Positions 1-64,000 of a DNA stretch of 64,000 bases are shown here, piece after piece. Below the pieces are notes generated by a model that was not told the origin of the DNA, did no database searches, and saw only the letters and a program-made list of their open reading frames with translations. Every line of letters begins with the position of its first letter. The first letter of the stretch is position 1. Source of the stretch: Fibrobacteria bacterium (GTDB lineage Bacteria > Fibrobacterota > Fibrobacteria > UBA11236). Where the stretch lies: assembly GCA_041746255.1 (NCBI GenBank), contig JBGTHM010000097.1, positions 29,302-93,301 on the forward strand, given 5' to 3'. A program made the translations under genes and the position numbers.

Positions 1-1059
1 TACCGGAAGTATATCTCCGGGGTGGATATCGATCCGGCTCCATTGCCGCCCCACGGTTACCGTCGCTCCGAAAGTTCCCTCTCCGGTTGCCACCGCTTCG
101 GTTGCGAATAATACCCGCACAGCAAGGGAATCAACCGTTGCCCGGGCATAAAATGAAATCGTTCTGACCTTGGAAAAATCATACGCTTCCGGACCCAAAT
201 TCACCCGGTAATGGGTATTCGGGCGGATATTTATCCGTAAACTCTTTCCACGATAGGCGCCTATGGAACTCAAGGAAAGCTCCGCCGAAGCATTCTCCAC
301 GGGCAGCACGGATTGGGGAGTACTATTGATGAAAACCCGTCCTGCAGTGAGGATTTCGGCCGGATAGAGTATTCCACGTAAGGCGCTGCGCGTCTGTGTC
401 GACTCGAAATCGAAAAGCACCACCGAGTCGGGGGGAACATGCACGCTATCCAATTCCAGTAACTCGCCAGGTACCAACCTGAAACTCTCCTGAAACCAGA
501 AAACCGGCATACCGTCCATTTCTGCGTGACCAATCAAAGAGTAATTGCCCGGCAATACGGGAGGAAATTGGAAAACACCCTCTTCGCCGACTATGGCCCG
601 GTAATGGGTGCCCGAAAGTCCCAATGAATAGACTTTTTCAAAATCGCCGTGCATTCGGCCTGCAATTCGGGCAGCTTCCACCAAATCGATTTTTCCGGGT
701 CGAAACCCGCCATCCACCTCCGGGACCACCGGGAGAATGGACTGCCGCATGGAATCAGCTGATTGAAGACTTAAAAAGGATTCTCCCGCAGGCACATCGC
801 TGATTAGGAACCGCCCTTTGGAATCGCTCAGGGCTTCCGCAATTACCGGCGCGGTCGATTGAACTAGAGCCGTACTCGTATCAGGCACGAATCGGCCTTT
901 CCGAAGGGAGACGCGAGCTCCGACCAACGGCTCTCCGGAGCCATCGTAAACATGGGCGACGATTTCATTGGGTTGATCGGTACCCCCGCCGGCAACGCGC
1001 TCGCACCCGGCTATTAGCAAAGTCAGTAGCAAGAAACCCAGTAGGGAAAACCGAATCAT
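1..1059 (-). CDS. Surface lipoprotein (runs off the window edge): carboxypeptidase-regulatory-like domains plus C-terminal CBM11/CIA30-like domain
   Basis: Not in the ORF track. Manual reading shows a stop-free frame from ATG at 1059 (ATGA overlap with the upstream stop) to base 1. Starts MIRFSLLGFLLLTLLIAGC-ERVAGGGTDQPNE (lipobox); later VLFDFES...YDFSKVRTISFYARA. Confidence 0.8.
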   Translation of the reverse strand, partial: MIRFSLLGFLLLTLLIAGCERVAGGGTDQPNEIVAHVYDGSGEPLVGARVSLRKGRFVPDTSTALVQSTAPVIAEALSDSKGRFLISDVPAGESFLSLQSADSMRQSILPVVPEVDGGFRPGKIDLVEAARIAGRMHGDFEKVYSLGLSGTHYRAIVGEEGVFQFPPVLPGNYSLIGHAEMDGMPVFWFQESFRLVPGELLELDSVHVPPDSVVLFDFESTQTRSALRGILYPAEILTAGRVFINSTPQSVLPVENASAELSLSSIGAYRGKSLRINIRPNTHYRVNLGPEAYDFSKVRTISFYARATVDSLAVRVLFATEAVATGEGTFGATVTVGRQWSRIDIHPGDILPV

Positions 1060-1928
1060 TTTCCCGGCTCTCCCTTTTCATCGCTGTCCCTTAGGTTCTG
1101 GGTCAAGGGATATAATTGGAGATTCAGTGAAAATATTCCACTGACATCGGACTCCTCCATCGCACGGCTTAAAATCTTTCTCCGGACTTCATCCAATAAC
1201 ACCGAAATCTCCTCGAAATATTTTTGCCCGATAGCTAAGGTCGCATAGCTCAAATGCCTTTGCGATTTAGGCATCATCTCACCCGCTTGAATGGCCTTGA
1301 ACAAAAATTGCGACCTCACGTTTTTGATGATATGGGGTGGACAACCTTCTCCGCTCACTACCGGGTCGGCCTGGGTAAACCGATTTCCGGAGATTTTCTT
1401 CAAAAATCCGGTCTCGACCAATAAAGCGACTGCCTCCTTGGCTTCCTTCTCCGTAATCGGGGGAATCAACATCTGGCCTAGTTTCCGATAATTGCCTTTC
1501 CAATCGCCGTATACGGCCGCTTCCCGGATAACCTGATAGATCCAACTGGAAAAATAGGAGAATTGTTCCTCCTGAACCCGATAGAACGCCAGTTTTCGAC
1601 GAAGCCGATTCATTTCCGTCAAAAACTCCTGTTTCTCCAAATACACTTCTGCCTGATTATAGAGGACCAGATACTGGAAATATTCGATTTCCAGTTTGGA
1701 TAGGCTCATGGCCTTCCCGATTTTCAAAACCGATTCCAGGGTCAGGTTCCTTTCCCCACGGATGACTTTATCGCAGAAACTATGAGACTTAAAACCAGCT
1801 TTTTGGGCGAAAAAACGGTAAGAGAAGCTTTTTTTCTCCCGCTTTTGCCCTTGAAAATACTCGCTGAGAAAACTCCGGTAATTATCGAAAGTGAAAATTG
1901 ACCCCATTTTCGGATTTTCGGCGCTCAT
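1056..1928 (-). CDS. TIGR02147 family protein (N-terminal HTH, C-terminal DUF4423-like)
   Basis: IFTFDNYRSFLSEYF...FSYRFFAQKAGFKS...GERNLT...YFQYLVLYNQA...LNLQLYPLT is the family pattern. Confidence 0.9.
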   Translation of the reverse strand: MSAENPKMGSIFTFDNYRSFLSEYFQGQKREKKSFSYRFFAQKAGFKSHSFCDKVIRGERNLTLESVLKIGKAMSLSKLEIEYFQYLVLYNQAEVYLEKQEFLTEMNRLRRKLAFYRVQEEQFSYFSSWIYQVIREAAVYGDWKGNYRKLGQMLIPPITEKEAKEAVALLVETGFLKKISGNRFTQADPVVSGEGCPPHIIKNVRSQFLFKAIQAGEMMPKSQRHLSYATLAIGQKYFEEISVLLDEVRRKILSRAMEESDVSGIFSLNLQLYPLTQNLRDSDEKGEPGK

Positions 1929-2135
1929 AATACCATAATCTTAACGCCTAAATCAATTTATGAGTACGGATATTGTCTAAAAATAAGACTATAAGGGGTT
2001 TTTGAGGGTGCCTACGTGTCCTTTAGGGTACAAAATTTTAATAATTGGCATATGGGTAGGGTTGGAGGGCGGTACATTCATTGCTCTATGGTAAACTTGA
2101 AACGCGAACATCCACCGCAAGAAAGGGCTCCTTCC

Positions 2136-3212
2136 ATGCTTAAGCCTATTTTCTTGTTCCTAATAAGTATTGCATGCATCACCCAAGCCATAGCCCAGGT
2201 TCCCATGGGGAGAATGGCCTATATCGCCGACGGCAATTACCGCGATTCGGATGATATCGCCGCTACCCCGGTGGGCCTGGCTATTCTCCGAGCCATGGGG
2301 CTGGAAAAGAAATTGGTCCATTATTCCCATTCCTGCGACCTCAAACCGGGTTCAGGTGATCCCGGCGGCCCTTTTCGTGAAAAGGAAATGCAGATTAGCA
2401 GCGACGGTACCGCAGAACGCTGGGGCGGTTTCGAACATATCACTTTCTTCAATGCCCTCCGGGCCACGGACGCCACGGTCAATGATCTTGTCAAGCACAT
2501 CAACAACTCGACCGAAGCGGATCCACTCTGGATTATCGAGGCAGGCGAACCGGACATCATGGTTATGGCCCTGAAAAAAAGCGACCGCGCCAAGGCGAAA
2601 TTCGTGCACATCATCACCCACCATCCCGCGAACGACAAGGGCGATACCTATAACCTTGAGGATGTTTTTAAGGAAGGTGTCCCTACGGCGAATATCCATC
2701 GCATACCCGATCAAAACACATTGCTCAGAAAAAAGCTGTCCGAATTCCACTGGGCTAGGGACCATAAGGACTCGCGAATCAAATGGCTTTGGGATAGGGT
2801 GAACCTGGCTCAATCTACCGAAATGAAATACCCGCAAATAGTAGGCTGGGCTGACATTTCCGACGCGGGAATGGTATGGTGGTGGGCCACCCTCGATAAG
2901 GGCGGCGATGAAAAATGCGACTTTCCCAAAATCAGAAAATTACTCGAAGACTATGTTGCCAAACCTGTTATGTCGATATCGTTTTCCGGAAACCCGCGCG
3001 GCTTGGAAGTCCATTCCGGAAAGGGTGGTTTCACCATAGTTGCAAGCTCGGAACCTATTCAATTGGAAGTGGTCAATCTACAGGGGAAAGTCATTCATCA
3101 TGAATCCGGTCGCCTGAAAAGCACATTCATTCCCGTTACGGAAAAGGGCATGCACTTTATCCGGCTTTCACAAGGTAATTTCCGCATAAATACGAAATAT
3201 GTTTCCCGGTAA
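2136..3212 (+). CDS. Secreted protein, nucleoside-hydrolase-like fold, C-terminal sorting-type domain
   Basis: Signal peptide MLKPIFLFLISIACITQAIA after a GAAAGGG RBS; ADGNYRDSDD acidic motif; tail VVNLQGKVI...GMHFIRL. Confidence 0.6.
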   Translation: MLKPIFLFLISIACITQAIAQVPMGRMAYIADGNYRDSDDIAATPVGLAILRAMGLEKKLVHYSHSCDLKPGSGDPGGPFREKEMQISSDGTAERWGGFEHITFFNALRATDATVNDLVKHINNSTEADPLWIIEAGEPDIMVMALKKSDRAKAKFVHIITHHPANDKGDTYNLEDVFKEGVPTANIHRIPDQNTLLRKKLSEFHWARDHKDSRIKWLWDRVNLAQSTEMKYPQIVGWADISDAGMVWWWATLDKGGDEKCDFPKIRKLLEDYVAKPVMSISFSGNPRGLEVHSGKGGFTIVASSEPIQLEVVNLQGKVIHHESGRLKSTFIPVTEKGMHFIRLSQGNFRINTKYVSR

Positions 3213-5472
3213 CAAACTATGGAAATCATCGAGTGATAAGTGGATGGACCGAGGCTTATCGGCATCCTTGGGTCTACTGCTATTTTGCGCGGCCACCGCT
3301 TCCAGCTCGGAAATCGATACCCTGACAGCCCGGCTGGTCGGGGTGTGGAGCTTGGAAGAGGCATCGTCCGCGGTATCCGACTTATCCAGCCAAAAATCGG
3401 ACGGAACCTGGCCCGATATCGATTATACCAACCGGGACCGTACCAATTGGATTGTCGCCTCCCATCTCTATCGGCTACGTAGTATGGCGACGGCCTTCAA
3501 CCAGCCTACGCATCCGGCCTACGGGTCCGTGGCAATGAAGAACGGAGTGTTGAAGGGATTGGACGCCTGGTTTGCCAAATCCCCCTCCAGCCAGAATTGG
3601 TTCTGGAACGACATTGGGCCGCAAAACCAACTCGCTCCCATTCTGCTCATTATGAAGCCGTATCTAACGGCTCAGCAATTAAAGAACGGCGCCGAGATTT
3701 TCAAGTATAAAAGTGGGTGGACCGGGCAAAATAAAATCTGGTTCGCCGCTCAACTCGTCTACCGTGGCAGTCTCACAAATTCCCCTTCCGACGTGCAAGA
3801 GGGAGTGACCATTGTGGCGTCGGAAATCCAAGTATCCACCCAGGAAGGCATGCAACCGGAATTCAGCTTCCACCAGCACGGCCCTATGCCGTATAACGCC
3901 AACTACGGATTTTCTTTGCTGCTGACGGTTTCCCCGCTTATGCATGCTACTCATGGCCTATCCTTTGCATTTCCCCAAGCGAAGCAGGATATCCTTATTC
4001 GTTACGTACTCGAAGGCACGCAGTGGCTGTTTCGACGCGGAGATTGGGCCCTCGCCGTCCACGGACGGGAAATCTCACGGCCAGGCGCATCGACAACCAT
4101 GGTGCTTTACGGCGCCGACAAGGCGTTGCAGGGCGCCCTACAGCAACTTCGACGGGTTGCCGGTAATCGTGGTGGAGAAATAGAGGCATTCCTCAATCAT
4201 ATCAAGGGTGGTAACGACGGGGCGCTGGAAGGCAACAAACACTTCTGGCGATCGGATATCATGTCCCACAGGCGGAGTCCCTTTACCGCCTCGCTTCGTA
4301 TGACTTCCACCACCACGGGTAGAACGGAATCTATCAATAGCGAAAATTTAAAAGGGGGATATTTTCCGTTCGGCTCCCTGTTCCTTCAGAGACGGGGAGA
4401 TGAGTACCGGGACATTCGTCCCGTTTGGGACTGGTCTCGGATTCCCGGTGTCACCTCGCCGCATAAAAATGCTACACCTAATGGAACCGTGCAAGGAAAT
4501 ACCCTTTTCGTGGGTGGAGTTTCGGATGGCCAATACGGCGTCGCCGCCATGGACTTGAACCATGACGGAGTGACCGGACATAAAAGCTGGTTTTTCTTCG
4601 ACCGGGAAATAGTCGCACTCGGTTCGGATATCGTAGGGACGGGAAATGATCCGGTATTCACTTCGGTCAATCAGACAGCCGCGCGAGGTGAAGCCTGGAC
4701 CGGCTCATTCGCCGGTAATGGATCCGCCTTGGGAGCCCAGCCGGCACAGTTGTCCGGCAAAGCTTGGGTACACCATGACAGCACGGGATATCTTTTCTGG
4801 GATGCCGAAGCCGTTACAGTTCAAAATGCGAAGCAAACGGGAAGTTGGTCCTTAATCAATGCGAATTATTCCTCAACGAAGGAAACCCGGGATGTTGTCA
4901 GCCTTTGGTTTAATCATGGGGTGAAGCCGAATAAGAAATCTTATGCTTACGCTCTGCTGCCCGGTTTTTCCCGTGAAGAAGTAAAAGTCTACAGCGCATC
5001 ACCCAAGGTGGAGGTGGTCTCGAATACAGCGGCGCTCCAAGCCGTTCGGAATAACGATGCAGGAATCACCGGGATTGCATTTTTCGCAGCCGGAACGGTA
5101 GATGTAAACTCTGATATGCGCATTCGGGTGAGCGCGCCTTGCCTGGCATTGGCCAAATTCCAGGCCGGGAAAGTGGAGTTGACCTTGTCGAACCCTAAGA
5201 AAACCGCTTTGTCGGTAAAGGCCGACCTTCTGTCCGGAACCCAAACCGTGGCTTCCTTGACCTTCGCATTACCCGGAGATGCAGCTAATGGGGGGAAAAG
5301 CACAACTCAGACCTTCGCATACACGGTATCCGCATTGTCCCCCTATCCCAGCGCCGCCCCGTGGCTTAACCAAAACCACGGAAGGATGCCCAGCCCTGTT
5401 TGGAGGGGGTCCTGCGGCTCAGGTTCCGCACTACCCTGCATCTATACCACGGATGGAAAACGGCTGCCCTAG
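3199..5472 (+). CDS. Polysaccharide lyase family 8 (chondroitin AC/hyaluronate/xanthan lyase-like)
   Basis: NWFWNDIG, TGQNKIW, SFHQHG...NYG (catalytic His/Tyr), GREISR, ESINSEN, WDWSRIPGVT, KSWFFFD; signal peptide (start may be 3244). Confidence 0.93.
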   Translation: MFPGNKLWKSSSDKWMDRGLSASLGLLLFCAATASSSEIDTLTARLVGVWSLEEASSAVSDLSSQKSDGTWPDIDYTNRDRTNWIVASHLYRLRSMATAFNQPTHPAYGSVAMKNGVLKGLDAWFAKSPSSQNWFWNDIGPQNQLAPILLIMKPYLTAQQLKNGAEIFKYKSGWTGQNKIWFAAQLVYRGSLTNSPSDVQEGVTIVASEIQVSTQEGMQPEFSFHQHGPMPYNANYGFSLLLTVSPLMHATHGLSFAFPQAKQDILIRYVLEGTQWLFRRGDWALAVHGREISRPGASTTMVLYGADKALQGALQQLRRVAGNRGGEIEAFLNHIKGGNDGALEGNKHFWRSDIMSHRRSPFTASLRMTSTTTGRTESINSENLKGGYFPFGSLFLQRRGDEYRDIRPVWDWSRIPGVTSPHKNATPNGTVQGNTLFVGGVSDGQYGVAAMDLNHDGVTGHKSWFFFDREIVALGSDIVGTGNDPVFTSVNQTAARGEAWTGSFAGNGSALGAQPAQLSGKAWVHHDSTGYLFWDAEAVTVQNAKQTGSWSLINANYSSTKETRDVVSLWFNHGVKPNKKSYAYALLPGFSREEVKVYSASPKVEVVSNTAALQAVRNNDAGITGIAFFAAGTVDVNSDMRIRVSAPCLALAKFQAGKVELTLSNPKKTALSVKADLLSGTQTVASLTFALPGDAANGGKSTTQTFAYTVSALSPYPSAAPWLNQNHGRMPSPVWRGSCGSGSALPCIYTTDGKRLP

Positions 5473-5502
5473 GGTCTGGAAACCGCTTGGGTAATCCTCG
5501 GG

Positions 5503-6900
5503 TTACCGTACCACCAATTGCGATTGGCCGCTCGATTTCAGGAGATAGAGGCCTTTAGCCTGGCTCGAAAGGTCGATAACGGATCCTCGCCCTTCCAGAA
5601 TGGGTTTACCGGATACCGAATACACTCGCCAGTTTCCCGGGACCTCAAGGTGGATGACTCCCTCCACTCGCTGCGGCGTCAGCCGAAGGCCGCGCTGTTG
5701 GGATACCGCCGAGGGGTCCTGTCCGGATACTCTGTGATATTCATTGATGCGCTTATCCGATATTTTGAAATCGTCGAACCAGGCATGGATATCCTCGGTG
5801 GGCTCATATTCCGTGGACGAGCCGCCTAAAAAGGCGGAGACCAAGAGGTTGTTGATGGTCATCTCCTTGGATGACCCCTGCGGCAACCAGAAACCGAAAT
5901 TCTCGGAATTGGTCCTCCTATGGCCCTTGCCTCCATCCACCCAACCTTCAAAAATCCCGTCCTTATTTCCGGGCGTCTCGAATTTGTAATACAATTCGAT
6001 GTTATGCCATTTTCCGGTAGTAAGGTAGGGTGTAAAAGTCCTTTCGCACAGCGACGGTTTATGCACCAGCTTCTCTCCCCAAAACCTTTCCGCGTCTTCC
6101 GCAAAGGATTGATCGGCATTTATGGTTTCCGGATAAAACTGAATGCTGCCCCCCACTCGCCACATGATCCGGCCTTTCCATCGGCTTTCGTCGGCAGGGT
6201 AGTCTCCTCCCAGGCTCGGCAGCTTTCCGCCGCATTTGTCGAACTGAAAATTATCGCTGAACTTGACCCAATAGGACAAAAAAAGCTCCTTCGCTTTGAA
6301 AGGATTATCCTTATAGGTCCCTTGAATCGGAATACGCGTGTCGACCCCGGACCCCGAGGATTTCAACTCACCTTTTGGAAATCTCACCTTCAAGGAGGAT
6401 CCGACTCCATCGACGCTTTCATTCGGGTCTATGGAAGCTCGATTCGTGGCGTCGGTAGGGTTTACCCTGTCGTCCGCGAAGCCCGCACCATGCGCGACAT
6501 GCAAATCCGCTTTCAACTCGTCGGCCGTATAGTTTTTTCCCGGCCTCAGCGCGTCGAAGTTCAAGTGAAACACGCAAGAATCGAGCACCGGATCTTTTTC
6601 CAAAGTTATATCCACTTGACCGGAGCCCACGTTCACGTTTCTTTTCGAGGCATAGCCCATCGCCGCGGCGACGAGAGTAGTGGCGCCCCCTCCTTCCAGC
6701 GAATAGGAGCCGTTCGCGGCCGACTTGGCGAATTTCGAAGGATCCGCTGCAACGGTAATCAGGGCATTGGCGATGGCCGTACCTTGGGAGTTTTTTACCA
6801 CTCCCGTAATTGTCTGGGCCGAAACCGGACAGCATACCGCCAAGGCAACGACAATCAGAAGCGCGGGAACTGAAGTTTTTGCACGGTAATTCATTTTCAC
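5503..6900 (-). CDS. PL14-like polysaccharide lyase with N-terminal carboxypeptidase-regulatory-like domain and C-terminal sorting-type domain
   Basis: Signal peptide; YWVKFSDNFQFDKCGGKLPSL, RIMWR, GKWHNIELY, FLGGS; tail VYSVSGKPI...GLYLLK. Confidence 0.8.
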   Translation of the reverse strand: MKMNYRAKTSVPALLIVVALAVCCPVSAQTITGVVKNSQGTAIANALITVAADPSKFAKSAANGSYSLEGGGATTLVAAAMGYASKRNVNVGSGQVDITLEKDPVLDSCVFHLNFDALRPGKNYTADELKADLHVAHGAGFADDRVNPTDATNRASIDPNESVDGVGSSLKVRFPKGELKSSGSGVDTRIPIQGTYKDNPFKAKELFLSYWVKFSDNFQFDKCGGKLPSLGGDYPADESRWKGRIMWRVGGSIQFYPETINADQSFAEDAERFWGEKLVHKPSLCERTFTPYLTTGKWHNIELYYKFETPGNKDGIFEGWVDGGKGHRRTNSENFGFWLPQGSSKEMTINNLLVSAFLGGSSTEYEPTEDIHAWFDDFKISDKRINEYHRVSGQDPSAVSQQRGLRLTPQRVEGVIHLEVPGNWRVYSVSGKPILEGRGSVIDLSSQAKGLYLLKSSGQSQLVVR

Positions 6901-7060
6901 CCCAACGGCTTAAAAACACGGGCCAGCCTAGGTTATTTAATATAGGGAGTAATGGAGAACCCCACAGCCAATAGCCGCACAGCCTTCGAATAGTATGGGG
7001 TGGTAAGGCTTAAAGGCAATCCGACTTATTTAGTTTTTTGTGTCGAACCCTATCGCCCGA

Positions 7061-7636
7061 TTAATCGCCAGGTTCCAGTACGGAAATATTCCGGAATTCG
7101 GCGGTATCATCGAACGACCCGATGCCGACCAAACCGTTCCGCAGAGAGATATCGACTGCATCCAGGGCTGAATTTTCCGCATCGTCCATAAAAACCCGGA
7201 TACGGCCCGATTCGCCTTCGCGGTTCAGCCTTACGCGATGCCAATTCCGATCCGTGAGGGTGGGGTCGCCATTCCCAGCGTCGATACGACGGCGATCGGC
7301 TTCATTTACGATAAAGATGCCGTTATGCACCGCATCGGTGACGCCGGAGAGGTGGGCATAATAAAATCGCGAGGGAGATTGATACCCGAAGACCAGGACG
7401 ATGTCCGCGCGATTGAGACCCGGATCCATGGTGGATCGGAATTCCAGGCTGATTTCGAAATCGGTCTTTTCCAGTCCTGCCAGCAATGCCAAGGCTGCCG
7501 GCCGCCGTATGGGTCCACCCGGCTTGCCAGCCTGATAGAGCACAAGCTTGTTTTCGTTCAATTCCCATTTGCCGTTGCCGTCGAGGATCCAGTCTCGGGT
7601 GATTTCCCCCGATAGCTCAGGACATTGTATTCTCAC
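7061..7636 (-). CDS. DUF1080/3-keto-disaccharide-hydrolase-like concanavalin-fold protein
   Basis: GTG start overlaps the upstream stop (GTGA); DFEISLEF, WHRVRL, GLVGIGSFDDTAEFRNI. Confidence 0.65.
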   Translation of the reverse strand: MRIQCPELSGEITRDWILDGNGKWELNENKLVLYQAGKPGGPIRRPAALALLAGLEKTDFEISLEFRSTMDPGLNRADIVLVFGYQSPSRFYYAHLSGVTDAVHNGIFIVNEADRRRIDAGNGDPTLTDRNWHRVRLNREGESGRIRVFMDDAENSALDAVDISLRNGLVGIGSFDDTAEFRNISVLEPGD

Positions 7637-8541
7637 GATCCCCCCAAAGTTAGCGCCGCCAAGCCGGCCAGCATCACGGTAGCACCGGCGAAACGGGTTC
7701 GCCATTGCGTCTCCTGGAAAAACAGGCCGCCGAAAACGACGCTGAAAAGAATGGAGCAGCGCTTGAGCGCCACCACGTAGGGCGCCGGCCCGGATTGCAG
7801 GGCATAGGTTTGGGCTACATAGGCCAGGGAACCCAATAACCCAATCAACAGGAGAGCCGGTAACGAACGGAACCAGAGTTGTTTATGCGCCGAGAAATGC
7901 TCCGAGCGGGTTACGGCCTGGTTGGATAATCCCGCGCGCCACCACACCCAGGGAATCAGCGCCAGCCCGACCGCCAGGTTCATGGAAAAGCACCAGAACG
8001 CGGGTGAGCTGGCTTGAGTGCCCAACTTATCGTAATTGCTGGAGACGCTCCAGAGTAAGGCGATAGCGAGCATATAGCGCGAACCCATATTCTGCCAAGG
8101 AGAAATCAATAGGCTCCACCAACCTTTGCGCCAGGAACTGAGGTCCAGCGCATAGGTTCCGCAAGTAATCAGAATCACCCCCAGAAGCCCCCATCCCGAT
8201 ATCCGATCGCCGACCATAACCGGAGAAGTGACGAGCATGAAGACGGGAGTGAACGCCAGCAGCGGCATCACCTGGGATAGCGGAGCGATTTGCAGGGCGC
8301 GCAGATAAAGCAAAGTAGTGATGAAATTGATGCCGCCGCCTAAGGCCAGAGCCGACCAAAAACCGGAGTGCAAAACCGGAGCCCCTTCCCACAGAACCAA
8401 GGGTAACAGCCAGAATACTCCGAGGAGACGGTTGCCTACGCCGACCACACCTATGTCCAGCGACTGTAACGACTTTTTACTGGTCGAATCCTTCAGGGCC
8501 GTGAACAAAGCCGCCCCCAGGGAAGGTAATATCCAGCCCAA
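7633..8541 (-). CDS. EamA/DMT family transporter
   Basis: About 10 hydrophobic segments in two repeats; ALQIAPLSQVMP and GGLFFQE motifs. Confidence 0.9.
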   Translation of the reverse strand: MGWILPSLGAALFTALKDSTSKKSLQSLDIGVVGVGNRLLGVFWLLPLVLWEGAPVLHSGFWSALALGGGINFITTLLYLRALQIAPLSQVMPLLAFTPVFMLVTSPVMVGDRISGWGLLGVILITCGTYALDLSSWRKGWWSLLISPWQNMGSRYMLAIALLWSVSSNYDKLGTQASSPAFWCFSMNLAVGLALIPWVWWRAGLSNQAVTRSEHFSAHKQLWFRSLPALLLIGLLGSLAYVAQTYALQSGPAPYVVALKRCSILFSVVFGGLFFQETQWRTRFAGATVMLAGLAALTLGGS

Positions 8542-8565
8542 TTCAATCCATCCCGGTCATGGCCT

Positions 8566-9495
8566 TCAAGGCGAGCAAATTCCCAACGCGGTGTAGAATT
8601 CCGCCATGAGTTTATGCACATAGACACCGGAGTATTTTCCGTCGAAGAAGCGCGGAGCGGCTTCCTCCTTGAGCCTTTCCCATGAGGCCTGTTCGCGACC
8701 GGGGATGATGGGATAAAAAAGCGCGCCGCAATTCCGGGCGGCTTCCAAATCACCCGGCGCGTCGCCGATGAGGAGGGTTTTTTCGCGGGTAAACCCCCGG
8801 TCCATGGCGACCTTGAGTTGATGGGACTTGGTTCCGAATTCTTGGCCGGCCATAGCGTCCAGAAAAATATGGAGTCCCGTGCGATTCCATTCTTCCTGTA
8901 AAGCTTCGGTAGACGCTTGGGAAATTACCACGACATCCGCCTGCGACCTTAAAAATTCCAGGCCTTCCGCCACGCCACCAAAGGGCTCTATACCTCCGGA
9001 ATGTTCCCGGGACAGCCGATTGACTTCCGTCGACCAGTCCAAGGCGAACTTAAGCGGCGCAATCTCTTTACCCCTTGCATCGGAATCGAAATCCGGATTT
9101 TGCAACCAGGCTTTCAATCCGTCCGCGCTCAAGGAGCCGCCCGAGGCCATCCACCTTTCCAGGGGAGCTGAATCCAACTGAGGGTAACTTTCAAGGTTTA
9201 CCCCGGGAGATTTTTGCAACTCCGCGAAGACCAGAGCCAGGGCGCGAAAGCGATTTGATCCGCGCGAGGGCGAAAACAGATTGACGGATTCCCAAACCCG
9301 GGAGGCTTCCGAGAGGATGGGAGAAAGGTTGTAAACGGAAAGCAGGGCCGGGAAAAAACAGCGGCGATGCTTGAGGTTCATGCTGTCCAGAGCGCTGCCA
9401 TCGGAATCGACACCGATCAGGAATTCCCGCGTAGAGCGGAAATCGTTAAGTGAGGGGACGCGAACCGGCGATTGAGTCACTGCGGCGTCAGACAC
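8566..9495 (-). CDS. HAD-superfamily hydrolase
   Basis: Motif I GVDSDGSALD, motif II ISQ, motif III K, motif IV IGDAPGD. Confidence 0.88.
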   Translation of the reverse strand: MSDAAVTQSPVRVPSLNDFRSTREFLIGVDSDGSALDSMNLKHRRCFFPALLSVYNLSPILSEASRVWESVNLFSPSRGSNRFRALALVFAELQKSPGVNLESYPQLDSAPLERWMASGGSLSADGLKAWLQNPDFDSDARGKEIAPLKFALDWSTEVNRLSREHSGGIEPFGGVAEGLEFLRSQADVVVISQASTEALQEEWNRTGLHIFLDAMAGQEFGTKSHQLKVAMDRGFTREKTLLIGDAPGDLEAARNCGALFYPIIPGREQASWERLKEEAAPRFFDGKYSGVYVHKLMAEFYTALGICSP

Positions 9496-11501
9496 AGGGC
9501 TTCCTCCTTGACGCTAACGGTAAGCCCCTTGCCATTCCATCGCGCCAGGGTCGTGGCGGAGTCCAATTCCCGGTCTTCGAATTGGATGGGTAGACCGCCT
9601 TCTCCGAGGCGAACAAATACCTTTTCGCCGTCGGCGAAGAGGAGCGATACCGATTCTTCATCCACCCGTAATTCCGAAACGAGTGCATCCAACTCCTCGA
9701 TACCCGTGGTTCGCGTACGCCCACAAACCTGAGCCACCAATACCTTGGTTTCGCCGGCACGGCAGTTTGCGACGAACTCAGGCACCGCGCTGCGGGCATA
9801 GCGCACGTTCTGGCCATGCAATTGTCCCTGCGACTCGCGGCATTCTCCGGAAACATAGCCATGCAAGGCGCGGAAATAGGAAACCCGTTCACCGTGACGG
9901 GCCGCTATGGAACCGCGGCCACGATGGACTTCCGCCGCATCGCCCATTGCGAAACCCAGGGGATATCCGCCTTCGCGGAGTTTCATATCAACGGTACTGT
10001 TAAGGCGATGGATGAGGATTAATTGATCCCCCTTGGGGATGATCCAAGTACGCCCTTCCCCTTTGGGGTCGGCGATATGCAGCGGGTAACGCGAAATGGA
10101 AGCGCCGTTGTCGCAGTAAAGCAAATCCATTTTCCAGCGCTGATAATACTGGATTCCGTCGGAAGAGAATTGCAGGATATTGTCGCAATTGTACGAGCCA
10201 TGCACCTTGCCCGCCTCGTAGGAAAATTCCGAAGAATAAGCGAACTTGGTATACTTGGCGTTATAGTCGGCATCGTTGTGATATGACTTTTGGGATATGA
10301 GCTGAACATGCCCGGACTTATTATCACCGATTAAGGTAAGACCGGCCTCCGGCACGCTGCGGCAGAAATCGCCTTTGTGGATCGGTAGCGGAGCCTCAAC
10401 CGCCTGCCATAGCGAATCGTTTTCGGGCAGCATGAGAATGTTGAAAGCCTTACCGGCCCAATAGGGAGAGCCGCCGCAGGAATAATGTTCCAGAATGTCC
10501 TGGCAAGGGCCCACGAATCCCAAGCTTAAATGTCCCGAATCGGTAAGGATGTCGCGATCGAAAAACCACTTCGCACCCAGATTGTACATCGTCTTGGCTT
10601 CGCCTGCCGAAACCCCGATGCATCCCAATTCCTGGGCCAATGCGAACGGCGCTAAATAGGCGAAGCGGTAAATCATGGAGCGGCCGAAGCAGGGCGCGGC
10701 GCCGTCGGCGGCGAAGAAATAGCGAAAATCCTGCGCGAATTCCACGAACCGCTGTTGCACGGTTGCGGAAAATTCCGGCTTTTCTTTTCCGTCCAGCACG
10801 GCCCACATGAGAAAGTAATAGTGGAAGGCCCAGGCATTGTAATAATCGATGCGGTTCAAATTGCCGTCCCGGTACCATCCGCGTCCCATATACATGGCGT
10901 CGCAAACTTCCAGATGGGTGTCGATTTGGCTTTGCACATGCGGCATACCCAGTCGCTTCAACACCGAATTGACAATGACGTTGAACAGCAGCCAATTATT
11001 GTTGTGATATTTTACCTGAGTACACTGGAATAAGTAATCCGCCACTTGTTTTTGTTCGGCGGAGGAATAACGTTCCCAGATTTTTTCGCGCGACTGCCAC
11101 AGCGACCATGCCAACGAAGCGCATTCCACGAGATGCTGGGCGTGATCGACGATGTCGCCCCAATACTCGGGATGCCGCGGATCAGTGCCGTTCAGGATGC
11201 CTTCGCTATAAAAACCCGCCACATCGACGCTACGTCCCTTCCACTGGAACGTTCCCGCCTCGCTGCGGGAAAGCCAGGGTCCGGCCATAATGAAGGAACG
11301 GGTGAACCCCTCCATTTCATCCGCTTGTCGACCATGGTGGCTGCGGGGCCCTTCGATGACTTGGCGCGCCTTTCCCGGGGAGGCGCCATCCAGAATCGGC
11401 AGGAATAGTTGAAAGAACGCTTCCTCCCAATGCCTGCGCGTGAAGCCGCTCAGAGGCGAGGATTTTTCATCCTGCTCCGCGAGAAATTGCAGACGTTTCA
11501 T
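9477..11501 (-). CDS. DUF2264 domain protein (GH154-like glucuronidase)
   Basis: ATGA overlap with the GH3 stop; MEGFTRSF, GTDPRHPEYWG, QHLVE, NNWLLF, GWYRDG, DYYNAWAFH, FGRSMIYRFA, YSCGGSPYW. Confidence 0.88.
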   Translation of the reverse strand: MKRLQFLAEQDEKSSPLSGFTRRHWEEAFFQLFLPILDGASPGKARQVIEGPRSHHGRQADEMEGFTRSFIMAGPWLSRSEAGTFQWKGRSVDVAGFYSEGILNGTDPRHPEYWGDIVDHAQHLVECASLAWSLWQSREKIWERYSSAEQKQVADYLFQCTQVKYHNNNWLLFNVIVNSVLKRLGMPHVQSQIDTHLEVCDAMYMGRGWYRDGNLNRIDYYNAWAFHYYFLMWAVLDGKEKPEFSATVQQRFVEFAQDFRYFFAADGAAPCFGRSMIYRFAYLAPFALAQELGCIGVSAGEAKTMYNLGAKWFFDRDILTDSGHLSLGFVGPCQDILEHYSCGGSPYWAGKAFNILMLPENDSLWQAVEAPLPIHKGDFCRSVPEAGLTLIGDNKSGHVQLISQKSYHNDADYNAKYTKFAYSSEFSYEAGKVHGSYNCDNILQFSSDGIQYYQRWKMDLLYCDNGASISRYPLHIADPKGEGRTWIIPKGDQLILIHRLNSTVDMKLREGGYPLGFAMGDAAEVHRGRGSIAARHGERVSYFRALHGYVSGECRESQGQLHGQNVRYARSAVPEFVANCRAGETKVLVAQVCGRTRTTGIEELDALVSELRVDEESVSLLFADGEKVFVRLGEGGLPIQFEDRELDSATTLARWNGKGLTVSVKEEALCLTPQ

Positions 11502-13294
11502 CGTGCAACCTCCGCGACCTGTGCCCGTTGGGTTTTCGCCTGCACGATGGGAAGGCGCAGGGGATTGTAGTTGCTGATAGGCCAACTGCCCTTGGGGTTT
11601 CGGGTTCCCAGCAATACGTCGCGCAACATGCGCAGGCCCTGCGGAGAGAGGTTCATATCGAGAACGATGCTCGGGGCTTCGGGAATCATACCGCCGAGAC
11701 CCTGGATGCTATAAGGGGTATTCGTGATAAGCACCACGGGAAGCCCCTGTTCAATCAGCGCACGCGGATATTTCAGCGCCTTATGGGAGCGATCATAGAA
11801 ATTGGTGCATAGGATAAGGTCATATTTATTCGCCTTCACCCAATTGAGAACCGTGGTTTCGTCCGCGTCGTTATGTCCGAAATCCGTTTCCAACGTTTCC
11901 AGTTCCGGCCAACCCTCTTCCATGAGCTCTTGAAACATCGAAGGATGGTCGAACTTATCATTCGGGGTTTTGATGGAGTTTAACTGATTGATGAGTAAAA
12001 CTTTTTTGCTGCGATTCAACGGCAAGGCTTTCAATTCGTCCTTGGCGATGAGAATGGCGTTTTGAGCCGCCTTTTCCGCGGTATCGACTACGAAGGAATC
12101 CCTGAAAGGCTCGGCGGCCTGGGCCGGGTTTACCTTCCCCATTTTTTCAAACAGACCGTAGTCGTATTTGAGAGAAAGAATACGCTCCACCTTGGCGTCG
12201 ATTTCCGTTTCGGGAATACGGCCTTCTTTCACCCAGCGAGTGCACAATTCGAACATTTCGCCACGCCATTTGTTTTCGGCTTTCATCAAAATCACATCGG
12301 AGCCGGCCGCCAGAGAACGTGCGCACGCTTCGGCCGTGCCGAACTTATCGATCAAGGCGCCCATGGTCATGCTGTCCGTGGTGATCAGGCCTTTGAATCC
12401 CATTTCTTCGCGTAAAAGCCCCGTGATGATCTTGCGCGATACGCTGGAGATATTGTCCGGGTCAAGCTGCGGATAGATGCAATGCGCGATCATGATGGAA
12501 TCGACATCCGCCTCGATGAGACGCTTGTACGGAAGCAATTCGATATTTTCCAGGCGCGATCGGTCAACGTCGAGAGTCGGGCAGTCGTGATGCGCATCGA
12601 CTGCGGAATCGCCACGACCGGGGAAATGTTTCGCCGCGGCTATCACGCCCTCCTCCTTGAATCCGCGCACCATGGCCTCCGCATACTCGGCCACTACTTC
12701 CGGATCATCACTGAAAGCACGGTTTCCTATTTCGGGATTTTGCGGATTGATATTAACATCAACCACCGGCGAGTGGATCATATCCAATCCGGCTGCCTTG
12801 AGTTGCCGGGCTACGGCGCGGGCCACGTCATAAGCGAGTTCTGGATCCCCTCCGGCTACCAATCCCATGGAAGAGGGAAATTGCACCACTCCGCCGCGCG
12901 TATAATCCTTGCTTGCATCGCCTTCCTGATCCACCACCATGTGCAGCGGGATGGGAACGCGCCGATTGGCAGCCAATTCGCGGAGCCCGTTCAGCATTTC
13001 CGCATACTCTTCGGGGCTTAAATAGGGAGCCGGGCCTTGATGCGCCATTTTTTGCATGGATGGGATGAATCCCGGCCCCATATCAATGGACTTGGCCCGC
13101 GAATCGCTGAAATACCGGAAAATCCGCACGAAAGGAGACAGCCGGATGCCGCCGCAATGGTAGCGGGTTATCGCCTCGCGCAAATCGTTGGTAGGAACAG
13201 TGCCAGACATGCCGACCACGATACATTGACCCACTTTCTCTTCCAGGGTCATGGACCGGACCAAATTCTGCACAAATGTCTGCTTATCCTTCAT
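11498..13294 (-). CDS. GH3 beta-N-acetylhexosaminidase (NagZ-like), cytoplasmic
   Basis: DQEG, SPVVDVN, RAFS, KHFPGRGDSAVDAHH, ITTDSMTM; no signal peptide. Confidence 0.9.
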   Translation of the reverse strand: MKDKQTFVQNLVRSMTLEEKVGQCIVVGMSGTVPTNDLREAITRYHCGGIRLSPFVRIFRYFSDSRAKSIDMGPGFIPSMQKMAHQGPAPYLSPEEYAEMLNGLRELAANRRVPIPLHMVVDQEGDASKDYTRGGVVQFPSSMGLVAGGDPELAYDVARAVARQLKAAGLDMIHSPVVDVNINPQNPEIGNRAFSDDPEVVAEYAEAMVRGFKEEGVIAAAKHFPGRGDSAVDAHHDCPTLDVDRSRLENIELLPYKRLIEADVDSIMIAHCIYPQLDPDNISSVSRKIITGLLREEMGFKGLITTDSMTMGALIDKFGTAEACARSLAAGSDVILMKAENKWRGEMFELCTRWVKEGRIPETEIDAKVERILSLKYDYGLFEKMGKVNPAQAAEPFRDSFVVDTAEKAAQNAILIAKDELKALPLNRSKKVLLINQLNSIKTPNDKFDHPSMFQELMEEGWPELETLETDFGHNDADETTVLNWVKANKYDLILCTNFYDRSHKALKYPRALIEQGLPVVLITNTPYSIQGLGGMIPEAPSIVLDMNLSPQGLRMLRDVLLGTRNPKGSWPISNYNPLRLPIVQAKTQRAQVAEVAR

Positions 13295-13396
13295 GTCTTG
13301 TTCCTTTCAAGTAACCGGAAATTTGTAGTATAGATGGCATAAGTTAACGGATTTGCGTGCTTCCGGTTTTTTGCTTCGGAATCCAGATTACATAAG

Positions 13397-13533
13397 TGTT
13401 CCAATTGTTCTCAGAAATTGTTAAATGGATTTCCCAACCAAGGCTTCAGGCCCGGTATGAAGGGCGGCGAAACCTTTAAAATTGGGCAGTATAGGCTCCC
13501 CATGGCTGGAGAAACAATCGAACAGTTGGGACA
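13397..13533. promoter_or_regulatory. Paired candidate operator sites in the divergent promoter region
   Basis: GAACAATTGGAACA (minus, 13397-13410) and GAACAGTTGGGACA (plus, 13520-13533) are 12/14 identical. Confidence 0.5.
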
Positions 13534-13589
13534 TTTGGGCATTCAAACCCGCTTCCATGAGCGGACATCCCGCCTAATTTCTGTTGCAC

Positions 13590-15212
13590 ATGCTTAAAAA
13601 ATCTTGCTCGCGTTTTATTGTGGTCGCCGCCCTTGTGCTCGGCCCAGGCGGTTTACTTCCAGTTAAGGCCCAATTGGGACCCATCGAGTTGCATACCGAC
13701 GGCAAAAAGGTATCGCCTTGGGTATATGGAGTAGAGAACTCCGCCAGCCCCTTGGCTCTCGGTTTCTTTTTGAAATCAGGCTATGCTTATGAGAGTAACC
13801 TGTTCGATAGTCCGAATCATTTCCGCAACCTGGGAACCAACCAAGCCCGCCAGTTTCCCTCGTCGGTGAATATGATGCAGGATGGCACAGCTTGGTATTC
13901 CGCTACCGGAGCGGAGATGAACTGGGACTTAGGCCAACATCGATTGCGCTTCATGGCCGCTGCGCAAAACTACCGGGTTCCCGGCAAGGATATGCCAGCG
14001 TTTCTGGACGACGGAAAATTCAACGGCTTGCTCGAATCGCTGGCCGACAAATCCTCCTGGAACCTTTATATGCAGCATCGGTGGAACCTACTCCCTTGGC
14101 TGGAACAACAAACCTTACTCCAAATGGACCGTAATTATGCGAAGAACACCGACATTTTCGGCCGCGCGGCCCTGGGCAATGGTGAAGATTTCCTCCATAA
14201 TGAAGCGACGGTCGAATACCTGGCCAATACACCGGCTCCGCCGGGTTTGGGAAGAGGACAGGCCTCCCTCATGCTTCAGGCCCGTCACCGCGAGTATTCC
14301 CCTTCCATCAAGAACGTCCCATACTGGATGGCCGACTCGATTCTCCTGATTGAAAAAGACGGCCCACTACTGAACGCCTTTAACTTCAACGACACCCTGA
14401 ACGCGGATTACCTGCAATGGCGAGGTCGTCTGCGTCATATTCAAGGCATGCGCCATGGGTTTTCTTCACGCGTGTCATTCGATTTGATAAAACGCGATTA
14501 TTCAGACATGCTGGCTAAACTCATCAAGGACACCACCCGGGTTCCGGCAGTGGATATGGGCGACATTCCCGTGATTCCGATATACAACTCGGACAGCGTA
14601 GTGATTGGCACTATGCCGCCTCCGGGACATCCCAAGCGTTCCCAATCGGAATACCGCGCCTATGCAGGTTTGCAATACGACCCCCCACATGTCAACCATT
14701 TGCGTTTGCAGGTAGGCTGGCAATGGTTAAAGGTAACCGATCCCTATCAGGGTTTTTACGGGTATACTCAACGAGGCCTGTTTGCCTCGACGATTTACGC
14801 GCCTTCGAGTCTGGCCCATATCGAATTGGCCATGAGGGTGAGCCAGCGTACTTATGACGAATTGTTGGCAAACCTGCAATACTGGGCGCCACGCGGAGTC
14901 AATCAAGTGGAATTCAACAACGGCGCGCCCGTAAAAACCGTCACCATCGACGAACTCGGGAATCCCAGGAACATTTACGACATTAGCTACCAAGGGGCGA
15001 CCCGGCTGGCTACCCAATCCGTGGCCGTCAGTTTGCGGGGACAATTGCCGGTATGGCGGAATCTGGCGCTATGGGCCCATATGTTCCTGGATATGCGCAA
15101 CAGTAACCGACCGGATACGGAAATGTTGAGTCGGGAATACTACAACCATCTGGTGGGAGCCGGGATTACCGTATACATGGACTACAATCACAAAAAAAGG
15201 GGTGACCTATGA
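13590..15212 (+). CDS. Putative outer-membrane beta-barrel protein of unknown family
   Basis: Signal peptide ending VKA; SGYAYESNLF, alternating amphipathic strands, terminal YNHLVGAGITVYMDY strand. Confidence 0.6.
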   Translation: MLKKSCSRFIVVAALVLGPGGLLPVKAQLGPIELHTDGKKVSPWVYGVENSASPLALGFFLKSGYAYESNLFDSPNHFRNLGTNQARQFPSSVNMMQDGTAWYSATGAEMNWDLGQHRLRFMAAAQNYRVPGKDMPAFLDDGKFNGLLESLADKSSWNLYMQHRWNLLPWLEQQTLLQMDRNYAKNTDIFGRAALGNGEDFLHNEATVEYLANTPAPPGLGRGQASLMLQARHREYSPSIKNVPYWMADSILLIEKDGPLLNAFNFNDTLNADYLQWRGRLRHIQGMRHGFSSRVSFDLIKRDYSDMLAKLIKDTTRVPAVDMGDIPVIPIYNSDSVVIGTMPPPGHPKRSQSEYRAYAGLQYDPPHVNHLRLQVGWQWLKVTDPYQGFYGYTQRGLFASTIYAPSSLAHIELAMRVSQRTYDELLANLQYWAPRGVNQVEFNNGAPVKTVTIDELGNPRNIYDISYQGATRLATQSVAVSLRGQLPVWRNLALWAHMFLDMRNSNRPDTEMLSREYYNHLVGAGITVYMDYNHKKRGDL

Positions 15213-16156
15213 AACGCATCATACAACTACAAGCCTTGGCATTGCTATGCCTGACGGGCGCGGCCACGGCCGATGTGGTTCTGGATAATATGCAGGGCTC
15301 AGGGAATCGTAACACCGCCGGCGGCGTCATTTTCGTAGTGGCCGACACCGCGGGCGGCTCTACCTGGACCTATCCCGATATCGGTTTTTCCTATTGGAAC
15401 CTGGCCGATGGCGGACCGGCTCCCGGTGCCGGTAAAGTCACCTATTTGCATGGTACTGTCGGCGGAAAGGGCGATTTCCCCCATTTGACCTATGGCATGT
15501 ATTTCGACAATCCCAAATCGGTGCTGGATTTGAGCTGGCTAACCGGCATCGCCTTGCGCGTGCGCGGTGTGGGCCTTTGGCGCACCAAAATCAAATGCAA
15601 TATCATCGATTCCTTGGCCATCGCGGATTTGGGCCGCAAGGAGGATCAGGTCGCATGGAAATATTCTTTAACCGGCTTGAGTTCCACCGAGTTCCAATGG
15701 GTGGTGATAACTCCCGAGCAACTTTCGTCCAATGTCGGCGCCATGAACCTCCTTTTGACCCAAAAAGGAATCAGCAAGCGCGACGTGCTTAAGACCGCCT
15801 GGAAATATTATATCCAAACCGATGGCTATACTTCCGCCGATGCGGGTACCGAGGCATGGATCCAGATTTCCGACATCATTTTTCTGGGACCTCAAAATTC
15901 CATTGGCGCATCCATCGTGAAGCCTACCCCGGCTCAATGCGCGGAGATCGGCGCCTGTAGTGGAGGCAGCTCCATTCTGTCAAGAGGCATTTCTTTTTCA
16001 AACAGGATGCCCACGCCCCAATCGCATATTTTCGCATTGGACGGTCGGTTCTTAGGAAAGCATGGTTCTCTCAGTCAAACCGCATCTTTGCCTAAGCTAT
16101 ACCTAAACAAGGATGAGGGAAAAACCTCCTTGCATTCTTCACTGTCAGGACGTTGA
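15209..16156 (+). CDS. Secreted CBM11/CIA30-like protein with short C-terminal tail
   Basis: Signal peptide; VVLDNMQG, LDLSWLTGIALRVRG, IQISDIIFLG; tail IFALDGRF. Confidence 0.6.
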   Translation: MKRIIQLQALALLCLTGAATADVVLDNMQGSGNRNTAGGVIFVVADTAGGSTWTYPDIGFSYWNLADGGPAPGAGKVTYLHGTVGGKGDFPHLTYGMYFDNPKSVLDLSWLTGIALRVRGVGLWRTKIKCNIIDSLAIADLGRKEDQVAWKYSLTGLSSTEFQWVVITPEQLSSNVGAMNLLLTQKGISKRDVLKTAWKYYIQTDGYTSADAGTEAWIQISDIIFLGPQNSIGASIVKPTPAQCAEIGACSGGSSILSRGISFSNRMPTPQSHIFALDGRFLGKHGSLSQTASLPKLYLNKDEGKTSLHSSLSGR

Positions 16157-16162
16157 ACCCAA

Positions 16163-16927
16163 GTGAATTTTCCGAAACTGTTTTCCTTTTTGGTATTGGG
16201 GTCTGCCCTCTCCTTCTCGGACGTCCTTTTGGACGACATGGAGGGAGAGCGCCTCAACCAGGCCCGCTCCGGCGGATACTGGTTTTTGATTTTGGACGCC
16301 AAGTCCCATCAGGATGCCAACTCCCAACTGATCTTTCCTCCCGATCTCAATTTCAGATTCCATGATACGGCAGGTTACGGAGGCAGTCGCGGCGCCCGGA
16401 TTCATGTGAAGATAGGTTCGGGCTATCGTTATCCCTTCGCCGGCATCGGATTCAATATCGATAATTTCCGGGAACCCGTCGATTTTCTCAAAGTGCATAG
16501 CGTGCGCTTTCTGGCTCGCGGCAAGGGAACTTTCCGGCTTAAAATTCGGGACGTTTGGAGTACGCGCCAAACCCCCAATGCCAATTTCGAGCATGACTTC
16601 ATCGTTAGTCCGGAGTGGCAGGTTTTTGATTTGGAAACCAAGGACTTTCGCGTTCCCCGAGGTTCCCCATACCGGCGCGAAGGGAAAACCTGGGAAGACG
16701 TGGCCGATTCGGTAATCAGTTTGATTTTTACCACGGCGTCCTATCAGGACAGGGATGCCGGTACCGAAATCAGGCTGGACTTGGACCTCATCTCCCTGGT
16801 GGGTATCGACTCGGCCGGAGCCTCGACCACACGGCCCCCCAAATATCCCCAGCTAAAATCCAACCGGCATTTGGAACGAGGCATCCGCGAAGAGGATTTT
16901 GACGATGCCGGAAGCTCGGAGTATTGA
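16163..16927 (+). CDS. Secreted CBM11/CIA30-like carbohydrate-binding protein
   Basis: Signal peptide; LLDDMEG...GGYWF, YPFAGIGF, VDFLKVHSVRFLARGKG, EWQVF, LDLDLISLVG. Confidence 0.72.
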   Translation: MNFPKLFSFLVLGSALSFSDVLLDDMEGERLNQARSGGYWFLILDAKSHQDANSQLIFPPDLNFRFHDTAGYGGSRGARIHVKIGSGYRYPFAGIGFNIDNFREPVDFLKVHSVRFLARGKGTFRLKIRDVWSTRQTPNANFEHDFIVSPEWQVFDLETKDFRVPRGSPYRREGKTWEDVADSVISLIFTTASYQDRDAGTEIRLDLDLISLVGIDSAGASTTRPPKYPQLKSNRHLERGIREEDFDDAGSSEY

Positions 16928-18714
16928 TGGAAAGCACTCTGGCCACGGTCGGAAACCTGGACTATGCCATCATTGCGGGCTATATGGCCCTGATGTTGTC
17001 TCTGGGTGTGATTTTCAAACGCTTCAACAAAAACTCCACCGACTATTTCCGTAGCGGCAGCCGCACGGCCTGGTGGATGGTGGGCGCCAGCTCATTTATG
17101 ACCGCCTTCAGCGCCTGGACCTTTACCGGAGCGGCATCGGCGGCCTACAATTCGGGCATCAGCGTAGCGGTTATTTTCATCGCCAATACCTTCGGCTTCT
17201 TGGTCAATGCCGCATTCTTGGCGGGATGGTACCGGCAAATGCGCGTAACCACGCTTCCAGAAGTTCTACGGGAGCGCTTCAATAAGGCCACACAACAGGT
17301 TTATGCCTGGCTGGGAGTCATCTTCTCCTACCTGATGGCCGGCTTGCACCTTTGGGGCGTATCGATTTTCGCTTCGGCCATTTTCGGTTTCCAAGTCGAG
17401 CATATCATCATCGTGCTGGGCATCGTTGTGGTCTTCTATAGCACGGTGGGCGGCGCTTGGAGCGTATCGGCCACCGATTTCGTACAGGCACTCATTCTCA
17501 TCCCGCTCACCATTCTCGTAGCCATCCTATCGCTTATTGAAATTGGCGGCTTTACCGGCTTGCTCCAATCGTTGAAGTCCGCGGGATTGGATAATCACCT
17601 GGTGCTGGTGGAAACCGGGCCAATGGCCAAATTCACCTTAATCTATTGCATTGCGGTGATAATGAAACAGCTCATGGTCTATATCGGCCTAAACGACTCG
17701 GTCAAGTATTTCGCCGTTAAGGATGGCACCGAAGCGCGTAAAGCTGCGGCTCTGGCGGGCTGCATGATGTTCGCCGGCAGTTTGTTGTGGTTCATCCCTC
17801 CCGTGGTGGCGCGTTTAAAATATTCCCACCTGGTCGAGGGCATTCCCCTGAAAAATCCGGCGGAGGCTGCCTATGCGGTAGCGGGAATGCAACTCCTTCC
17901 GACCGGCCTGATCGGTTTATTGATGGTGGCGGTGCTCGGCGCGACCATGAGTTCCATGGACAGCAGCCTTAACCGCAACGCCGCTATTTTTACCCGCGAC
18001 ATCGTGAAAGGTTTGATGTTCCCGAATTTGCGGGAAGAATCGCAATTGCGCATTGGGCAAGGTTTCACCTTGGTATGCGGAGCGATAGTTATCAGTTTGG
18101 CGCTGTACTTCTCCGGTCGGAGCGGCCAAGGCATTTTCGAAACCATGATGCAAATTGGCGGCTTAGTGGCCATTCCCAAGCTGGTGCCTCTGCTTTGGGC
18201 ACTCTTCGTACGGAACTCACCCCAGTGGATTGCCTTGGTTTGCGCCGCCTTCGGTTTTACGAATTCAATCTTCCTGGAATTTTTCTGGGACAGTTATCCC
18301 ATCAAATTCGGTGCGGACGAAAAATTCCCCACCATCATTTTCACCAACTTCGCTTTAGGCACAGTGGTTTACTGGTTGGGTACCTGGTTTTACCCGGCCC
18401 GGGACGCTTATCGGGAACGCACAAAGGCCTTTTTTAAACGGATGCATACCCCCGTTAATTTCGAAGAAGAAGTGGGCGGTTCAGTGGATCGCCAACAATT
18501 TCGCATTATCGGTATATCCTGCATGGTGCTGGCTGTCTTCATCCAGATTTTCGGCTTTCTTCCGGGTTCGTCCCGAATCGGCCTGTTCTTTTTCGTATCT
18601 GGTTTTATCGGATTGACCGGTTTGCTTTTCTGGTTCGCTTCGCGGCGCGATAAGTATAACCTTAAGCCCGCTCCACCTCCGGTAACCCCGGTTCCCATCG
18701 AGGAAGAGGCCTGA
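16927..18714 (+). CDS. Sodium:solute symporter (SSS family sugar transporter)
   Basis: DYFRSG, WWMVGAS, FSAWTFTG, ERF, GGAWSVSATD, ATMSSMDSSLN; many TM helices. Confidence 0.93.
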   Translation: MESTLATVGNLDYAIIAGYMALMLSLGVIFKRFNKNSTDYFRSGSRTAWWMVGASSFMTAFSAWTFTGAASAAYNSGISVAVIFIANTFGFLVNAAFLAGWYRQMRVTTLPEVLRERFNKATQQVYAWLGVIFSYLMAGLHLWGVSIFASAIFGFQVEHIIIVLGIVVVFYSTVGGAWSVSATDFVQALILIPLTILVAILSLIEIGGFTGLLQSLKSAGLDNHLVLVETGPMAKFTLIYCIAVIMKQLMVYIGLNDSVKYFAVKDGTEARKAAALAGCMMFAGSLLWFIPPVVARLKYSHLVEGIPLKNPAEAAYAVAGMQLLPTGLIGLLMVAVLGATMSSMDSSLNRNAAIFTRDIVKGLMFPNLREESQLRIGQGFTLVCGAIVISLALYFSGRSGQGIFETMMQIGGLVAIPKLVPLLWALFVRNSPQWIALVCAAFGFTNSIFLEFFWDSYPIKFGADEKFPTIIFTNFALGTVVYWLGTWFYPARDAYRERTKAFFKRMHTPVNFEEEVGGSVDRQQFRIIGISCMVLAVFIQIFGFLPGSSRIGLFFFVSGFIGLTGLLFWFASRRDKYNLKPAPPPVTPVPIEEEA

Positions 18715-20348
18715 TGGGCCTGTTTTTACCCTTGTTGCTGGCTGCCGGAACGGCCTGGAGTTGGAATTCCCAACTGCTGTTACCCGATGGCGGCGGATTC
18801 ACCCGAGCAGTGGTTGAACGGGACAGCCTGGATTTCCGTCTGGCGGATTTCTCCTTTGCCGGATACCGGGCGGGAGAAGATTCCCTTCCCAACCGGAAAC
18901 CGGATATCACCTTGTCCCCGGAGACTGGGGATAATGTCAAACGCATCAACGATGCGATACGCAAGTTAGCCAAGCTTCCGACCGATTCGCGTGGGATAAG
19001 AGGCAAACTCCTTCTCAAAGCGGGTACCTGGGAAATCGGGGATGAAATCCGCATCTTCCATTCCGGCATCATACTGGCCGGTGAAGGCGCGGATAAAACC
19101 TTCCTCTATGTGAATTCCCGGAAATTCGCCCGCAAGGCGGCCATCAGTGTTTCCGGACCCTCCTCAGAGGAATGGAAACGGATCCCGGCGGGAACCCACC
19201 GCGCCAAAATGTTGGAGGATCCGCCCGATCAGGCCACCTTCGTGCGGGTAGAAACCGCCGACACTTTTAAACCCGGACAAATGGTGATTGTTCGACAATG
19301 GCCGTCACGGGAATTCTCGCGCGCGCATGGCGCGGACGGCATCAAATTCTGGCCAGCGAGCCTGGATAATACCGCCATTAAATTTGCCCGGATGATTCGC
19401 GATGTACGCGGAGATACGCTTTTATTTACCGAACCCCTGCGCTATCCCCTCCATGTCCGTTATGGAGCCCATGTCTTTCCCGCGGCCTTCCTTCAGGAAG
19501 TGGGAATCGAGAATTTTTCCATCGGCTTCGCGAAAGGAGATGGCGTGGGAGGAATGGCAAGCACGAACCGCGCGGCGGCGATTTATATGAACGACGTGAT
19601 GAACGGGTGGGTTCGGGGGGTGAAATCTTACCAGCGCGACGAAAACAGCGCTCATTTGCAAAGCTATGGTATCACCTTGCGCGCATGCAAATGGATTACC
19701 GTCCAGGATTGCTCCATGCAAGACCCTCAGAACAAAGGCGTGGGCGGCAACGGATATCTCTATAACCCCGTGACCAGCGACGCAATTCTGTTTCGGCGCT
19801 GCCGAGCTTCTGGAGGAAGGCATAATTTCGCCCTGCACTACAGTTCCAGCGGATGTGTTATCACCGACAGTTATTCCGCCTATTCGCGTTCCGATTTTCA
19901 TCAATTCCTTTCCACCGAAAATCTTTTCGATAACTTCACCCTGGAAGGGGATTCGCTTACTGCCGGTAACCGCGGCGATAAAAGCCAGGGTGCATGGTGG
20001 ACCACCGCCAAGGCGACCCTGTGGAATCTCAAAGGCTCCGGAGCGGTGTACCTGAATTCATGGCATCGAGGCTATTTGATCGGCGTCGCTCCCGGCATTC
20101 GTGTGGGTACCGGTACCCAAAATATTTTGCAGGATTATGGAGATACCTATTTGCCGGAGCTCCAATGGGTCGAACCCGGCCCAGAGGGTGAAGCATTGGA
20201 TCCTCCTTCACTTTACGAATTCCAGCTTAAGGAACGCTTAAGTTCCGGAACCAGGGTTTTCCAAACCGACGCTTTGGTTGAGAGGGAAAATGCAACGCGA
20301 AACCTGGAGCCTCAGGATAGATTGAATATGGAGGATCATTCGCAATGA
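18714..20348 (+). CDS. Secreted right-handed beta-helix (pectin-lyase-like) protein
   Basis: Signal peptide; DFSFAGYRAGE, INDAI, LKAGTW, LAGEG, GGNGYLY, GRHNF, ENLFDN. Confidence 0.75.
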   Translation: MGLFLPLLLAAGTAWSWNSQLLLPDGGGFTRAVVERDSLDFRLADFSFAGYRAGEDSLPNRKPDITLSPETGDNVKRINDAIRKLAKLPTDSRGIRGKLLLKAGTWEIGDEIRIFHSGIILAGEGADKTFLYVNSRKFARKAAISVSGPSSEEWKRIPAGTHRAKMLEDPPDQATFVRVETADTFKPGQMVIVRQWPSREFSRAHGADGIKFWPASLDNTAIKFARMIRDVRGDTLLFTEPLRYPLHVRYGAHVFPAAFLQEVGIENFSIGFAKGDGVGGMASTNRAAAIYMNDVMNGWVRGVKSYQRDENSAHLQSYGITLRACKWITVQDCSMQDPQNKGVGGNGYLYNPVTSDAILFRRCRASGGRHNFALHYSSSGCVITDSYSAYSRSDFHQFLSTENLFDNFTLEGDSLTAGNRGDKSQGAWWTTAKATLWNLKGSGAVYLNSWHRGYLIGVAPGIRVGTGTQNILQDYGDTYLPELQWVEPGPEGEALDPPSLYEFQLKERLSSGTRVFQTDALVERENATRNLEPQDRLNMEDHSQ

Positions 20349-21385
20349 TATCCAAATATTTTTTGTTCGGAATCCTCCTGATGGGAATCGTCTCAGCCGC
20401 CGAAAAGCTGGACGTATCCTTCGACAACCAGAATTTAGGAACTTATACGCGCTCGAAAATGCGCGTTGAATGGGCCGGTGAAAACTGGGACAACGGCCTG
20501 GGGGAAGGGCGCGGCCGCATCGTAGATGGCGCAAACGCCTATGCCGGCAAAGCGCTGGAAGTCCGCTACCTGGGTGGAAAATTCGGACCCGAAGCGGGTG
20601 TGCAATTCCAGGGGAATTTCACGGCAACAGACGCCGCCACCCTGGAATACCGCGTCAAATTTCCGGCGGGTTTCAAATGGACCAAAGGCGGAAAACTTCC
20701 CGGTTTATGCGGTGGGACTTGCAGCACGGGAGACGAGAATCCAACCGGGGCCAACGGCTGGAGCGCGCGTTATATGTGGAGAGAGAACGGGCAGGCTATC
20801 CTTTATCTTTATCACATGAATTGGACCAACCACGGAGACCAACTCGATCTGAAGCTTTCCGGCGCGAATGTGCGATTCGAGACCGGCCGCTGGCATCATC
20901 TCAAGCAATCCATTAAAATGAACACCCCGGACAAAAGAGACGGCCAAATCATTGTCTGGCTGGATGGTAAAGAGGTGTTACGCACAGCTTTCGTGAAGTT
21001 TCGCTCCGTCCCAACCTTGAAAATCAACAAGGTCTACTTTTCCACCTTCTTCGGAGGCAGCGATAACTCCTGGTCTCCTTCATCGGAACAAATCGCTTAT
21101 TTCGACGACTTTCATATCTATCCCGACAAGCCTTCCAGTGGCCTGGCATTCCAAGCCACCCAAAACGGATTGATCCGCTCCGCAACTCCCGGATGGACCC
21201 GCCTGACCGCCCCATCCCCAGTCGGCACCTGGATTCTTTCGGACTCCCGAGGAAAAACTTTTGGGCGGTACGATGGAGAAGTGCTTTCCCAAGGGAAATG
21301 GATCTCCATGACTCCGGGAAACTATTATTGGCTATGGCATGAAAACAACGCGACGAATCCTGTCAGGACGGTCCCCCACCGTTAA
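20345..21385 (+). CDS. PL14-family polysaccharide lyase with C-terminal sorting-type domain
   Basis: YRVKFPAGFKWTKGGKLPGL, GWSARYMWR, GRWHHL, MNTP, FSTFFGGS; signal peptide. Confidence 0.87.
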   Translation: MISKYFLFGILLMGIVSAAEKLDVSFDNQNLGTYTRSKMRVEWAGENWDNGLGEGRGRIVDGANAYAGKALEVRYLGGKFGPEAGVQFQGNFTATDAATLEYRVKFPAGFKWTKGGKLPGLCGGTCSTGDENPTGANGWSARYMWRENGQAILYLYHMNWTNHGDQLDLKLSGANVRFETGRWHHLKQSIKMNTPDKRDGQIIVWLDGKEVLRTAFVKFRSVPTLKINKVYFSTFFGGSDNSWSPSSEQIAYFDDFHIYPDKPSSGLAFQATQNGLIRSATPGWTRLTAPSPVGTWILSDSRGKTFGRYDGEVLSQGKWISMTPGNYYWLWHENNATNPVRTVPHR

Positions 21386-21416
21386 AGCCGATTCCCCAAC
21401 TCGGGAAGGAGAACTC

Positions 21417-23111
21417 GTGATCCGGCCCACCCAAGCTGAAAAAATCGCACAAGTGCTCGAACGGAGAATCCAGGACGATTCCAGTCCCGTTCTGCCGCCC
21501 ATGCGAACTTTAGCCCAAGAATACCGGGTTTCCTTGAATACCGTTCACAAAGCCGTTGCCCGTCTGAAAAGCCTGGGAATGGTGGAGGTCTACCAGGGCG
21601 GGAAAATCCGGATTCAGGGTCGACATAGCAGCGCCGAATTAGAGTGGCGTCCCAAACCCACTTCTCGCGAATTCATCTATCAATTCGTTCGTGATCGGAT
21701 TTGCAGTGGAGTCTATCCCATCGGCAAACCTCTGCCCAAGGTGGCTTATCTGGCTTCCAGTCAAAATCTTTCGCACCATGCCGTTACGGCTTCTTATCGT
21801 CGTCTGGAAACCGAAAATCTGGCGCGTAAAGAAGGCCGGCTCTGGATGGCCGGTCCGCGACCGCCCAAAGTGGAAGCGGAATTTCTGAGGCAACCCGTAA
21901 TTGTGCTGCTACAATCCCATGAGGATTTTTGGATTCACACGGCTCAGCGCCCGTTTTTCGAATCCTTCTGCCGCAGTTTTCAGGCCGAAATGGAAGCCGC
22001 CGGCGTGCAATTGATGCCCGCATTGTTTTCCGAACGCGGAGAAGCGGGAGGAGGCCTTCCGGCAGGACAGATTGCCGTATTCACTTTGATTCGCTCCTTG
22101 GGGACACGCTATCGGGGCGCTTTGATTCTCAATGCCGCCAAAGAGGTGAGGGACTTGGAAAAGTGGGTACAAGGGCTCTCCCGGTTCAATCGACCGGTAA
22201 TCTGGTTCGACCGCCTTAAAGAAAACCCCAAATTCCGTACCCGCTCCAGCCAATTTACCCGCTGCCATAGCGCCGAGGATCGCGCCGTGGATCAGGTGGT
22301 CACCTTCCTTACCGGCCTGGGGCACCGCCACATGGCGTATGCCGCATTGAGTCGGGAAAAATGGGCCGCTTATCGCGGAGACCTTATCCGGCAGGTTTTG
22401 CGGGAGAGGGTTCCCGGCGGTGAATTGCACCTGGCGGAAAAAGATTCCCGAATTTTTCTGGAAGGGCCGATGCCGCAAAGAATGGCCGCCTTGAAGGCCG
22501 TATCGGAATCGGAAACCGTTCCGGCCGCGGTCCGGAAAGCCATTCGTTTGCTGGCCAAGCTCAAAGATGAGAACGGTGAAAAACTGCCGTGGAAAATCCG
22601 TACGGCCTACAGCGAAGACCCTTGGCAAGGGGTGGCGGCGTTACTGGAAGAAATTGAAGCCGACCCCCATCGCGTACCCCCCCTGCTGGAACTGTTTCCT
22701 TCTTACCGCAACCTGCCCTGGCTGGTGATGCTCTATCCCTTGCTGAGATCCATTTTGGAAAACCCCCTTATTACAGCCATAATCGCACCCAATGACTTTC
22801 TCGGCCATAAACTCAACTACTGCTTAAAAGCCATGGGTATCGCGGTACCCCAGAAAATCTCCCTGATTTCCTTCGACAATCAATGGTTCCTGCAAAGCCT
22901 GCCGGTGACCACGGTGGATTTCGGCTATTCCTATCTCGGGTTCGCGGCTTTCCACCAAATCGCCCAGGATATCGACTTGAAAGTGATTGACGGCAATATT
23001 CCGGCCCAACCCCGGATCATGCACCGGGGATCGGTGGCGGCACCCTCCAAGTTTTACCCGGATCCGGTTGAAATATCAGCCTCCCGGAGAGAGTCCAAAC
23101 AAAGGAGATGA
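21417..23111 (+). CDS. Transcriptional regulator with two GntR wHTH domains and a LacI-type sensor domain
   Basis: LPPMRTLAQEYRVSLNTVHKA and GVYPIGKPLPKVAYLA...HAVTASYRRL; GHRHMAY, TAIIAPND, VPQKISLISFDN, TTVDF. GTG start after AGGAGA. Confidence 0.85.
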   Translation: MIRPTQAEKIAQVLERRIQDDSSPVLPPMRTLAQEYRVSLNTVHKAVARLKSLGMVEVYQGGKIRIQGRHSSAELEWRPKPTSREFIYQFVRDRICSGVYPIGKPLPKVAYLASSQNLSHHAVTASYRRLETENLARKEGRLWMAGPRPPKVEAEFLRQPVIVLLQSHEDFWIHTAQRPFFESFCRSFQAEMEAAGVQLMPALFSERGEAGGGLPAGQIAVFTLIRSLGTRYRGALILNAAKEVRDLEKWVQGLSRFNRPVIWFDRLKENPKFRTRSSQFTRCHSAEDRAVDQVVTFLTGLGHRHMAYAALSREKWAAYRGDLIRQVLRERVPGGELHLAEKDSRIFLEGPMPQRMAALKAVSESETVPAAVRKAIRLLAKLKDENGEKLPWKIRTAYSEDPWQGVAALLEEIEADPHRVPPLLELFPSYRNLPWLVMLYPLLRSILENPLITAIIAPNDFLGHKLNYCLKAMGIAVPQKISLISFDNQWFLQSLPVTTVDFGYSYLGFAAFHQIAQDIDLKVIDGNIPAQPRIMHRGSVAAPSKFYPDPVEISASRRESKQRR

Positions 23112-23320
23112 CATCCCCTTGATATCCTTGCCCACCAGGCCTCAGTCCCGCAGCGAACTTCGCTGGTGTTGGGAATCCCACCTCCCTGGCGCGCCATTAT
23201 TCCGGGCGAAAATCCTCTTTAGAAATTACCCGTATTTGAGTCTATCGTTTAAGGAATTAATCGCTTGCACGCAAAAACCGGCAACTGAATAGTATGCATC
23301 CGTATAGTTTAACTTTTAGC

Positions 23321-24217
23321 ATGGATACCCAGAAATCAGCTGGCCCGGAGGGTGAACCTCCCGGGTCGGATTCCCCCAAACTTTCCCTGTTCGGCTATAC
23401 CGATTTCCGCGCTTTCCTGAAAGAGTGGTATCGGTTACGCAAAGAAAAAGATCCGAAATTTTCTTATCGTAAACTGGCCGGGCTGGTGGGATTCAAGTCA
23501 GCCGGACATTTCAGTCTCATCCTTGGCGGCAAAGCCAATCTATCCCTGAGACTGCTGGATCGGTTTGTACGCATTCTGGAAATGAACCAAAAGGAAACCG
23601 ACTATTTCCAGGCTTTGGTTCTGTATAATCAAGCCAAGGGATTCGACGAAAAAAAACGCCAATTCGAGCGAATGCGTTCCTTTCAGGAGTTCCGGCTACA
23701 GGTTATCGAACCGGCTCAATACGAATTTTTCGCGAAGTGGCATCATTCCGCCGTGAGGGAGGCTCTGGCTATCATCCCATTCCGGGACGATTATGCTGCG
23801 CTCGCGCGGATGATTGAGCCCTCCATCACACCCGAAGAGGCGAGCAAATCCGTAGCGTTGCTTTGCCGTTTGGGGATGGTGGTACGCAATGCGCAAGGCG
23901 TGCACCGGAGGGTGGAGCCGCTGCTCTCCTCGGGGCCAGATGCGCCTGCGGTAACCGTCAATGAATTCCTCGACCAATCCCTGGAATTGGCCCGTAACGC
24001 TCTGGCCAGAATGTCCCGGGAAGAACGCATGTTATCCGCTACCACTTTATCGATTTCTTCACAAACCTTCGGGATTATCCGCGAGGAAATCCGGACGCTT
24101 CGGAAACGCATTCTGAATCTGGCGAAAAAGGACGAAAGTCCTGATCGGGTCTACCAGATACAGCTTCATGCTTTTCCGCTTTCACAGCGTTTCGTGCCGA
24201 AAGGAAAAAACTTATGA
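23321..24217 (+). CDS. TIGR02147 family protein
   Basis: LFGYTDFRAFLKEWY...FSYRKLAGLVGFKS...GKANLS...YFQALVLYNQA...WHHSAVRE...VYQIQLHAFPLS. Confidence 0.9.
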   Translation: MDTQKSAGPEGEPPGSDSPKLSLFGYTDFRAFLKEWYRLRKEKDPKFSYRKLAGLVGFKSAGHFSLILGGKANLSLRLLDRFVRILEMNQKETDYFQALVLYNQAKGFDEKKRQFERMRSFQEFRLQVIEPAQYEFFAKWHHSAVREALAIIPFRDDYAALARMIEPSITPEEASKSVALLCRLGMVVRNAQGVHRRVEPLLSSGPDAPAVTVNEFLDQSLELARNALARMSREERMLSATTLSISSQTFGIIREEIRTLRKRILNLAKKDESPDRVYQIQLHAFPLSQRFVPKGKNL

Positions 24218-25515
24218 GCATATGGATGAAATTTCTGACGGCGATTTTTTCCACCGGGTTTTTCTTCGCCGGTTGTCAACCGGAGCGGCTTGCCGGAGGC
24301 GGAGGCAGTGAAGTCGAAGGCATTACAGTGGAAGGAGTCGCGTATTATCCTACGGGTATGCCCGCAAGCTCGGCTCGGGTCCGCATCCGACCTTGGGATT
24401 ACCTACCCTTGGATTCGGATACGACCCTAGGAGCGGGCGAATGGCGCTTTGACCTGGCAACCGACTCATCGGGACGTTTCCGTGCGGATGGTTTAGTACC
24501 CGGCGAATACCTTCTGGAAGTAGACGATGGTTTGGACTGGGGGATGGTCGGCAACATCCGGGACGAAGACCTCGATGGTGTGGTTCGCATTTCCGCCGAA
24601 ATGAAACCCCATGGATCGGTTTACGGAAGGGTGACCGATTCTACAGGTGATGGAATCGCCGGCGCCTGGGTAGCCGTCTATGGCCTGGAGCGGGCTACCG
24701 AAACCGATGGGAACGGGTTTTATCAACTGCAATCCCTACCCGCCGGCAATCTGAACCTGCGCGCGATTGCAGCTGAAGCGGGGCTGGCTTCCCGCGAAAA
24801 ATCCGGCGTAAAGGTCGAGCCGGAGAAAGCGACCCAAACCAATTTCGTCGTGGAGCGTAGTCTGACCAACGGTTTGATCGGGCATTGGACATTCGACGGA
24901 GGCGATGGTCCGCTGGCAGCGGAAGCCCATGGAAGCACTGCACGCGTGGATTTGAAAAGGTCCAATTGGGGGCCGGGGGTGATGGGCGCAGCGCTTGACC
25001 TGACCGGGCAATCCACGGTGTATGTCCCCGAATCCAAATCGGCGATGTTCGCAATCGACAAAGACTCCGATTTTTCCGTATCCCTCTGGTTCCGCACCAG
25101 CGGGGACTCCGGGGCAGCGAAGCGAACCGTATTGATAGACTCCCGATCCCAACGCTGCCCATCAGGCTATGGGTTACGCTTGTTGGCTAACGGGACGGTG
25201 GAATTCGTGGTACGGGGACTGGACCAAGCAAAAATATGGAAGTTGCGCAGTCCCGAAGGGCTGACCGACGGAAGTTGGCATCATGTGACGGGAATGAAAG
25301 TAGCCGATTCCCTGAAATTATGGGTGGATGGAATTCCGGTCGCCACGGGACCCGGTTCCACCGGAAAGCTGGCGACGGGGAATCGCTTGCATTTTGGCAA
25401 CCAGGAGGGTCTCACCGAATTTTTCATGGGTTCCCTGGACGAAATTAGAATCTACAACCGGGCATTAACCAAAAGGGAAATAATGGAATTGGCGGTGCTA
25501 CCCAAAAGCAAATAA
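24214..25515 (+). CDS. Surface lipoprotein: carboxypeptidase-regulatory-like domains plus LamG/concanavalin domain
   Basis: FFFAGC-QPERLAGGGGSE lipobox; TDSSGRF, ETDGNGFY; GLIGHWTFD, DFSVSLWF, WHHV, GSLDEIRIYNRAL; ATGA overlap with TIGR02147. Confidence 0.85.
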   Translation: MSIWMKFLTAIFSTGFFFAGCQPERLAGGGGSEVEGITVEGVAYYPTGMPASSARVRIRPWDYLPLDSDTTLGAGEWRFDLATDSSGRFRADGLVPGEYLLEVDDGLDWGMVGNIRDEDLDGVVRISAEMKPHGSVYGRVTDSTGDGIAGAWVAVYGLERATETDGNGFYQLQSLPAGNLNLRAIAAEAGLASREKSGVKVEPEKATQTNFVVERSLTNGLIGHWTFDGGDGPLAAEAHGSTARVDLKRSNWGPGVMGAALDLTGQSTVYVPESKSAMFAIDKDSDFSVSLWFRTSGDSGAAKRTVLIDSRSQRCPSGYGLRLLANGTVEFVVRGLDQAKIWKLRSPEGLTDGSWHHVTGMKVADSLKLWVDGIPVATGPGSTGKLATGNRLHFGNQEGLTEFFMGSLDEIRIYNRALTKREIMELAVLPKSK

Positions 25516-25537
25516 CCGTCCACACGCTCAGTTCGCA

Positions 25538-26932
25538 TCAACCTTTTGCGCGTTCGCGCCAATCCGGCCCCAGAAGTTCGCGCATTTTGTCATCTATCTG
25601 GTAACCCAGATAATACGCATCGTCCGGACGGGCTACGCGTAACAATCCTTCCCCCGCGTAAGCCAGCGTCGAGTGCTTCCGCTCTTCAGGCTTCATTCCC
25701 TCGCCGACGGCCACGGCCTTGCGGCCGCCTTCCAGCGCCTTAGGCCACTGTTTCGTCCTCTCATATCCATAGGCGGCCATGCGCCAGCATTCCAGCAGCA
25801 TCAAAGCATCGCCGGCGCTTTCCGCAATCGGCGCGGTCTCCTCGTAGAGCAGCGCCGCCTCGGCCCATCGCTCTTGCTCTACCATTACCGCCGCCTGACC
25901 GAAGCGCGCCTGCACCTGGAATTTTTCCGCGCTCTCGGCCATATCGTTGCCTTCACTCGTCTTCAACTTCAGCGCCGACTTCTCCGCCTCGACGTATCCT
26001 CGATAGGCTTTCTCCCCTTGCTGCTTGCCGAAATAAGCGGCGCTTAAAGCCAGCCATACCCCGAATTCCAATTGCGGCCAATTCTGCGCCTGCGTCAATG
26101 CCAAAGCCTTGTCTCCCAATGCCTGGGTTTTCGGTAAATCGCCTTCCCCCGCAGCCGCCGTCATGGCCGTGAACAGTTTTCGGAATTCATCTCCGGGTCC
26201 CTCTCCTTCTACCGCCTCGGCGGCTTCCTGTGCCGCCCCTTTCATGTCGAGATTCAACGGCACAAACCCCAATTTGGACGAACCCGTGGCCGCAAGCCAA
26301 TCCAATGTGGGTGATTGCAGAGAGTCCACCACCACAACCCTTACCCCTTCCGGTAGCGTGTCTTTTTCCACCAAGTGGAACAACCACCGCTGCCAGGCGT
26401 CCCCATCGGCGACATCGACCGGAGTCAATAGAAACACGACATGTTGAAACCCTTGTGAGTGATGCGCTAAAAAAGATTCGGCGACTCGAACCAGGTATTT
26501 CCGATCGGATTCATCCGGGAGAGCCTGAGGACACATCCAATCAAACTCCATACCCGCATAGGCCTCCATCTCATTTTGCAGGGCTGCTTTATCCTCCGGT
26601 TTTACACTGTCGTCTTCGACGGATTCTGCGGCCTTAATCCGATCCGCTTCCACTCCCGCTTTAACCTCCTGGTATTGCGCTTCGATTTCCTGAACCAAAG
26701 CGAATCCATGGGTTTTGGGATCGGAAAACGCGGCGTCCAAACGGAAAAACATTTCCGGGGTTTCACTGGTTTCCAAGGATTCGGCCTGCTCGAAAACCTC
26801 CACCATGCGCAACTCTTCGGCCGTTCCCTGCCAGCATAATAAGCGAGGCTCAGGGTCGGAAATAAAGGCATCCCATTGCTCGACCATCCGTTCCAGGCGT
26901 TTTTCGATGGGATTGGGCGCGGCAGTACTCAT
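25538..26932 (-). CDS. Hypothetical protein with C-terminal TPR-like helical repeats
   Basis: Long acidic ORF, no signal peptide; NPIEKRLERMVEQW...RLLCW N-terminus and Ala-rich helical pairs. Confidence 0.7.
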   Translation of the reverse strand: MSTAAPNPIEKRLERMVEQWDAFISDPEPRLLCWQGTAEELRMVEVFEQAESLETSETPEMFFRLDAAFSDPKTHGFALVQEIEAQYQEVKAGVEADRIKAAESVEDDSVKPEDKAALQNEMEAYAGMEFDWMCPQALPDESDRKYLVRVAESFLAHHSQGFQHVVFLLTPVDVADGDAWQRWLFHLVEKDTLPEGVRVVVVDSLQSPTLDWLAATGSSKLGFVPLNLDMKGAAQEAAEAVEGEGPGDEFRKLFTAMTAAAGEGDLPKTQALGDKALALTQAQNWPQLEFGVWLALSAAYFGKQQGEKAYRGYVEAEKSALKLKTSEGNDMAESAEKFQVQARFGQAAVMVEQERWAEAALLYEETAPIAESAGDALMLLECWRMAAYGYERTKQWPKALEGGRKAVAVGEGMKPEERKHSTLAYAGEGLLRVARPDDAYYLGYQIDDKMRELLGPDWRERAKG

Positions 26933-27075
26933 AGGTCAAATTTAATCAATCCCCGACCGGTTTCGTGTGATTGCCGTCAATCCCTCATACCCCGCACCAG
27001 AGTGTATTTTTCGGGACGAAAGGCTGGGCTTCGCGGGCGCGGGGCTGGCCCTGAACTCCAACCTGGGATACTCGC

Positions 27076-27513
27076 ATGTCTTTCTTAACCTCGAATTCCG
27101 TTAAATACGTGGGTGCGATTTTGGCCATGGTCTGGGCGGTGATCTACCTGGCCAATAGGAACGGCTCCGATCAATTTGAGCCCGGCCCGGAAATCCATGA
27201 CCAGGGCCACATTACGCGGATTTATGGTTTTGAGCCCAGCACAAAAAAAAGAGTCAACCTGCTTTCCACCGGCCTGCATACTCTTAGAATCCGCTCTATC
27301 GAATCAAGAGGAGGCATCGCTTACGAGATCGCTGCGAAAAATTATCCGGAAACCCTGGTTTATAAAGTCGACTCGTCAACCGCCCCTGCCTTAGCAGTAG
27401 GTGATAAGGTCGACTTGGTGCATATGGATATCCCGATGGGTTACCGGGAGCGGGAAGTCATGGTATTGTACATCCAAAAACAGGAGGCGGCCCCGGAAGA
27501 CCCAGGGCCCTAG
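27076..27513 (+). CDS. Hypothetical membrane-anchored protein
   Basis: One N-terminal hydrophobic helix; fills the gap between flanking genes. Confidence 0.55.
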   Translation: MSFLTSNSVKYVGAILAMVWAVIYLANRNGSDQFEPGPEIHDQGHITRIYGFEPSTKKRVNLLSTGLHTLRIRSIESRGGIAYEIAAKNYPETLVYKVDSSTAPALAVGDKVDLVHMDIPMGYREREVMVLYIQKQEAAPEDPGP

Positions 27514-29768
27514 GGGCTTAAGACGGGTTGGAGGGGAGTGGTCTCGATTTTGGGATTGATGGGTATAAAGATAATGGGTTTAGTCGTGTCGTAAATTTCT
27601 TTAACGGCGGTCGCATTCAAAGTGCGATTATAGAAGCGAACTTCGTCAATCGCACCCTTCCAATAGGATCCTCCTAAAAACCCGAGGGTAATATTGGAAA
27701 GATCGCCCGTCAGCGTACCGGTATGGGGCGTACTAGACTGAAGAACACCATTCAAATAAGCGCGAATGGTAATTCCATCATACGTACCGGCAAAGTGAAC
27801 CCAACTTGTAGTGGATACAGCCGCTTTGGCGCTATTGGTGGTCGGTACGCTTATCGCCATTCCCACCGAAGCACCATCCATGAAGATGCCGATGCCGGGC
27901 GTCCGGATGAAGTATCTGAGGCCGGTGGGACTTTCAGGCAACTTGACCCAAAGCGACACCGTGAGATTTTTTCCGGTGGGAAAAGCCGCTTTGCCCAGTG
28001 TGCGGGCGGAATCGTTGATGCCATCGAAATTGAGCGCCCTGGAGGCGGTGCCCCACCTGTCCGCCACGAAAGTCGCTCCGCTTATCGTCAAATGATTGGC
28101 GTTGATACCGGCGTCCAGGCCATTGCCATCGAATTTATACCAGGAAACGGGACCGAGTATGACGGCAACTGAGGCAAGTCCAGTAGCGGACCAGTTACCC
28201 ACCGAATCTCTCTCCTGCACATAGAGTGTGTGCACGCTGTCGGGAAGGTCTTTGGTCGGGGAAAATTCCTTCGCAGTCGTTTCCGTGGCGCCGGTCACGA
28301 GTACCGAATCGTTGAGTTTGTACCGGAAGGTACCGTTTCCGCCACCCCCCGAAGTCCAGGACCATATCGGCCGGGCGATGTTGGTAACGGAGGGGGCCGT
28401 AACCACCGGTTTCGAAGGAGGAATATCGTCGATGCGCGTCAGGTTAAGGGTATAAGTTCGCTTTGCCGTGCCATTTGCGGCGGTTAATTCGATTTCGATC
28501 TTATTCAAACCCATTTGCAAATCAATCGGAGCAGAGGATTCGCCCGGGGAGACGACCGCGCCTTTAACGGTTATGGTGGCGGAGGAATCTCGTGGAGATA
28601 CGGAGATCACGATACGGTTTTTAAGCGACTTCTCCATTGTGCCTGGATTAACAAAAACCGTCGCTTCGGTGATAGTCTCTCCCACCTCCACTTGGTAGGA
28701 CAAAGAATCAGGGTGAAAAGCCGGGGTAGTGGTCTCAGACAATTCCAGCGTATCCAAGGCGGCGTCGTCAGAAAGGCGTAATACGTTTATATCATAATTC
28801 CGGATTTGTCCATTTTCAGCTTTTACTTCAACCTTGATGGGAACCTGGCTTTGGCCCGCAGGTAGCGCAACGATATGGGAGGCGCCCGACTCCACGATGA
28901 TACCGTTAATCTTTAATTCGGCACTGGATTCAGCGACATCGGCGGATACGCCAATTTGACTTTCCGTCAAGGGAAGGATAACCGAATACTTCAGCGTATC
29001 GGGGGAGAACGCCGGTTCCAAAACACCCGAGGATACCTGCAGTCCCACCAAAGCATTGTTCTGGGCAGCATCAAGCCGCACCACTCCCACCTCATACGTC
29101 GAGGATGCCATTTTCTCGGCGGCTACTTCGATGAGCAATACCGTAACTCCCAGGGTCAAGGGCATGGGGTCGCTGTCTTTGTCCGAAGCCAATTCCTTCC
29201 CGTTCAATTTAAGAGTTCTACCGGCGTTGGCTTTCGCTTTTACCGTAGTCGTGCCCGCACCGATGGAAGCTTTACAGGCATAAGACTTGATTGCCGGATT
29301 GAATGCCGGCACCAGATCGCAGGCGGAAATCGACAGAGCAGAAAGGGCCGCAATCTCGGTTTGAGTGGTGTCACCCGGAACCGGAGCGTCCGGATCCTTG
29401 ACCAACACCACGGTGTCGTTTTTACCCGATTTGCCGTCGTAGACTCTGTCTTCGATTTTAACCGCTTCGCCGTTTTTGAATCCTGTAATGACTACGTGGA
29501 TTTTACCGCCATCGTATTCTTGGGCGGGAAGTTTCTTTAGATCGTCAACCGATTCGACCGGCCCATGAAAGAGAGTCTTGATTAGCTTTCCGTCGCCATC
29601 TCTCAACTCCACCCGAAGACTGTCATATTCCAGCCAGGACTCATCAATCCGGACTTCCATAAACGTATCACCCTCGTCGGCGACCCGGCAGGAGGAGATA
29701 AAGGCGACCATCGCAAAGGCCAGGCATATAAGCAGCAGAATCGGATGTTTAATCGATGGGAACGACAT
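27510..29768 (-). CDS. Lipoprotein with three cadherin-like beta-sandwich repeats, an Ig-like domain and a LamG domain
   Basis: FISSC lipobox; repeated L.PAF.P....Y units; WYKFDGN, LTVSLWVK, GAIDEVRFYNRTL. Confidence 0.85.
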   Translation of the reverse strand: MSFPSIKHPILLLICLAFAMVAFISSCRVADEGDTFMEVRIDESWLEYDSLRVELRDGDGKLIKTLFHGPVESVDDLKKLPAQEYDGGKIHVVITGFKNGEAVKIEDRVYDGKSGKNDTVVLVKDPDAPVPGDTTQTEIAALSALSISACDLVPAFNPAIKSYACKASIGAGTTTVKAKANAGRTLKLNGKELASDKDSDPMPLTLGVTVLLIEVAAEKMASSTYEVGVVRLDAAQNNALVGLQVSSGVLEPAFSPDTLKYSVILPLTESQIGVSADVAESSAELKINGIIVESGASHIVALPAGQSQVPIKVEVKAENGQIRNYDINVLRLSDDAALDTLELSETTTPAFHPDSLSYQVEVGETITEATVFVNPGTMEKSLKNRIVISVSPRDSSATITVKGAVVSPGESSAPIDLQMGLNKIEIELTAANGTAKRTYTLNLTRIDDIPPSKPVVTAPSVTNIARPIWSWTSGGGGNGTFRYKLNDSVLVTGATETTAKEFSPTKDLPDSVHTLYVQERDSVGNWSATGLASVAVILGPVSWYKFDGNGLDAGINANHLTISGATFVADRWGTASRALNFDGINDSARTLGKAAFPTGKNLTVSLWVKLPESPTGLRYFIRTPGIGIFMDGASVGMAISVPTTNSAKAAVSTTSWVHFAGTYDGITIRAYLNGVLQSSTPHTGTLTGDLSNITLGFLGGSYWKGAIDEVRFYNRTLNATAVKEIYDTTKPIIFIPINPKIETTPLQPVLSP

Positions 29769-30366
29769 GGATTTTGTCCTCCGGTTCCGGTTCGGTGGAA
29801 AGCAAATAGGCGGTGACTCCGGCGGTTACCAAGGCGGCGCTGCCGGCGATCCAATAATATTTGGCGTTGGAGTTTTTTTCGCTGGTGCCGGGGGTATTAT
29901 CGATGGAGCCGGATGGTTTTTCCGAAGCAGCTTGGGTAGTGGAAACGGGCTTGGGTTCAGGTGCTCCTGAGATTTCGTCGTCCGCAGCCTGGCGAAGCGA
30001 GAACTCCTTGCGAACTCGATCGAATATCCGGTAGATTTCGTCGCTGACATACATATCCACCAATTCGGCCGAAGGCATCATCCGCAAAAGGTCGTGCATA
30101 TACTTTTGACCCAATTCCCGTGTGGCCGGATTGGCGGTGTAGACTACCGAAAGGTGTTTCGCGATAACGATGCTGTCCTGCCGCGAATAACTCGAGTTTG
30201 CTTTCTGGAAATCCTGGATAATCCGAATGACTTCCTCGAAATTTCCTTCATTATATTGCAATCGCAGTTTTTCATGAGGGAGTGCGCCGGAAACCGGTGA
30301 TTGGCATAGAACCGGCGAAAAAAATCCCAGCAGCACCAACATGGTCAATGCAGAAAATCGAACCAT
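29749..30366 (-). CDS. Secreted helical (TPR-like) protein with a C-terminal hydrophobic segment
   Basis: Signal peptide; YNEGNFEEVI...KHLSVVY; linker; YWIAGSAALVTAGVTAYLL. Confidence 0.7.
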   Translation of the reverse strand: MVRFSALTMLVLLGFFSPVLCQSPVSGALPHEKLRLQYNEGNFEEVIRIIQDFQKANSSYSRQDSIVIAKHLSVVYTANPATRELGQKYMHDLLRMMPSAELVDMYVSDEIYRIFDRVRKEFSLRQAADDEISGAPEPKPVSTTQAASEKPSGSIDNTPGTSEKNSNAKYYWIAGSAALVTAGVTAYLLSTEPEPEDKIHVVPID

Positions 30367-30512
30367 CGTAACCCTTTCGTGGTTAGGCCAAAATCTAGAT
30401 TGTCTTCCTTACCTTCACAATGCCGCCCCAGGGTTTATCCCACTGAAGCCCCTAAAATGATTAATTTTCTAAGAAAAACGGCCTTCTCAAGATTCTCTAA
30501 TACAAAGGGAAG

Positions 30513-31259
30513 ATGTTTCCTTTAAAGGACGAAAACCCTACTCTCAATCCTTCGCTGACCACCTTTACCCTCATCGGGTTGAATATAGGGGCATGGGTGT
30601 TCTTGCAAGGTCTGGGAACCGAGGCCTCGCTGGCCAGTAGCGTATGTGAATACGGTGCCATTCCCGGTGAATTGTTAGGCACCGTGCAAAGCGGCACCCA
30701 AGTTCCCATTTCGGAGCGATACGCCTGCATTATCGAACCTGATCCCAAATGGCATACGCTGATAACCTCCATGTTCATGCATGGAGGATGGTTTCATATC
30801 ATCAGCAACATGTGGTTCCTTTTTATTTTCGGCGACAATGTCGAGGATTCGATGGGCCGTTTTCGTTTCCTGATTTTCTACCTACTCTGCGGATTGGCCG
30901 CCGTGGGCGCACAAATCCTTTTCAGCATGAACAGTCCATTGCCCATGGTGGGTGCTTCCGGAGCGATTGGAGGCGTGCTGGGAGGCTATCTGATACTCTA
31001 TCCACGCACTCCTGTTCACCTGTTGGTTTTCCTGGGTTTCTATATCACGCGCATTGCCGTACCCGCTTATGTCATGCTGGGCTATTGGTTTTTGCTACAG
31101 GTGATAGGAGCCGTTCCCACCGTGGGCGGGGAAACGGGAGGCGTGGCCTTTTGGGCACATATCGGAGGCTTTCTCGCGGGTGTAGTCCTTATATTTCCGT
31201 TTCGAAACCGTGAACGCATCGAAAGGCATCGCCGGAGCGTTGGGCCTACGGAGTGGTGA
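30513..31259 (+). CDS. Rhomboid intramembrane serine protease
   Basis: SMFMHGGWFHIISNM, GDNVED, GASGAI, AHIGG. Confidence 0.95.
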   Translation: MFPLKDENPTLNPSLTTFTLIGLNIGAWVFLQGLGTEASLASSVCEYGAIPGELLGTVQSGTQVPISERYACIIEPDPKWHTLITSMFMHGGWFHIISNMWFLFIFGDNVEDSMGRFRFLIFYLLCGLAAVGAQILFSMNSPLPMVGASGAIGGVLGGYLILYPRTPVHLLVFLGFYITRIAVPAYVMLGYWFLLQVIGAVPTVGGETGGVAFWAHIGGFLAGVVLIFPFRNRERIERHRRSVGPTEW

Positions 31260-32376
31260 TTTTCCGTTCCGAATCGAATACCGGAGACTGCTTCCGGTGT
31301 GGCCCCATTTCCTCCGCCAAATAGCCCTCCAGGGTTTCCGCGCGTCCGGCCACGGTATGGTCCCGGACCGCCCTGGCGCGGGCCCGTTCCCCGATTTCCC
31401 GCCTTTGCGTTTCCCCCATGCCGTCGAGATATTCCAGGACTTCCTCGGCATCCCTGGCTACTATGATTTCCTCTCCGATGGAGAAGAATTCGTCGAGTCC
31501 CTCCCACCCGTCCGAAATGATGGGAACCCCGCAGGCCGCAGCCTCGAAAAGCCGGATGCCGGGAGAGTAACCTGTCTGTTTCCTAGGCTCCCGGGAAACG
31601 TTCACCGCGAACCTGAGGGAGTTATAAAATCGATTCTGGGCTTCGGGTGGAAGGCTATCGATTCGTTCCACATTCTTGGGCCAAGGCAAATCCGCGGGGT
31701 ATTGCGAGCCGGCTACAACCATCGAGAAGGAAGACCGCCGGCGCGCAGGTTCCACCAGTAACGTCTCCAACCTGGATTTACGGTCTTCGGCGTAATTCCC
31801 CCAATAACCCAGATCCCATCGCCATGCGGCCGGGTCGGGGTAATAGATATCCGGGTCGAAGCCGCAATAGAGCGGGCGTGCACGCGGGGATCCCATTTTG
31901 GTTTCCAGATAATCAAGAGTGGGGCCGCCCGTGACGGAAAGGTAAAGGGAAAATTCGCAAATCATGTAGGGATCTAAGTATTCGCAATCCCGACCCGCCA
32001 AGTGGGACAAAGTCGCGGAAGTATCGCTATCGTAAAAAGCCGTTACCCCTTTCGCCGTTTTCAGGACCCATGCCCCGACCGCAATTCCCTCGGGAACGAA
32101 CGAACCCACGATGACGGCATCTGCTCCGGCCACTTCGTCGGTAAAGCGCTCCCGTAAATCCTCCAAGCTTGCATAACGCTCCGCCTTCCCGGAGGGAGTA
32201 TTCGATAGGTCTTGGCTTGCCGCATACCCGGGATTGTCCCTCTCCAGATAAAGTATCTGGTGGCCGCGAGCGCACAAGCTCCGGATCAATCCCCGATAAT
32301 AAGTAACATGTCCGTTACCCAAGCGAGAGGTGAGGCTGAATCCCAGGATAACGATGTTCATCGGCTCCGGATTCAT
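31246..32376 (-). CDS. CgeB/YkvP-like glycosyltransferase
   Basis: GNGHVTYYRGL, YLERD, RLFEAAACGVPIISD, HTVAGRA; ATGA overlap with the upstream GT. Confidence 0.85.
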   Translation of the reverse strand: MNPEPMNIVILGFSLTSRLGNGHVTYYRGLIRSLCARGHQILYLERDNPGYAASQDLSNTPSGKAERYASLEDLRERFTDEVAGADAVIVGSFVPEGIAVGAWVLKTAKGVTAFYDSDTSATLSHLAGRDCEYLDPYMICEFSLYLSVTGGPTLDYLETKMGSPRARPLYCGFDPDIYYPDPAAWRWDLGYWGNYAEDRKSRLETLLVEPARRRSSFSMVVAGSQYPADLPWPKNVERIDSLPPEAQNRFYNSLRFAVNVSREPRKQTGYSPGIRLFEAAACGVPIISDGWEGLDEFFSIGEEIIVARDAEEVLEYLDGMGETQRREIGERARARAVRDHTVAGRAETLEGYLAEEMGPHRKQSPVFDSERKITTP

Positions 32377-33476
32377 GAAATCACCTCTTCGGTCTGTCGG
32401 CTTTTCCGTATATTTCGGCATAGCGACGTGTATTCGGTGAGATAGGCCGACGCCATGTTGGCGGAATTGAAACAGCATGCTCTCTTTCGCGCCCGCGCAC
32501 CGAAGTGGATGCGCATTTCGTTTTCAGCCATCACACTTGCGATCGTATCGCGAAAGGCCTGAGGATCGCGCGGATTGGCATATAAGGCCGCATCCCCCCA
32601 TACTTCACGCAACCCGGGAATATCTCCCAAAACCAGTGCGCAACCCGATAAGGCCGCTTCGAGAATCGACAGTCCGAATGGTTCGTATAAAGCCGGAAAG
32701 GCGCAAATGGCCGCACGGGAAAATTGGTCGCGCATGTCCCGATGCGATAGCCAACCGAGGTATTCCACTTTGGAGTGGTAGTCGGCTGTTTCGTCCACCA
32801 AACCCTCCTCCCCGGCCAGCTTCACTTTCCAGGGGAGCCCTTCAGAGGCTTTTTCCAGGCAAGTGAAGTTTTCCGCGGGATCCCATATCCGTCCCGCCGA
32901 TAGAACGAATGGCTCTTTGATGCCGGGAGTGTATGCAACCGGATCGCGCCCATGGGGGATCACGCCGGCGCGCGGAAGAAATCCATAGTAATAAGCCAGC
33001 GCCTTGAGCATCCACAGCGTCGGCGCGATTACGGAGTCGGCTCCGGCAAGACCTCTCACCACCTCCAACCGATAACGGAACCATTCCCTGGGCGCATCGC
33101 AGCCATGCACGGCCCGCCACCAGGAGAGCACGCACGAATGACCGACCACAAGAACCGGTGCTTTCCACGCCAGTTTTCCCTGCACGAAATTGTTCAAATG
33201 CACGATGTCGGGACGGTACTCCTCCTCCAAATGCAGGAGCCACTGATCGGCGTTTTCCACATCATTCCAGGGATGGTCCATCCACTCCAACTTATAATCG
33301 CTTTCACGAATCTCCAGTCCCTTGAGACGCGCGGCCTCCTGACTTTGCCGTAAGGAAAGGGGCCTGCCCATGGTGGCCAACACCACCTCCGTATCTCGCA
33401 ACCCCAATCCCCGGATCAACTCCATGGCGTATGGCCATACGCCTCCGACGGTATCGGCCGTCATGAGCACCCTCAT
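32373..33476 (-). CDS. GT4 glycosyltransferase
   Basis: MTADTVGGVW, HSCVLSWW, YEPFGLSILEAA. Confidence 0.9.
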   Translation of the reverse strand: MRVLMTADTVGGVWPYAMELIRGLGLRDTEVVLATMGRPLSLRQSQEAARLKGLEIRESDYKLEWMDHPWNDVENADQWLLHLEEEYRPDIVHLNNFVQGKLAWKAPVLVVGHSCVLSWWRAVHGCDAPREWFRYRLEVVRGLAGADSVIAPTLWMLKALAYYYGFLPRAGVIPHGRDPVAYTPGIKEPFVLSAGRIWDPAENFTCLEKASEGLPWKVKLAGEEGLVDETADYHSKVEYLGWLSHRDMRDQFSRAAICAFPALYEPFGLSILEAALSGCALVLGDIPGLREVWGDAALYANPRDPQAFRDTIASVMAENEMRIHFGARARKRACCFNSANMASAYLTEYTSLCRNIRKSRQTEEVIS

Positions 33477-33564
33477 GAAAGAAAATTCTCCGAGCAGACA
33501 CATCCCTTCATTCCGAGACCTCCCATTCCCTCTCGTAGTCTTTCTTTAATCTTCCTCCCAACCA

Positions 33565-34653
33565 CTAAACGGAATATTGGATGTAAGCCTTCATGAATCC
33601 ATCAGGCCTGTCCCGGGTCGCATCCAAAGCTTCTCCCAACCGCTCCAGCGGATAGCGATGCGTCAAGAGACTGAAAGGATCCAGGCGGCCGGCCGCCACC
33701 GCCGCCGTAGCTTGACGCATTCCGTTGACGTAGATTTTTTCATCACGTTCATGAGCGTTGATTACCTCGAATCCGCGTCGATTCCACATTTGCATATTGA
33801 CCAGGCGGACCCCATCCTGGTGGTATCCGGCGATTACGAGGCGTCCCCTTGCACCCGTCAACTCGGCCGCCAGACTAAGCGTGTTTTGCTGTCCCGCGGC
33901 TTCGAAAGTCACATCGCATAACCGGCTTCCTGAGTCTTTTTTTATTTTTTCGATGATTTCGACGGGATTTTCGTAGGAAAAGGTTTCCGCCGCCCCCATG
34001 CGTAGGGCTATTTTCCGGGCGAAAGCGCGGCGGGTTACGGCGATCACGCGTGCGCCCGATCCGACCGCCAACTGTATTAACAACGCGCCTAAAAATCCTA
34101 CTCCTATGACGGCCACGGTATGCCCGGGACGGATTCCGCTCCGCGAAAAAACATTCATGGCACAGCCCAGAGCTTCCCCTGGAAACGGATGATCCTGTAG
34201 ATGCTCCGGCAGCTTCACCAGGTTCCGTGCGGGCGCCATATCGTATTGCGCATACGCATGTTGCGAGAGTAGCGCCACCCTTTCGCCCGGTAGGAATCCC
34301 GCCGCGCCCGGCCCCAGCGATTCAACTATCCCCCAACCTTCATGACCCAAGGCGCCCGGCCCCAAGGGATATCGAAACCGCGATTTACCCTGCCAGGGCC
34401 CTAGATTGGATGCACAAACCCCGCAACCTTGCAGCCGCACGAGCACTTGACCAACACCGGGGCGGGGAATGGCTACCCGTTTGAACGAAAATTTTCCCGG
34501 CTTACACAAAACCGCTGCGACCATCATCCGACGTCGACGTCTGGTCACGGGGGACGTCACTTCCGAAGGCTTACGGATGGATCCGAATCCCGTTGCGAAA
34601 GAAGCAGCGGGAGAGACCACTTTCTCCCGGATTTCCGTGATTTTAGTCATCAT
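33565..34653 (-). CDS. Zinc-binding medium-chain dehydrogenase
   Basis: GCGVCASN, GHEGWG, GVGFLG; lacks the structural-zinc Cys4 loop. Confidence 0.9.
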   Translation of the reverse strand: MMTKITEIREKVVSPAASFATGFGSIRKPSEVTSPVTRRRRRMMVAAVLCKPGKFSFKRVAIPRPGVGQVLVRLQGCGVCASNLGPWQGKSRFRYPLGPGALGHEGWGIVESLGPGAAGFLPGERVALLSQHAYAQYDMAPARNLVKLPEHLQDHPFPGEALGCAMNVFSRSGIRPGHTVAVIGVGFLGALLIQLAVGSGARVIAVTRRAFARKIALRMGAAETFSYENPVEIIEKIKKDSGSRLCDVTFEAAGQQNTLSLAAELTGARGRLVIAGYHQDGVRLVNMQMWNRRGFEVINAHERDEKIYVNGMRQATAAVAAGRLDPFSLLTHRYPLERLGEALDATRDRPDGFMKAYIQYSV

Positions 34654-34820
34654 ACCACCGCCTGTGTGGGAAAATTCGACTATATGGTTTTTTCTGCGGA
34701 TCAATCCGCCATGACAGCAAAATAAAAGACCCCTTATGCCGGCCGCAAGGAAAAAGCAACCGCGGCAAGACCGCACCCGCCTAAGGGTACGCACAAATTC
34801 TGGCGGTATGCGGATTCGGG

Positions 34821-37800
34821 TTACCGCAAAAGGGCCTTGCTGGGAGTAGGTTCCGCAAGCAGGGGAGTCAGGGCGGGCGAAAGCTGCCGAATTATTTCGA
34901 CGGGAAGCGAGCTGGTAAAGGAATATTCTGCGGCCTTTTCACCTTGCACGTGGGCCGTGACCGTGCCGAAAAATCTTTCTCCCAAAAAGAAGACGAAGGT
35001 CGCGGTGCGATTCACCACCCTCGATTCGAGTACCTGGCCGCCTCTTCCATAGGTTTCGTAGCGTTGATCGCCCGTTCCCGTCTTACCCCCCAGCGCCAGA
35101 AAAGTTCCGTCGGGAAGGGGAAACGCCTTGGCGGCGCGAATGGCCGTCCCCTGTTGAACCACGCGCTGCAAGGATTCCAGCGCGACCCGTGCAACTTCGG
35201 CAGGGAGCTTTCGCTCTCCCTCCGATTCCTGTCTGCGGACCAGGGTTTCGTAGGGCGTGTTTTCCGCGAAATGCAGCTTGCTGATGAGAATGGAAGGATA
35301 GTGGACTCCTTCGTTGAGAAGAATACCCACCAGTTCCGCCAGCGAGTTGGGCCTGTCTGCGGAGGAACCGATTGACGTTGCGTAGGAGGGAACCAACGAT
35401 CCGAAGGAATAACCCGTGCGTTGCCAGGCCTTATGGATCTCCAGGAACGCCTCCACTTCAAGAATTCCGCGTATGCGCAAGTCTTGGGCATGCTTGCGTT
35501 TGGTTCGGAAAAGCCATTGGTAAACCGCCTGCACTTCCCTATTGCTGGATTCCTTGACATCGCTCCACGTAGCCTTGGGATGGCGCTTCAAATAAGCCAC
35601 GGTCCAAATTTCCAAAGGATGCACACCGGCGAGATAACCCCTATCCGCTAAATTGTGGTCCGCCACCAGAAGTTGGGTATGCAAACGCTCCACATCGGCG
35701 CGGGGCAACGACTTGTCTCCCGTGCGTTCGCGCAAGAAGGCCGTCAATTGGTCGACGTCGGCGCGGGGATGAACCGAGAGGTAGGCAACGGAAAGGGGTG
35801 TAGGCGAAGCCCTTACGCTGTGGAGCAGCAAGTCGAGCGCGGCACTGTCGCTCTTGCCGCGGTACTTGCTGAAAAAATTCCACAGAAACACCTGTCCTTC
35901 CTTTTCTGCGAACTTGCTCAAATAGCTCTGCCTTTGCGGCGAATCCAGCGAATCCAGGAAGAGAGCGGTGGATCCCGGAATCTGGAACATGTAATAGTTC
36001 ACGATATCGCGCATTAGGCGGATGAATACCAGATTGTTCGACCGCTGCATGGCTTCCCATACCGTCAACTGTTTCCTATCGTCGTTGGTGTTGAAATTCG
36101 AAAAGGTATGCAAGCCTCCGCCCGTGAAAAAACGCTCCGCCGGGTTGGCGGAGTAGGTACGGTCCATCGCGGCACGCAGCATCGTTTCCAGCGACTTGTC
36201 CTCGACGGTCAGCATGTGGTTCTTCGCCCAGCGGGTCAGATGATCGTTGGGGGTCACGGAAACCGATTGGATTTCCACAGGCGTTTTCTCAGAGAGTTGC
36301 GTATGCAGTCGCGAGATAATCTCCAAATAGTTGACCAGGGTTCGCAGCTTGGCCGTGGACCCCAGGTCCAATTTCACACCCTCGTTGATGTTGAGCGGCT
36401 GGTCGTAATTATCGGCTTGAACCCGGATAAGATTCCGGTTGCCGACCCGTTCGTAAAGTGTGAAGCTGTAAATGACCTTGGCGGGATCGCCCTTATCAAG
36501 CAGACGAAACCCGCGTAAACCCAGGGAATCCAGATACGTAGTATCGGCCAAATTTCTGAAAAAACGAACGACGCCTTCCTGCGCGCGCCTGTCCAGCGTA
36601 CTTTCCACCGTTAAGTCGACCCTATCGAGATCATATAGCCCAGGAATTTGCAAAAGCGTGGTTAGACGCGAACGAATGGCGTTGGCCGCCTTCCGCTCTA
36701 CAAAGGCCACCGGTGAAAACGCGACCGCCCGACGCATCAGTTCCGGCCGTGCTTGCAGGGCTGCGTCGCGAAGTTGGGGTGAAATCACGCCCTCGCGGCC
36801 CAGCAGGCGGAGATGGGCATCGGTGATGGGGTGTAAGGCATTGGGGTTTCCCACCAGGTAAGCTGTGGGGCGGCGATGCGCGATAAAAAGACTGAGTACC
36901 TGACGGTAGGCATTTCCCATCGCCTGCATATCCACTCCCGTATCCACCAGGGCGGAGTCCATCCGTCCCGCCTCGGGATAGCTCAGCCGCCGCGCCACGC
37001 TATCCAGCGAGCTTCCGTACCAGGCGAGCAGTCCATCCCCCAGGCCATTGACTTCTCCATAACCGGGCAAAGCCGCCAATGGAACGGTATTGATATAGTC
37101 GAGCAGGACCTGGCGACGGGTATCCAGGGTATGCATTCCATTCCGGTAGGCACGCAGGCTGGAAGAAGCCATTTGTTCGATTTTTTGCCGAGGGCCCACG
37201 GTGCGCCCTTCTTCGGAATGCCGGTATTTTTCCAGTTGGGTGGCCAGGGTGCTTCCGCCCGCCACATCGGTCGGTATTCCCACCATGCGTTTTCCCATGT
37301 TAAGCATCGCCATTCCGAATCGCGTCCATTCCACGCTGGGATTTTTATACGGTTTAGCGGGATCCAGCAGACTTCGGTTTTCAATGAAAAGAAGGGTGTT
37401 CGCCACTTCGTGGGGAATGTCGTCGAAGGAGGGAAAAACCTTCATGGGATAATTGATATGGAAAAGCACCAATCCATTCCGGTCGTGAATCCGCAAACCC
37501 GCCTGCGTCTTTTCCGGATAAATGGTATAAACCCCTTTATCGAACAACTCGACCATTCGAGGTGAGAAACGACTTTGGCTTTCGATTTGGAAACTGTTGC
37601 GGAGCAAAGACTCGGTGTAGGAAGGGATATTGGTGTATCCGCGGCGGATATCCGAAGGCCCTTTTTCGGGAAACCGGATGGAGGAACTCGCGCCGGGACC
37701 TACGGTATAATGGATTTTTCGCGTCTGCTCGCTGAAGAAATAGGCTTGTATACGCGAAGTCGTCGCTTCAAATACCGCTAACCCGGCCACTGCAACAAAC

Positions 37801-37871
37801 AGCAATAGCCCGAAAAGCATGAGATAGAAAAACGAATTCCGGGGAGCGATTTTACCAACCTGCGACGGCAT
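34821..37871 (-). CDS. Large class A-type penicillin-binding protein (GT51 transglycosylase plus transpeptidase)
   Basis: N-terminal TM; IENR, GGSTLATQLEK, YIN; SxxK (STAK), SxN (SNN), KTG (GKTGT). Confidence 0.87.
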   Translation of the reverse strand: MPSQVGKIAPRNSFFYLMLFGLLLFVAVAGLAVFEATTSRIQAYFFSEQTRKIHYTVGPGASSSIRFPEKGPSDIRRGYTNIPSYTESLLRNSFQIESQSRFSPRMVELFDKGVYTIYPEKTQAGLRIHDRNGLVLFHINYPMKVFPSFDDIPHEVANTLLFIENRSLLDPAKPYKNPSVEWTRFGMAMLNMGKRMVGIPTDVAGGSTLATQLEKYRHSEEGRTVGPRQKIEQMASSSLRAYRNGMHTLDTRRQVLLDYINTVPLAALPGYGEVNGLGDGLLAWYGSSLDSVARRLSYPEAGRMDSALVDTGVDMQAMGNAYRQVLSLFIAHRRPTAYLVGNPNALHPITDAHLRLLGREGVISPQLRDAALQARPELMRRAVAFSPVAFVERKAANAIRSRLTTLLQIPGLYDLDRVDLTVESTLDRRAQEGVVRFFRNLADTTYLDSLGLRGFRLLDKGDPAKVIYSFTLYERVGNRNLIRVQADNYDQPLNINEGVKLDLGSTAKLRTLVNYLEIISRLHTQLSEKTPVEIQSVSVTPNDHLTRWAKNHMLTVEDKSLETMLRAAMDRTYSANPAERFFTGGGLHTFSNFNTNDDRKQLTVWEAMQRSNNLVFIRLMRDIVNYYMFQIPGSTALFLDSLDSPQRQSYLSKFAEKEGQVFLWNFFSKYRGKSDSAALDLLLHSVRASPTPLSVAYLSVHPRADVDQLTAFLRERTGDKSLPRADVERLHTQLLVADHNLADRGYLAGVHPLEIWTVAYLKRHPKATWSDVKESSNREVQAVYQWLFRTKRKHAQDLRIRGILEVEAFLEIHKAWQRTGYSFGSLVPSYATSIGSSADRPNSLAELVGILLNEGVHYPSILISKLHFAENTPYETLVRRQESEGERKLPAEVARVALESLQRVVQQGTAIRAAKAFPLPDGTFLALGGKTGTGDQRYETYGRGGQVLESRVVNRTATFVFFLGERFFGTVTAHVQGEKAAEYSFTSSLPVEIIRQLSPALTPLLAEPTPSKALLR

Positions 37872-37992
37872 TAGGTTCTGTCAAAATATACATCTTTCCA
37901 TTCGCCGCGCTACACCCAAGAGGGTAGTTCGGATCCCACACGTGGGCTAAACGGTACATGTATATTGTAACATTGCGAAACCAAGAGGAAGT

Positions 37993-38574
37993 ATGAAACT
38001 ACCGCGGCCCCGAAATCCAGATGCCGAGTCTTCCTCGGATAGGCCGCCGCCAATGGGTGTGCAATTTCTGGCATTCGCCGTCGGCATCGTGCTTATCGTA
38101 CTCGGCCTAGGCTCGCTCCGGCAGGACTGGAAAGGAATGAGGCAATTAACCAATCTGGAAGACCTGCTTGAAACGGAAGGGAGAGTGCTCAAAGCGGAAG
38201 TACGCAGCGACACCTCGGGCGCAGAGGATGAATTCTACCCCGACATGCTTTTTGAATATTTCATCGATGGGAAAAGTGTCTGGGGCTGGCGACTCAGCTT
38301 GGAGGAAAAGGCCCAACCACGCGAATATTGGGTGAAACGCCTGGAAAAATATCGAGTTGATGACCGGATTCCCGTTTATTTCGATCGGGAGAATCCGGCT
38401 TATTCCATGCTGGAAAAAAGAAATGACGGATTGTTTCGTCCCCTTCTCAGCCTCACGGTGAGCGGAGGCTTTACCCTATTCGGCCTCCTGCTCGCTCTCG
38501 TTCCCCTGTCGGCTTGGATGGCCCGCTTCCGCAACCGGAAGCCAGGTGAGTCAAAGCCTACGGCTAAAAAATGA
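37993..38574 (+). CDS. DUF3592-like membrane protein
   Basis: TM-TEGRV...YP...EYFIDG...IPVYFD.ENP-TM architecture. Confidence 0.75.
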   Translation: MKLPRPRNPDAESSSDRPPPMGVQFLAFAVGIVLIVLGLGSLRQDWKGMRQLTNLEDLLETEGRVLKAEVRSDTSGAEDEFYPDMLFEYFIDGKSVWGWRLSLEEKAQPREYWVKRLEKYRVDDRIPVYFDRENPAYSMLEKRNDGLFRPLLSLTVSGGFTLFGLLLALVPLSAWMARFRNRKPGESKPTAKK

Positions 38575-39229
38575 ACCCGGCCATTACCGCCAGCACCACG
38601 TTCCGTATATCCACTTGATCGGTCTCATCGATGCTGTTCCGGGCCAGACTCAGACGCAATTGCAGGCTTCCCAAACCCCATTCCAGGCCTCCGCCCAAAG
38701 AAACATTGACCTGGTAGTCCCGGAGGTTATCCTCTGGAATCAAGGGGTCCGTAAATTCACCGGAAATGATGCCCGCCCGGGGAATGAACTCGGAGGTGGA
38801 TTCCTTCATGACCAGCCGCGCCAAAGAGACGCCGACCAGGAAAAAGGGTTGGGCTTCGCTTTCGGTCGGCGCCGAAATCTTAAGTAACAGCGGAAATTCG
38901 AGATAATGGAGCGTGAAACGGTCGACCTTGGTTTGATCGCCAACCGAACTTGAAAGCGCCCCGCTCTTCACTAAATAAAGAGCGTCCACCTCCACTCCCA
39001 AAAATGCCGGTAAATGAAAAGCCAGGGATATGCCGGCGGTAGGCATCAATTCGAAATCGACCTCATTCACATCTTCGCCCCAGAACGAAGCCGCGCTAAG
39101 CCCCCCTAACAAACCATAGGCTACGGCCTTGCGTTCGCCATGTACCGGCAAAATCGCCACACACAACGCGCAGGCATAGAACACCCGGAGGGAGAAAGAA
39201 GAAACTGGTTTTCGCTTGATGGACAGCAT
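38564..39229 (-). CDS. Outer-membrane beta-barrel (porin family, OMP_b-brl_2-like)
   Basis: Signal peptide; GLLGGLS, LHYLEFPLLLK, terminal AGFIF. Confidence 0.8.
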   Translation of the reverse strand: MLSIKRKPVSSFSLRVFYACALCVAILPVHGERKAVAYGLLGGLSAASFWGEDVNEVDFELMPTAGISLAFHLPAFLGVEVDALYLVKSGALSSSVGDQTKVDRFTLHYLEFPLLLKISAPTESEAQPFFLVGVSLARLVMKESTSEFIPRAGIISGEFTDPLIPEDNLRDYQVNVSLGGGLEWGLGSLQLRLSLARNSIDETDQVDIRNVVLAVMAGFIF

Positions 39230-39401
39230 GGCTGGAATTGTAAATCAAGACAACCCGCAATGGCAATCATTGCCGGAGAAGGTGGGGGTAAATCGTCGAA
39301 ATTGCAAAAAATCAGAGAGAACGGCGACGCCACGGGAGCAATTCCCAGGAAGACCGGCGGTAAAACCGGCCTCCCTGGACGGGATGCGGTGCGAATCCCG
39401 C

Positions 39402-39707
39402 TTAGCCGATTTTGACTTTCAGTTCCTTACCTAACGAATGCGCCACGCGCTCAAGCGTGGAGAGCTTGATGTCGTCGGCATGGTTTTCAATGCGGGATAT
39501 GGCGGTTCGTTTGGTCTTGAGCCGGCTGGCCAATTCTTCTTGCGAAATTCCGCTGGACTCCCGCGCCTTACGGAGCATTTCGCCGATACGGATTTTACCG
39601 GCGGCGACTCTTCCGGCGGTACGGGCGGCGGCTCTGCCTCCCGATGCTCGCGCTGGCGTCTTACGCGTCTTCTTGGCAATCCTGGTCTTTTTCGTTTTTG
39701 CTGCCAT
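39402..39707 (-). CDS. XRE-family HTH protein (HigA-like antitoxin domain) with a basic Lys/Arg/Ala-rich N-terminal tail
   Basis: GGAGG RBS before ATG 39707; IGEMLRKARESSGISQEELA...TAISRIEN...IKLSTL. Confidence 0.85.
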   Translation of the reverse strand: MAAKTKKTRIAKKTRKTPARASGGRAAARTAGRVAAGKIRIGEMLRKARESSGISQEELASRLKTKRTAISRIENHADDIKLSTLERVAHSLGKELKVKIG

Positions 39708-39797
39708 TTTGGCCTCCTTTATGTGTGAAAATCCGGTTGCTTTCCCATGCGACCGGTTCGAATCCTTTCCCCCCGGCAAACCCCTCAGTTTCCGGAT

Positions 39798-39826
39798 ATG
39801 TTAACCTATAGGTTAACACCTGTCAA
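39798..39826 (-). promoter_or_regulatory. Sigma70-type promoter with an overlapping perfect 20-bp palindromic operator
   Basis: Minus strand TTGACA-N17-TAACAT; palindrome TGTTAACCTATAGGTTAACA at 39799-39818. Confidence 0.85.
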
Positions 39827-40080
39827 GGATTTTCATTTTAAAATAAACTTTTCAAGGGCAAAAGAAATAAATTCCTTCGGTGTCCCGAAAAGCCCGGTTT
39901 CAAGCCCTCGACCGACAGGGGTCCGCATAACCGGAAATCAACGTCTCACCGATGTTCCCTATGCTCCTCCACCCTATACCCGGAGCCGAAAAGACCCCGC
40001 ATCGCGGAACCCCGGGCAACGCCCTGGGGTGGATTTTTTATGTTTCACTTAAGGGTCACGATCGGCCTCAGGAGTGGTCT

Positions 40081-41166
40081 ATGGCATCCGCAGCACAAAT
40101 CGATGGCGTATTGAAAAAAGCCGCAAACGGCGAACGCCTCCTACCGGACGAGGCCTTGGCCTTGCTTGAATGCGATGATTGGACCCGGCTGGTGGCCGCC
40201 GGTCATGACCGGCGCATGCGCATGCACCCCGCCAAGCGAGTGAGTTTCACGGCCTATCGAGTCATCAACTACACCAACTTTTGCGATGTCGATTGCACTT
40301 TCTGTTCATTTAAGGACGAAATCGAAAGCGACCGAGGATATACCTTGACCCTCGAGCAAATCGCAGCCAAAACCGAGGAGGCCTTGGCTCTGGGCGCCGA
40401 CCAGATTTTTTTGCAAGGCGGAGTCAATCCCAAACTGCCTTTGGCCTATTACCTCGACGCTCTCGCAATGTTATCGGAAAAATACCAGGTTCATGTACGC
40501 GGCTTCTCCCCCGTGGAACTCGCCCGCTTGGCCGCCAAGGAGGGGATGCCTTTACGGGATTTGCTGGTTCGCTTGCAAAAAGCCGGGCTCGGCTCGGTTC
40601 CGGGCGCCGGAGCCGAAATCCTCACCGAACGCATGCGCGCCATCTTGTCGCCGAAAAAACTTTCGGGGCGGGAATGGTGTCATGTGATGGGCGAATGCCA
40701 CCAAGTCGGACTTCCCGGTTCCTGCAATATCGTATTCGGATCCGAAGAAACACCACAAGACATCATCGAACATCTTGACCTGCTCCGTACCCAGCAAGAC
40801 GCCACCGGAGGCTTCCTATCCTTCATTCCCTGGGTTTTTCAGCCGCAAACCAAACGCTTCAAGGTGCGCCATGTGAAGGGATGGGAATATTTACGGCTTT
40901 TGGCCGTGTCCCGGCTGTTCCTCGATAACATTCCCAATATCGAGGTAAGCGTTCTGGTAATGGGTCGCGAGCTGGCGGAGCTGGGTCTGTATGCGGGAGC
41001 CAACGACATCAACAGCATCGTTATCGAAGAAAATGTGCTGCGATCCTATGGACTTAAAACCTTACGAAGCGCGCGTCGCTTCATTGAAGAGGCCGGATTC
41101 GAACCCGCCCGACGCACCTTGAATTACGAATTCAAAGCCTATCCCCCGGAAGCAGCAACTCTATAA
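40081..41166 (+). CDS. mqnC: CofH/MqnC-family radical SAM protein (probable cyclic dehypoxanthine futalosine synthase)
   Basis: INYTNFCDVDCTFCSF, LQGG, FSPVE, PGAGAEIL, FIPWVFQP, GAND, EENV. Confidence 0.75.
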   Translation: MASAAQIDGVLKKAANGERLLPDEALALLECDDWTRLVAAGHDRRMRMHPAKRVSFTAYRVINYTNFCDVDCTFCSFKDEIESDRGYTLTLEQIAAKTEEALALGADQIFLQGGVNPKLPLAYYLDALAMLSEKYQVHVRGFSPVELARLAAKEGMPLRDLLVRLQKAGLGSVPGAGAEILTERMRAILSPKKLSGREWCHVMGECHQVGLPGSCNIVFGSEETPQDIIEHLDLLRTQQDATGGFLSFIPWVFQPQTKRFKVRHVKGWEYLRLLAVSRLFLDNIPNIEVSVLVMGRELAELGLYAGANDINSIVIEENVLRSYGLKTLRSARRFIEEAGFEPARRTLNYEFKAYPPEAATL

Positions 41167-41172
41167 AAACCC

Positions 41173-41832
41173 CTATGATGGAGCCGCCACCAAGCGAAAG
41201 ACCGGAATCAAGTCGCTGAGTCTTTCGATGATAAGTATTTGGCTTTGCTCTCGGAAGGGATGATCACCATTATCCAGCCCGATAAAAGGCATCCCGGCAT
41301 CTTGAGCAGCCGCTTCATCCAAAACGGCATCTCCCACATAAACCGCTTCACCCGGCGATATACCCGACTCATGGGGCAGCCGGCGCAGATATCCGCTCTT
41401 GCTTCCGGGCGTTCCGCACACTTTTTGGAAAAACCGCCCCAAGTCGAAATGGCGGACCGTGGCATCTATGACTTCCTGGGGAGTGCCCGTCACCACGGAA
41501 AGGGGTAGTCCCCGGTCGCGGGCGCATCGCAGAAATTCCATGGCTCCGGGTTTGGGCCTCATTTGAGGTCGCAAGGCCTCGTCTTTTTCATGAAACCGTT
41601 GCAGCACCTTTTTGAATTCGGAATCGGAAAGGGCTTTACCCGCAAGCGACTCGACCATGAGTGGAAGAACCTGATGGCGGGAAAGTCCCGCCGATGCCAA
41701 TTGGATTTCGCGCAAGGCTTCGCGGGCGAACCCGTAGTCGGACAGGGCATGGCAATAAGCGTCGAGCTTCAAGTCCATGGAATCCATCACGACTCCGTCG
41801 AAATCCAGATATACGGCCCGGGGCCGATTCAC
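41173..41832 (-). CDS. HAD-family hydrolase (phosphoglycolate phosphatase-like)
   Basis: LDFDGVVMDS, VTG, YVGD...D. Confidence 0.9.
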   Translation of the reverse strand: MNRPRAVYLDFDGVVMDSMDLKLDAYCHALSDYGFAREALREIQLASAGLSRHQVLPLMVESLAGKALSDSEFKKVLQRFHEKDEALRPQMRPKPGAMEFLRCARDRGLPLSVVTGTPQEVIDATVRHFDLGRFFQKVCGTPGSKSGYLRRLPHESGISPGEAVYVGDAVLDEAAAQDAGMPFIGLDNGDHPFREQSQILIIERLSDLIPVFRLVAAPS

Positions 41833-42683
41833 TTCCGGACGACCGCCGTTTTCTGCAAATACCGGTCACGGTATAAATTGCCTTCGGCCAAGGCCTTCAA
41901 TTCCGGTTTGGAATCGACCAGTTTCCGGATATCTTCCACCCGGTTGGAATGGGAAGGATGCGTGGAGAGAAATTCCGGAAACCACTGGGCGGATTGGGCT
42001 TTCCTGAAATATTCCGCTATCCCCAGGGTATTCCGTCCGACTTGCGAGAGGTAGTAGGTGCCCACCTCATCGGACTCGGTTTCGTTGGACCGGGAAAATT
42101 TAAGCTGTAACAAGGCTGCCGCCGCCCCTGCCGCCATTTCCGCCGTCTGACTCTCGCTTCCGCCTCGCAACGCCTGGATGAGCAATACCACAGCCGTACT
42201 TTTCACCATTTGTTCCCGGAAGTGATGCTGGGTTACATGCGCCAGCTCATGTCCCAACACCCCCATCAACTCGGATTCGTTCTCCATACCCGACAGAATA
42301 CCCGTATACAGATAAACGTACCCACCGGGAACCGCAAAGGCGTTATGAATGGAATCACGAATGATGGTGAAAGTGAATCCTGCCTCGGGAATGTCCCGCT
42401 GGGGGAGGATAGCCACCAATTCTTGGAAAAGTCCGCGCACATAATTTTCGAACTCCACCTCTTCCGCGTTCTTCGGAACGAATATCGGATATTGAGCGGA
42501 GCTGTCCAGAAGCGTCTGGTGGAATTGAGCCCCCAGTCGCGCCTCATCCTCATCTGAAACCAGAAACGAACCCGCTGTCCCGAAAAAATCGCAGGAACAT
42601 TTCACCAGTAACAGGCTGGTGAACAAAATGGGTATCAGGATACGATTACTTATGCGCATGAATGAGTCCTTTGGGGTCGGCAT
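41829..42683 (-). CDS. M48-family metalloprotease, probable lipoprotein
   Basis: NAFAVPGG, GVLGHELAHV, FSRSNETESD, FLSTHP. Confidence 0.93.
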   Translation of the reverse strand: MPTPKDSFMRISNRILIPILFTSLLLVKCSCDFFGTAGSFLVSDEDEARLGAQFHQTLLDSSAQYPIFVPKNAEEVEFENYVRGLFQELVAILPQRDIPEAGFTFTIIRDSIHNAFAVPGGYVYLYTGILSGMENESELMGVLGHELAHVTQHHFREQMVKSTAVVLLIQALRGGSESQTAEMAAGAAAALLQLKFSRSNETESDEVGTYYLSQVGRNTLGIAEYFRKAQSAQWFPEFLSTHPSHSNRVEDIRKLVDSKPELKALAEGNLYRDRYLQKTAVVRK

Positions 42684-43371
42684 TGGTTTCCTCCGTACGG
42701 AGGCGGAATTGCCCGGCGATAATCCGATAGAAGAGGGCGAGATGAAAAGCCAATACCAGGGGAAACCAGAAAAAATGCACCCAATTCTGGGGAAACACGC
42801 TGAGATAATGATAAATCTCGGGCGTATGCTGGTTGAGCCTTAGGTAAGGATTGGCGGAAAAGGTCTTGTAAAGGGCGGTACCGACGGAAGTAAGGCCGTA
42901 TCCGTTCCAGAAAAGTACCAGGAGCAGGTATCCTTTTTTCTCGGGATAGTAAAAAACCACCAGCATCAAGGCGGCCAGTCCGGTAAGCATTTCGCTGAAT
43001 CCGACCTCGAGAGCGTATTCCTGCGGAGCGTACCCGCCCAGGATAGCCAGGATGAAATGCAAACCCATGAGCCGGAACACATTGAAAAGCAGGTACTCCT
43101 TCAAAGGGATTGTCAAAATCTGCCGCCGCCCCAGCAAAAAGAGAAAGAGAATCGCGGGCCACAAAGTAAGCGCGGTGAACAAGATTCCGTTGCTCCAAAT
43201 GGGTAAGTCCCATATCCCCAGCAAAAACACGATGTTCAGGAGAAAAAACCACAGTAACACCCACCAGATTTTGCGGCCCAGGCCCGCTGGGAGTAGGGCG
43301 AATCCTATGAAAGAGAACAGGAAGACTACTCCGTCGAGAACTCTCTTATCAGCGAGGGAAAAATCCTCCAA
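42646..43371 (-). CDS. Hypothetical multi-pass membrane protein
   Basis: About 7 hydrophobic segments; AGGAGA RBS; overlaps the downstream gene. Confidence 0.65.
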   Translation of the reverse strand: MEDFSLADKRVLDGVVFLFSFIGFALLPAGLGRKIWWVLLWFFLLNIVFLLGIWDLPIWSNGILFTALTLWPAILFLFLLGRRQILTIPLKEYLLFNVFRLMGLHFILAILGGYAPQEYALEVGFSEMLTGLAALMLVVFYYPEKKGYLLLVLFWNGYGLTSVGTALYKTFSANPYLRLNQHTPEIYHYLSVFPQNWVHFFWFPLVLAFHLALFYRIIAGQFRLRTEETNADPKGLIHAHK

Positions 43372-43454
43372 CCGGTTCTCCTTAACCTTTGAGAGGGGGG
43401 AAACTCCCCATCTCCGCGGATTCCCGAAAATTTAACATTATAACTCCGACATAT

Positions 43455-43820
43455 TCATAACGCATTCATGCCCAATAAGACCAGCGAGCAGGCATTCTCC
43501 ACTTCCACTCCCTTTTCCGACAGGGCGGTTGCCAATTCCGGATTTTCGGCGCCGGGATTGAAGATGACTTTGGGAATTCCCGTCGCGAGAATGGACTGCA
43601 ACAGCGGAGTACTTCGCTCGGCGCGCACATAGACGCTTAAAACATCGGCGCCACCGGGCACTTTGTCCAGGGTAGATACGACCCGGATCCCCTCCACTTC
43701 ATGCAAGGCCGGGTGAACCGGATAGACGGTGTAGTTTTTCGCCTTTAAGCGGCGTATCAGCATGTTGCTGTAACGCTCCGGATTGGGGGAGGCGCCCAAA
43801 ACCACGATGGTTCTCGTCAT
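43455..43820 (-). CDS. CoA-binding protein (CoA_binding_2)
   Basis: VLGASPNPERYS, YPVHP, FNPGAEN, C.LV; ATGA overlap. Confidence 0.9.
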   Translation of the reverse strand: MTRTIVVLGASPNPERYSNMLIRRLKAKNYTVYPVHPALHEVEGIRVVSTLDKVPGGADVLSVYVRAERSTPLLQSILATGIPKVIFNPGAENPELATALSEKGVEVENACSLVLLGMNAL

Positions 43821-44398
43821 TTGCGTGAGGTTCCCCAATTGAAAAAACCAAATATGCTTCCGCAAAGCCCTCCCACGATATGAGCGAATTGCGAAATGCC
43901 GTCGACTTCGAAGGATTGTACAAACTCCTTGGCCAGAAAGACCACCAACACCAGAACGAAGGTGAGGGGGATTTGTCCGCTTTTATAATTGGCGAAGGAG
44001 GCCAGCAGGATCATCATGAAAACCAGACCGCTGGCGCCCATGAGACCGGTGGAAAAAAACAGGACATGGAGTATGCCGGTAGCCAAAGCGGTAACCAGCA
44101 TCATTTTCAACATGGCCAAAGAACCGTATTTCTCTTCGAGCATGGGCCCCACCAGCAGAATGAAAGTGAGGTTGGCGATGAGATGTTCCCAATCCTTATG
44201 GCCCAGCACATGGGAAACCAGGCGGAAATATTCCAGCGGAATTTTAAAATGAAAATCGGGATAGGCGGCGAAAAAAGAAGGAGCGAACAATCCGTCTGAG
44301 AGGTGGTCCAAGACCGCTACCAAGCATGCGAGCAAGGTAAAAGTCAAGACCGCGGGTGCGTTGTAGCGGAGTCGAAAGGTGCTTTTGCCCTTACCCAA
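43817..44398 (-). CDS. Rhomboid intramembrane serine protease
   Basis: HVLGH...HLIAN, GPMLEEKYG, GASG, AHIVGG. Confidence 0.9.
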   Translation of the reverse strand: MGKGKSTFRLRYNAPAVLTFTLLACLVAVLDHLSDGLFAPSFFAAYPDFHFKIPLEYFRLVSHVLGHKDWEHLIANLTFILLVGPMLEEKYGSLAMLKMMLVTALATGILHVLFFSTGLMGASGLVFMMILLASFANYKSGQIPLTFVLVLVVFLAKEFVQSFEVDGISQFAHIVGGLCGSIFGFFNWGTSRK

Positions 44399-44399
44399 C

Positions 44400-45632
44400 T
44401 TAGTCCCGATTATGCAGCAGCTGGTAGGACAAAATCCCGTGAGCCACGCCTACATTGAGCGATTCAATCTGGTTTTTAAGGGGAATGCGAACCACAGTAT
44501 CGGCCAAATCCATGATACGTTGGTCGGTTCCCGCGCCTTCGTTGCCGACGATGAGAGCGACTTTTTTACGCAATTTGACCGTATCGAGCGTTCCATGCGC
44601 ATGGGAGGATGTCGCTACGATGGAAAATCCTTTTAGCCGCAAAAAGGCGAGTTTCGAAGGCAAATCGACGCCGCTTTCGAAAGGGATCCGCATCAAAGCA
44701 CCCACCGTGGAACGCACCACCTTGGGATTGTAGGCTTCGCAAGTTCCTTTGCCCAGCACGAGCGCATCCATTCCCAATGCCACCGAGGTGCGGAAAATCG
44801 CGCCGACATTTCCGGGATCCTGCACGCCGTCAAGTAGCGTGACATGCCGCACCAGTGACCAGTCGAGTTTGAGTGCGGCGAAATTGGTCACCGCGATAAC
44901 CCCCTGGGGGGTTTCGGTCTGGCTCAAGTCACCGATTTCCGCGCTGGACACCGTGGTGGTTTGTATCCGGTGTTTCCGGGCCAGGTCCAACAATTCGAGA
45001 TCCTGAAAATCGTCGGCAATGAGCAGCATATTCACGATGGAGGGAGAGATGGCGATAACATCACGGATACTGCGTACGCCTTCGAGCAAAAATTGCGATT
45101 CTTTCAGCCGGCCCTTTTCCGTCATCAGGGAGCGGTAGGCGCGTACGGTAGGGGATGTGGATTGCGCCGTAACCCGGGCGGCGAAACGTTCGGCCTCCGG
45201 CTTTTCGGGTTTGATATGCCTGGGATAGTTGCCTTGACGCGGCGCGGCGCGGCCCGCCGGTTGCCGAGGCTCCCGTGCCGGACCCTGAGCCGGATTTTGT
45301 CCCGATCCTTGGAACCGCCGGGGATCGGCTCGACCCGATGAAGGAGGAACGGGATTCCGATCTTGATTACGCCCTGGGGCGCGATTTTGGGGGCGGCCTT
45401 CCGGGCGGATTTCGCGGCGTCGGAATTCGCCTTCTCCTTGGGTATGAGAATCGCGAGGCTGAAAACGACGGGGCTGTTCCGATTTCCTGTCCCATTCGGG
45501 TTTGCGTTCGAAGCGTTTGGCTCCGTCGCCTTCGCGAGGCGGCCGCGCGGGTCGGGCGCGGCCGGCGGAATGCTCGGGAGTATTCTCAGGATTCTTATCG
45601 GGGGGATCGGTATCAGGCGACTGTGGCGTCAT
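44400..45632 (-). CDS. TrmH/SpoU-family RNA methyltransferase with a long disordered N-terminal extension
   Basis: LEG, ETPQG, DGVQDPGNVGAIFR, GNEGAG, ESLNV. Confidence 0.92.
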   Translation of the reverse strand: MTPQSPDTDPPDKNPENTPEHSAGRARPARPPREGDGAKRFERKPEWDRKSEQPRRFQPRDSHTQGEGEFRRREIRPEGRPQNRAPGRNQDRNPVPPSSGRADPRRFQGSGQNPAQGPAREPRQPAGRAAPRQGNYPRHIKPEKPEAERFAARVTAQSTSPTVRAYRSLMTEKGRLKESQFLLEGVRSIRDVIAISPSIVNMLLIADDFQDLELLDLARKHRIQTTTVSSAEIGDLSQTETPQGVIAVTNFAALKLDWSLVRHVTLLDGVQDPGNVGAIFRTSVALGMDALVLGKGTCEAYNPKVVRSTVGALMRIPFESGVDLPSKLAFLRLKGFSIVATSSHAHGTLDTVKLRKKVALIVGNEGAGTDQRIMDLADTVVRIPLKNQIESLNVGVAHGILSYQLLHNRD

Positions 45633-47553
45633 TCGGACTCAGCTTGCGGTTGGAAGATTTAAGATTACCGCTTTGCGAATCGATGAGATTGAGTAAAGCC
45701 GAAGCCTTGGCGTAAATGCTTTCCGCATCCAGCCCGATGAGCTTCTGAAGTACCGGCACTTCGCCGTGAGTGACATAATCATCCGGAAGGCCCATATGCT
45801 TGATGGGTAGATTCTGGAAATCGAGTTCGGCCATCAATTCCGAAACGCCCGAACCATAACCGCCGGCGACCACATTGTCTTCGATAGTGAGAAAGGCGTC
45901 GTGGTTGGTGAACAAGTCGGTGTAGAAACTTTTATCCAGAGGTTTCACGAAGCGAACATCAACCACGGTGGGTTTATAGCCCTCCTTTTCCAACATTTGG
46001 GCGGTTACCTGCGCGCCTTTAAGCATGCTGCCCACGGCGAGAATCGCCAGGCGCTCTCCTCTTTGTACCATGCGCGGAAGGCCGATGGTGAGCTCCTGGA
46101 AGGGGCCCTTCACTTCGCTGGATTGGGCGCTTCCCCTGGGATAGCGGAAAGCGATGGGGCCTTTGTCGTAGCGGCAGGCGGTATAGAGCATATTGCGGAG
46201 CTCGAATTCGTCGGAAGGAGCCATGACCACCATTCCGGGAATCATGCGCAAGTAGGTCAGGTCCAAAGCGCCGTGATGGGTGGGGCCGTCCAGACCCACC
46301 AGGCCGCCCCGGTCCAACGAGAAAATCACGTTGAGATGCTGGATGGCTACATCGTGGATGACCTGATCGATGGCTCTTTGCAAAAAGGTGGAGTAGATGG
46401 CGACCACCGGCTTCATGCCTTCGCAAGCCATTCCCGCCGCGAAAGTCACCGCATATTGTTCCGCGATTCCGACGTCGTATACCCGGTCGGGCAGCTCGGC
46501 CGCCATGATGTTCACGCCGCAGCCTTCGGGCATGGCGCCGGTAATGGCGATGATGCGTTCATCTTCTTTGGCGATTTCCAACAAAGCTTCGCCGAATACC
46601 TTGGTGAGGGTGGGCGTTTTGGCGGGCGCGGCCTTGGGTTGACCCGAGGTGATATCGAAGGGGTTGGAAGCGTGCCATTTGATGGCGTCTTTTTCCGACA
46701 GTTCCCAACCATGGCCTTTGGTGGTTACGACGTGCACGAGTTTGGGGCCCGGCATTTTCTTGACGGCTTCGAGAATATGAATCAAATCCTCGAGGTTATG
46801 GCCGTTAACCGGCCCGAAATAGCGTAGTCCCAAATCCTCGAAAAAGCTTCCCGGAAGCAGTATGCGCTTGAATCCGTCGTCCACTCGGCTGACCAGGTGC
46901 TGTAAATCCTTGCCCCGCGGGAGCTTGCCCGCGAAATCCCAAATGTCGTCCTTCAGCTTATTGTAGGTGGGGTTGGAAATGATGGCGTTCAGATACTTGG
47001 AAATGGCCCCCACGTTCTTCGAAATCGACATTTTATTGTCGTTGAGGATGAAAGTGACATTCTCTTCGGTTTCCCCGGCGTTGTTGAAGGCTTCGTAAGC
47101 CATGCCGCCCGTAATCGCACCGTCGCCGATTACGGCCACCACGTCGAAATTCTTTTTCTGGTGGGTACGGGCCGCAGCCATTCCCAGCGCGGCGGCGAGT
47201 GAGGTGGAAGCATGCCCTGCTCCGAAAGTGTCGAATTCGCTTTCTTCCCTTTTAAGAAAACCGCTGAGGCCTCCATATTGCTTGAGAGTATGGAATTCGG
47301 GATAACGCCCGGTCACCAACTTGTGCGGATACGCCTGATGACCGGTATCCCACACCAATTTGTCTTCCGGTGTGTTGTATACCTTATGCAAGGCCAAGGT
47401 CAATTCGACGGTACCCAGGCTGGAGGCGAGATGCCCACCCTTTTGCGCGACCTGCCTTACGATCACCTCGCGCATCTCATCGGCGAGCGCCTTCAATTCG
47501 CCCATGGAAAGCGTCCGCAAGTCCGCTGGTGATTTTATCTTTTCGAGCATCAC
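45613..47553 (-). CDS. dxs: 1-deoxy-D-xylulose-5-phosphate synthase
   Basis: GGHLASSLG, WDTGHQAY, GAGHAST, GDGA...NDN, DVGIAEQ, YSTFLQR, DGPTHHG. Confidence 0.98.
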   Translation of the reverse strand: MMLEKIKSPADLRTLSMGELKALADEMREVIVRQVAQKGGHLASSLGTVELTLALHKVYNTPEDKLVWDTGHQAYPHKLVTGRYPEFHTLKQYGGLSGFLKREESEFDTFGAGHASTSLAAALGMAAARTHQKKNFDVVAVIGDGAITGGMAYEAFNNAGETEENVTFILNDNKMSISKNVGAISKYLNAIISNPTYNKLKDDIWDFAGKLPRGKDLQHLVSRVDDGFKRILLPGSFFEDLGLRYFGPVNGHNLEDLIHILEAVKKMPGPKLVHVVTTKGHGWELSEKDAIKWHASNPFDITSGQPKAAPAKTPTLTKVFGEALLEIAKEDERIIAITGAMPEGCGVNIMAAELPDRVYDVGIAEQYAVTFAAGMACEGMKPVVAIYSTFLQRAIDQVIHDVAIQHLNVIFSLDRGGLVGLDGPTHHGALDLTYLRMIPGMVVMAPSDEFELRNMLYTACRYDKGPIAFRYPRGSAQSSEVKGPFQELTIGLPRMVQRGERLAILAVGSMLKGAQVTAQMLEKEGYKPTVVDVRFVKPLDKSFYTDLFTNHDAFLTIEDNVVAGGYGSGVSELMAELDFQNLPIKHMGLPDDYVTHGEVPVLQKLIGLDAESIYAKASALLNLIDSQSGNLKSSNRKLSPNDATVA

Positions 47554-47574
47554 TTCAATCCTCTTTCACCCGTA

Positions 47575-48468
47575 CTAATTCACACGAGTCACAATATAAT
47601 TTGCAATCAACTCCAACATACGCCCGTCTATGGGCAGCTTCCGCAATTCGACCTGGGCCTCTTCAATCAATTCCCGCGCTTTTTTCTTCGACTTTTCCAG
47701 ACCCAATACGGCCGGATAGGTGGCTTTTCCACGCTCAATATCGGAGCCGGCATCTTTTCCCAAGGCTTCGGTGGTTTGTTCTACATCCAAGATATCGTCG
47801 ACTATCTGAAAAGCCAGCCCGATTTTACGCCCGAAAAGGCTAAGTCCCGCAATAATCTGGGGAGAAGCTCCCGCCATCTGCGCCCCGATAACCAGCGAAG
47901 CATCGATAAGGGCTGCGGTTTTATGGGTATGGATGAAATTTACGGTTTCCAAATCGACGGCCTTGCCTTCGGACTGGATATCCACCACTTGGCCGCCCAA
48001 CATACCGCGGGTACCCAAGGCATGGGCGATGGTGGCTACGGCCTGCGCATTGCCGGCCTGAGCCAGAATCTCAAAAGCGAAAACACAAAGTGAGTCGCCG
48101 GCCAATACGGCCAGGGCTTCCCCGAATACTTTGTGGCTGGTGGGTTGTCCCCGACGGAAGTCGTCGTTGTCCATGCAGGGCAAATCGTCGTGAATCAGGC
48201 TGAAAGTATGGAACATCTCCAACGCTGCTCCGGCCAGCCAAATGGATTCTCCCTCTCCTCGACAGGCTTCGAAGGCGGCCAGCGCCAAAGCGGGGCGTAA
48301 ACGTTTTCCACCGGCAAAAACGGAATAACGAACCGCCTTATGGAGGTCCGAAGGAGCTTCGGATTCGGCTGGAAGGTATTTCTCCAACGCGGCGTTCACC
48401 TGAAGTGAAGCTTGCTTGAGATACTCTTCTACCGTGATACTGTCGCTGGGCGTGTCGGTGACCATCAC
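47575..48468 (-). CDS. ispA: Polyprenyl (farnesyl/geranylgeranyl) diphosphate synthase
   Basis: GGKRLRP, SLIHDDLPCMDNDDFRRG, KT, FQIVDDILD, GKDAGSD. Confidence 0.93.
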   Translation of the reverse strand: MMVTDTPSDSITVEEYLKQASLQVNAALEKYLPAESEAPSDLHKAVRYSVFAGGKRLRPALALAAFEACRGEGESIWLAGAALEMFHTFSLIHDDLPCMDNDDFRRGQPTSHKVFGEALAVLAGDSLCVFAFEILAQAGNAQAVATIAHALGTRGMLGGQVVDIQSEGKAVDLETVNFIHTHKTAALIDASLVIGAQMAGASPQIIAGLSLFGRKIGLAFQIVDDILDVEQTTEALGKDAGSDIERGKATYPAVLGLEKSKKKARELIEEAQVELRKLPIDGRMLELIANYIVTRVN

Positions 48469-48517
48469 TTGCTTGCAAAGATACTAACTAATAGGGTTTC
48501 CTGGTGTCGGTTATACA

Positions 48518-49411
48518 CTAGGAATGAGGGCTAAAAGCCGCTTTTTCGGCTGAAAGGACCGTATTGGAGAGCAGCATGGCTATGGTCATGGGTCCCACTC
48601 CACCCGGTACCGGGGTGATATAGGAAGCTTTGGCGGCTACCGAAGGAAAATCCAGGTCGCCCACCAATCGGAAGCCGCTTTTCGATTCGGGACTGGAGAC
48701 GCGGTTGATACCTACATCCACGGCAATTACCCCGGGTTTGACCATTTCTCCCGTTATCGCCCCGGCGCTTCCCAGCGCAGCGATAAGAATATCCGCCTGT
48801 CGGGTGAAATAAGCCAAATCGGGGGTGGCGCTATGACAAACCGTCACGGTGGCATTGGCGGCTTCACCCTTCTGGAAAAGCAGATTGGCCAGGGGCTTGC
48901 CGACAATATTCGACCTCCCCACGATGACCACGTGCTTACCTGCAGGAGAAAGGCCGTAGGCCCGTAACAATTCCTGCACTCCCCAGGGTGTGCAGGGTTT
49001 GAATCCCGACCGACCCAGCATCAGATTACCCAGATTGGTGGGATGGAAGCCGTCGACATCCTTCTCAAAGGATATCAAATCGAGCAGTTTTTCTTCGTGC
49101 AAATGCCGGGGCAGGGGCAGTTGCAGTAAGATGCCATGTACCGATTCGTCGCGGTTCTGGGCCATCAGGTGCTCAGACAACTCCCTTTCATCGATATCGG
49201 CGGCCAGCAAATGGGTATGGGCGATAATACCGACATCGCGGGCGGCGGCATCTTTTTGCGCGACGTACACTTTGGAAGCCGGGTTATCCCCCACCAGGGT
49301 CACGCTTAATCCGGGAGCGGGAAATCCCTTCGCGGTCAAGGCCTGGACGCGCGTACGCAAACCTTCCCTTAGGCCTAAGGCTGTCCTTTTCCCATCCAAA
49401 ATTTCAGCCAT
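48518..49411 (-). CDS. folD: Methylenetetrahydrofolate dehydrogenase/cyclohydrolase
   Basis: QLPLP, KDVDG, PCTPWG, GRSNIVGKP, TPVPGGVGPMT. Confidence 0.98.
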   Translation of the reverse strand: MAEILDGKRTALGLREGLRTRVQALTAKGFPAPGLSVTLVGDNPASKVYVAQKDAAARDVGIIAHTHLLAADIDERELSEHLMAQNRDESVHGILLQLPLPRHLHEEKLLDLISFEKDVDGFHPTNLGNLMLGRSGFKPCTPWGVQELLRAYGLSPAGKHVVIVGRSNIVGKPLANLLFQKGEAANATVTVCHSATPDLAYFTRQADILIAALGSAGAITGEMVKPGVIAVDVGINRVSSPESKSGFRLVGDLDFPSVAAKASYITPVPGGVGPMTIAMLLSNTVLSAEKAAFSPHS

Positions 49412-49542
49412 GCCTAACCCTCTTCGCCCACTTTATTGCCTGCTGCTTGGGGGCGAAATAGTAATAAAAATTGAATGTCCCCTTTCCGCATCCGCTTTTA
49501 GACTCGGGTAAAAACCCCCTTCCTTTGTGTAGTCTTAGTATT

Positions 49543-51309
49543 ATGTGTACCGTGAAAAACCGTCTCCGGATCGCCCTACCGATTCTACTGGGTCTCATCG
49601 GACTGGGAAAGGCCATGGGCGGCAAATGCGGAACGGCGCGGATTTTTGAGCTCAAGCCGGGAATCTGGAGCGGCACTTCATTTCGAACTCTCGCAACACC
49701 GCAACTCCATGCCCGTACCTTGGAGTCGGAACATTTCGCTTTTAATTACACCTTGGGAGGAATCAACGGCGCCAAAATTGTGGATGAAGACGCCGGGCTG
49801 GTCGTCTTAATCGACTCCCTTTTCGCCAAACACCAATCCCTGCCCGCCGGTTCCCGCGATTCCGCCGTTTACGCGGACCTCGATCAGGTGGGAGCGCCGC
49901 ACCCCCGTTTTATAGAAAAGCAGCGCCAGTATTTCGAGCAGGCCTGGGGCTATTATGTCGAAACCCTTAAGATGAAGGCGCCCAAAACCCGGCTATCTTC
50001 CTTCCGGTACCGCGTAAGGAAACCCGCATCGGGCAAGTTCGCGGTGGATATCGGGGATATCGGAACCCTGTATCCCGACTTTTATGGGAGCGAAACCTAC
50101 GGCATAACCTATCCTCCCCCTGATCTCTCCATTGCCATGGAAAACGATTTCATTTACAGCGCCTATCTCGATTCCCAAGGCCGGGTGGCGGGAAGCAGCA
50201 TACAGAGCCGATTGCAAGGAAAAGTGATTCGCGATTATCCGGTTGAATGGGAATTGGGAATCAAAGTCACGGCCTTCCATGAGTTTTATCACGCCATTCA
50301 ATTTTCCTATGTTCCTTTTCCCAGCGGGGGTTACCATAGCTGGTACGAAATTTCGGCAGTGGGAATGGAAGAGCGTCTGGCACCCGAGGTGAACGACTAC
50401 CTGCAATACCTTCCCTGCATTTTCGCGAACCATGCCAAGACCTCCATGATACCCGGACCGAGGCAACCGCCGGCCGGTTGCAACCAGTATCCGGTATACG
50501 GCCATGGACTGTTCCATATGTATTTGGGCTGGGCCCTGGACGAGCGCTTCGACGTCGCGGTTTGGGACAGGCTCGGTAAAAACGGAGACGACCTGCCGGG
50601 GGCCCTGGGGGTCATGCTGTCGCAATATGGGAGTTCCCTGACCCAGGTTTACCCGGAATACGCCTCGCATCTGATTGCGTCGCGCGAAGACATCCCGGAA
50701 CCTTTACCGCTTTTCAGCGACGATGTCGCGCAATGGCCCCGGCATCCGGTAAGGGTGCTCGATCTCGGCCCCATGTCGGCCCTTCCCTACCGGCAAACCC
50801 TGCCCCCGCTGGCCTTTGAGGCCATCCGCCTCGATGAGGGCGACGGGATGGCACTAGCCGCTACCCTTGAGAGCGATTCGGCAGTGGGAATCCTATTGCT
50901 GGCCGGCGGAGACAGCTCGCAATTCATCCACCCGGGAGGGCTCCATTTCAGCATAGCCAGGGCGAAACCGCCGCTCTCGAAGCGCTATTTGATCGTGGCA
51001 AATGCCTCGCTGTCGGAAAGTGCCGCCTTTTCCCTGATGGCAATACCGCCTGGCTTTTTCGCTTACCCTAACCCCGTGACCCGGGCCAGAGGGGCTCTGC
51101 AATTCGCATTGCCCTTCGACCATACCTTTCCTTTTACGGTGGACTTACTGGCAGAAAACGGAAAGGCCGTGCGTTCCCTGACATTCACGTCGAATCAGGA
51201 GGAAATCAAGTGGGATTTGCGCGATGGAGCGGGCAAAGCGGTGGCCCCAGGGGTGTATTACTACCGACTTGACAATAAACCGCTGGTCCCGGTGCTTGTC
51301 ACGCCATAA
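49543..51309 (+). CDS. Secreted zinc metalloprotease-like protein with a C-terminal FlgD/T9SS-type Ig domain
   Basis: KCGT after the signal peptide; TAFHEFYHAIQ...WYEISAVGMEE; AYPNP...WDLRDGAGKAVAPGVYYY. Confidence 0.78.
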   Translation: MCTVKNRLRIALPILLGLIGLGKAMGGKCGTARIFELKPGIWSGTSFRTLATPQLHARTLESEHFAFNYTLGGINGAKIVDEDAGLVVLIDSLFAKHQSLPAGSRDSAVYADLDQVGAPHPRFIEKQRQYFEQAWGYYVETLKMKAPKTRLSSFRYRVRKPASGKFAVDIGDIGTLYPDFYGSETYGITYPPPDLSIAMENDFIYSAYLDSQGRVAGSSIQSRLQGKVIRDYPVEWELGIKVTAFHEFYHAIQFSYVPFPSGGYHSWYEISAVGMEERLAPEVNDYLQYLPCIFANHAKTSMIPGPRQPPAGCNQYPVYGHGLFHMYLGWALDERFDVAVWDRLGKNGDDLPGALGVMLSQYGSSLTQVYPEYASHLIASREDIPEPLPLFSDDVAQWPRHPVRVLDLGPMSALPYRQTLPPLAFEAIRLDEGDGMALAATLESDSAVGILLLAGGDSSQFIHPGGLHFSIARAKPPLSKRYLIVANASLSESAAFSLMAIPPGFFAYPNPVTRARGALQFALPFDHTFPFTVDLLAENGKAVRSLTFTSNQEEIKWDLRDGAGKAVAPGVYYYRLDNKPLVPVLVTP

Positions 51310-51327
51310 ATAGGGCGTGATAAAGCC

Positions 51328-53553
51328 TCACCCACCCAGAATCGAATCCATGCGCTCGCGAGCCAGGCGAAGTTTGATCTCCGCCAATCTCTGGGAGGCC
51401 TTGTCGAGAAAAACCTGCCTGCCGGTAATATGATCCAGCAGCTTCTGGTGCAAATCTTCGGGGAGGGCTTCATCGAAAAGTGTTTTTATTTCGGACATAT
51501 AACCCAGTTCGAAGCCTCTCCTCCAACCTGAGGGTAGGCTGATGTGGGTGGGAGAGGGGATGAGATGCCGCTGTGCGTGCTTTTGTTGTATCGCGAGATA
51601 ATGGGCTTGCAGCGAGTCTTCCCAGACGGGAGGCAGGGGATTCAATCGGCGAACCAGGGTGGCCGGGTCATTGAAAGGTGTCCGTCCCATTTGCTCGCGG
51701 TAGATAAGCAGATAGGCGAGAAATTTTCCATAGGGATCGTCGACCTCGTCGGAACCGTTGCTTTGAGCTACATCCTGGAGTAAAAGGATTTCGGCGACCA
51801 CTCGCAGCAAAGCGACGTCCAATCCATCGCCTTCGTCGCCGTTGGAGTATTCCCTTCCCGCGCCGGCCTGTCTGGTCGAGTCCCGCTCCAGATATACGGT
51901 TGCCGCTGAATCGCTATGCGCGATGCTTCCGTTCAGGTGATCCTTGACTCGATCCGCGAGTCGAAAACGCGTAGAGTGAAGTACGGGTTCAAATCCATAT
52001 AAGGCTCCGAGTAAAGCTTCCAGAGAGGAAAACAGCCCGGCCTGCCCTCCCGCCAGCTTATCTTCGAGCCGTTCCCAGTCCTCGCTGCGAATTTGCAGGC
52101 GTTCCCGGGTTTCCTCATCCTGGAAAAGCCGGGCCAACCGGCTTACGCAACGGCTGCCGGGGGGTGTCAAGCCATAGAGCATACAAGTATCCAGGGATCG
52201 CACAACGGCCAATTGCGCCACCAAATTTCGAAATGCCGGCGATTTGGATGTAAGCCGCCTGCGTATCCCATCCACCAAATCGTCCCACTCAGTGAGATAG
52301 GGACCATAATCGGCGGTTTGAAATTCGACGGCGCCTTCCGCAATCACGGGTCGCAAGTTGGATGCTTCGGCCCGTTCGACTTGTCTATCCTCGTTGATGC
52401 GCATGGCCGAACGTCGCTCTTCCCGCAACAGCCGGTTGAAATTGTGAAGAATTTTCTGGATTTGCAAATCCTTGTGCGTATCCTGAATCTGCACCTGATG
52501 CAGCAAAGCATCGCCCAGAGTACTGATGCCGGCCATGAGGTCGGAGCGGTTCCGGCCATCCTTGGCCAGACGATATCCCCCCGCCAACACCATTTCCAAA
52601 GCCGTGAGATTCTGCGAACCCAACCGGTAGCTCTGCCGGGACAAGGAATCGGGTATCAGTAAAGTATGGTCGGAGGAGGTTGAGGCGATGTCGCGCAACC
52701 AATTCAACAAGTCTTCGTGGTAAAGCCCGCCTTCATCCAGCACCAGGTCGGTAAGCAGGGTCAAAGTGGGATTGGTAACGCTTCGATTGGCCAGTACGGC
52801 GCGGGCGGCCAGGAAAACATCCATGGGTCCGAGTTGGAAGGCGCCTCCCTTTCCACCCCGGCTATCGGAATTGAAATCGCCCGCCAGTTCGATAACCCGC
52901 AACAATACGCCTATGCCGGCGGACGAGGCTTCCTGCATGTTACCTATGAGAGGGAGACGGGCGGCCCGCGCCACCAGGCGGAACAAATCGGCCAGGGCCC
53001 GTTGCGATTGGGGGTTCTGGGATTGCGATAAAGCCTGATACCGGTTAATGAGGCTTGCATCGAATATCTCGCCTTCACCGCGGCCTACGGTTGCCCGGCG
53101 GCCAAAAGCGTGAAAGGTGTTTTTTTCGGAAGAAGTGACATGCGTCTGACCGGTTTGATCCAAATCGGCGGCCATACGCAACAATCCCAAATAGGCGCCC
53201 ACTTCGTATTCGGGGGCGTGCGAACGTAATTTTCCTTCCACATCCCAGATGAATTGATGCGACAGCAGATCTTGACGGCGGCCGAATTGCTCGCGCCTCA
53301 AGTAAATGAACTTATAGATATCGTCGTCGAGCTTGTTCAATTCCTCACGGCTATCCTGCGAAGGCCGCACATAATCGAGCTTGGCATCCGGTCGCAACAA
53401 GGAGCGCTGCCGATAGCGCGGGCCCGTTGCCATTCCCGACTCGCGCGGATCGAGTTGGTAGGGCGTAATTTCTCCTCGGCTGGAAAAACGGGCGATTTGC
53501 TGGATGATGTCCTGGGTTTCTTTTGCGCTGATGGCCACGAATGCAAAACTCAC
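51328..53553 (-). CDS. Large hypothetical alpha-helical protein
   Basis: 741-aa open frame occupying its own space; no recognisable motif. Confidence 0.65.
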   Translation of the reverse strand: MSFAFVAISAKETQDIIQQIARFSSRGEITPYQLDPRESGMATGPRYRQRSLLRPDAKLDYVRPSQDSREELNKLDDDIYKFIYLRREQFGRRQDLLSHQFIWDVEGKLRSHAPEYEVGAYLGLLRMAADLDQTGQTHVTSSEKNTFHAFGRRATVGRGEGEIFDASLINRYQALSQSQNPQSQRALADLFRLVARAARLPLIGNMQEASSAGIGVLLRVIELAGDFNSDSRGGKGGAFQLGPMDVFLAARAVLANRSVTNPTLTLLTDLVLDEGGLYHEDLLNWLRDIASTSSDHTLLIPDSLSRQSYRLGSQNLTALEMVLAGGYRLAKDGRNRSDLMAGISTLGDALLHQVQIQDTHKDLQIQKILHNFNRLLREERRSAMRINEDRQVERAEASNLRPVIAEGAVEFQTADYGPYLTEWDDLVDGIRRRLTSKSPAFRNLVAQLAVVRSLDTCMLYGLTPPGSRCVSRLARLFQDEETRERLQIRSEDWERLEDKLAGGQAGLFSSLEALLGALYGFEPVLHSTRFRLADRVKDHLNGSIAHSDSAATVYLERDSTRQAGAGREYSNGDEGDGLDVALLRVVAEILLLQDVAQSNGSDEVDDPYGKFLAYLLIYREQMGRTPFNDPATLVRRLNPLPPVWEDSLQAHYLAIQQKHAQRHLIPSPTHISLPSGWRRGFELGYMSEIKTLFDEALPEDLHQKLLDHITGRQVFLDKASQRLAEIKLRLARERMDSILGG

Positions 53554-53752
53554 TTTCGGAAAATGCCGGACCCCCCAAAAGATACTAGCACCGACCCGAA
53601 AATGTCCTGTTACCCGGGGTAAAGGGGCCTGCGGTCTAGTCGAATTGGCAAAGTACCGCTGCGAAGGCTAATTTTGGATTTTTTTCCCTCAACCACCGCC
53701 CCGGCCCGCAACAACTCCCTGCCGGCTGCGGCCCATAGGACGGACGCCACTC

Positions 53753-54808
53753 ATGATTATCCCTCTTCGGCCTCGCCTCAGCGATTCGGAATTCAAGGAA
53801 TTGGAAGACATCGCTTCCGCCTTCAAAGTGCGCATCCAACCCATACATGGGGCCGAGCGTTCGATTTATGCCATTTTGGGAGACGAAACCTCCCAGCTGA
53901 TGCTCAACCGCATCGAAGGCCTAGCCTATATCGATCGCATCGATAGGATTCAAGTTCCCTTTAAGTTGATGTCGCGGGAAAGCAGTCTTTCGAACCATCG
54001 GGTGCGCGTGGGTAAACGTCTTTTGGGGCGCGATTTCGCGGTGGTTGCCGGGCATTGCACCATCGATCCCGCTGAGAAACAGCTTTTCTTCGAATCCGCG
54101 CATGCCATCAAGGAAGCGGGTGCGGATATGTTACGGGGAGGCGTATGGAAGCCGCGCACCTCGCCTCATTCTTTCCAAGGCGACGCGAAAAGCCTGGAAA
54201 TTTTAATTGAAGCGAAAGAACGCACCGGAATGCCGGTCAATACCGAGGTCATGGATTTCGAGCAACTCAAGCTTTGCGTGGAAGCGGGGGTAAACAGTCT
54301 GCAAATCGGAGCGCGCAGCGCCTTGAATTACCGGCTCCTGCAACAAGTGGGGGATTTGACGCGCGACACCGCCATCAACGTGCTGCTCAAGCGCAGCATG
54401 CATATGGGAAACCCGACGGAGTTCATACTCGCCGCCGAATATGTGGTGGCCCAGGGCAATCCCAACGTCATCCTCTGCCCACGCGGCACTCTCCCCACCA
54501 TGGAAGGCTATCGCAACCATCCCGACGAAAGCATAACCGTGCTGCTCAAGGAAAAAACCTGGGCGCCCGTCATGGTCGATCCTTCGCATAGCGTAGGCAA
54601 GGCGACCTATGTGCCGTTCGCCTGCCTGGCGGCGGCGGGATACGGGGCGGACGGTTTGGTGATCGAAACCCATTGCAACCCGATCAAGGGAATCGGAGAC
54701 GACCCCAAGCAAGCGGTGACACCCGACGTGCTGGCCCAAATCATCAAGGACGCGCGCGAAATCCACGCCATGGCCGCGCGCCATCGCGCCAAGCAGACCC
54801 TGGCATGA
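53753..54808 (+). CDS. aroF: DAHP synthase type I-beta with an N-terminal regulatory domain
   Basis: AGHCT, RGGVWKPRTS, QIGAR, LLKR, DPSHSVG, GADGLVIETH. Confidence 0.87.
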   Translation: MIIPLRPRLSDSEFKELEDIASAFKVRIQPIHGAERSIYAILGDETSQLMLNRIEGLAYIDRIDRIQVPFKLMSRESSLSNHRVRVGKRLLGRDFAVVAGHCTIDPAEKQLFFESAHAIKEAGADMLRGGVWKPRTSPHSFQGDAKSLEILIEAKERTGMPVNTEVMDFEQLKLCVEAGVNSLQIGARSALNYRLLQQVGDLTRDTAINVLLKRSMHMGNPTEFILAAEYVVAQGNPNVILCPRGTLPTMEGYRNHPDESITVLLKEKTWAPVMVDPSHSVGKATYVPFACLAAAGYGADGLVIETHCNPIKGIGDDPKQAVTPDVLAQIIKDAREIHAMAARHRAKQTLA

Positions 54809-56025
54809 GCGGATCGGAAAGCGACATTTCCTTCGACGATTTGCTACCCGCCCAATACAGCTCCGCCTTGCAGCGTTTGCAGTTCACCCTTCCGACGCGT
54901 GTGCAACGTGAAGCCCTGCCCAAAGCCTGGCGCGGCGAATCGCTGTTCGCCATCGCGCCTACGGGTACGGGAAAAACCCTGGTCTACCTGCTTCCTTTAT
55001 GGCGTCAAGCCCTGGAGGAGACGGGGCGGGCGCTGGTAGTCGTGCCTACGCGGGAGTTGGCCTACCAGGTCTCGCAAATGCTTTCGCAATTGCACCCTTC
55101 GCTGCGCGACGAAACGGCCTTGGCCATTGGCGGCCACCCTCTGGAAAAGCAACAAGAGAGGTTGGCCCACAAGTGGAGTATTTTATTGGCCACCCCCGGC
55201 AGGCTCATTGAACTTTTGGAAGCCGGAATGGTTCGCACCGAACGCATCAAGTTGTTGGTTTTGGACGAATTCGATAAACTCATCTCCATGGGATTTTCCG
55301 AACAGATTGAAGTCCTTTTAAAACACCTGCCGGGCGCCCGGCAAAGGCTTTGCTTTTCCGCCACCGCCGCCGATGCGGGTTTAGCCGAGCGACTGGGGTT
55401 GGAAAATATTCCCGTGCTTCAAATAGCAGCCGATACCGGCGTAAGCGCGATGGAAGAACGCGTGTATTTTTTGAAAACCGCGCGCACCAAGCAAAAACTG
55501 CTGCTGGAAGCGCTGGCGGAAAACCCGGGTCAAGCTTTGGTGTTTGTCCGCAATCGTGAGAAGGCCAATCACCTGCATGGCCTTTTGCGCTTGCGCAAAA
55601 TCAACACCGCCGTTTTGCACGGGCATTTGGACCAGAAGGAGCGGGCGCGGGTTTTTCAAAGTTTCCGCGACGGAAAACTTCCCGTGCTGATCGCCACCGA
55701 TTTGGCGGGGCGGGGATTGGATATTACCCAGGTCTCCCTCATCGTGAACTACGACGTGCCGCAAAACTATAAGGATTACCTGCACCGCGTGGGACGCACG
55801 GCCAGGGCGGGACGCTCCGGCACCGCACTTACCTTCGGCGCCCCAGACGAATATATTCCCATGCGCAATCTCTGCGATGGCTATCCTGGAGAAATTCCGA
55901 CCCACCCATCGTACGCGCAAAAGGATATTTGGTTTATCGCCGCCAAGCGCAAGCACGACGCCGAGGTCAAGAGCGAACAGCGCGCCGAAGCCATACGCCG
56001 GGAGCAGGGTTTAAGCGAGGGATAA
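54805..56025 (+). CDS. DEAD-box RNA helicase
   Basis: Q motif, APTGTGKT, PTRELA, GG, TPGRL, DEFD, SAT, HRVGRTAR; ATGA overlap with aroF. Confidence 0.93.
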   Translation: MSGSESDISFDDLLPAQYSSALQRLQFTLPTRVQREALPKAWRGESLFAIAPTGTGKTLVYLLPLWRQALEETGRALVVVPTRELAYQVSQMLSQLHPSLRDETALAIGGHPLEKQQERLAHKWSILLATPGRLIELLEAGMVRTERIKLLVLDEFDKLISMGFSEQIEVLLKHLPGARQRLCFSATAADAGLAERLGLENIPVLQIAADTGVSAMEERVYFLKTARTKQKLLLEALAENPGQALVFVRNREKANHLHGLLRLRKINTAVLHGHLDQKERARVFQSFRDGKLPVLIATDLAGRGLDITQVSLIVNYDVPQNYKDYLHRVGRTARAGRSGTALTFGAPDEYIPMRNLCDGYPGEIPTHPSYAQKDIWFIAAKRKHDAEVKSEQRAEAIRREQGLSEG

Positions 56026-56772
56026 ACGGGTAGACGCCATGCCTAAATAAGCCCGGCGTTGCGGTTCCGGAAATTTTTCGATGGCGTAGCGGAGCATGGT
56101 GCGCGGCATACACGCTGCGTGCTCGTCCAGGAAGGTTCGCAAAGTTTTTCGGTCGCGCTGCCCGATTTCCCGCAACATCCAACCCACGGCTTTATGGATG
56201 AGGTCTTCCTTGTCGTCGCGCAATAGGCGGGCGATACGGAGAGCGGTTGCAGACTCGCCCGCGCGGATGGCATAAAAGCAGGCGAGCATGGCAATGCGCC
56301 GGTCCCACATCCTTTTGGAGCGTGCCATTTTAACGAGCACCTTTTCGCCCCGGGTTTGGGAAGCGACGGTTGGTTGTCCAAGCAGGTGGCCACCCACAAT
56401 GGCGGGCGCGGAAGAATCCACCAAGTCCCAATTGTTGACATACGCTTTGTTGTCGATATAGAGTTGGAAAATTTGCTCGCGGCTTTGGTTGTCACCCTTG
56501 CGGTATTGCTCTACCAGAATGAGAAGAGCGAGCAGCCTTTCTTCGTGATGACGCGACCTCAGCAATTTTATTAAGGGTGGACCGGAAAGGAAGCGAAACT
56601 CGCGCCCCACTTTACGGATTTTGGGTACCGTGACTCCGAGAAAAGAATCCCCTTCGCCGTATTCCCCTTTGCCGGTTTTAAAAAAACGGGGAAAGAACGC
56701 CGCCTTTACCGGGTCGGCGTTTTTTAAAAGCTGGGTATGGATTTCGGTATAGTTGGGGCCGGCCACGTCCAC
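56011..56772 (-). CDS. AlkD-family DNA alkylation repair protein
   Basis: FFKTGKGEYGEGD, NNWDLVD, WDRRIA, HKAVGWMLRE, RTMLRYAIEK. Confidence 0.92.
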   Translation of the reverse strand: MDVAGPNYTEIHTQLLKNADPVKAAFFPRFFKTGKGEYGEGDSFLGVTVPKIRKVGREFRFLSGPPLIKLLRSRHHEERLLALLILVEQYRKGDNQSREQIFQLYIDNKAYVNNWDLVDSSAPAIVGGHLLGQPTVASQTRGEKVLVKMARSKRMWDRRIAMLACFYAIRAGESATALRIARLLRDDKEDLIHKAVGWMLREIGQRDRKTLRTFLDEHAACMPRTMLRYAIEKFPEPQRRAYLGMASTRLSLA

Positions 56773-56793
56773 ACCTTCAGTTAGCTCGCGGTC

Positions 56794-57519
56794 CTATTGG
56801 CCTTCGGCCTTGCGCATGAGTCCCACGAAATAGTTGAACGATCTATCCTGTGCCAACCGTCCGTTGACAAATAAAGTAGGTGTACCCTGCACCCCCAACT
56901 TTCGGCCCAGCTCCATATCGGCTTCGATGATTTCACTGATTTCGGGAGTCAACACCATATCGGATTTGAACTTTTGCATATCCAGACCCATTTGCCCGGC
57001 CAACGCCAGGTAAAGCGAATCGCCCAACGTACGAAAATGCGGAGCCACGAGATAACGGAATTCGAAAAACCGTCCCTGTTTTCCCGCAACCAAGGCCGCC
57101 GCAGCCGCGCCCGGCGCCTGGGGATGGAAGCTCAAGGGAAAGTTCTTGAAGACCACCCGGATTTTTTGTGGATACGTCTTGGTGAGCGAATCGAGGATAG
57201 GAGCGATTTGCGCGCAATAGGGGCATTGCAAATCGGTAAATTCCACGATAGTCAATACCGGATTGGCAGCCCCATCCACAGGTGAGTTACCAATAGGGAT
57301 TATCTGAGCGGAGGTATCGGGAGGCGGTTGCCATCCCATACGGGTGGCCATGAAATCATTTTTATCCTGCATGCCCTCCAGGAGGGTGATCAAGGCATCT
57401 TGCTTGGACTCAATGGTTTGCAAGCGGGCTTCGAGTTTATGGAAATCTTTCTCCGAACCGGCGCAACCGAAAAGGAGGACCGAACAGACCAAAATCAGAA
57501 AATGCGGGATACTCAACAT
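56794..57519 (-). CDS. DsbA-family thioredoxin lipoprotein
   Basis: LFGC lipobox; EFTDLQCPYC, cis-Pro GTPT. Confidence 0.9.
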   Translation of the reverse strand: MLSIPHFLILVCSVLLFGCAGSEKDFHKLEARLQTIESKQDALITLLEGMQDKNDFMATRMGWQPPPDTSAQIIPIGNSPVDGAANPVLTIVEFTDLQCPYCAQIAPILDSLTKTYPQKIRVVFKNFPLSFHPQAPGAAAAALVAGKQGRFFEFRYLVAPHFRTLGDSLYLALAGQMGLDMQKFKSDMVLTPEISEIIEADMELGRKLGVQGTPTLFVNGRLAQDRSFNYFVGLMRKAEGQ

Positions 57520-57617
57520 ATACTCTCCAAGTGTGGAAAAAATTAGGTCGCAGCTTGAATTTACATATCTTTAACTTGGAAGCCACCGTCATTGGTGCGT
57601 TTAAAACAGGAGAAAAC

Positions 57618-58268
57618 ATGCAGAAGTTGAAATTATCCCCGGTAAATTCCTTGGCCCTGATGGGCGTTGTCGTATCCCTGGGTCTCTCTCTGAGCCACGG
57701 AGCGATTTCCTTTGGGGCCGGGTTGAAAGGCGGAGTCAATTTCGGAAATGCCGCGGCTGAAACCGCGAACGGGGATGAAGTAGACATCGAAGCAGGGCGT
57801 CTCGGTCTGGCAGCCGGCGGCTTCGTTGAGTTCGGCGTCACCAGCCCCTTCAGCCTGGTGGTGGAAGCTTTGTATACCCAAACCGGCGCGAAAACCGAAA
57901 TCGCCTCGGTTAACGGCGAAGCTGAGCTCAGTTATTTGGAATTTCCAATTCTAGTCAAAGCAAAATTTGGGAGAAAAGACCTTCACGCCTATGTGTTTGC
58001 CGGTCCAAATATCGGGTTCAATCTGACGGCGGAAGCCACATTCGCCGGAGTTACCTTTAACGATGAAGATAATTTCACCTCTATTAATTTTGCCGGTGAT
58101 ATCGGGGTGGGCGCCTCGGCCCAAGTCGCCCCCTTTGTTTTTCTTGTTGCCGACGCCCGCTATTCCCATGGCTTTTCCAACATAATTGATGAATCCTTAG
58201 TTTTAAATAATTACATGACCCGCGACATCAAGTTGATGGTCGGCGTGCTCTTCCACCTGACCGAGTAA
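57618..58268 (+). CDS. Outer-membrane beta-barrel (porin family, OMP_b-brl_2-like)
   Basis: AGGAG RBS; GLKGGVN, LSYLEFPILVK, YVFAGP, DARYSHG. Confidence 0.85.
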   Translation: MQKLKLSPVNSLALMGVVVSLGLSLSHGAISFGAGLKGGVNFGNAAAETANGDEVDIEAGRLGLAAGGFVEFGVTSPFSLVVEALYTQTGAKTEIASVNGEAELSYLEFPILVKAKFGRKDLHAYVFAGPNIGFNLTAEATFAGVTFNDEDNFTSINFAGDIGVGASAQVAPFVFLVADARYSHGFSNIIDESLVLNNYMTRDIKLMVGVLFHLTE

Positions 58269-58488
58269 TCCCTCTTTTCCATTGGATTGCATTCCGCTAA
58301 ATAAATTTTGGGGAATGCAGCCATCCCACTCCCTTCGGCAAAATTTTCCCCCAAATCCTCCGTTTCCCGTTCAGGGAAGGTGTTCGGTTATTTAAACGAT
58401 TTTTCTCCCTGCGGGAAAGAAATTAGCAATGCTGCGAGATCGGCCAGCATATTATTATCTGCATGAAAAATTGAAACCGGGGGATCCA

Positions 58489-59994
58489 ATGGTTTTTCGA
58501 AAATACCCATTTTCGCTTAGCGTAACGGCGATAATTTTCCTATCCGCGCTCCCTTCAATGGCCCAAACCCCGCCTCCGCTTTTCCGTGAGATCGCGCCGC
58601 CTGCCCTGGCCAAAATCGCTTCCGCTGAATTTGCAAAGCGGGAAAGCTATGTCGCCATCGATTGGCGCTCCTTGTACAACCCGGTTTCTAAAACCCAGGG
58701 TCAGAACTCGCCGGAGGCCATTGCGAAACTTCTCAATCTCAACCTTCTCCCAGACGCGCGCTTCGTCGCCGAGCGCACCCGCTTAACCTGGTATAGCGCC
58801 GACCGCTTCACCTGGGTGGGACGCATCGGCCAGGACGTTGTGGTCTTGGCGGTGAACAAAGAAGCCATACATGGAAGCATCCAAGTCGGGGAGCGAGTTT
58901 TTGAAATCGAAAGCCTGGCTGGAGGATCCCACCGAATCTTGGAAATGGATCAAGATCGCTACCTTCAAGACGAACTCGACAATCCCGAGGCTTGCGGGGA
59001 TCAGGAGGCCGCCGCCGAAGATCTGGGCGGGTTTTTAGACGATGCCCCCCCTGCCTCCGATAAGGAAAACATCGTAATTGATGTGATGGTGGTCTATGAA
59101 AAGGCCGCCGCCGACAAGATCAGTAACATGGACGTTTATGTCGCAAATCTTATCGAGCTTTCCAACGAGATTTACAAAAACAGCGATATCCCGCAAACCG
59201 TTCGCCTGGTCCATCACCAACTCGTCAACTCGGGCATTAATGGCAGGGGAAATCTGTCCTGGCTGGGAAAGGATGAGGAAATCAAGCGCCTACGGGACAA
59301 ATACGGCGCCGATCTGGTGGCCATGATTCTCGAAACCCATGATGCCTGCGGCACAGCCGGCGGAGGCGGTACAAGTATAACGAAGCGTTCATGCGCGGTG
59401 GGAAACAAAACCTTCACCCATGAATTGGGCCACAATATGGGGGCCAAGCACGCCTGGGAGCAATTCAATAATCCATCCGGATACAACTATGGCTATATTA
59501 ATCACACGAAAAGCTGGCGTACCGTGATGTCTTATGCCAAATGCGATAATGGCGGCCGCTGCACCCGCCTGGGATACTTCTCTAATCCGGACGTCAAATA
59601 CAACGGCGACCCTACAGGTATCAAGGATTCCCGGGACAATGCCCGCATGATCCGATCCCGCTCTCTGGCCATCAGCAAATACCGGGATTCCAAGATCGAT
59701 ATTCCCGTGGCCGTGCATATCGAGGACGGTCCCAGACTCACTTCGGGCTATGCGTTTCGAGGTCTGTCCCCTACCTCTGCAGAATTCAGTCTCGCCAAGG
59801 ACCAAAACCTGGAGATCTTCCTGGTCTCCCTAAACGGCAGGAAGACCCCGATCGCCAGTCGCCACTTCACCGCCGGCGAGGTCCGGGTGGAATGGAACCA
59901 CGAGTCGCTCGCGCCCGGCCTCCATTTCCTGAACATCCGTGGAGAAAAGGACTTTTCAGTAAGCAAGATCCCCATGATGAATCCCGCCTACTAG
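58489..59994 (+). CDS. Secreted M12B/reprolysin-like metzincin with a C-terminal sorting-type domain
   Basis: Signal peptide and prodomain; HELGHNMGAKH, Met-turn RTVMSY, FSNP. Confidence 0.9.
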   Translation: MVFRKYPFSLSVTAIIFLSALPSMAQTPPPLFREIAPPALAKIASAEFAKRESYVAIDWRSLYNPVSKTQGQNSPEAIAKLLNLNLLPDARFVAERTRLTWYSADRFTWVGRIGQDVVVLAVNKEAIHGSIQVGERVFEIESLAGGSHRILEMDQDRYLQDELDNPEACGDQEAAAEDLGGFLDDAPPASDKENIVIDVMVVYEKAAADKISNMDVYVANLIELSNEIYKNSDIPQTVRLVHHQLVNSGINGRGNLSWLGKDEEIKRLRDKYGADLVAMILETHDACGTAGGGGTSITKRSCAVGNKTFTHELGHNMGAKHAWEQFNNPSGYNYGYINHTKSWRTVMSYAKCDNGGRCTRLGYFSNPDVKYNGDPTGIKDSRDNARMIRSRSLAISKYRDSKIDIPVAVHIEDGPRLTSGYAFRGLSPTSAEFSLAKDQNLEIFLVSLNGRKTPIASRHFTAGEVRVEWNHESLAPGLHFLNIRGEKDFSVSKIPMMNPAY

Positions 59995-60737
59995 GCTTAT
60001 GCCCTGTCGAAAAATAACTTTGAGGAATTCAACTTTTTGTCGCCTGTAATCAAATCACAACGAGTCTCGCCATTTTCAACCCGGTCATTTTTCCGGATGC
60101 CGATCCATCACCCGGTACGATTGATTTTCCAACTCCAGCGCTTTGCATTACTGAGTCTTACATCCCGGGTAAAGTCATAAGTTACTTTCGTATCGTTTAT
60201 CTAATGCTAAAACTTGAATCTGATTTTCACCAATGGGAACCTTGAGGCTACCGTAACGCCGCGAAAAATAAGGACTCATGGGAAGCGGAGGATAGCAGGT
60301 GAAATGCAAGAGATCCTGAAACAGATACGAGCTACGAAAAAGCAATTCGCGCCCGACGCAGAAGACTGAATAAAATACCAAATACCTGCCGTTATAGACA
60401 CTAGTGTCTGAAACTCGGTTTTGTGATTCCCGCCAAAAACGCCGTATGGCACCGTACCAATATGCTATAAGAAGTAACGAATTGCGGTTTTTTGCCAGTC
60501 GATGCGGAAAAAGTTTTAAAAACCCGCCGAATTCCTTTCACTCTCGTTGGAATTCATGTGAAATATACAGCCGAAATGGGAAAAGGAGCTTATCCTAATT
60601 TGTCCGGAGATTGTCCAATCCCGGCCTATAATATTCGGTGAGCGGACCCCACTTCAAAGTCGGGGTTCCTTTAAGTCACCTTTTAAAATTGCTATTTTTT
60701 CGGCTCGAAATCCACTTTCTTTTATAAAGGAATCAAC

Positions 60738-61772
60738 ATGGCAAACGCTTTCCCAAAATTACACAATGCAGCATGGCCCGGATTAGTTGGTAAAGGTGGC
60801 AAGGAACCCGGGGCTGATCCGATTATTTCCCAAGACAAAATGATGGAATTGACCGCCAAGGCCGAAGTGAATGGCGTCAAATTCGATGGTATGGATTTGT
60901 TTTTGGCCGCTCCCCATGTTGATTTGGAATCCAGTGATGACGATCTTAAAAAATTGGCGGACAAGTTCGCGTCGAAAAATCTGGCTATCGGTTCACTCGT
61001 TGCTCCCATTTGGGGCGGCGGCGGCGCATTCGGTACCGATGAGGACCGGAAAAATTATTTGGACGTCATTAAAAAATCCTGCGCCATCGGTAAAAAATTA
61101 AAAGAAATCGGAATCCGTAAGTATGGAATCATCCGTATCGACACCGCCAATAACCCGGCAAACTTCGCCAAAGATCCCGTGGGCAACCAAAAAAGGAATA
61201 TCGAGACGATTAAAGAAGCCGCAAAAATAGCCGAAAGTTTTGGCGAAAAACTGGCCATCGAAGGCGAAATCTGCTGGGGTGGAATGCATGGCTGGCGTTC
61301 GCTGCTCGAGTTGCTGGAAGGCGTGAACATGAAAAATACCGTCGGTATCCAAGCCGATATGGCGCACACCTTGTTGTTCATGCTGGGTTATAATGCGGAA
61401 GAAGACGCGCTGGTTCCCAAGGATTTCAATTGGGAAAAGTCAGCCTACGACAAGGGTTATAAGGAACTCACAAACAAACTGAGACCTTGGGTGAAAGACT
61501 TCCATGTCGCTCAAAACGACGCCACCGTATTCGGTTCCGGTTCGCACGACAAAACCGGCCGTCACTGCCTGGCGGATGACAAGAACGGCAAGTTGGACAT
61601 CCCCTACCACGCGGGTTTTTGGCTGCGTGATGAAGCTGGTAACCATATCGACATCAAGCATATGTGTTGGGACGGCTGCATGTTCCCCAACAGCGTGATG
61701 GAACTGGAAAGCACCTGGAACAACATTCTCGGAGCTATGTTGAAAATCCGCGAGAAACACGGCTGGAATTAA
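60738..61772 (+). CDS. Xylose-isomerase-like TIM-barrel sugar isomerase/epimerase
   Basis: AAGGA RBS; EGEICWGGMH, ADMAH, DFHVAQNDA, WDGCMF metal-ligand motifs. Confidence 0.85.
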   Translation: MANAFPKLHNAAWPGLVGKGGKEPGADPIISQDKMMELTAKAEVNGVKFDGMDLFLAAPHVDLESSDDDLKKLADKFASKNLAIGSLVAPIWGGGGAFGTDEDRKNYLDVIKKSCAIGKKLKEIGIRKYGIIRIDTANNPANFAKDPVGNQKRNIETIKEAAKIAESFGEKLAIEGEICWGGMHGWRSLLELLEGVNMKNTVGIQADMAHTLLFMLGYNAEEDALVPKDFNWEKSAYDKGYKELTNKLRPWVKDFHVAQNDATVFGSGSHDKTGRHCLADDKNGKLDIPYHAGFWLRDEAGNHIDIKHMCWDGCMFPNSVMELESTWNNILGAMLKIREKHGWN

Positions 61773-61796
61773 AAAAATCCGTCAAAGTTCAATACT

Positions 61797-61823
61797 GAGA
61801 CCGTCTTTACGGTCTCTTTTTTT
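61797..61823 (+). terminator. Rho-independent terminator
   Basis: GAGACCGT-CTTT-ACGGTCTC followed by T7. Confidence 0.9.
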
Positions 61824-61869
61824 GCCCGTTCTGAATGCGGAATGGAAATAAACCTACGAGGACAAGTTA

Positions 61870-62289
61870 ATGCGTTCTTCTAAAAGTATTACCGTTAATG
61901 CAAGCATCGAGAAGGTATGGAAAATCCTTTCCACTATTGAGCAGTGGCCTCAGTGGCAAAAGGCTGTTTCAAAAGCAACCGCGCCATCCGAACTCAAAGT
62001 AGGAGCCGTGTTTCATTGGACTTCGGGAGGAATGCCGATCGAATCCACCGTCGAAGAGATTGAGGCGCCCAATAAAATTGTGTGGACGGGAAAAACACTT
62101 GGAACTAAGGCGTGGCACACTTGGTTGCTAACGGCGAACGGCGGATCAACCACCGTAGAAACATCCGAAACTATGGAAGGGTGGCTTGTCTCGCTTCTCG
62201 GATTTTTCGACAAAAATTTTCTGGATAAGGCATTAACTGCAGCGTTAAATGACCTGAAGGTAGCGGCAGGACATATCCCGGTTATATAA
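61870..62289 (+). CDS. SRPBCC (polyketide cyclase/START-like) protein
   Basis: SITVNASIEKVWKIL...WPQW; C-terminal helix. Confidence 0.88.
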   Translation: MRSSKSITVNASIEKVWKILSTIEQWPQWQKAVSKATAPSELKVGAVFHWTSGGMPIESTVEEIEAPNKIVWTGKTLGTKAWHTWLLTANGGSTTVETSETMEGWLVSLLGFFDKNFLDKALTAALNDLKVAAGHIPVI

Positions 62290-62311
62290 TCTATTTCCCG
62301 ATCCTCTGGTC

Positions 62312-63418
62312 TCAATAAAATGCGTGTGCCTGCAGCCTAAGCTCATTTTGGTTGTCTAGAACTTTGGCCGGAACGGATTGGCGGAAATGGTAATAAGCGC
62401 CAACCTGCAGGAACTGGACGGGGAAAATCTCGAAACCGGAGACTACCCGGCTTTGACCATTACGCCTGAAGGCAAATTGTGTGTCCGGATTAAGCCAGTC
62501 CAGTCCCAGCCTGAGATTCACACCCTTTGATGCCATCCAATCGATTTCCAGCAAACCGAATTGTTGCCACATCCCGCCACCGTTTCCAGGAGTTCTTTTT
62601 GCGTCCAGTTCTCCCAGCAATGCGAATTTTCCAAGGCCGATTCCTCCGAAAATCCCGAACCCGTACACCTGGTCGCTGTCTCCCCATGCTAAAACCCTGT
62701 GAGGACCCTCATGCATGCGATAACCCGAGACGCCCATTCTTAACGAATTCACATAAGGAATGCCGTTCCACAGTAAATATGCCAGGGCCGAGGCCTGGAA
62801 TTCCGCTAGACTGACGACCGTCGCAAAGGGTCCAATCGGTTCCCAACCGGCTTCCACACCCACTCTCGGGGTCGCATAGGTGAATTGGGTGACAAGACGG
62901 GTAAATGTCGCGTCGTCATACACTCTCCAACCATAGGGCTGCAACATTTTACCAGCCTTGAGATAGCCGTTAATTTTGGGGGCCTTGGCGAAAAGGAACG
63001 CCTCCCGGGACTCGACCGACGGCGCGACTCGCTGATCTAGATAAAGCGAGAAATATTTTCGGATCAATTCCAAATCGACGTAAATATTCCCTTCGGGCAT
63101 ACCAAACCCGGAGGATGAGGGCTCTGACCTTTCGGCAAAGCGGGTTATGCTTTCGAACCGGACATTCGCCCCGGTCTTGATACCCGCAGCAAGCTCCCTT
63201 TGGAAGGTGTCATCGGAAACGACTTTTCGGGGAAGCAGGTGTCGGGAGTAAATATATCCGTAATCGTTACGCATGCCTCCCCCGGTAGGGCTGACATGAC
63301 ATTGAGAGCACTTGAATCCATTCTGTACGGCCAAAAAAGGCTCTGCGTCCGCCAAAAGCGGAAACCCCAACACCCAAAATGCGATTCTCCAATGCGGTAT
63401 AGGGTTGCGCAGCTTCAT
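62312..63418 (-). CDS. Monoheme cytochrome c-outer-membrane beta-barrel fusion
   Basis: Signal peptide, PFLAVQNGFKCSQCH, amphipathic strands, terminal LQAHAFY. Confidence 0.75.
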   Translation of the reverse strand: MKLRNPIPHWRIAFWVLGFPLLADAEPFLAVQNGFKCSQCHVSPTGGGMRNDYGYIYSRHLLPRKVVSDDTFQRELAAGIKTGANVRFESITRFAERSEPSSSGFGMPEGNIYVDLELIRKYFSLYLDQRVAPSVESREAFLFAKAPKINGYLKAGKMLQPYGWRVYDDATFTRLVTQFTYATPRVGVEAGWEPIGPFATVVSLAEFQASALAYLLWNGIPYVNSLRMGVSGYRMHEGPHRVLAWGDSDQVYGFGIFGGIGLGKFALLGELDAKRTPGNGGGMWQQFGLLEIDWMASKGVNLRLGLDWLNPDTQFAFRRNGQSRVVSGFEIFPVQFLQVGAYYHFRQSVPAKVLDNQNELRLQAHAFY

Positions 63419-63426
63419 CGCAACCT

Positions 63427-63861
63427 CTATTCCACCATGGCTTCTATCCAGCTTTTAATCAAATCGATTCTTGCCTGCAACAGCGGCGGCTGATCCAGAG
63501 GCATACGCTCCCCTGCAATTCCGTCACGGCCTTCGATTTTCCAGACGAGATAACTGTTTTCAGGATCACCGGGCACGATTCTTATCCTGTCCGAATTCCC
63601 CGAGCTGGGCTGATTGATTGTGGAAGCCAGCACAAATGAAGCCTGCAGGCTCATGCCACTGATATGCCCTTGAATGTGACATTGGGTACATATGGGAGTG
63701 AAAATTTCACTTTGTACCTGTCTTCCCAATTGTATGGCCGGATCCGGAAATTGTTCGGCTCCCACCTGAATCCCCTGATCCCTGTTTTTCTCGTCGCTCC
63801 CATCACCGGACAAGCAGGATCCCAACAACGCCGCAGAAATGCTCAGCCCCGCCGCAACCGC
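63427..63861 (-). CDS. Monoheme cytochrome c lipoprotein, 5' end apparently cut off
   Basis: AVAAGLSISAALLGS-C lipobox with no in-frame ATG; CTQCH, IVPGDPENSYL, RMP, IKSWI. Confidence 0.72.
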   Translation of the reverse strand, partial: AVAAGLSISAALLGSCLSGDGSDEKNRDQGIQVGAEQFPDPAIQLGRQVQSEIFTPICTQCHIQGHISGMSLQASFVLASTINQPSSGNSDRIRIVPGDPENSYLVWKIEGRDGIAGERMPLDQPPLLQARIDLIKSWIEAMVE

Positions 63862-64000
63862 TGCAAAATCCGGTTCATGGTGACCGGCTAATCCGATTCA
63901 AAGTGACCGGCCGATCCGGTTCAAGATGACCGGTTCGGACGATTGACCCGAGGGTGAAAATCCGGTTCAAAGTGACCGGTTTTCGTCCTTCTCAATCCAG
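63862..64000. mobile_element. Terminus of an IS21-family-like insertion sequence (continues past the window)
   Basis: Starts with TG, then four 20-bp repeats of consensus ATCCGGTTCAAAGTGACCGG at 63868, 63891, 63914 and 63960 (spacing 23/23/46). Confidence 0.75.

Follow-up and report, generated by a model that had tools for sequence, protein, structure and literature searches.

At one end of the window (the whole stretch of DNA that was analysed, 64,000 nucleotides), two overlapping genes lie on the reverse strand. The first (1056-1928) encodes a regulator of 290 aa that is a member of the TIGR02147 (Fsuc_second)/DUF4423 (PF14394) family based on HMM scores of 223.8 bits for the NCBIfam TIGR02147 model (cut-off 50) and 78.9 bits for Pfam DUF4423 (cut-off 30, residues 113-275). 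Its stop codon shares the ATGA at 1056-1059 with the start codon of the second gene (1-1059), a partner lipoprotein gene of which the window holds the first 353 of 403 codons. This gene extends 153 nt past the window start and is complete at L001 11848-13059 in the genome. The initial annotation had described an HTH gene and a lipoprotein gene as a coupled pair, and the pair is real. It had also proposed modelling both proteins; the AF2 models reach pLDDT 89 for the regulator and 90 for the lipoprotein, whose tip is modelled with a CBM11-like fold.

The regulator is modelled as an XRE-HTH followed by a winged helix and a C-terminal domain. The XRE/Cro-type helix-turn-helix (residues 14-98; 1635-1889, reverse strand) is the predicted DNA reader, with fold matches to C.AhdI, HigA, DdrO and phage repressors; Pfam HTH_3 aligns sub-threshold at residues 28-77. 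Residues 110-195 (1344-1601) match ArsR winged helices in the fold search and contain, based on fold and couplings, the predicted tag contacts Y125, R135, E136, Q186, V190 and G193. The C-terminal domain (residues 196-277; 1098-1343), barely covered by that search, may have a role in dimerisation, and its strand 225-231 together with the helix face 246/249/253/256 is predicted to make up the groove for the tag. The regulator has no TPR match in Pfam and no sigma-factor domain in NCBIfam or Pfam. A sequence search of solved structures gave weak HTH matches only, and Foldseek gave no match at E 0.001. The true start may, weakly, be the ATG at 1907 instead of 1928, because the -10-like box of a promoter-like TTGATT-18-TATTAT (1927-1956, reverse strand) covers ATG 1928; this promoter match is weak, as shuffles also yield one such site and one is expected by chance.

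The copy 1 partner is a predicted bacterial lipoprotein, judged by its N-terminal hydrophobic segment and lipobox cysteine, which is invariant in a 103-row alignment (A2). The signal peptide and lipobox, LIAG-C19 (1003-1059, reverse strand), are followed by ERVAGGGTDQPNE, a Pfam CarboxypepD_reg match and a CBM11-folding C-terminal domain. Residues 24-32, GGGTDQPNE (964-990), constitute a nine-residue tag that is modelled with low confidence and stands directly before the first strand. The lipobox of the initial annotation stands, and the stretch that it had called a Gly-rich tether is predicted to be a recognition tag and not merely a tether. Two transthyretin-like (CarboxypepD_reg) stalk domains follow (436-963), identified by Pfam, the AF2 model and fold search. 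The tip (residues 210-394; 1-432, cut by the window edge) is a CBM11/CIA30-like beta-sandwich based on fold and profile.

In the fold comparison of the model, the top match of the tip is CBM11 (1v0a, Z 15.1, rmsd 2.6, 143 aligned), and CIA30 (7zkq, Z 14.0) lies 1.1 Z units below. The tip family profile matches CBM11 with E 8e-9. The earlier assignment of carboxypeptidase-regulatory-like domains and a CBM11/CIA30-like C-terminus thus holds. Tyr129 and Tyr152, which we take to be cleft tyrosines of CBM11 with a ligand role, have no counterparts in the tip family profile. Four cleft tyrosines, including Tyr53, are described for CBM11 (PMC9668296); of the three that are aligned with the profile, only Tyr53 has a counterpart, Tyr22 lying outside the alignment. 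The copy 1 tip itself has a 7-position gap at the Tyr53 loop.

Distribution of the two-gene unit

Copy 1 is one of 21 full copies of the unit in this genome, and in all 21 the TIGR02147 gene is paired with a partner lipoprotein gene. This is far above the chance frequency of pairing, taken from tightly coupled gene pairs in this genome under a similar loose lipobox rule (67/1111). The initial annotation had suggested counting lipoprotein neighbours across the phylum. Sampling at this scale, we found a lipoprotein partner beside 339 of 357 regulators (179/186 and 160/171 in two sets). An ATGA junction is present in 83 of 179 pairs, indicating translational coupling, and genomes encode up to 79 paralogues of the regulator. 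Among cassette neighbours, no third gene is kept next to the unit and no conserved protease or importer was found. Together with a tag that abuts the first folded strand without a clear cleavage motif, the latter speaks against a retrograde channel.

The partners vary widely at their tips, which include LamG, PKD, ThuA, beta-helix, fn3 and CBM11-like types. Some of the sampled partners are only ~200-250 aa long, without an evident tip; these, the poorly kept tyrosines and the peptide loop bound by the CBM11 fold in NDUFAF1 (PMC9668296) speak against a ligand-sensing tip. One locus titled Bdellovibrio has a secreted partner without a recognisable tag. A search for longer proteins, a weak type of search, retrieved a single database protein (P0017) in which regulator and partner are fused. 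This fusion is a probable stop loss, since it comes from a single contig and retains the internal start and the signal peptide. A plasmid search with the cassette gave no match, the single-protein scan of the genome contigs found nothing, and a metagenome scan returned two distant loci only. An unpublished genome (G025) turned up in some of the searches, and none of the claims made here depends on it.

No membrane helix was found in any of 291 regulators, and a hydrophobic 19-mer follows the cysteine in only 2/291 mature partners (maximum for copy 1, 1.15). What the sequence itself establishes is the coupling of the genes, the presence of lipobox and tag, and the lack of membrane helices.

A second pair lies in the same window on the forward strand. 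Its regulator (23321-24217, or from 23294) scores 260.8 bits and its partner (24214-25515) carries the tag GGGSEVEGI (24298-24324), whose Glu at position 6 faces Arg246, matching the coupling prediction described below. The pair at 23321-25515, previously described as the same design, is real, but it has a LamG tip, its regulator is ~28% identical to that of copy 1 and it falls in another clade of the tree. The suggestion that the two pairs bracket a lyase island proved to be positional only, given 21 full copies in the genome. The vicinity of cassettes shows no enrichment in secreted genes with a tail (9/126 vs 137/3309, p 0.11), so the bracketing carries no weight.

The family was said to have no assigned function, and in agreement with this our literature search returned no text on TIGR02147. 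TIGR02147, PF14394 and Fsuc_second were not found and DUF4423 appeared only as a table entry, in a search that mostly excludes subscription journals. Within the same coverage we found no paper on the pairing, the tag or the upstream palindromes. The broader Fibrobacter literature, searched by title or abstract start, gave nothing on the TIGR02147/DUF4423 family.

Operator-type sites and their genes

A new element of the locus is an 18-bp palindromic site of copy 1 at 2015-2032, at a distance of 87 nt from ATG 1928 of the regulator and of 103 nt from ATG 2136 of the divergent gene. It is a predicted pseudo-palindromic operator of the type YGT-x4-N4-x4-ACR and the sole match to the motif in the window. 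The site is conserved in the orthologue of a second genus (G004), with 16 of 18 positions identical upstream. Perfect inner arms occur upstream of 53/279 cassettes (spacers 4-6) vs ~1 in shuffles, and the half-sites of the upstream palindrome track the HTH helix residues across cassettes.

Sites of this type also occur far from cassettes. Of 125 distant genes for secreted proteins with a tail in this genome, 20 have the 18-bp motif in front, vs 28 of 3259 others (OR 22), and control motifs with spacers of 3 and 5 precede none of the 125. The targets encode alginate-family and other lyases, sulfatases, and Sde182-like, GSDH and 3-keto-disaccharide hydrolase proteins. In G004, the gene that follows the site encodes a signal peptide at 10 of 12 intergenic sites (one ORF is doubtful), and the site-bearing genes include a homologue of the gene divergent from copy 1 and genes for Sde182-like and Pel9A-like proteins. 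A third genome, G017, has no motif excess (5 vs 4 control hits), and the strict pattern shows no excess in most genomes of the order. Candidate readers of these sites are paralogues with Ser-His in the recognition helix, four in this genome and two of the 30 examined in G004. Most distant sites in this genome are closer to the site of one paralogue (C32) than to that of copy 1. Based on these patterns, the XRE domain probably binds YGT-x4-N(4-6)-x4-ACR palindromes, and the Ser-His-helix paralogues, including copy 1, probably use the 4-nt spacer type seen at 2015-2032 and in front of dispersed genes for secreted enzymes.

The divergent gene (2136-3212, forward strand) encodes a secreted protein with a T9SS-like C-terminal tail (weak TIGR04183 match) and is a predicted target, as the motif precedes its homologue in G004. 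It is overlapped by a PL8 polysaccharide lyase gene (3199-5472, forward strand; Pfam Lyase_8), which is predicted to be co-regulated. Neither gene lies beside other cassettes (0/354 loci, mostly with a 1.5-kb flank). Control of this divergent two-gene PL8 operon by copy 1, raised as a possibility in the initial annotation, is likely given the conserved site at 2015-2032 and the motif before dispersed secreted glycan enzymes.

We also considered whether copy 1 controls the whole lyase island. This is unsupported: the 18-bp site is absent from three other island intergenic stretches and from the stretch before copy 2, and a GntR/LacI-type gene lies at 21339-23111 (Pfam). The latter is the likelier predicted regulator of the rest of the island. 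The idea that it alone explains the PL8 operon was dropped given the site at 2015-2032 and the motif data.

Co-evolution of tag and regulator

A second new finding is that the nine-residue tag behind the lipid cysteine co-evolves in sequence, residue by residue, with the winged-helix and C-terminal domains of the regulator. A tag profile trained without this genome recovered 16/21 of its partners vs 2/251 other lipoprotein-like ORFs. Asn occupies tag position 7 in 65% and is followed by Pro in 10%; copy 1 has Pro-Asn-Glu. Tag similarity tracks the C-terminal domain of the regulator (rho 0.22, partial 0.19) and does not track its N-terminal HTH (0.04), and neither the signal peptide nor the residues flanking the tag follow the regulator.

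Eight residue rules were derived from the first set, and six of them hold in 120 held-out pairs from six held-out genomes, including tag Gly with L/M/F253 (OR 63), tag Asp/Glu with R/K249 (OR 13) and tag Glu/Asp with R/K246 (OR 8). The two that failed are Thr-F204 (p 0.06) and Pro-D246 (p 0.33), the latter rejected as a clade effect. On phylogenetically independent pairs, residue 253 changes with the tag in the same direction 10.2 times vs 0.1 in the opposite direction (p 0.002), with further support for 249 (p 0.004), 190 (p 0.012) and 246-Gly (p 0.03); for 246-acid, 228 and 136, p remained above 0.05. In a mean-field DCA of 291 pairs, tag couplings rank 4, 5, 6, 8, 9, 12, 14 and 15 of 18,953, and 15 tag pairs have z > 5 vs 0 for control peptide columns. 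The top coupled pairs recur in each half of the data separately. When tags are swapped between nearest-neighbour regulators, 0-1 tag pairs are left. The antiparallel register of the couplings is constant (226+7, 228+5, 229+4, 231+2), with Glu/Asp-Arg and Gly-Leu complementarity. Conservation of the groove residues drops only a little with low-scoring tags (5.05 vs 4.76 of 6), a difference that is uninformative.

Given the held-out replication and the loss of signal on neighbour tag swaps, direct binding is predicted, and we consider it very probable that the tag is bound where the winged helix and the C-terminal domain of the regulator enclose a groove. There it would lie antiparallel on strand 226-231, with positions 2/4/6 facing L253/R249/D246 and positions 1/3/5/7 predicted to face E136-Q186, Y125-R135, Y228-R205 and H225-L226. 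The proposal that a cytoplasmic DNA-binding regulator and a variable-tip lipoprotein form one functional unit is supported, as is the idea of a sensing module, with the physical link predicted from co-evolution.

We propose, with a probability of about 0.5, that the unit is a two-gene signalling channel. The variable tip of the partner would meet its ligand outside, and the lipoprotein would then be cut and the tag released and imported in an RRNPP-like manner. In the cytoplasm, the regulator is predicted to grip the nine-residue tag of its own partner as an added beta-strand. The regulator, which may act as a dimer, would then likely switch both its cassette and a set of genes whose secreted products degrade glycans, among them the divergent PL8 operon. 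A difficulty for this reading is that the tag takes in the lipid cysteine in three related cassettes, where a soluble peptide could not simply be cut free.

Such tags, and partners without a tip, fit a different reading that we think rather unlikely overall, in which the regulator binds the tag on the unexported precursor, DNA binding reports the rate of Sec exit in the manner of FlgM- or ExsE-type control by secretion, and the tip is an adhesin or binder instead of a sensor. All of the co-evolution evidence fits this export monitor equally, no import step is necessary, the coupling in 83/179 ATGA pairs puts both products together, and the targets are themselves secreted. However, a single global input would then be reported by up to 79 paralogues per genome that differ in tag, tip and operator, and a glycan-enzyme regulon behind regulators whose partners have CBM11-like tips fits ligand-specific channels better.

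It is improbable that the two proteins make no direct contact, the unit then being self-regulated for one surface lipoprotein, with the tag an export or sorting signal that shares ancestry with the regulator through tight linkage. The genes are adjacent, tag variants follow regulator clades, and the Pro-D246 rule was a clade effect of this kind. Yet the signal peptide, which is nearer on the DNA, is uncoupled, and neighbour swaps keep ancestry but erase the signal. The constant register, the charge and size complementarity, the replication in independent halves and the operator-type sites far from cassettes also argue against it.

Tag binding could be real and the dispersed 18-bp sites, including 2015-2032, could belong to an unrelated global regulator, leaving copy 1 without control of PL8. 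The TGT-N12-ACA geometry of the sites presumably resembles TyrR boxes, the distant sites fit the C32 cassette better than copy 1, the motif excess is patchy across genomes and PL8 synteny is not conserved. Against this, in two genomes it is exactly the Ser-His-helix paralogues that have this type of site upstream, and the type belongs to a family-wide palindrome grammar whose half-sites change with the HTH helix; we give this reading little credence.

A literal RsgI/ECF relay, in which a membrane-spanning partner frees the regulator by regulated intramembrane proteolysis, is very improbable: the extracytoplasmic CBM-like tip on a stalk, the fused P0017 and the frequent position-7 Asn, with Pro next in some clades, recall RsgI and its Asn-Pro autocleavage site (PMC10328401), but there is no sigma domain, 289/291 partners lack a membrane helix after the lipobox, the tag lies beyond the signal peptide, in the exported part, its Asn is explained by coupling to 225/226, and P0017 looks like a lost stop.

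At slightly under even odds, we suggest that TIGR02147/DUF4423 cassettes add a further general class, the third, to the two-component and anti-sigma relays of bacterial cell-surface signalling. They would provide dozens of orthogonal channels per genome, each joining a variable-tip sensor lipoprotein to a cytoplasmic regulator by means of a nine-residue 'address' tag that is cut off, imported and read by strand addition, and would supply the control that is so far missing for the polysaccharide-degrading enzymes secreted by Fibrobacterota. If this is true, ligand, binding groove, operator grammar and regulon are all assigned to a large family without a described function, and signals cross the cell envelope in a new mode, without any membrane-spanning protein. 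This would also be, to our knowledge, the first lead on the way in which Fibrobacterota adjust the glycan-degrading enzymes that they secrete, and the tag-groove code would suggest orthogonal, engineerable peptide switches.

Comparison with known systems

The DUF4423 table entry in the literature is without a partner, tag binding or operators. Among characterised systems, RRNPP receptors bind their peptides through a TPR superhelix. The receptor part of the regulators described here is instead modelled as a winged helix plus an alpha/beta domain. The cassette is nevertheless like RRNPP(A) systems, especially Enterococcus PrgX/cCF10, in combining a cytoplasmic XRE-HTH regulator with a predicted short cognate peptide from a lipoprotein (PMC7117660), and as in RRNPP systems the peptide co-varies with its receptor, here as co-evolution in sequence. 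cCF10 is described as the seven residues at the end of a lipoprotein signal peptide, cut by Lsp and Eep and imported by Opp (PMC7117660). In contrast, the tag of the cassettes is part of the mature protein, where it follows the lipid cysteine, and its gene stands next to that of the regulator.

The sigmaI/RsgI system of Clostridium thermocellum is described as a set of several paralogous pairs that have variable tips of glycan type outside the cell and control secreted polysaccharide enzymes (PMC10328401). Multiple paralogous pairs, variable tips and predicted control of such enzymes are common to both. Unlike sigmaI/RsgI, the cassettes have no sigma factor, transmembrane anti-sigma or cytoplasmic partner domain, and the sigmaI/RsgI or ECF/anti-sigma analogy drawn in the initial annotation is unsupported as regards architecture, given membrane helices in 0/291 regulators and 2/291 mature partners. 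The beta-sandwich of the tip is common to CBM11 of C. thermocellum (1v0a, 6r31) and CIA30/NDUFAF1 (7zkq). Unlike CBM11, the tip family profile retains only the counterpart of Tyr53, and in copy 1 the loop at this position is shortened by a deletion.

The N-terminal domain structure and the palindromic operators near the regulator's own gene are like those of restriction-modification controller (C) proteins and HigA-type XRE proteins. Unlike C proteins, the regulator has 290 aa and three domains, two of them extra, and its neighbours are lipoprotein genes instead of restriction genes. In FlgM/FliA and ExsE/ExsC/ExsD/ExsA, control is coupled to secretion and the regulator is governed by binding of an exported protein, through type III secretion and separate anti-factors. 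The cassette differs in its Sec lipoprotein tag and one-protein receptor. If our reading is correct, a regulator is wired to an exported lipoprotein without a membrane-spanning link, an arrangement seen in none of the systems compared here.

A regulator–lipoprotein cassette across the Fibrobacterota

The window, part of contig C97 of its genome (G000), carries a TIGR02147 regulator gene (1056-1928, minus strand; 223.8 bits) whose stop overlaps the start of a lipoprotein gene (1..1059, minus strand) in an ATGA at 1056-1059, as the initial annotation had described. The window edge truncates the lipoprotein ORF, whose full 403 aa comprise a signal peptide, the lipobox LIAG-C19, ERVAGGGTDQPNE and a CarboxypepD_reg domain. 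Regulator residues 113-275 match Pfam DUF4423, and an HTH_3 match is sub-threshold. Copy 2 (23321-25515), proposed as a recurrence of this design, has the same layout, but its C-terminal domain (the tip) is LamG and its regulator belongs to another clade.

G000 holds 22 TIGR02147 matches, 21 of them above cut-off, and a lipoprotein-like ORF follows the regulator in all 21 copies, compared with 67 among the genome's 1111 tightly coupled gene pairs, a background derived with a crude ORF caller and a loose lipobox rule. The family was found in 20 of 21 relatives, with up to 70 matches each, and one genome has 79; named relatives are for the most part Fibrobacterota. Based on the best-scoring copies per genome rather than every copy, lipoprotein-like partners starting at -40 to +60 nt accompany 179 of 186 unique full-length regulators in a first set (3 of the 179 doubtful; 3 truncated regulators excluded). 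In six additional genomes the figure is 160 of 171 (5 truncated and 6 already seen excluded). The cassette is real and phylum-wide. Partner bodies are diverse: the 41 scanned contain LamG, DUF2341, PKD, ThuA, beta-helix, fn3 or nothing recognised.

The database protein P0017 (1046 aa, one contig only) joins a DUF4423 regulator to a whole lipoprotein precursor, which includes the tag as well as PKD and Kelch domains. On a Bdellovibrio-titled contig (L107:2827-4670), an ATGA links the regulator gene to that of a secreted LamG protein in which no tag is recognisable. A 206-aa ORF, ECF-sigma-factor-like by eye (L022:3343-3960), ends 3 nt ahead of a TIGR02147 gene.

The copy 1 regulator model (pLDDT 89) contains an XRE/Cro HTH (residues 14-98; fold matches C.AhdI, HigA and DdrO, Z about 8), an ArsR-like winged helix (110-195, by fold match) and a C-terminal part of two long helices plus extended segments, unpaired in the monomer. 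The lipoprotein model (pLDDT 90; residues 21-30 low-confidence) has two transthyretin-like domains and a tip (210-394) matching CBM11 best (Z 15.1) and CIA30/NDUFAF1 next (Z 14.0); the family profile also matches CBM11 (E 8e-9), so the CBM11/CIA30-like assignment stands as a fold. The cleft tyrosines of CBM11 are mostly missing from the tip. Because of this, and because the same cleft holds a peptide loop in NDUFAF1 according to PMC9668296, the fold is no proof of glycan binding.

Two secreted lyase-island proteins (15209-16156 and 16163-16927) are stand-alone relatives of this tip (33 and 110 bits against the lipoprotein family profile), and Pfam gave no match for either. Directly upstream of another cassette, a GGDEF-type membrane protein (L047:4149-5471) has an extracytoplasmic CBM11-like-family domain (27.5 bits), and thus the tip fold is also an input of a conventional transmembrane sensor.

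Co-variation of the tag with the regulator

A nine-residue tag, G-G-[GS]-[ST]-[ED]-T-[GPTE]-N-x (positions t0-t8), lies a median of 8 residues past the lipid cysteine. A profile trained without G000 recovers the tag in 16 of the 21 partners there, and in 2 of 251 lipoprotein-like ORFs that are not partners. Tag variants go with regulator clades, even across unrelated partner bodies. Of 176 pairs, 30 were removed as redundant or because the tag scored low. In the other 146, with <70% identity, similarity between tags follows the regulator C-terminal domain (rho 0.22) and not the N-terminal HTH (0.04); neither the signal peptide nor the tag-flanking residues track the regulator. Family-wide, partner body similarity correlates with the winged helix (rho 0.43) and not with the C-terminal domain (0.04), possibly owing to genome composition.

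Column analysis singled out regulator residues 190, 204, 228, 246, 249 and 253. Residue rules were written down before six new genomes were fetched as a held-out set, and in its 120 pairs, each <60% identical to any seen before, 6 of 8 rules were upheld (OR 6.6-63) and 2 failed. Independent-pair tests (tree of 278 rows, candidate region excluded) reached significance at 253, 249, 190 and 246-Gly. They were borderline, with p 0.06, at 246-acid and 228, and gave no significant result at 246-Pro, 204 and 136.

Mean-field DCA (291 pairs, effective 260) ranks regulator-tag couplings with the strongest of 18,953 pairs: 15 have z >5, versus 0 for signal-peptide or post-tag columns. The two halves of the data, analyzed separately, agree in their top pairs; the N-terminal HTH gives one pair (z 5.2). 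The pairs 226-t7, 228-t5, 229-t4 and 231-t2 have the constant index sum of an antiparallel strand; 246-t6, 249-t4, 253-t2 and 256-t1 lie along a single helix face, residues 186-196 run alongside, and winged-helix residues 125, 135 and 136 pair with t1 and t3. Coupled residues are chemically complementary (acid/Arg, Gly/Leu). These patterns are strong computational evidence for direct interaction, and we infer that the regulator would bind the tag by strand addition.

At the level of sequence, the gene coupling, lipobox, tag and lack of a membrane link are established; the exported tag would somehow have to meet a cytoplasmic regulator. We favour, with a probability of about one half, ligand-dependent cutting and import of the tag, because many orthogonal channels with differing tips and targets ill suit one global input. 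The same point counts against binding of the unexported precursor, which would require no importer and fits three cassettes in which the lipid cysteine is part of the tag, but which we consider rather unlikely. In one clade (L006, L013, L026) the tag begins at the lipobox (C-[YF]-TEVGN) and regulator residues 186, 190 and 253 have changed to match; this clade is well suited to telling precursor binding from peptide binding. That linkage alone accounts for the co-variation is improbable: with tags swapped from the first, second and third nearest-neighbour regulator, 0, 1 and 0 couplings with z >5 remain.

Predicted operators and a candidate regulon

Perfect 17-bp palindromes occur upstream of 67 of 279 cassettes versus 20 in shuffles, and the inner arms of the family grammar, YGT-x4-N(4-6)-x4-ACR, are perfect in 53 of 279 versus about 1. 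Half-sites sort by HTH helix, as read from a table without a statistic. One close-orthologue clade (L066-L078) has repeated TGTGTAA elements ahead of the regulator and no palindrome. The predicted copy 1 operator is the palindrome match at 2015-2032; in the window the site is confined to 1929-2135, and it was not found in three other island intergenic stretches or ahead of copy 2. Upstream of the orthologue in a second genome (G004), 16 of 18 positions are identical despite a housekeeping-type divergent neighbour, and therefore the site travels with the cassette. Close matches front paralogues with a Ser-His recognition helix (four in G000, 2 of 30 examined in G004), so the regulon is not assignable to copy 1 alone.

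Divergent from copy 1 lies a secreted gene with a T9SS-like C-terminal tail (2136-3212, plus strand), overlapped by the PL8 lyase gene (3199-5472, plus strand). The former has no Pfam match, five more paralogues in G000 and homologues in 3 of 295 other genomes. Both PL8 genes of G000 (the other at C17:9319-11256) have a cassette within about 2.5 kb. Away from cassettes, 20 of 125 secreted genes with such a tail (tail profile iterated from the divergent gene's tail) are preceded, at ≤1 mismatch, by a pattern derived solely from four cassette sites, versus 28 of 3259 other genes; control spacers of 3 and 5 gave 0/125 each, and 6 gave 4. A domain scan of 24 proteins from 20 hand-picked motif-bearing regions returned alginate-lyase family (3), other lyases (2, of which one is a second gene), Sde182-like (3), GSDH (5), sulfatase (2), 3-keto-disaccharide hydrolase (2), ThuA, CBM35 and PA14 (1 each), Ig-like domains alone (2) and no domain (2). 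Motif-bearing relatives of the divergent gene are Sde182 nucleoside-hydrolase-like.

G004 has 29 strand matches versus 14 with a control pattern, and a third genome, G017, 5 versus 4. At the 18 loci examined in G004, 12 sites fall between genes, and 10 of these lie ahead of a signal-peptide ORF (one ORF doubtful, two sites with the same genes). One target is a homologue of the divergent gene; its 1.5-kb flanks contain no cassette, and another paralogue lies about 8 kb off. With a broader pattern, tuned after the G000 sites were seen, the site is present at 10 of 32 G000 homologues of G004 targets versus 23 of 300 random signal-peptide genes.

The computational evidence for a trans regulon of the cassettes is strong, and we predict operator binding and a regulon of secreted glycan enzymes including the divergent gene and PL8. 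The control of the PL8 operon first suggested for copy 1 is supported by the site and by the secreted glycan-enzyme genes with the motif. It is improbable that the distant sites, which resemble TyrR boxes in geometry, belong to a foreign regulator. Located at the lyase island's end, the protein encoded at 21339-23111 combines two GntR-type HTH domains with a LacI-like sugar-binding domain; this regulator likely controls island genes that have no TIGR02147 site.

Comparison with known systems

No description of TIGR02147 was found in the literature searched, and DUF4423 appears there in one table entry. The initial analogy to sigmaI/RsgI or ECF/anti-sigma sensing is right about purpose (sigmaI/RsgI, PMC10328401), but the cassette lacks the defining features; 0 of 291 regulators have a membrane-helix-like segment, and an RsgI-type relay, which like linkage and a foreign regulator is less likely than either cutting and import or precursor binding, is the least credible reading. 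The earlier picture of a regulator plus a variable-tip surface lipoprotein survives in the modelled DNA-binding-type XRE HTH and the varying tips, and loses the RsgI-type architecture. FlgM and ExsE are secretion-coupled regulators with which the cassette may be compared. The likeness to RRNPP peptide sensing (PMC7117660) is one of working. RRNPP receptors have a TPR fold; residues 110-195 of the regulator are modelled as ArsR-like.
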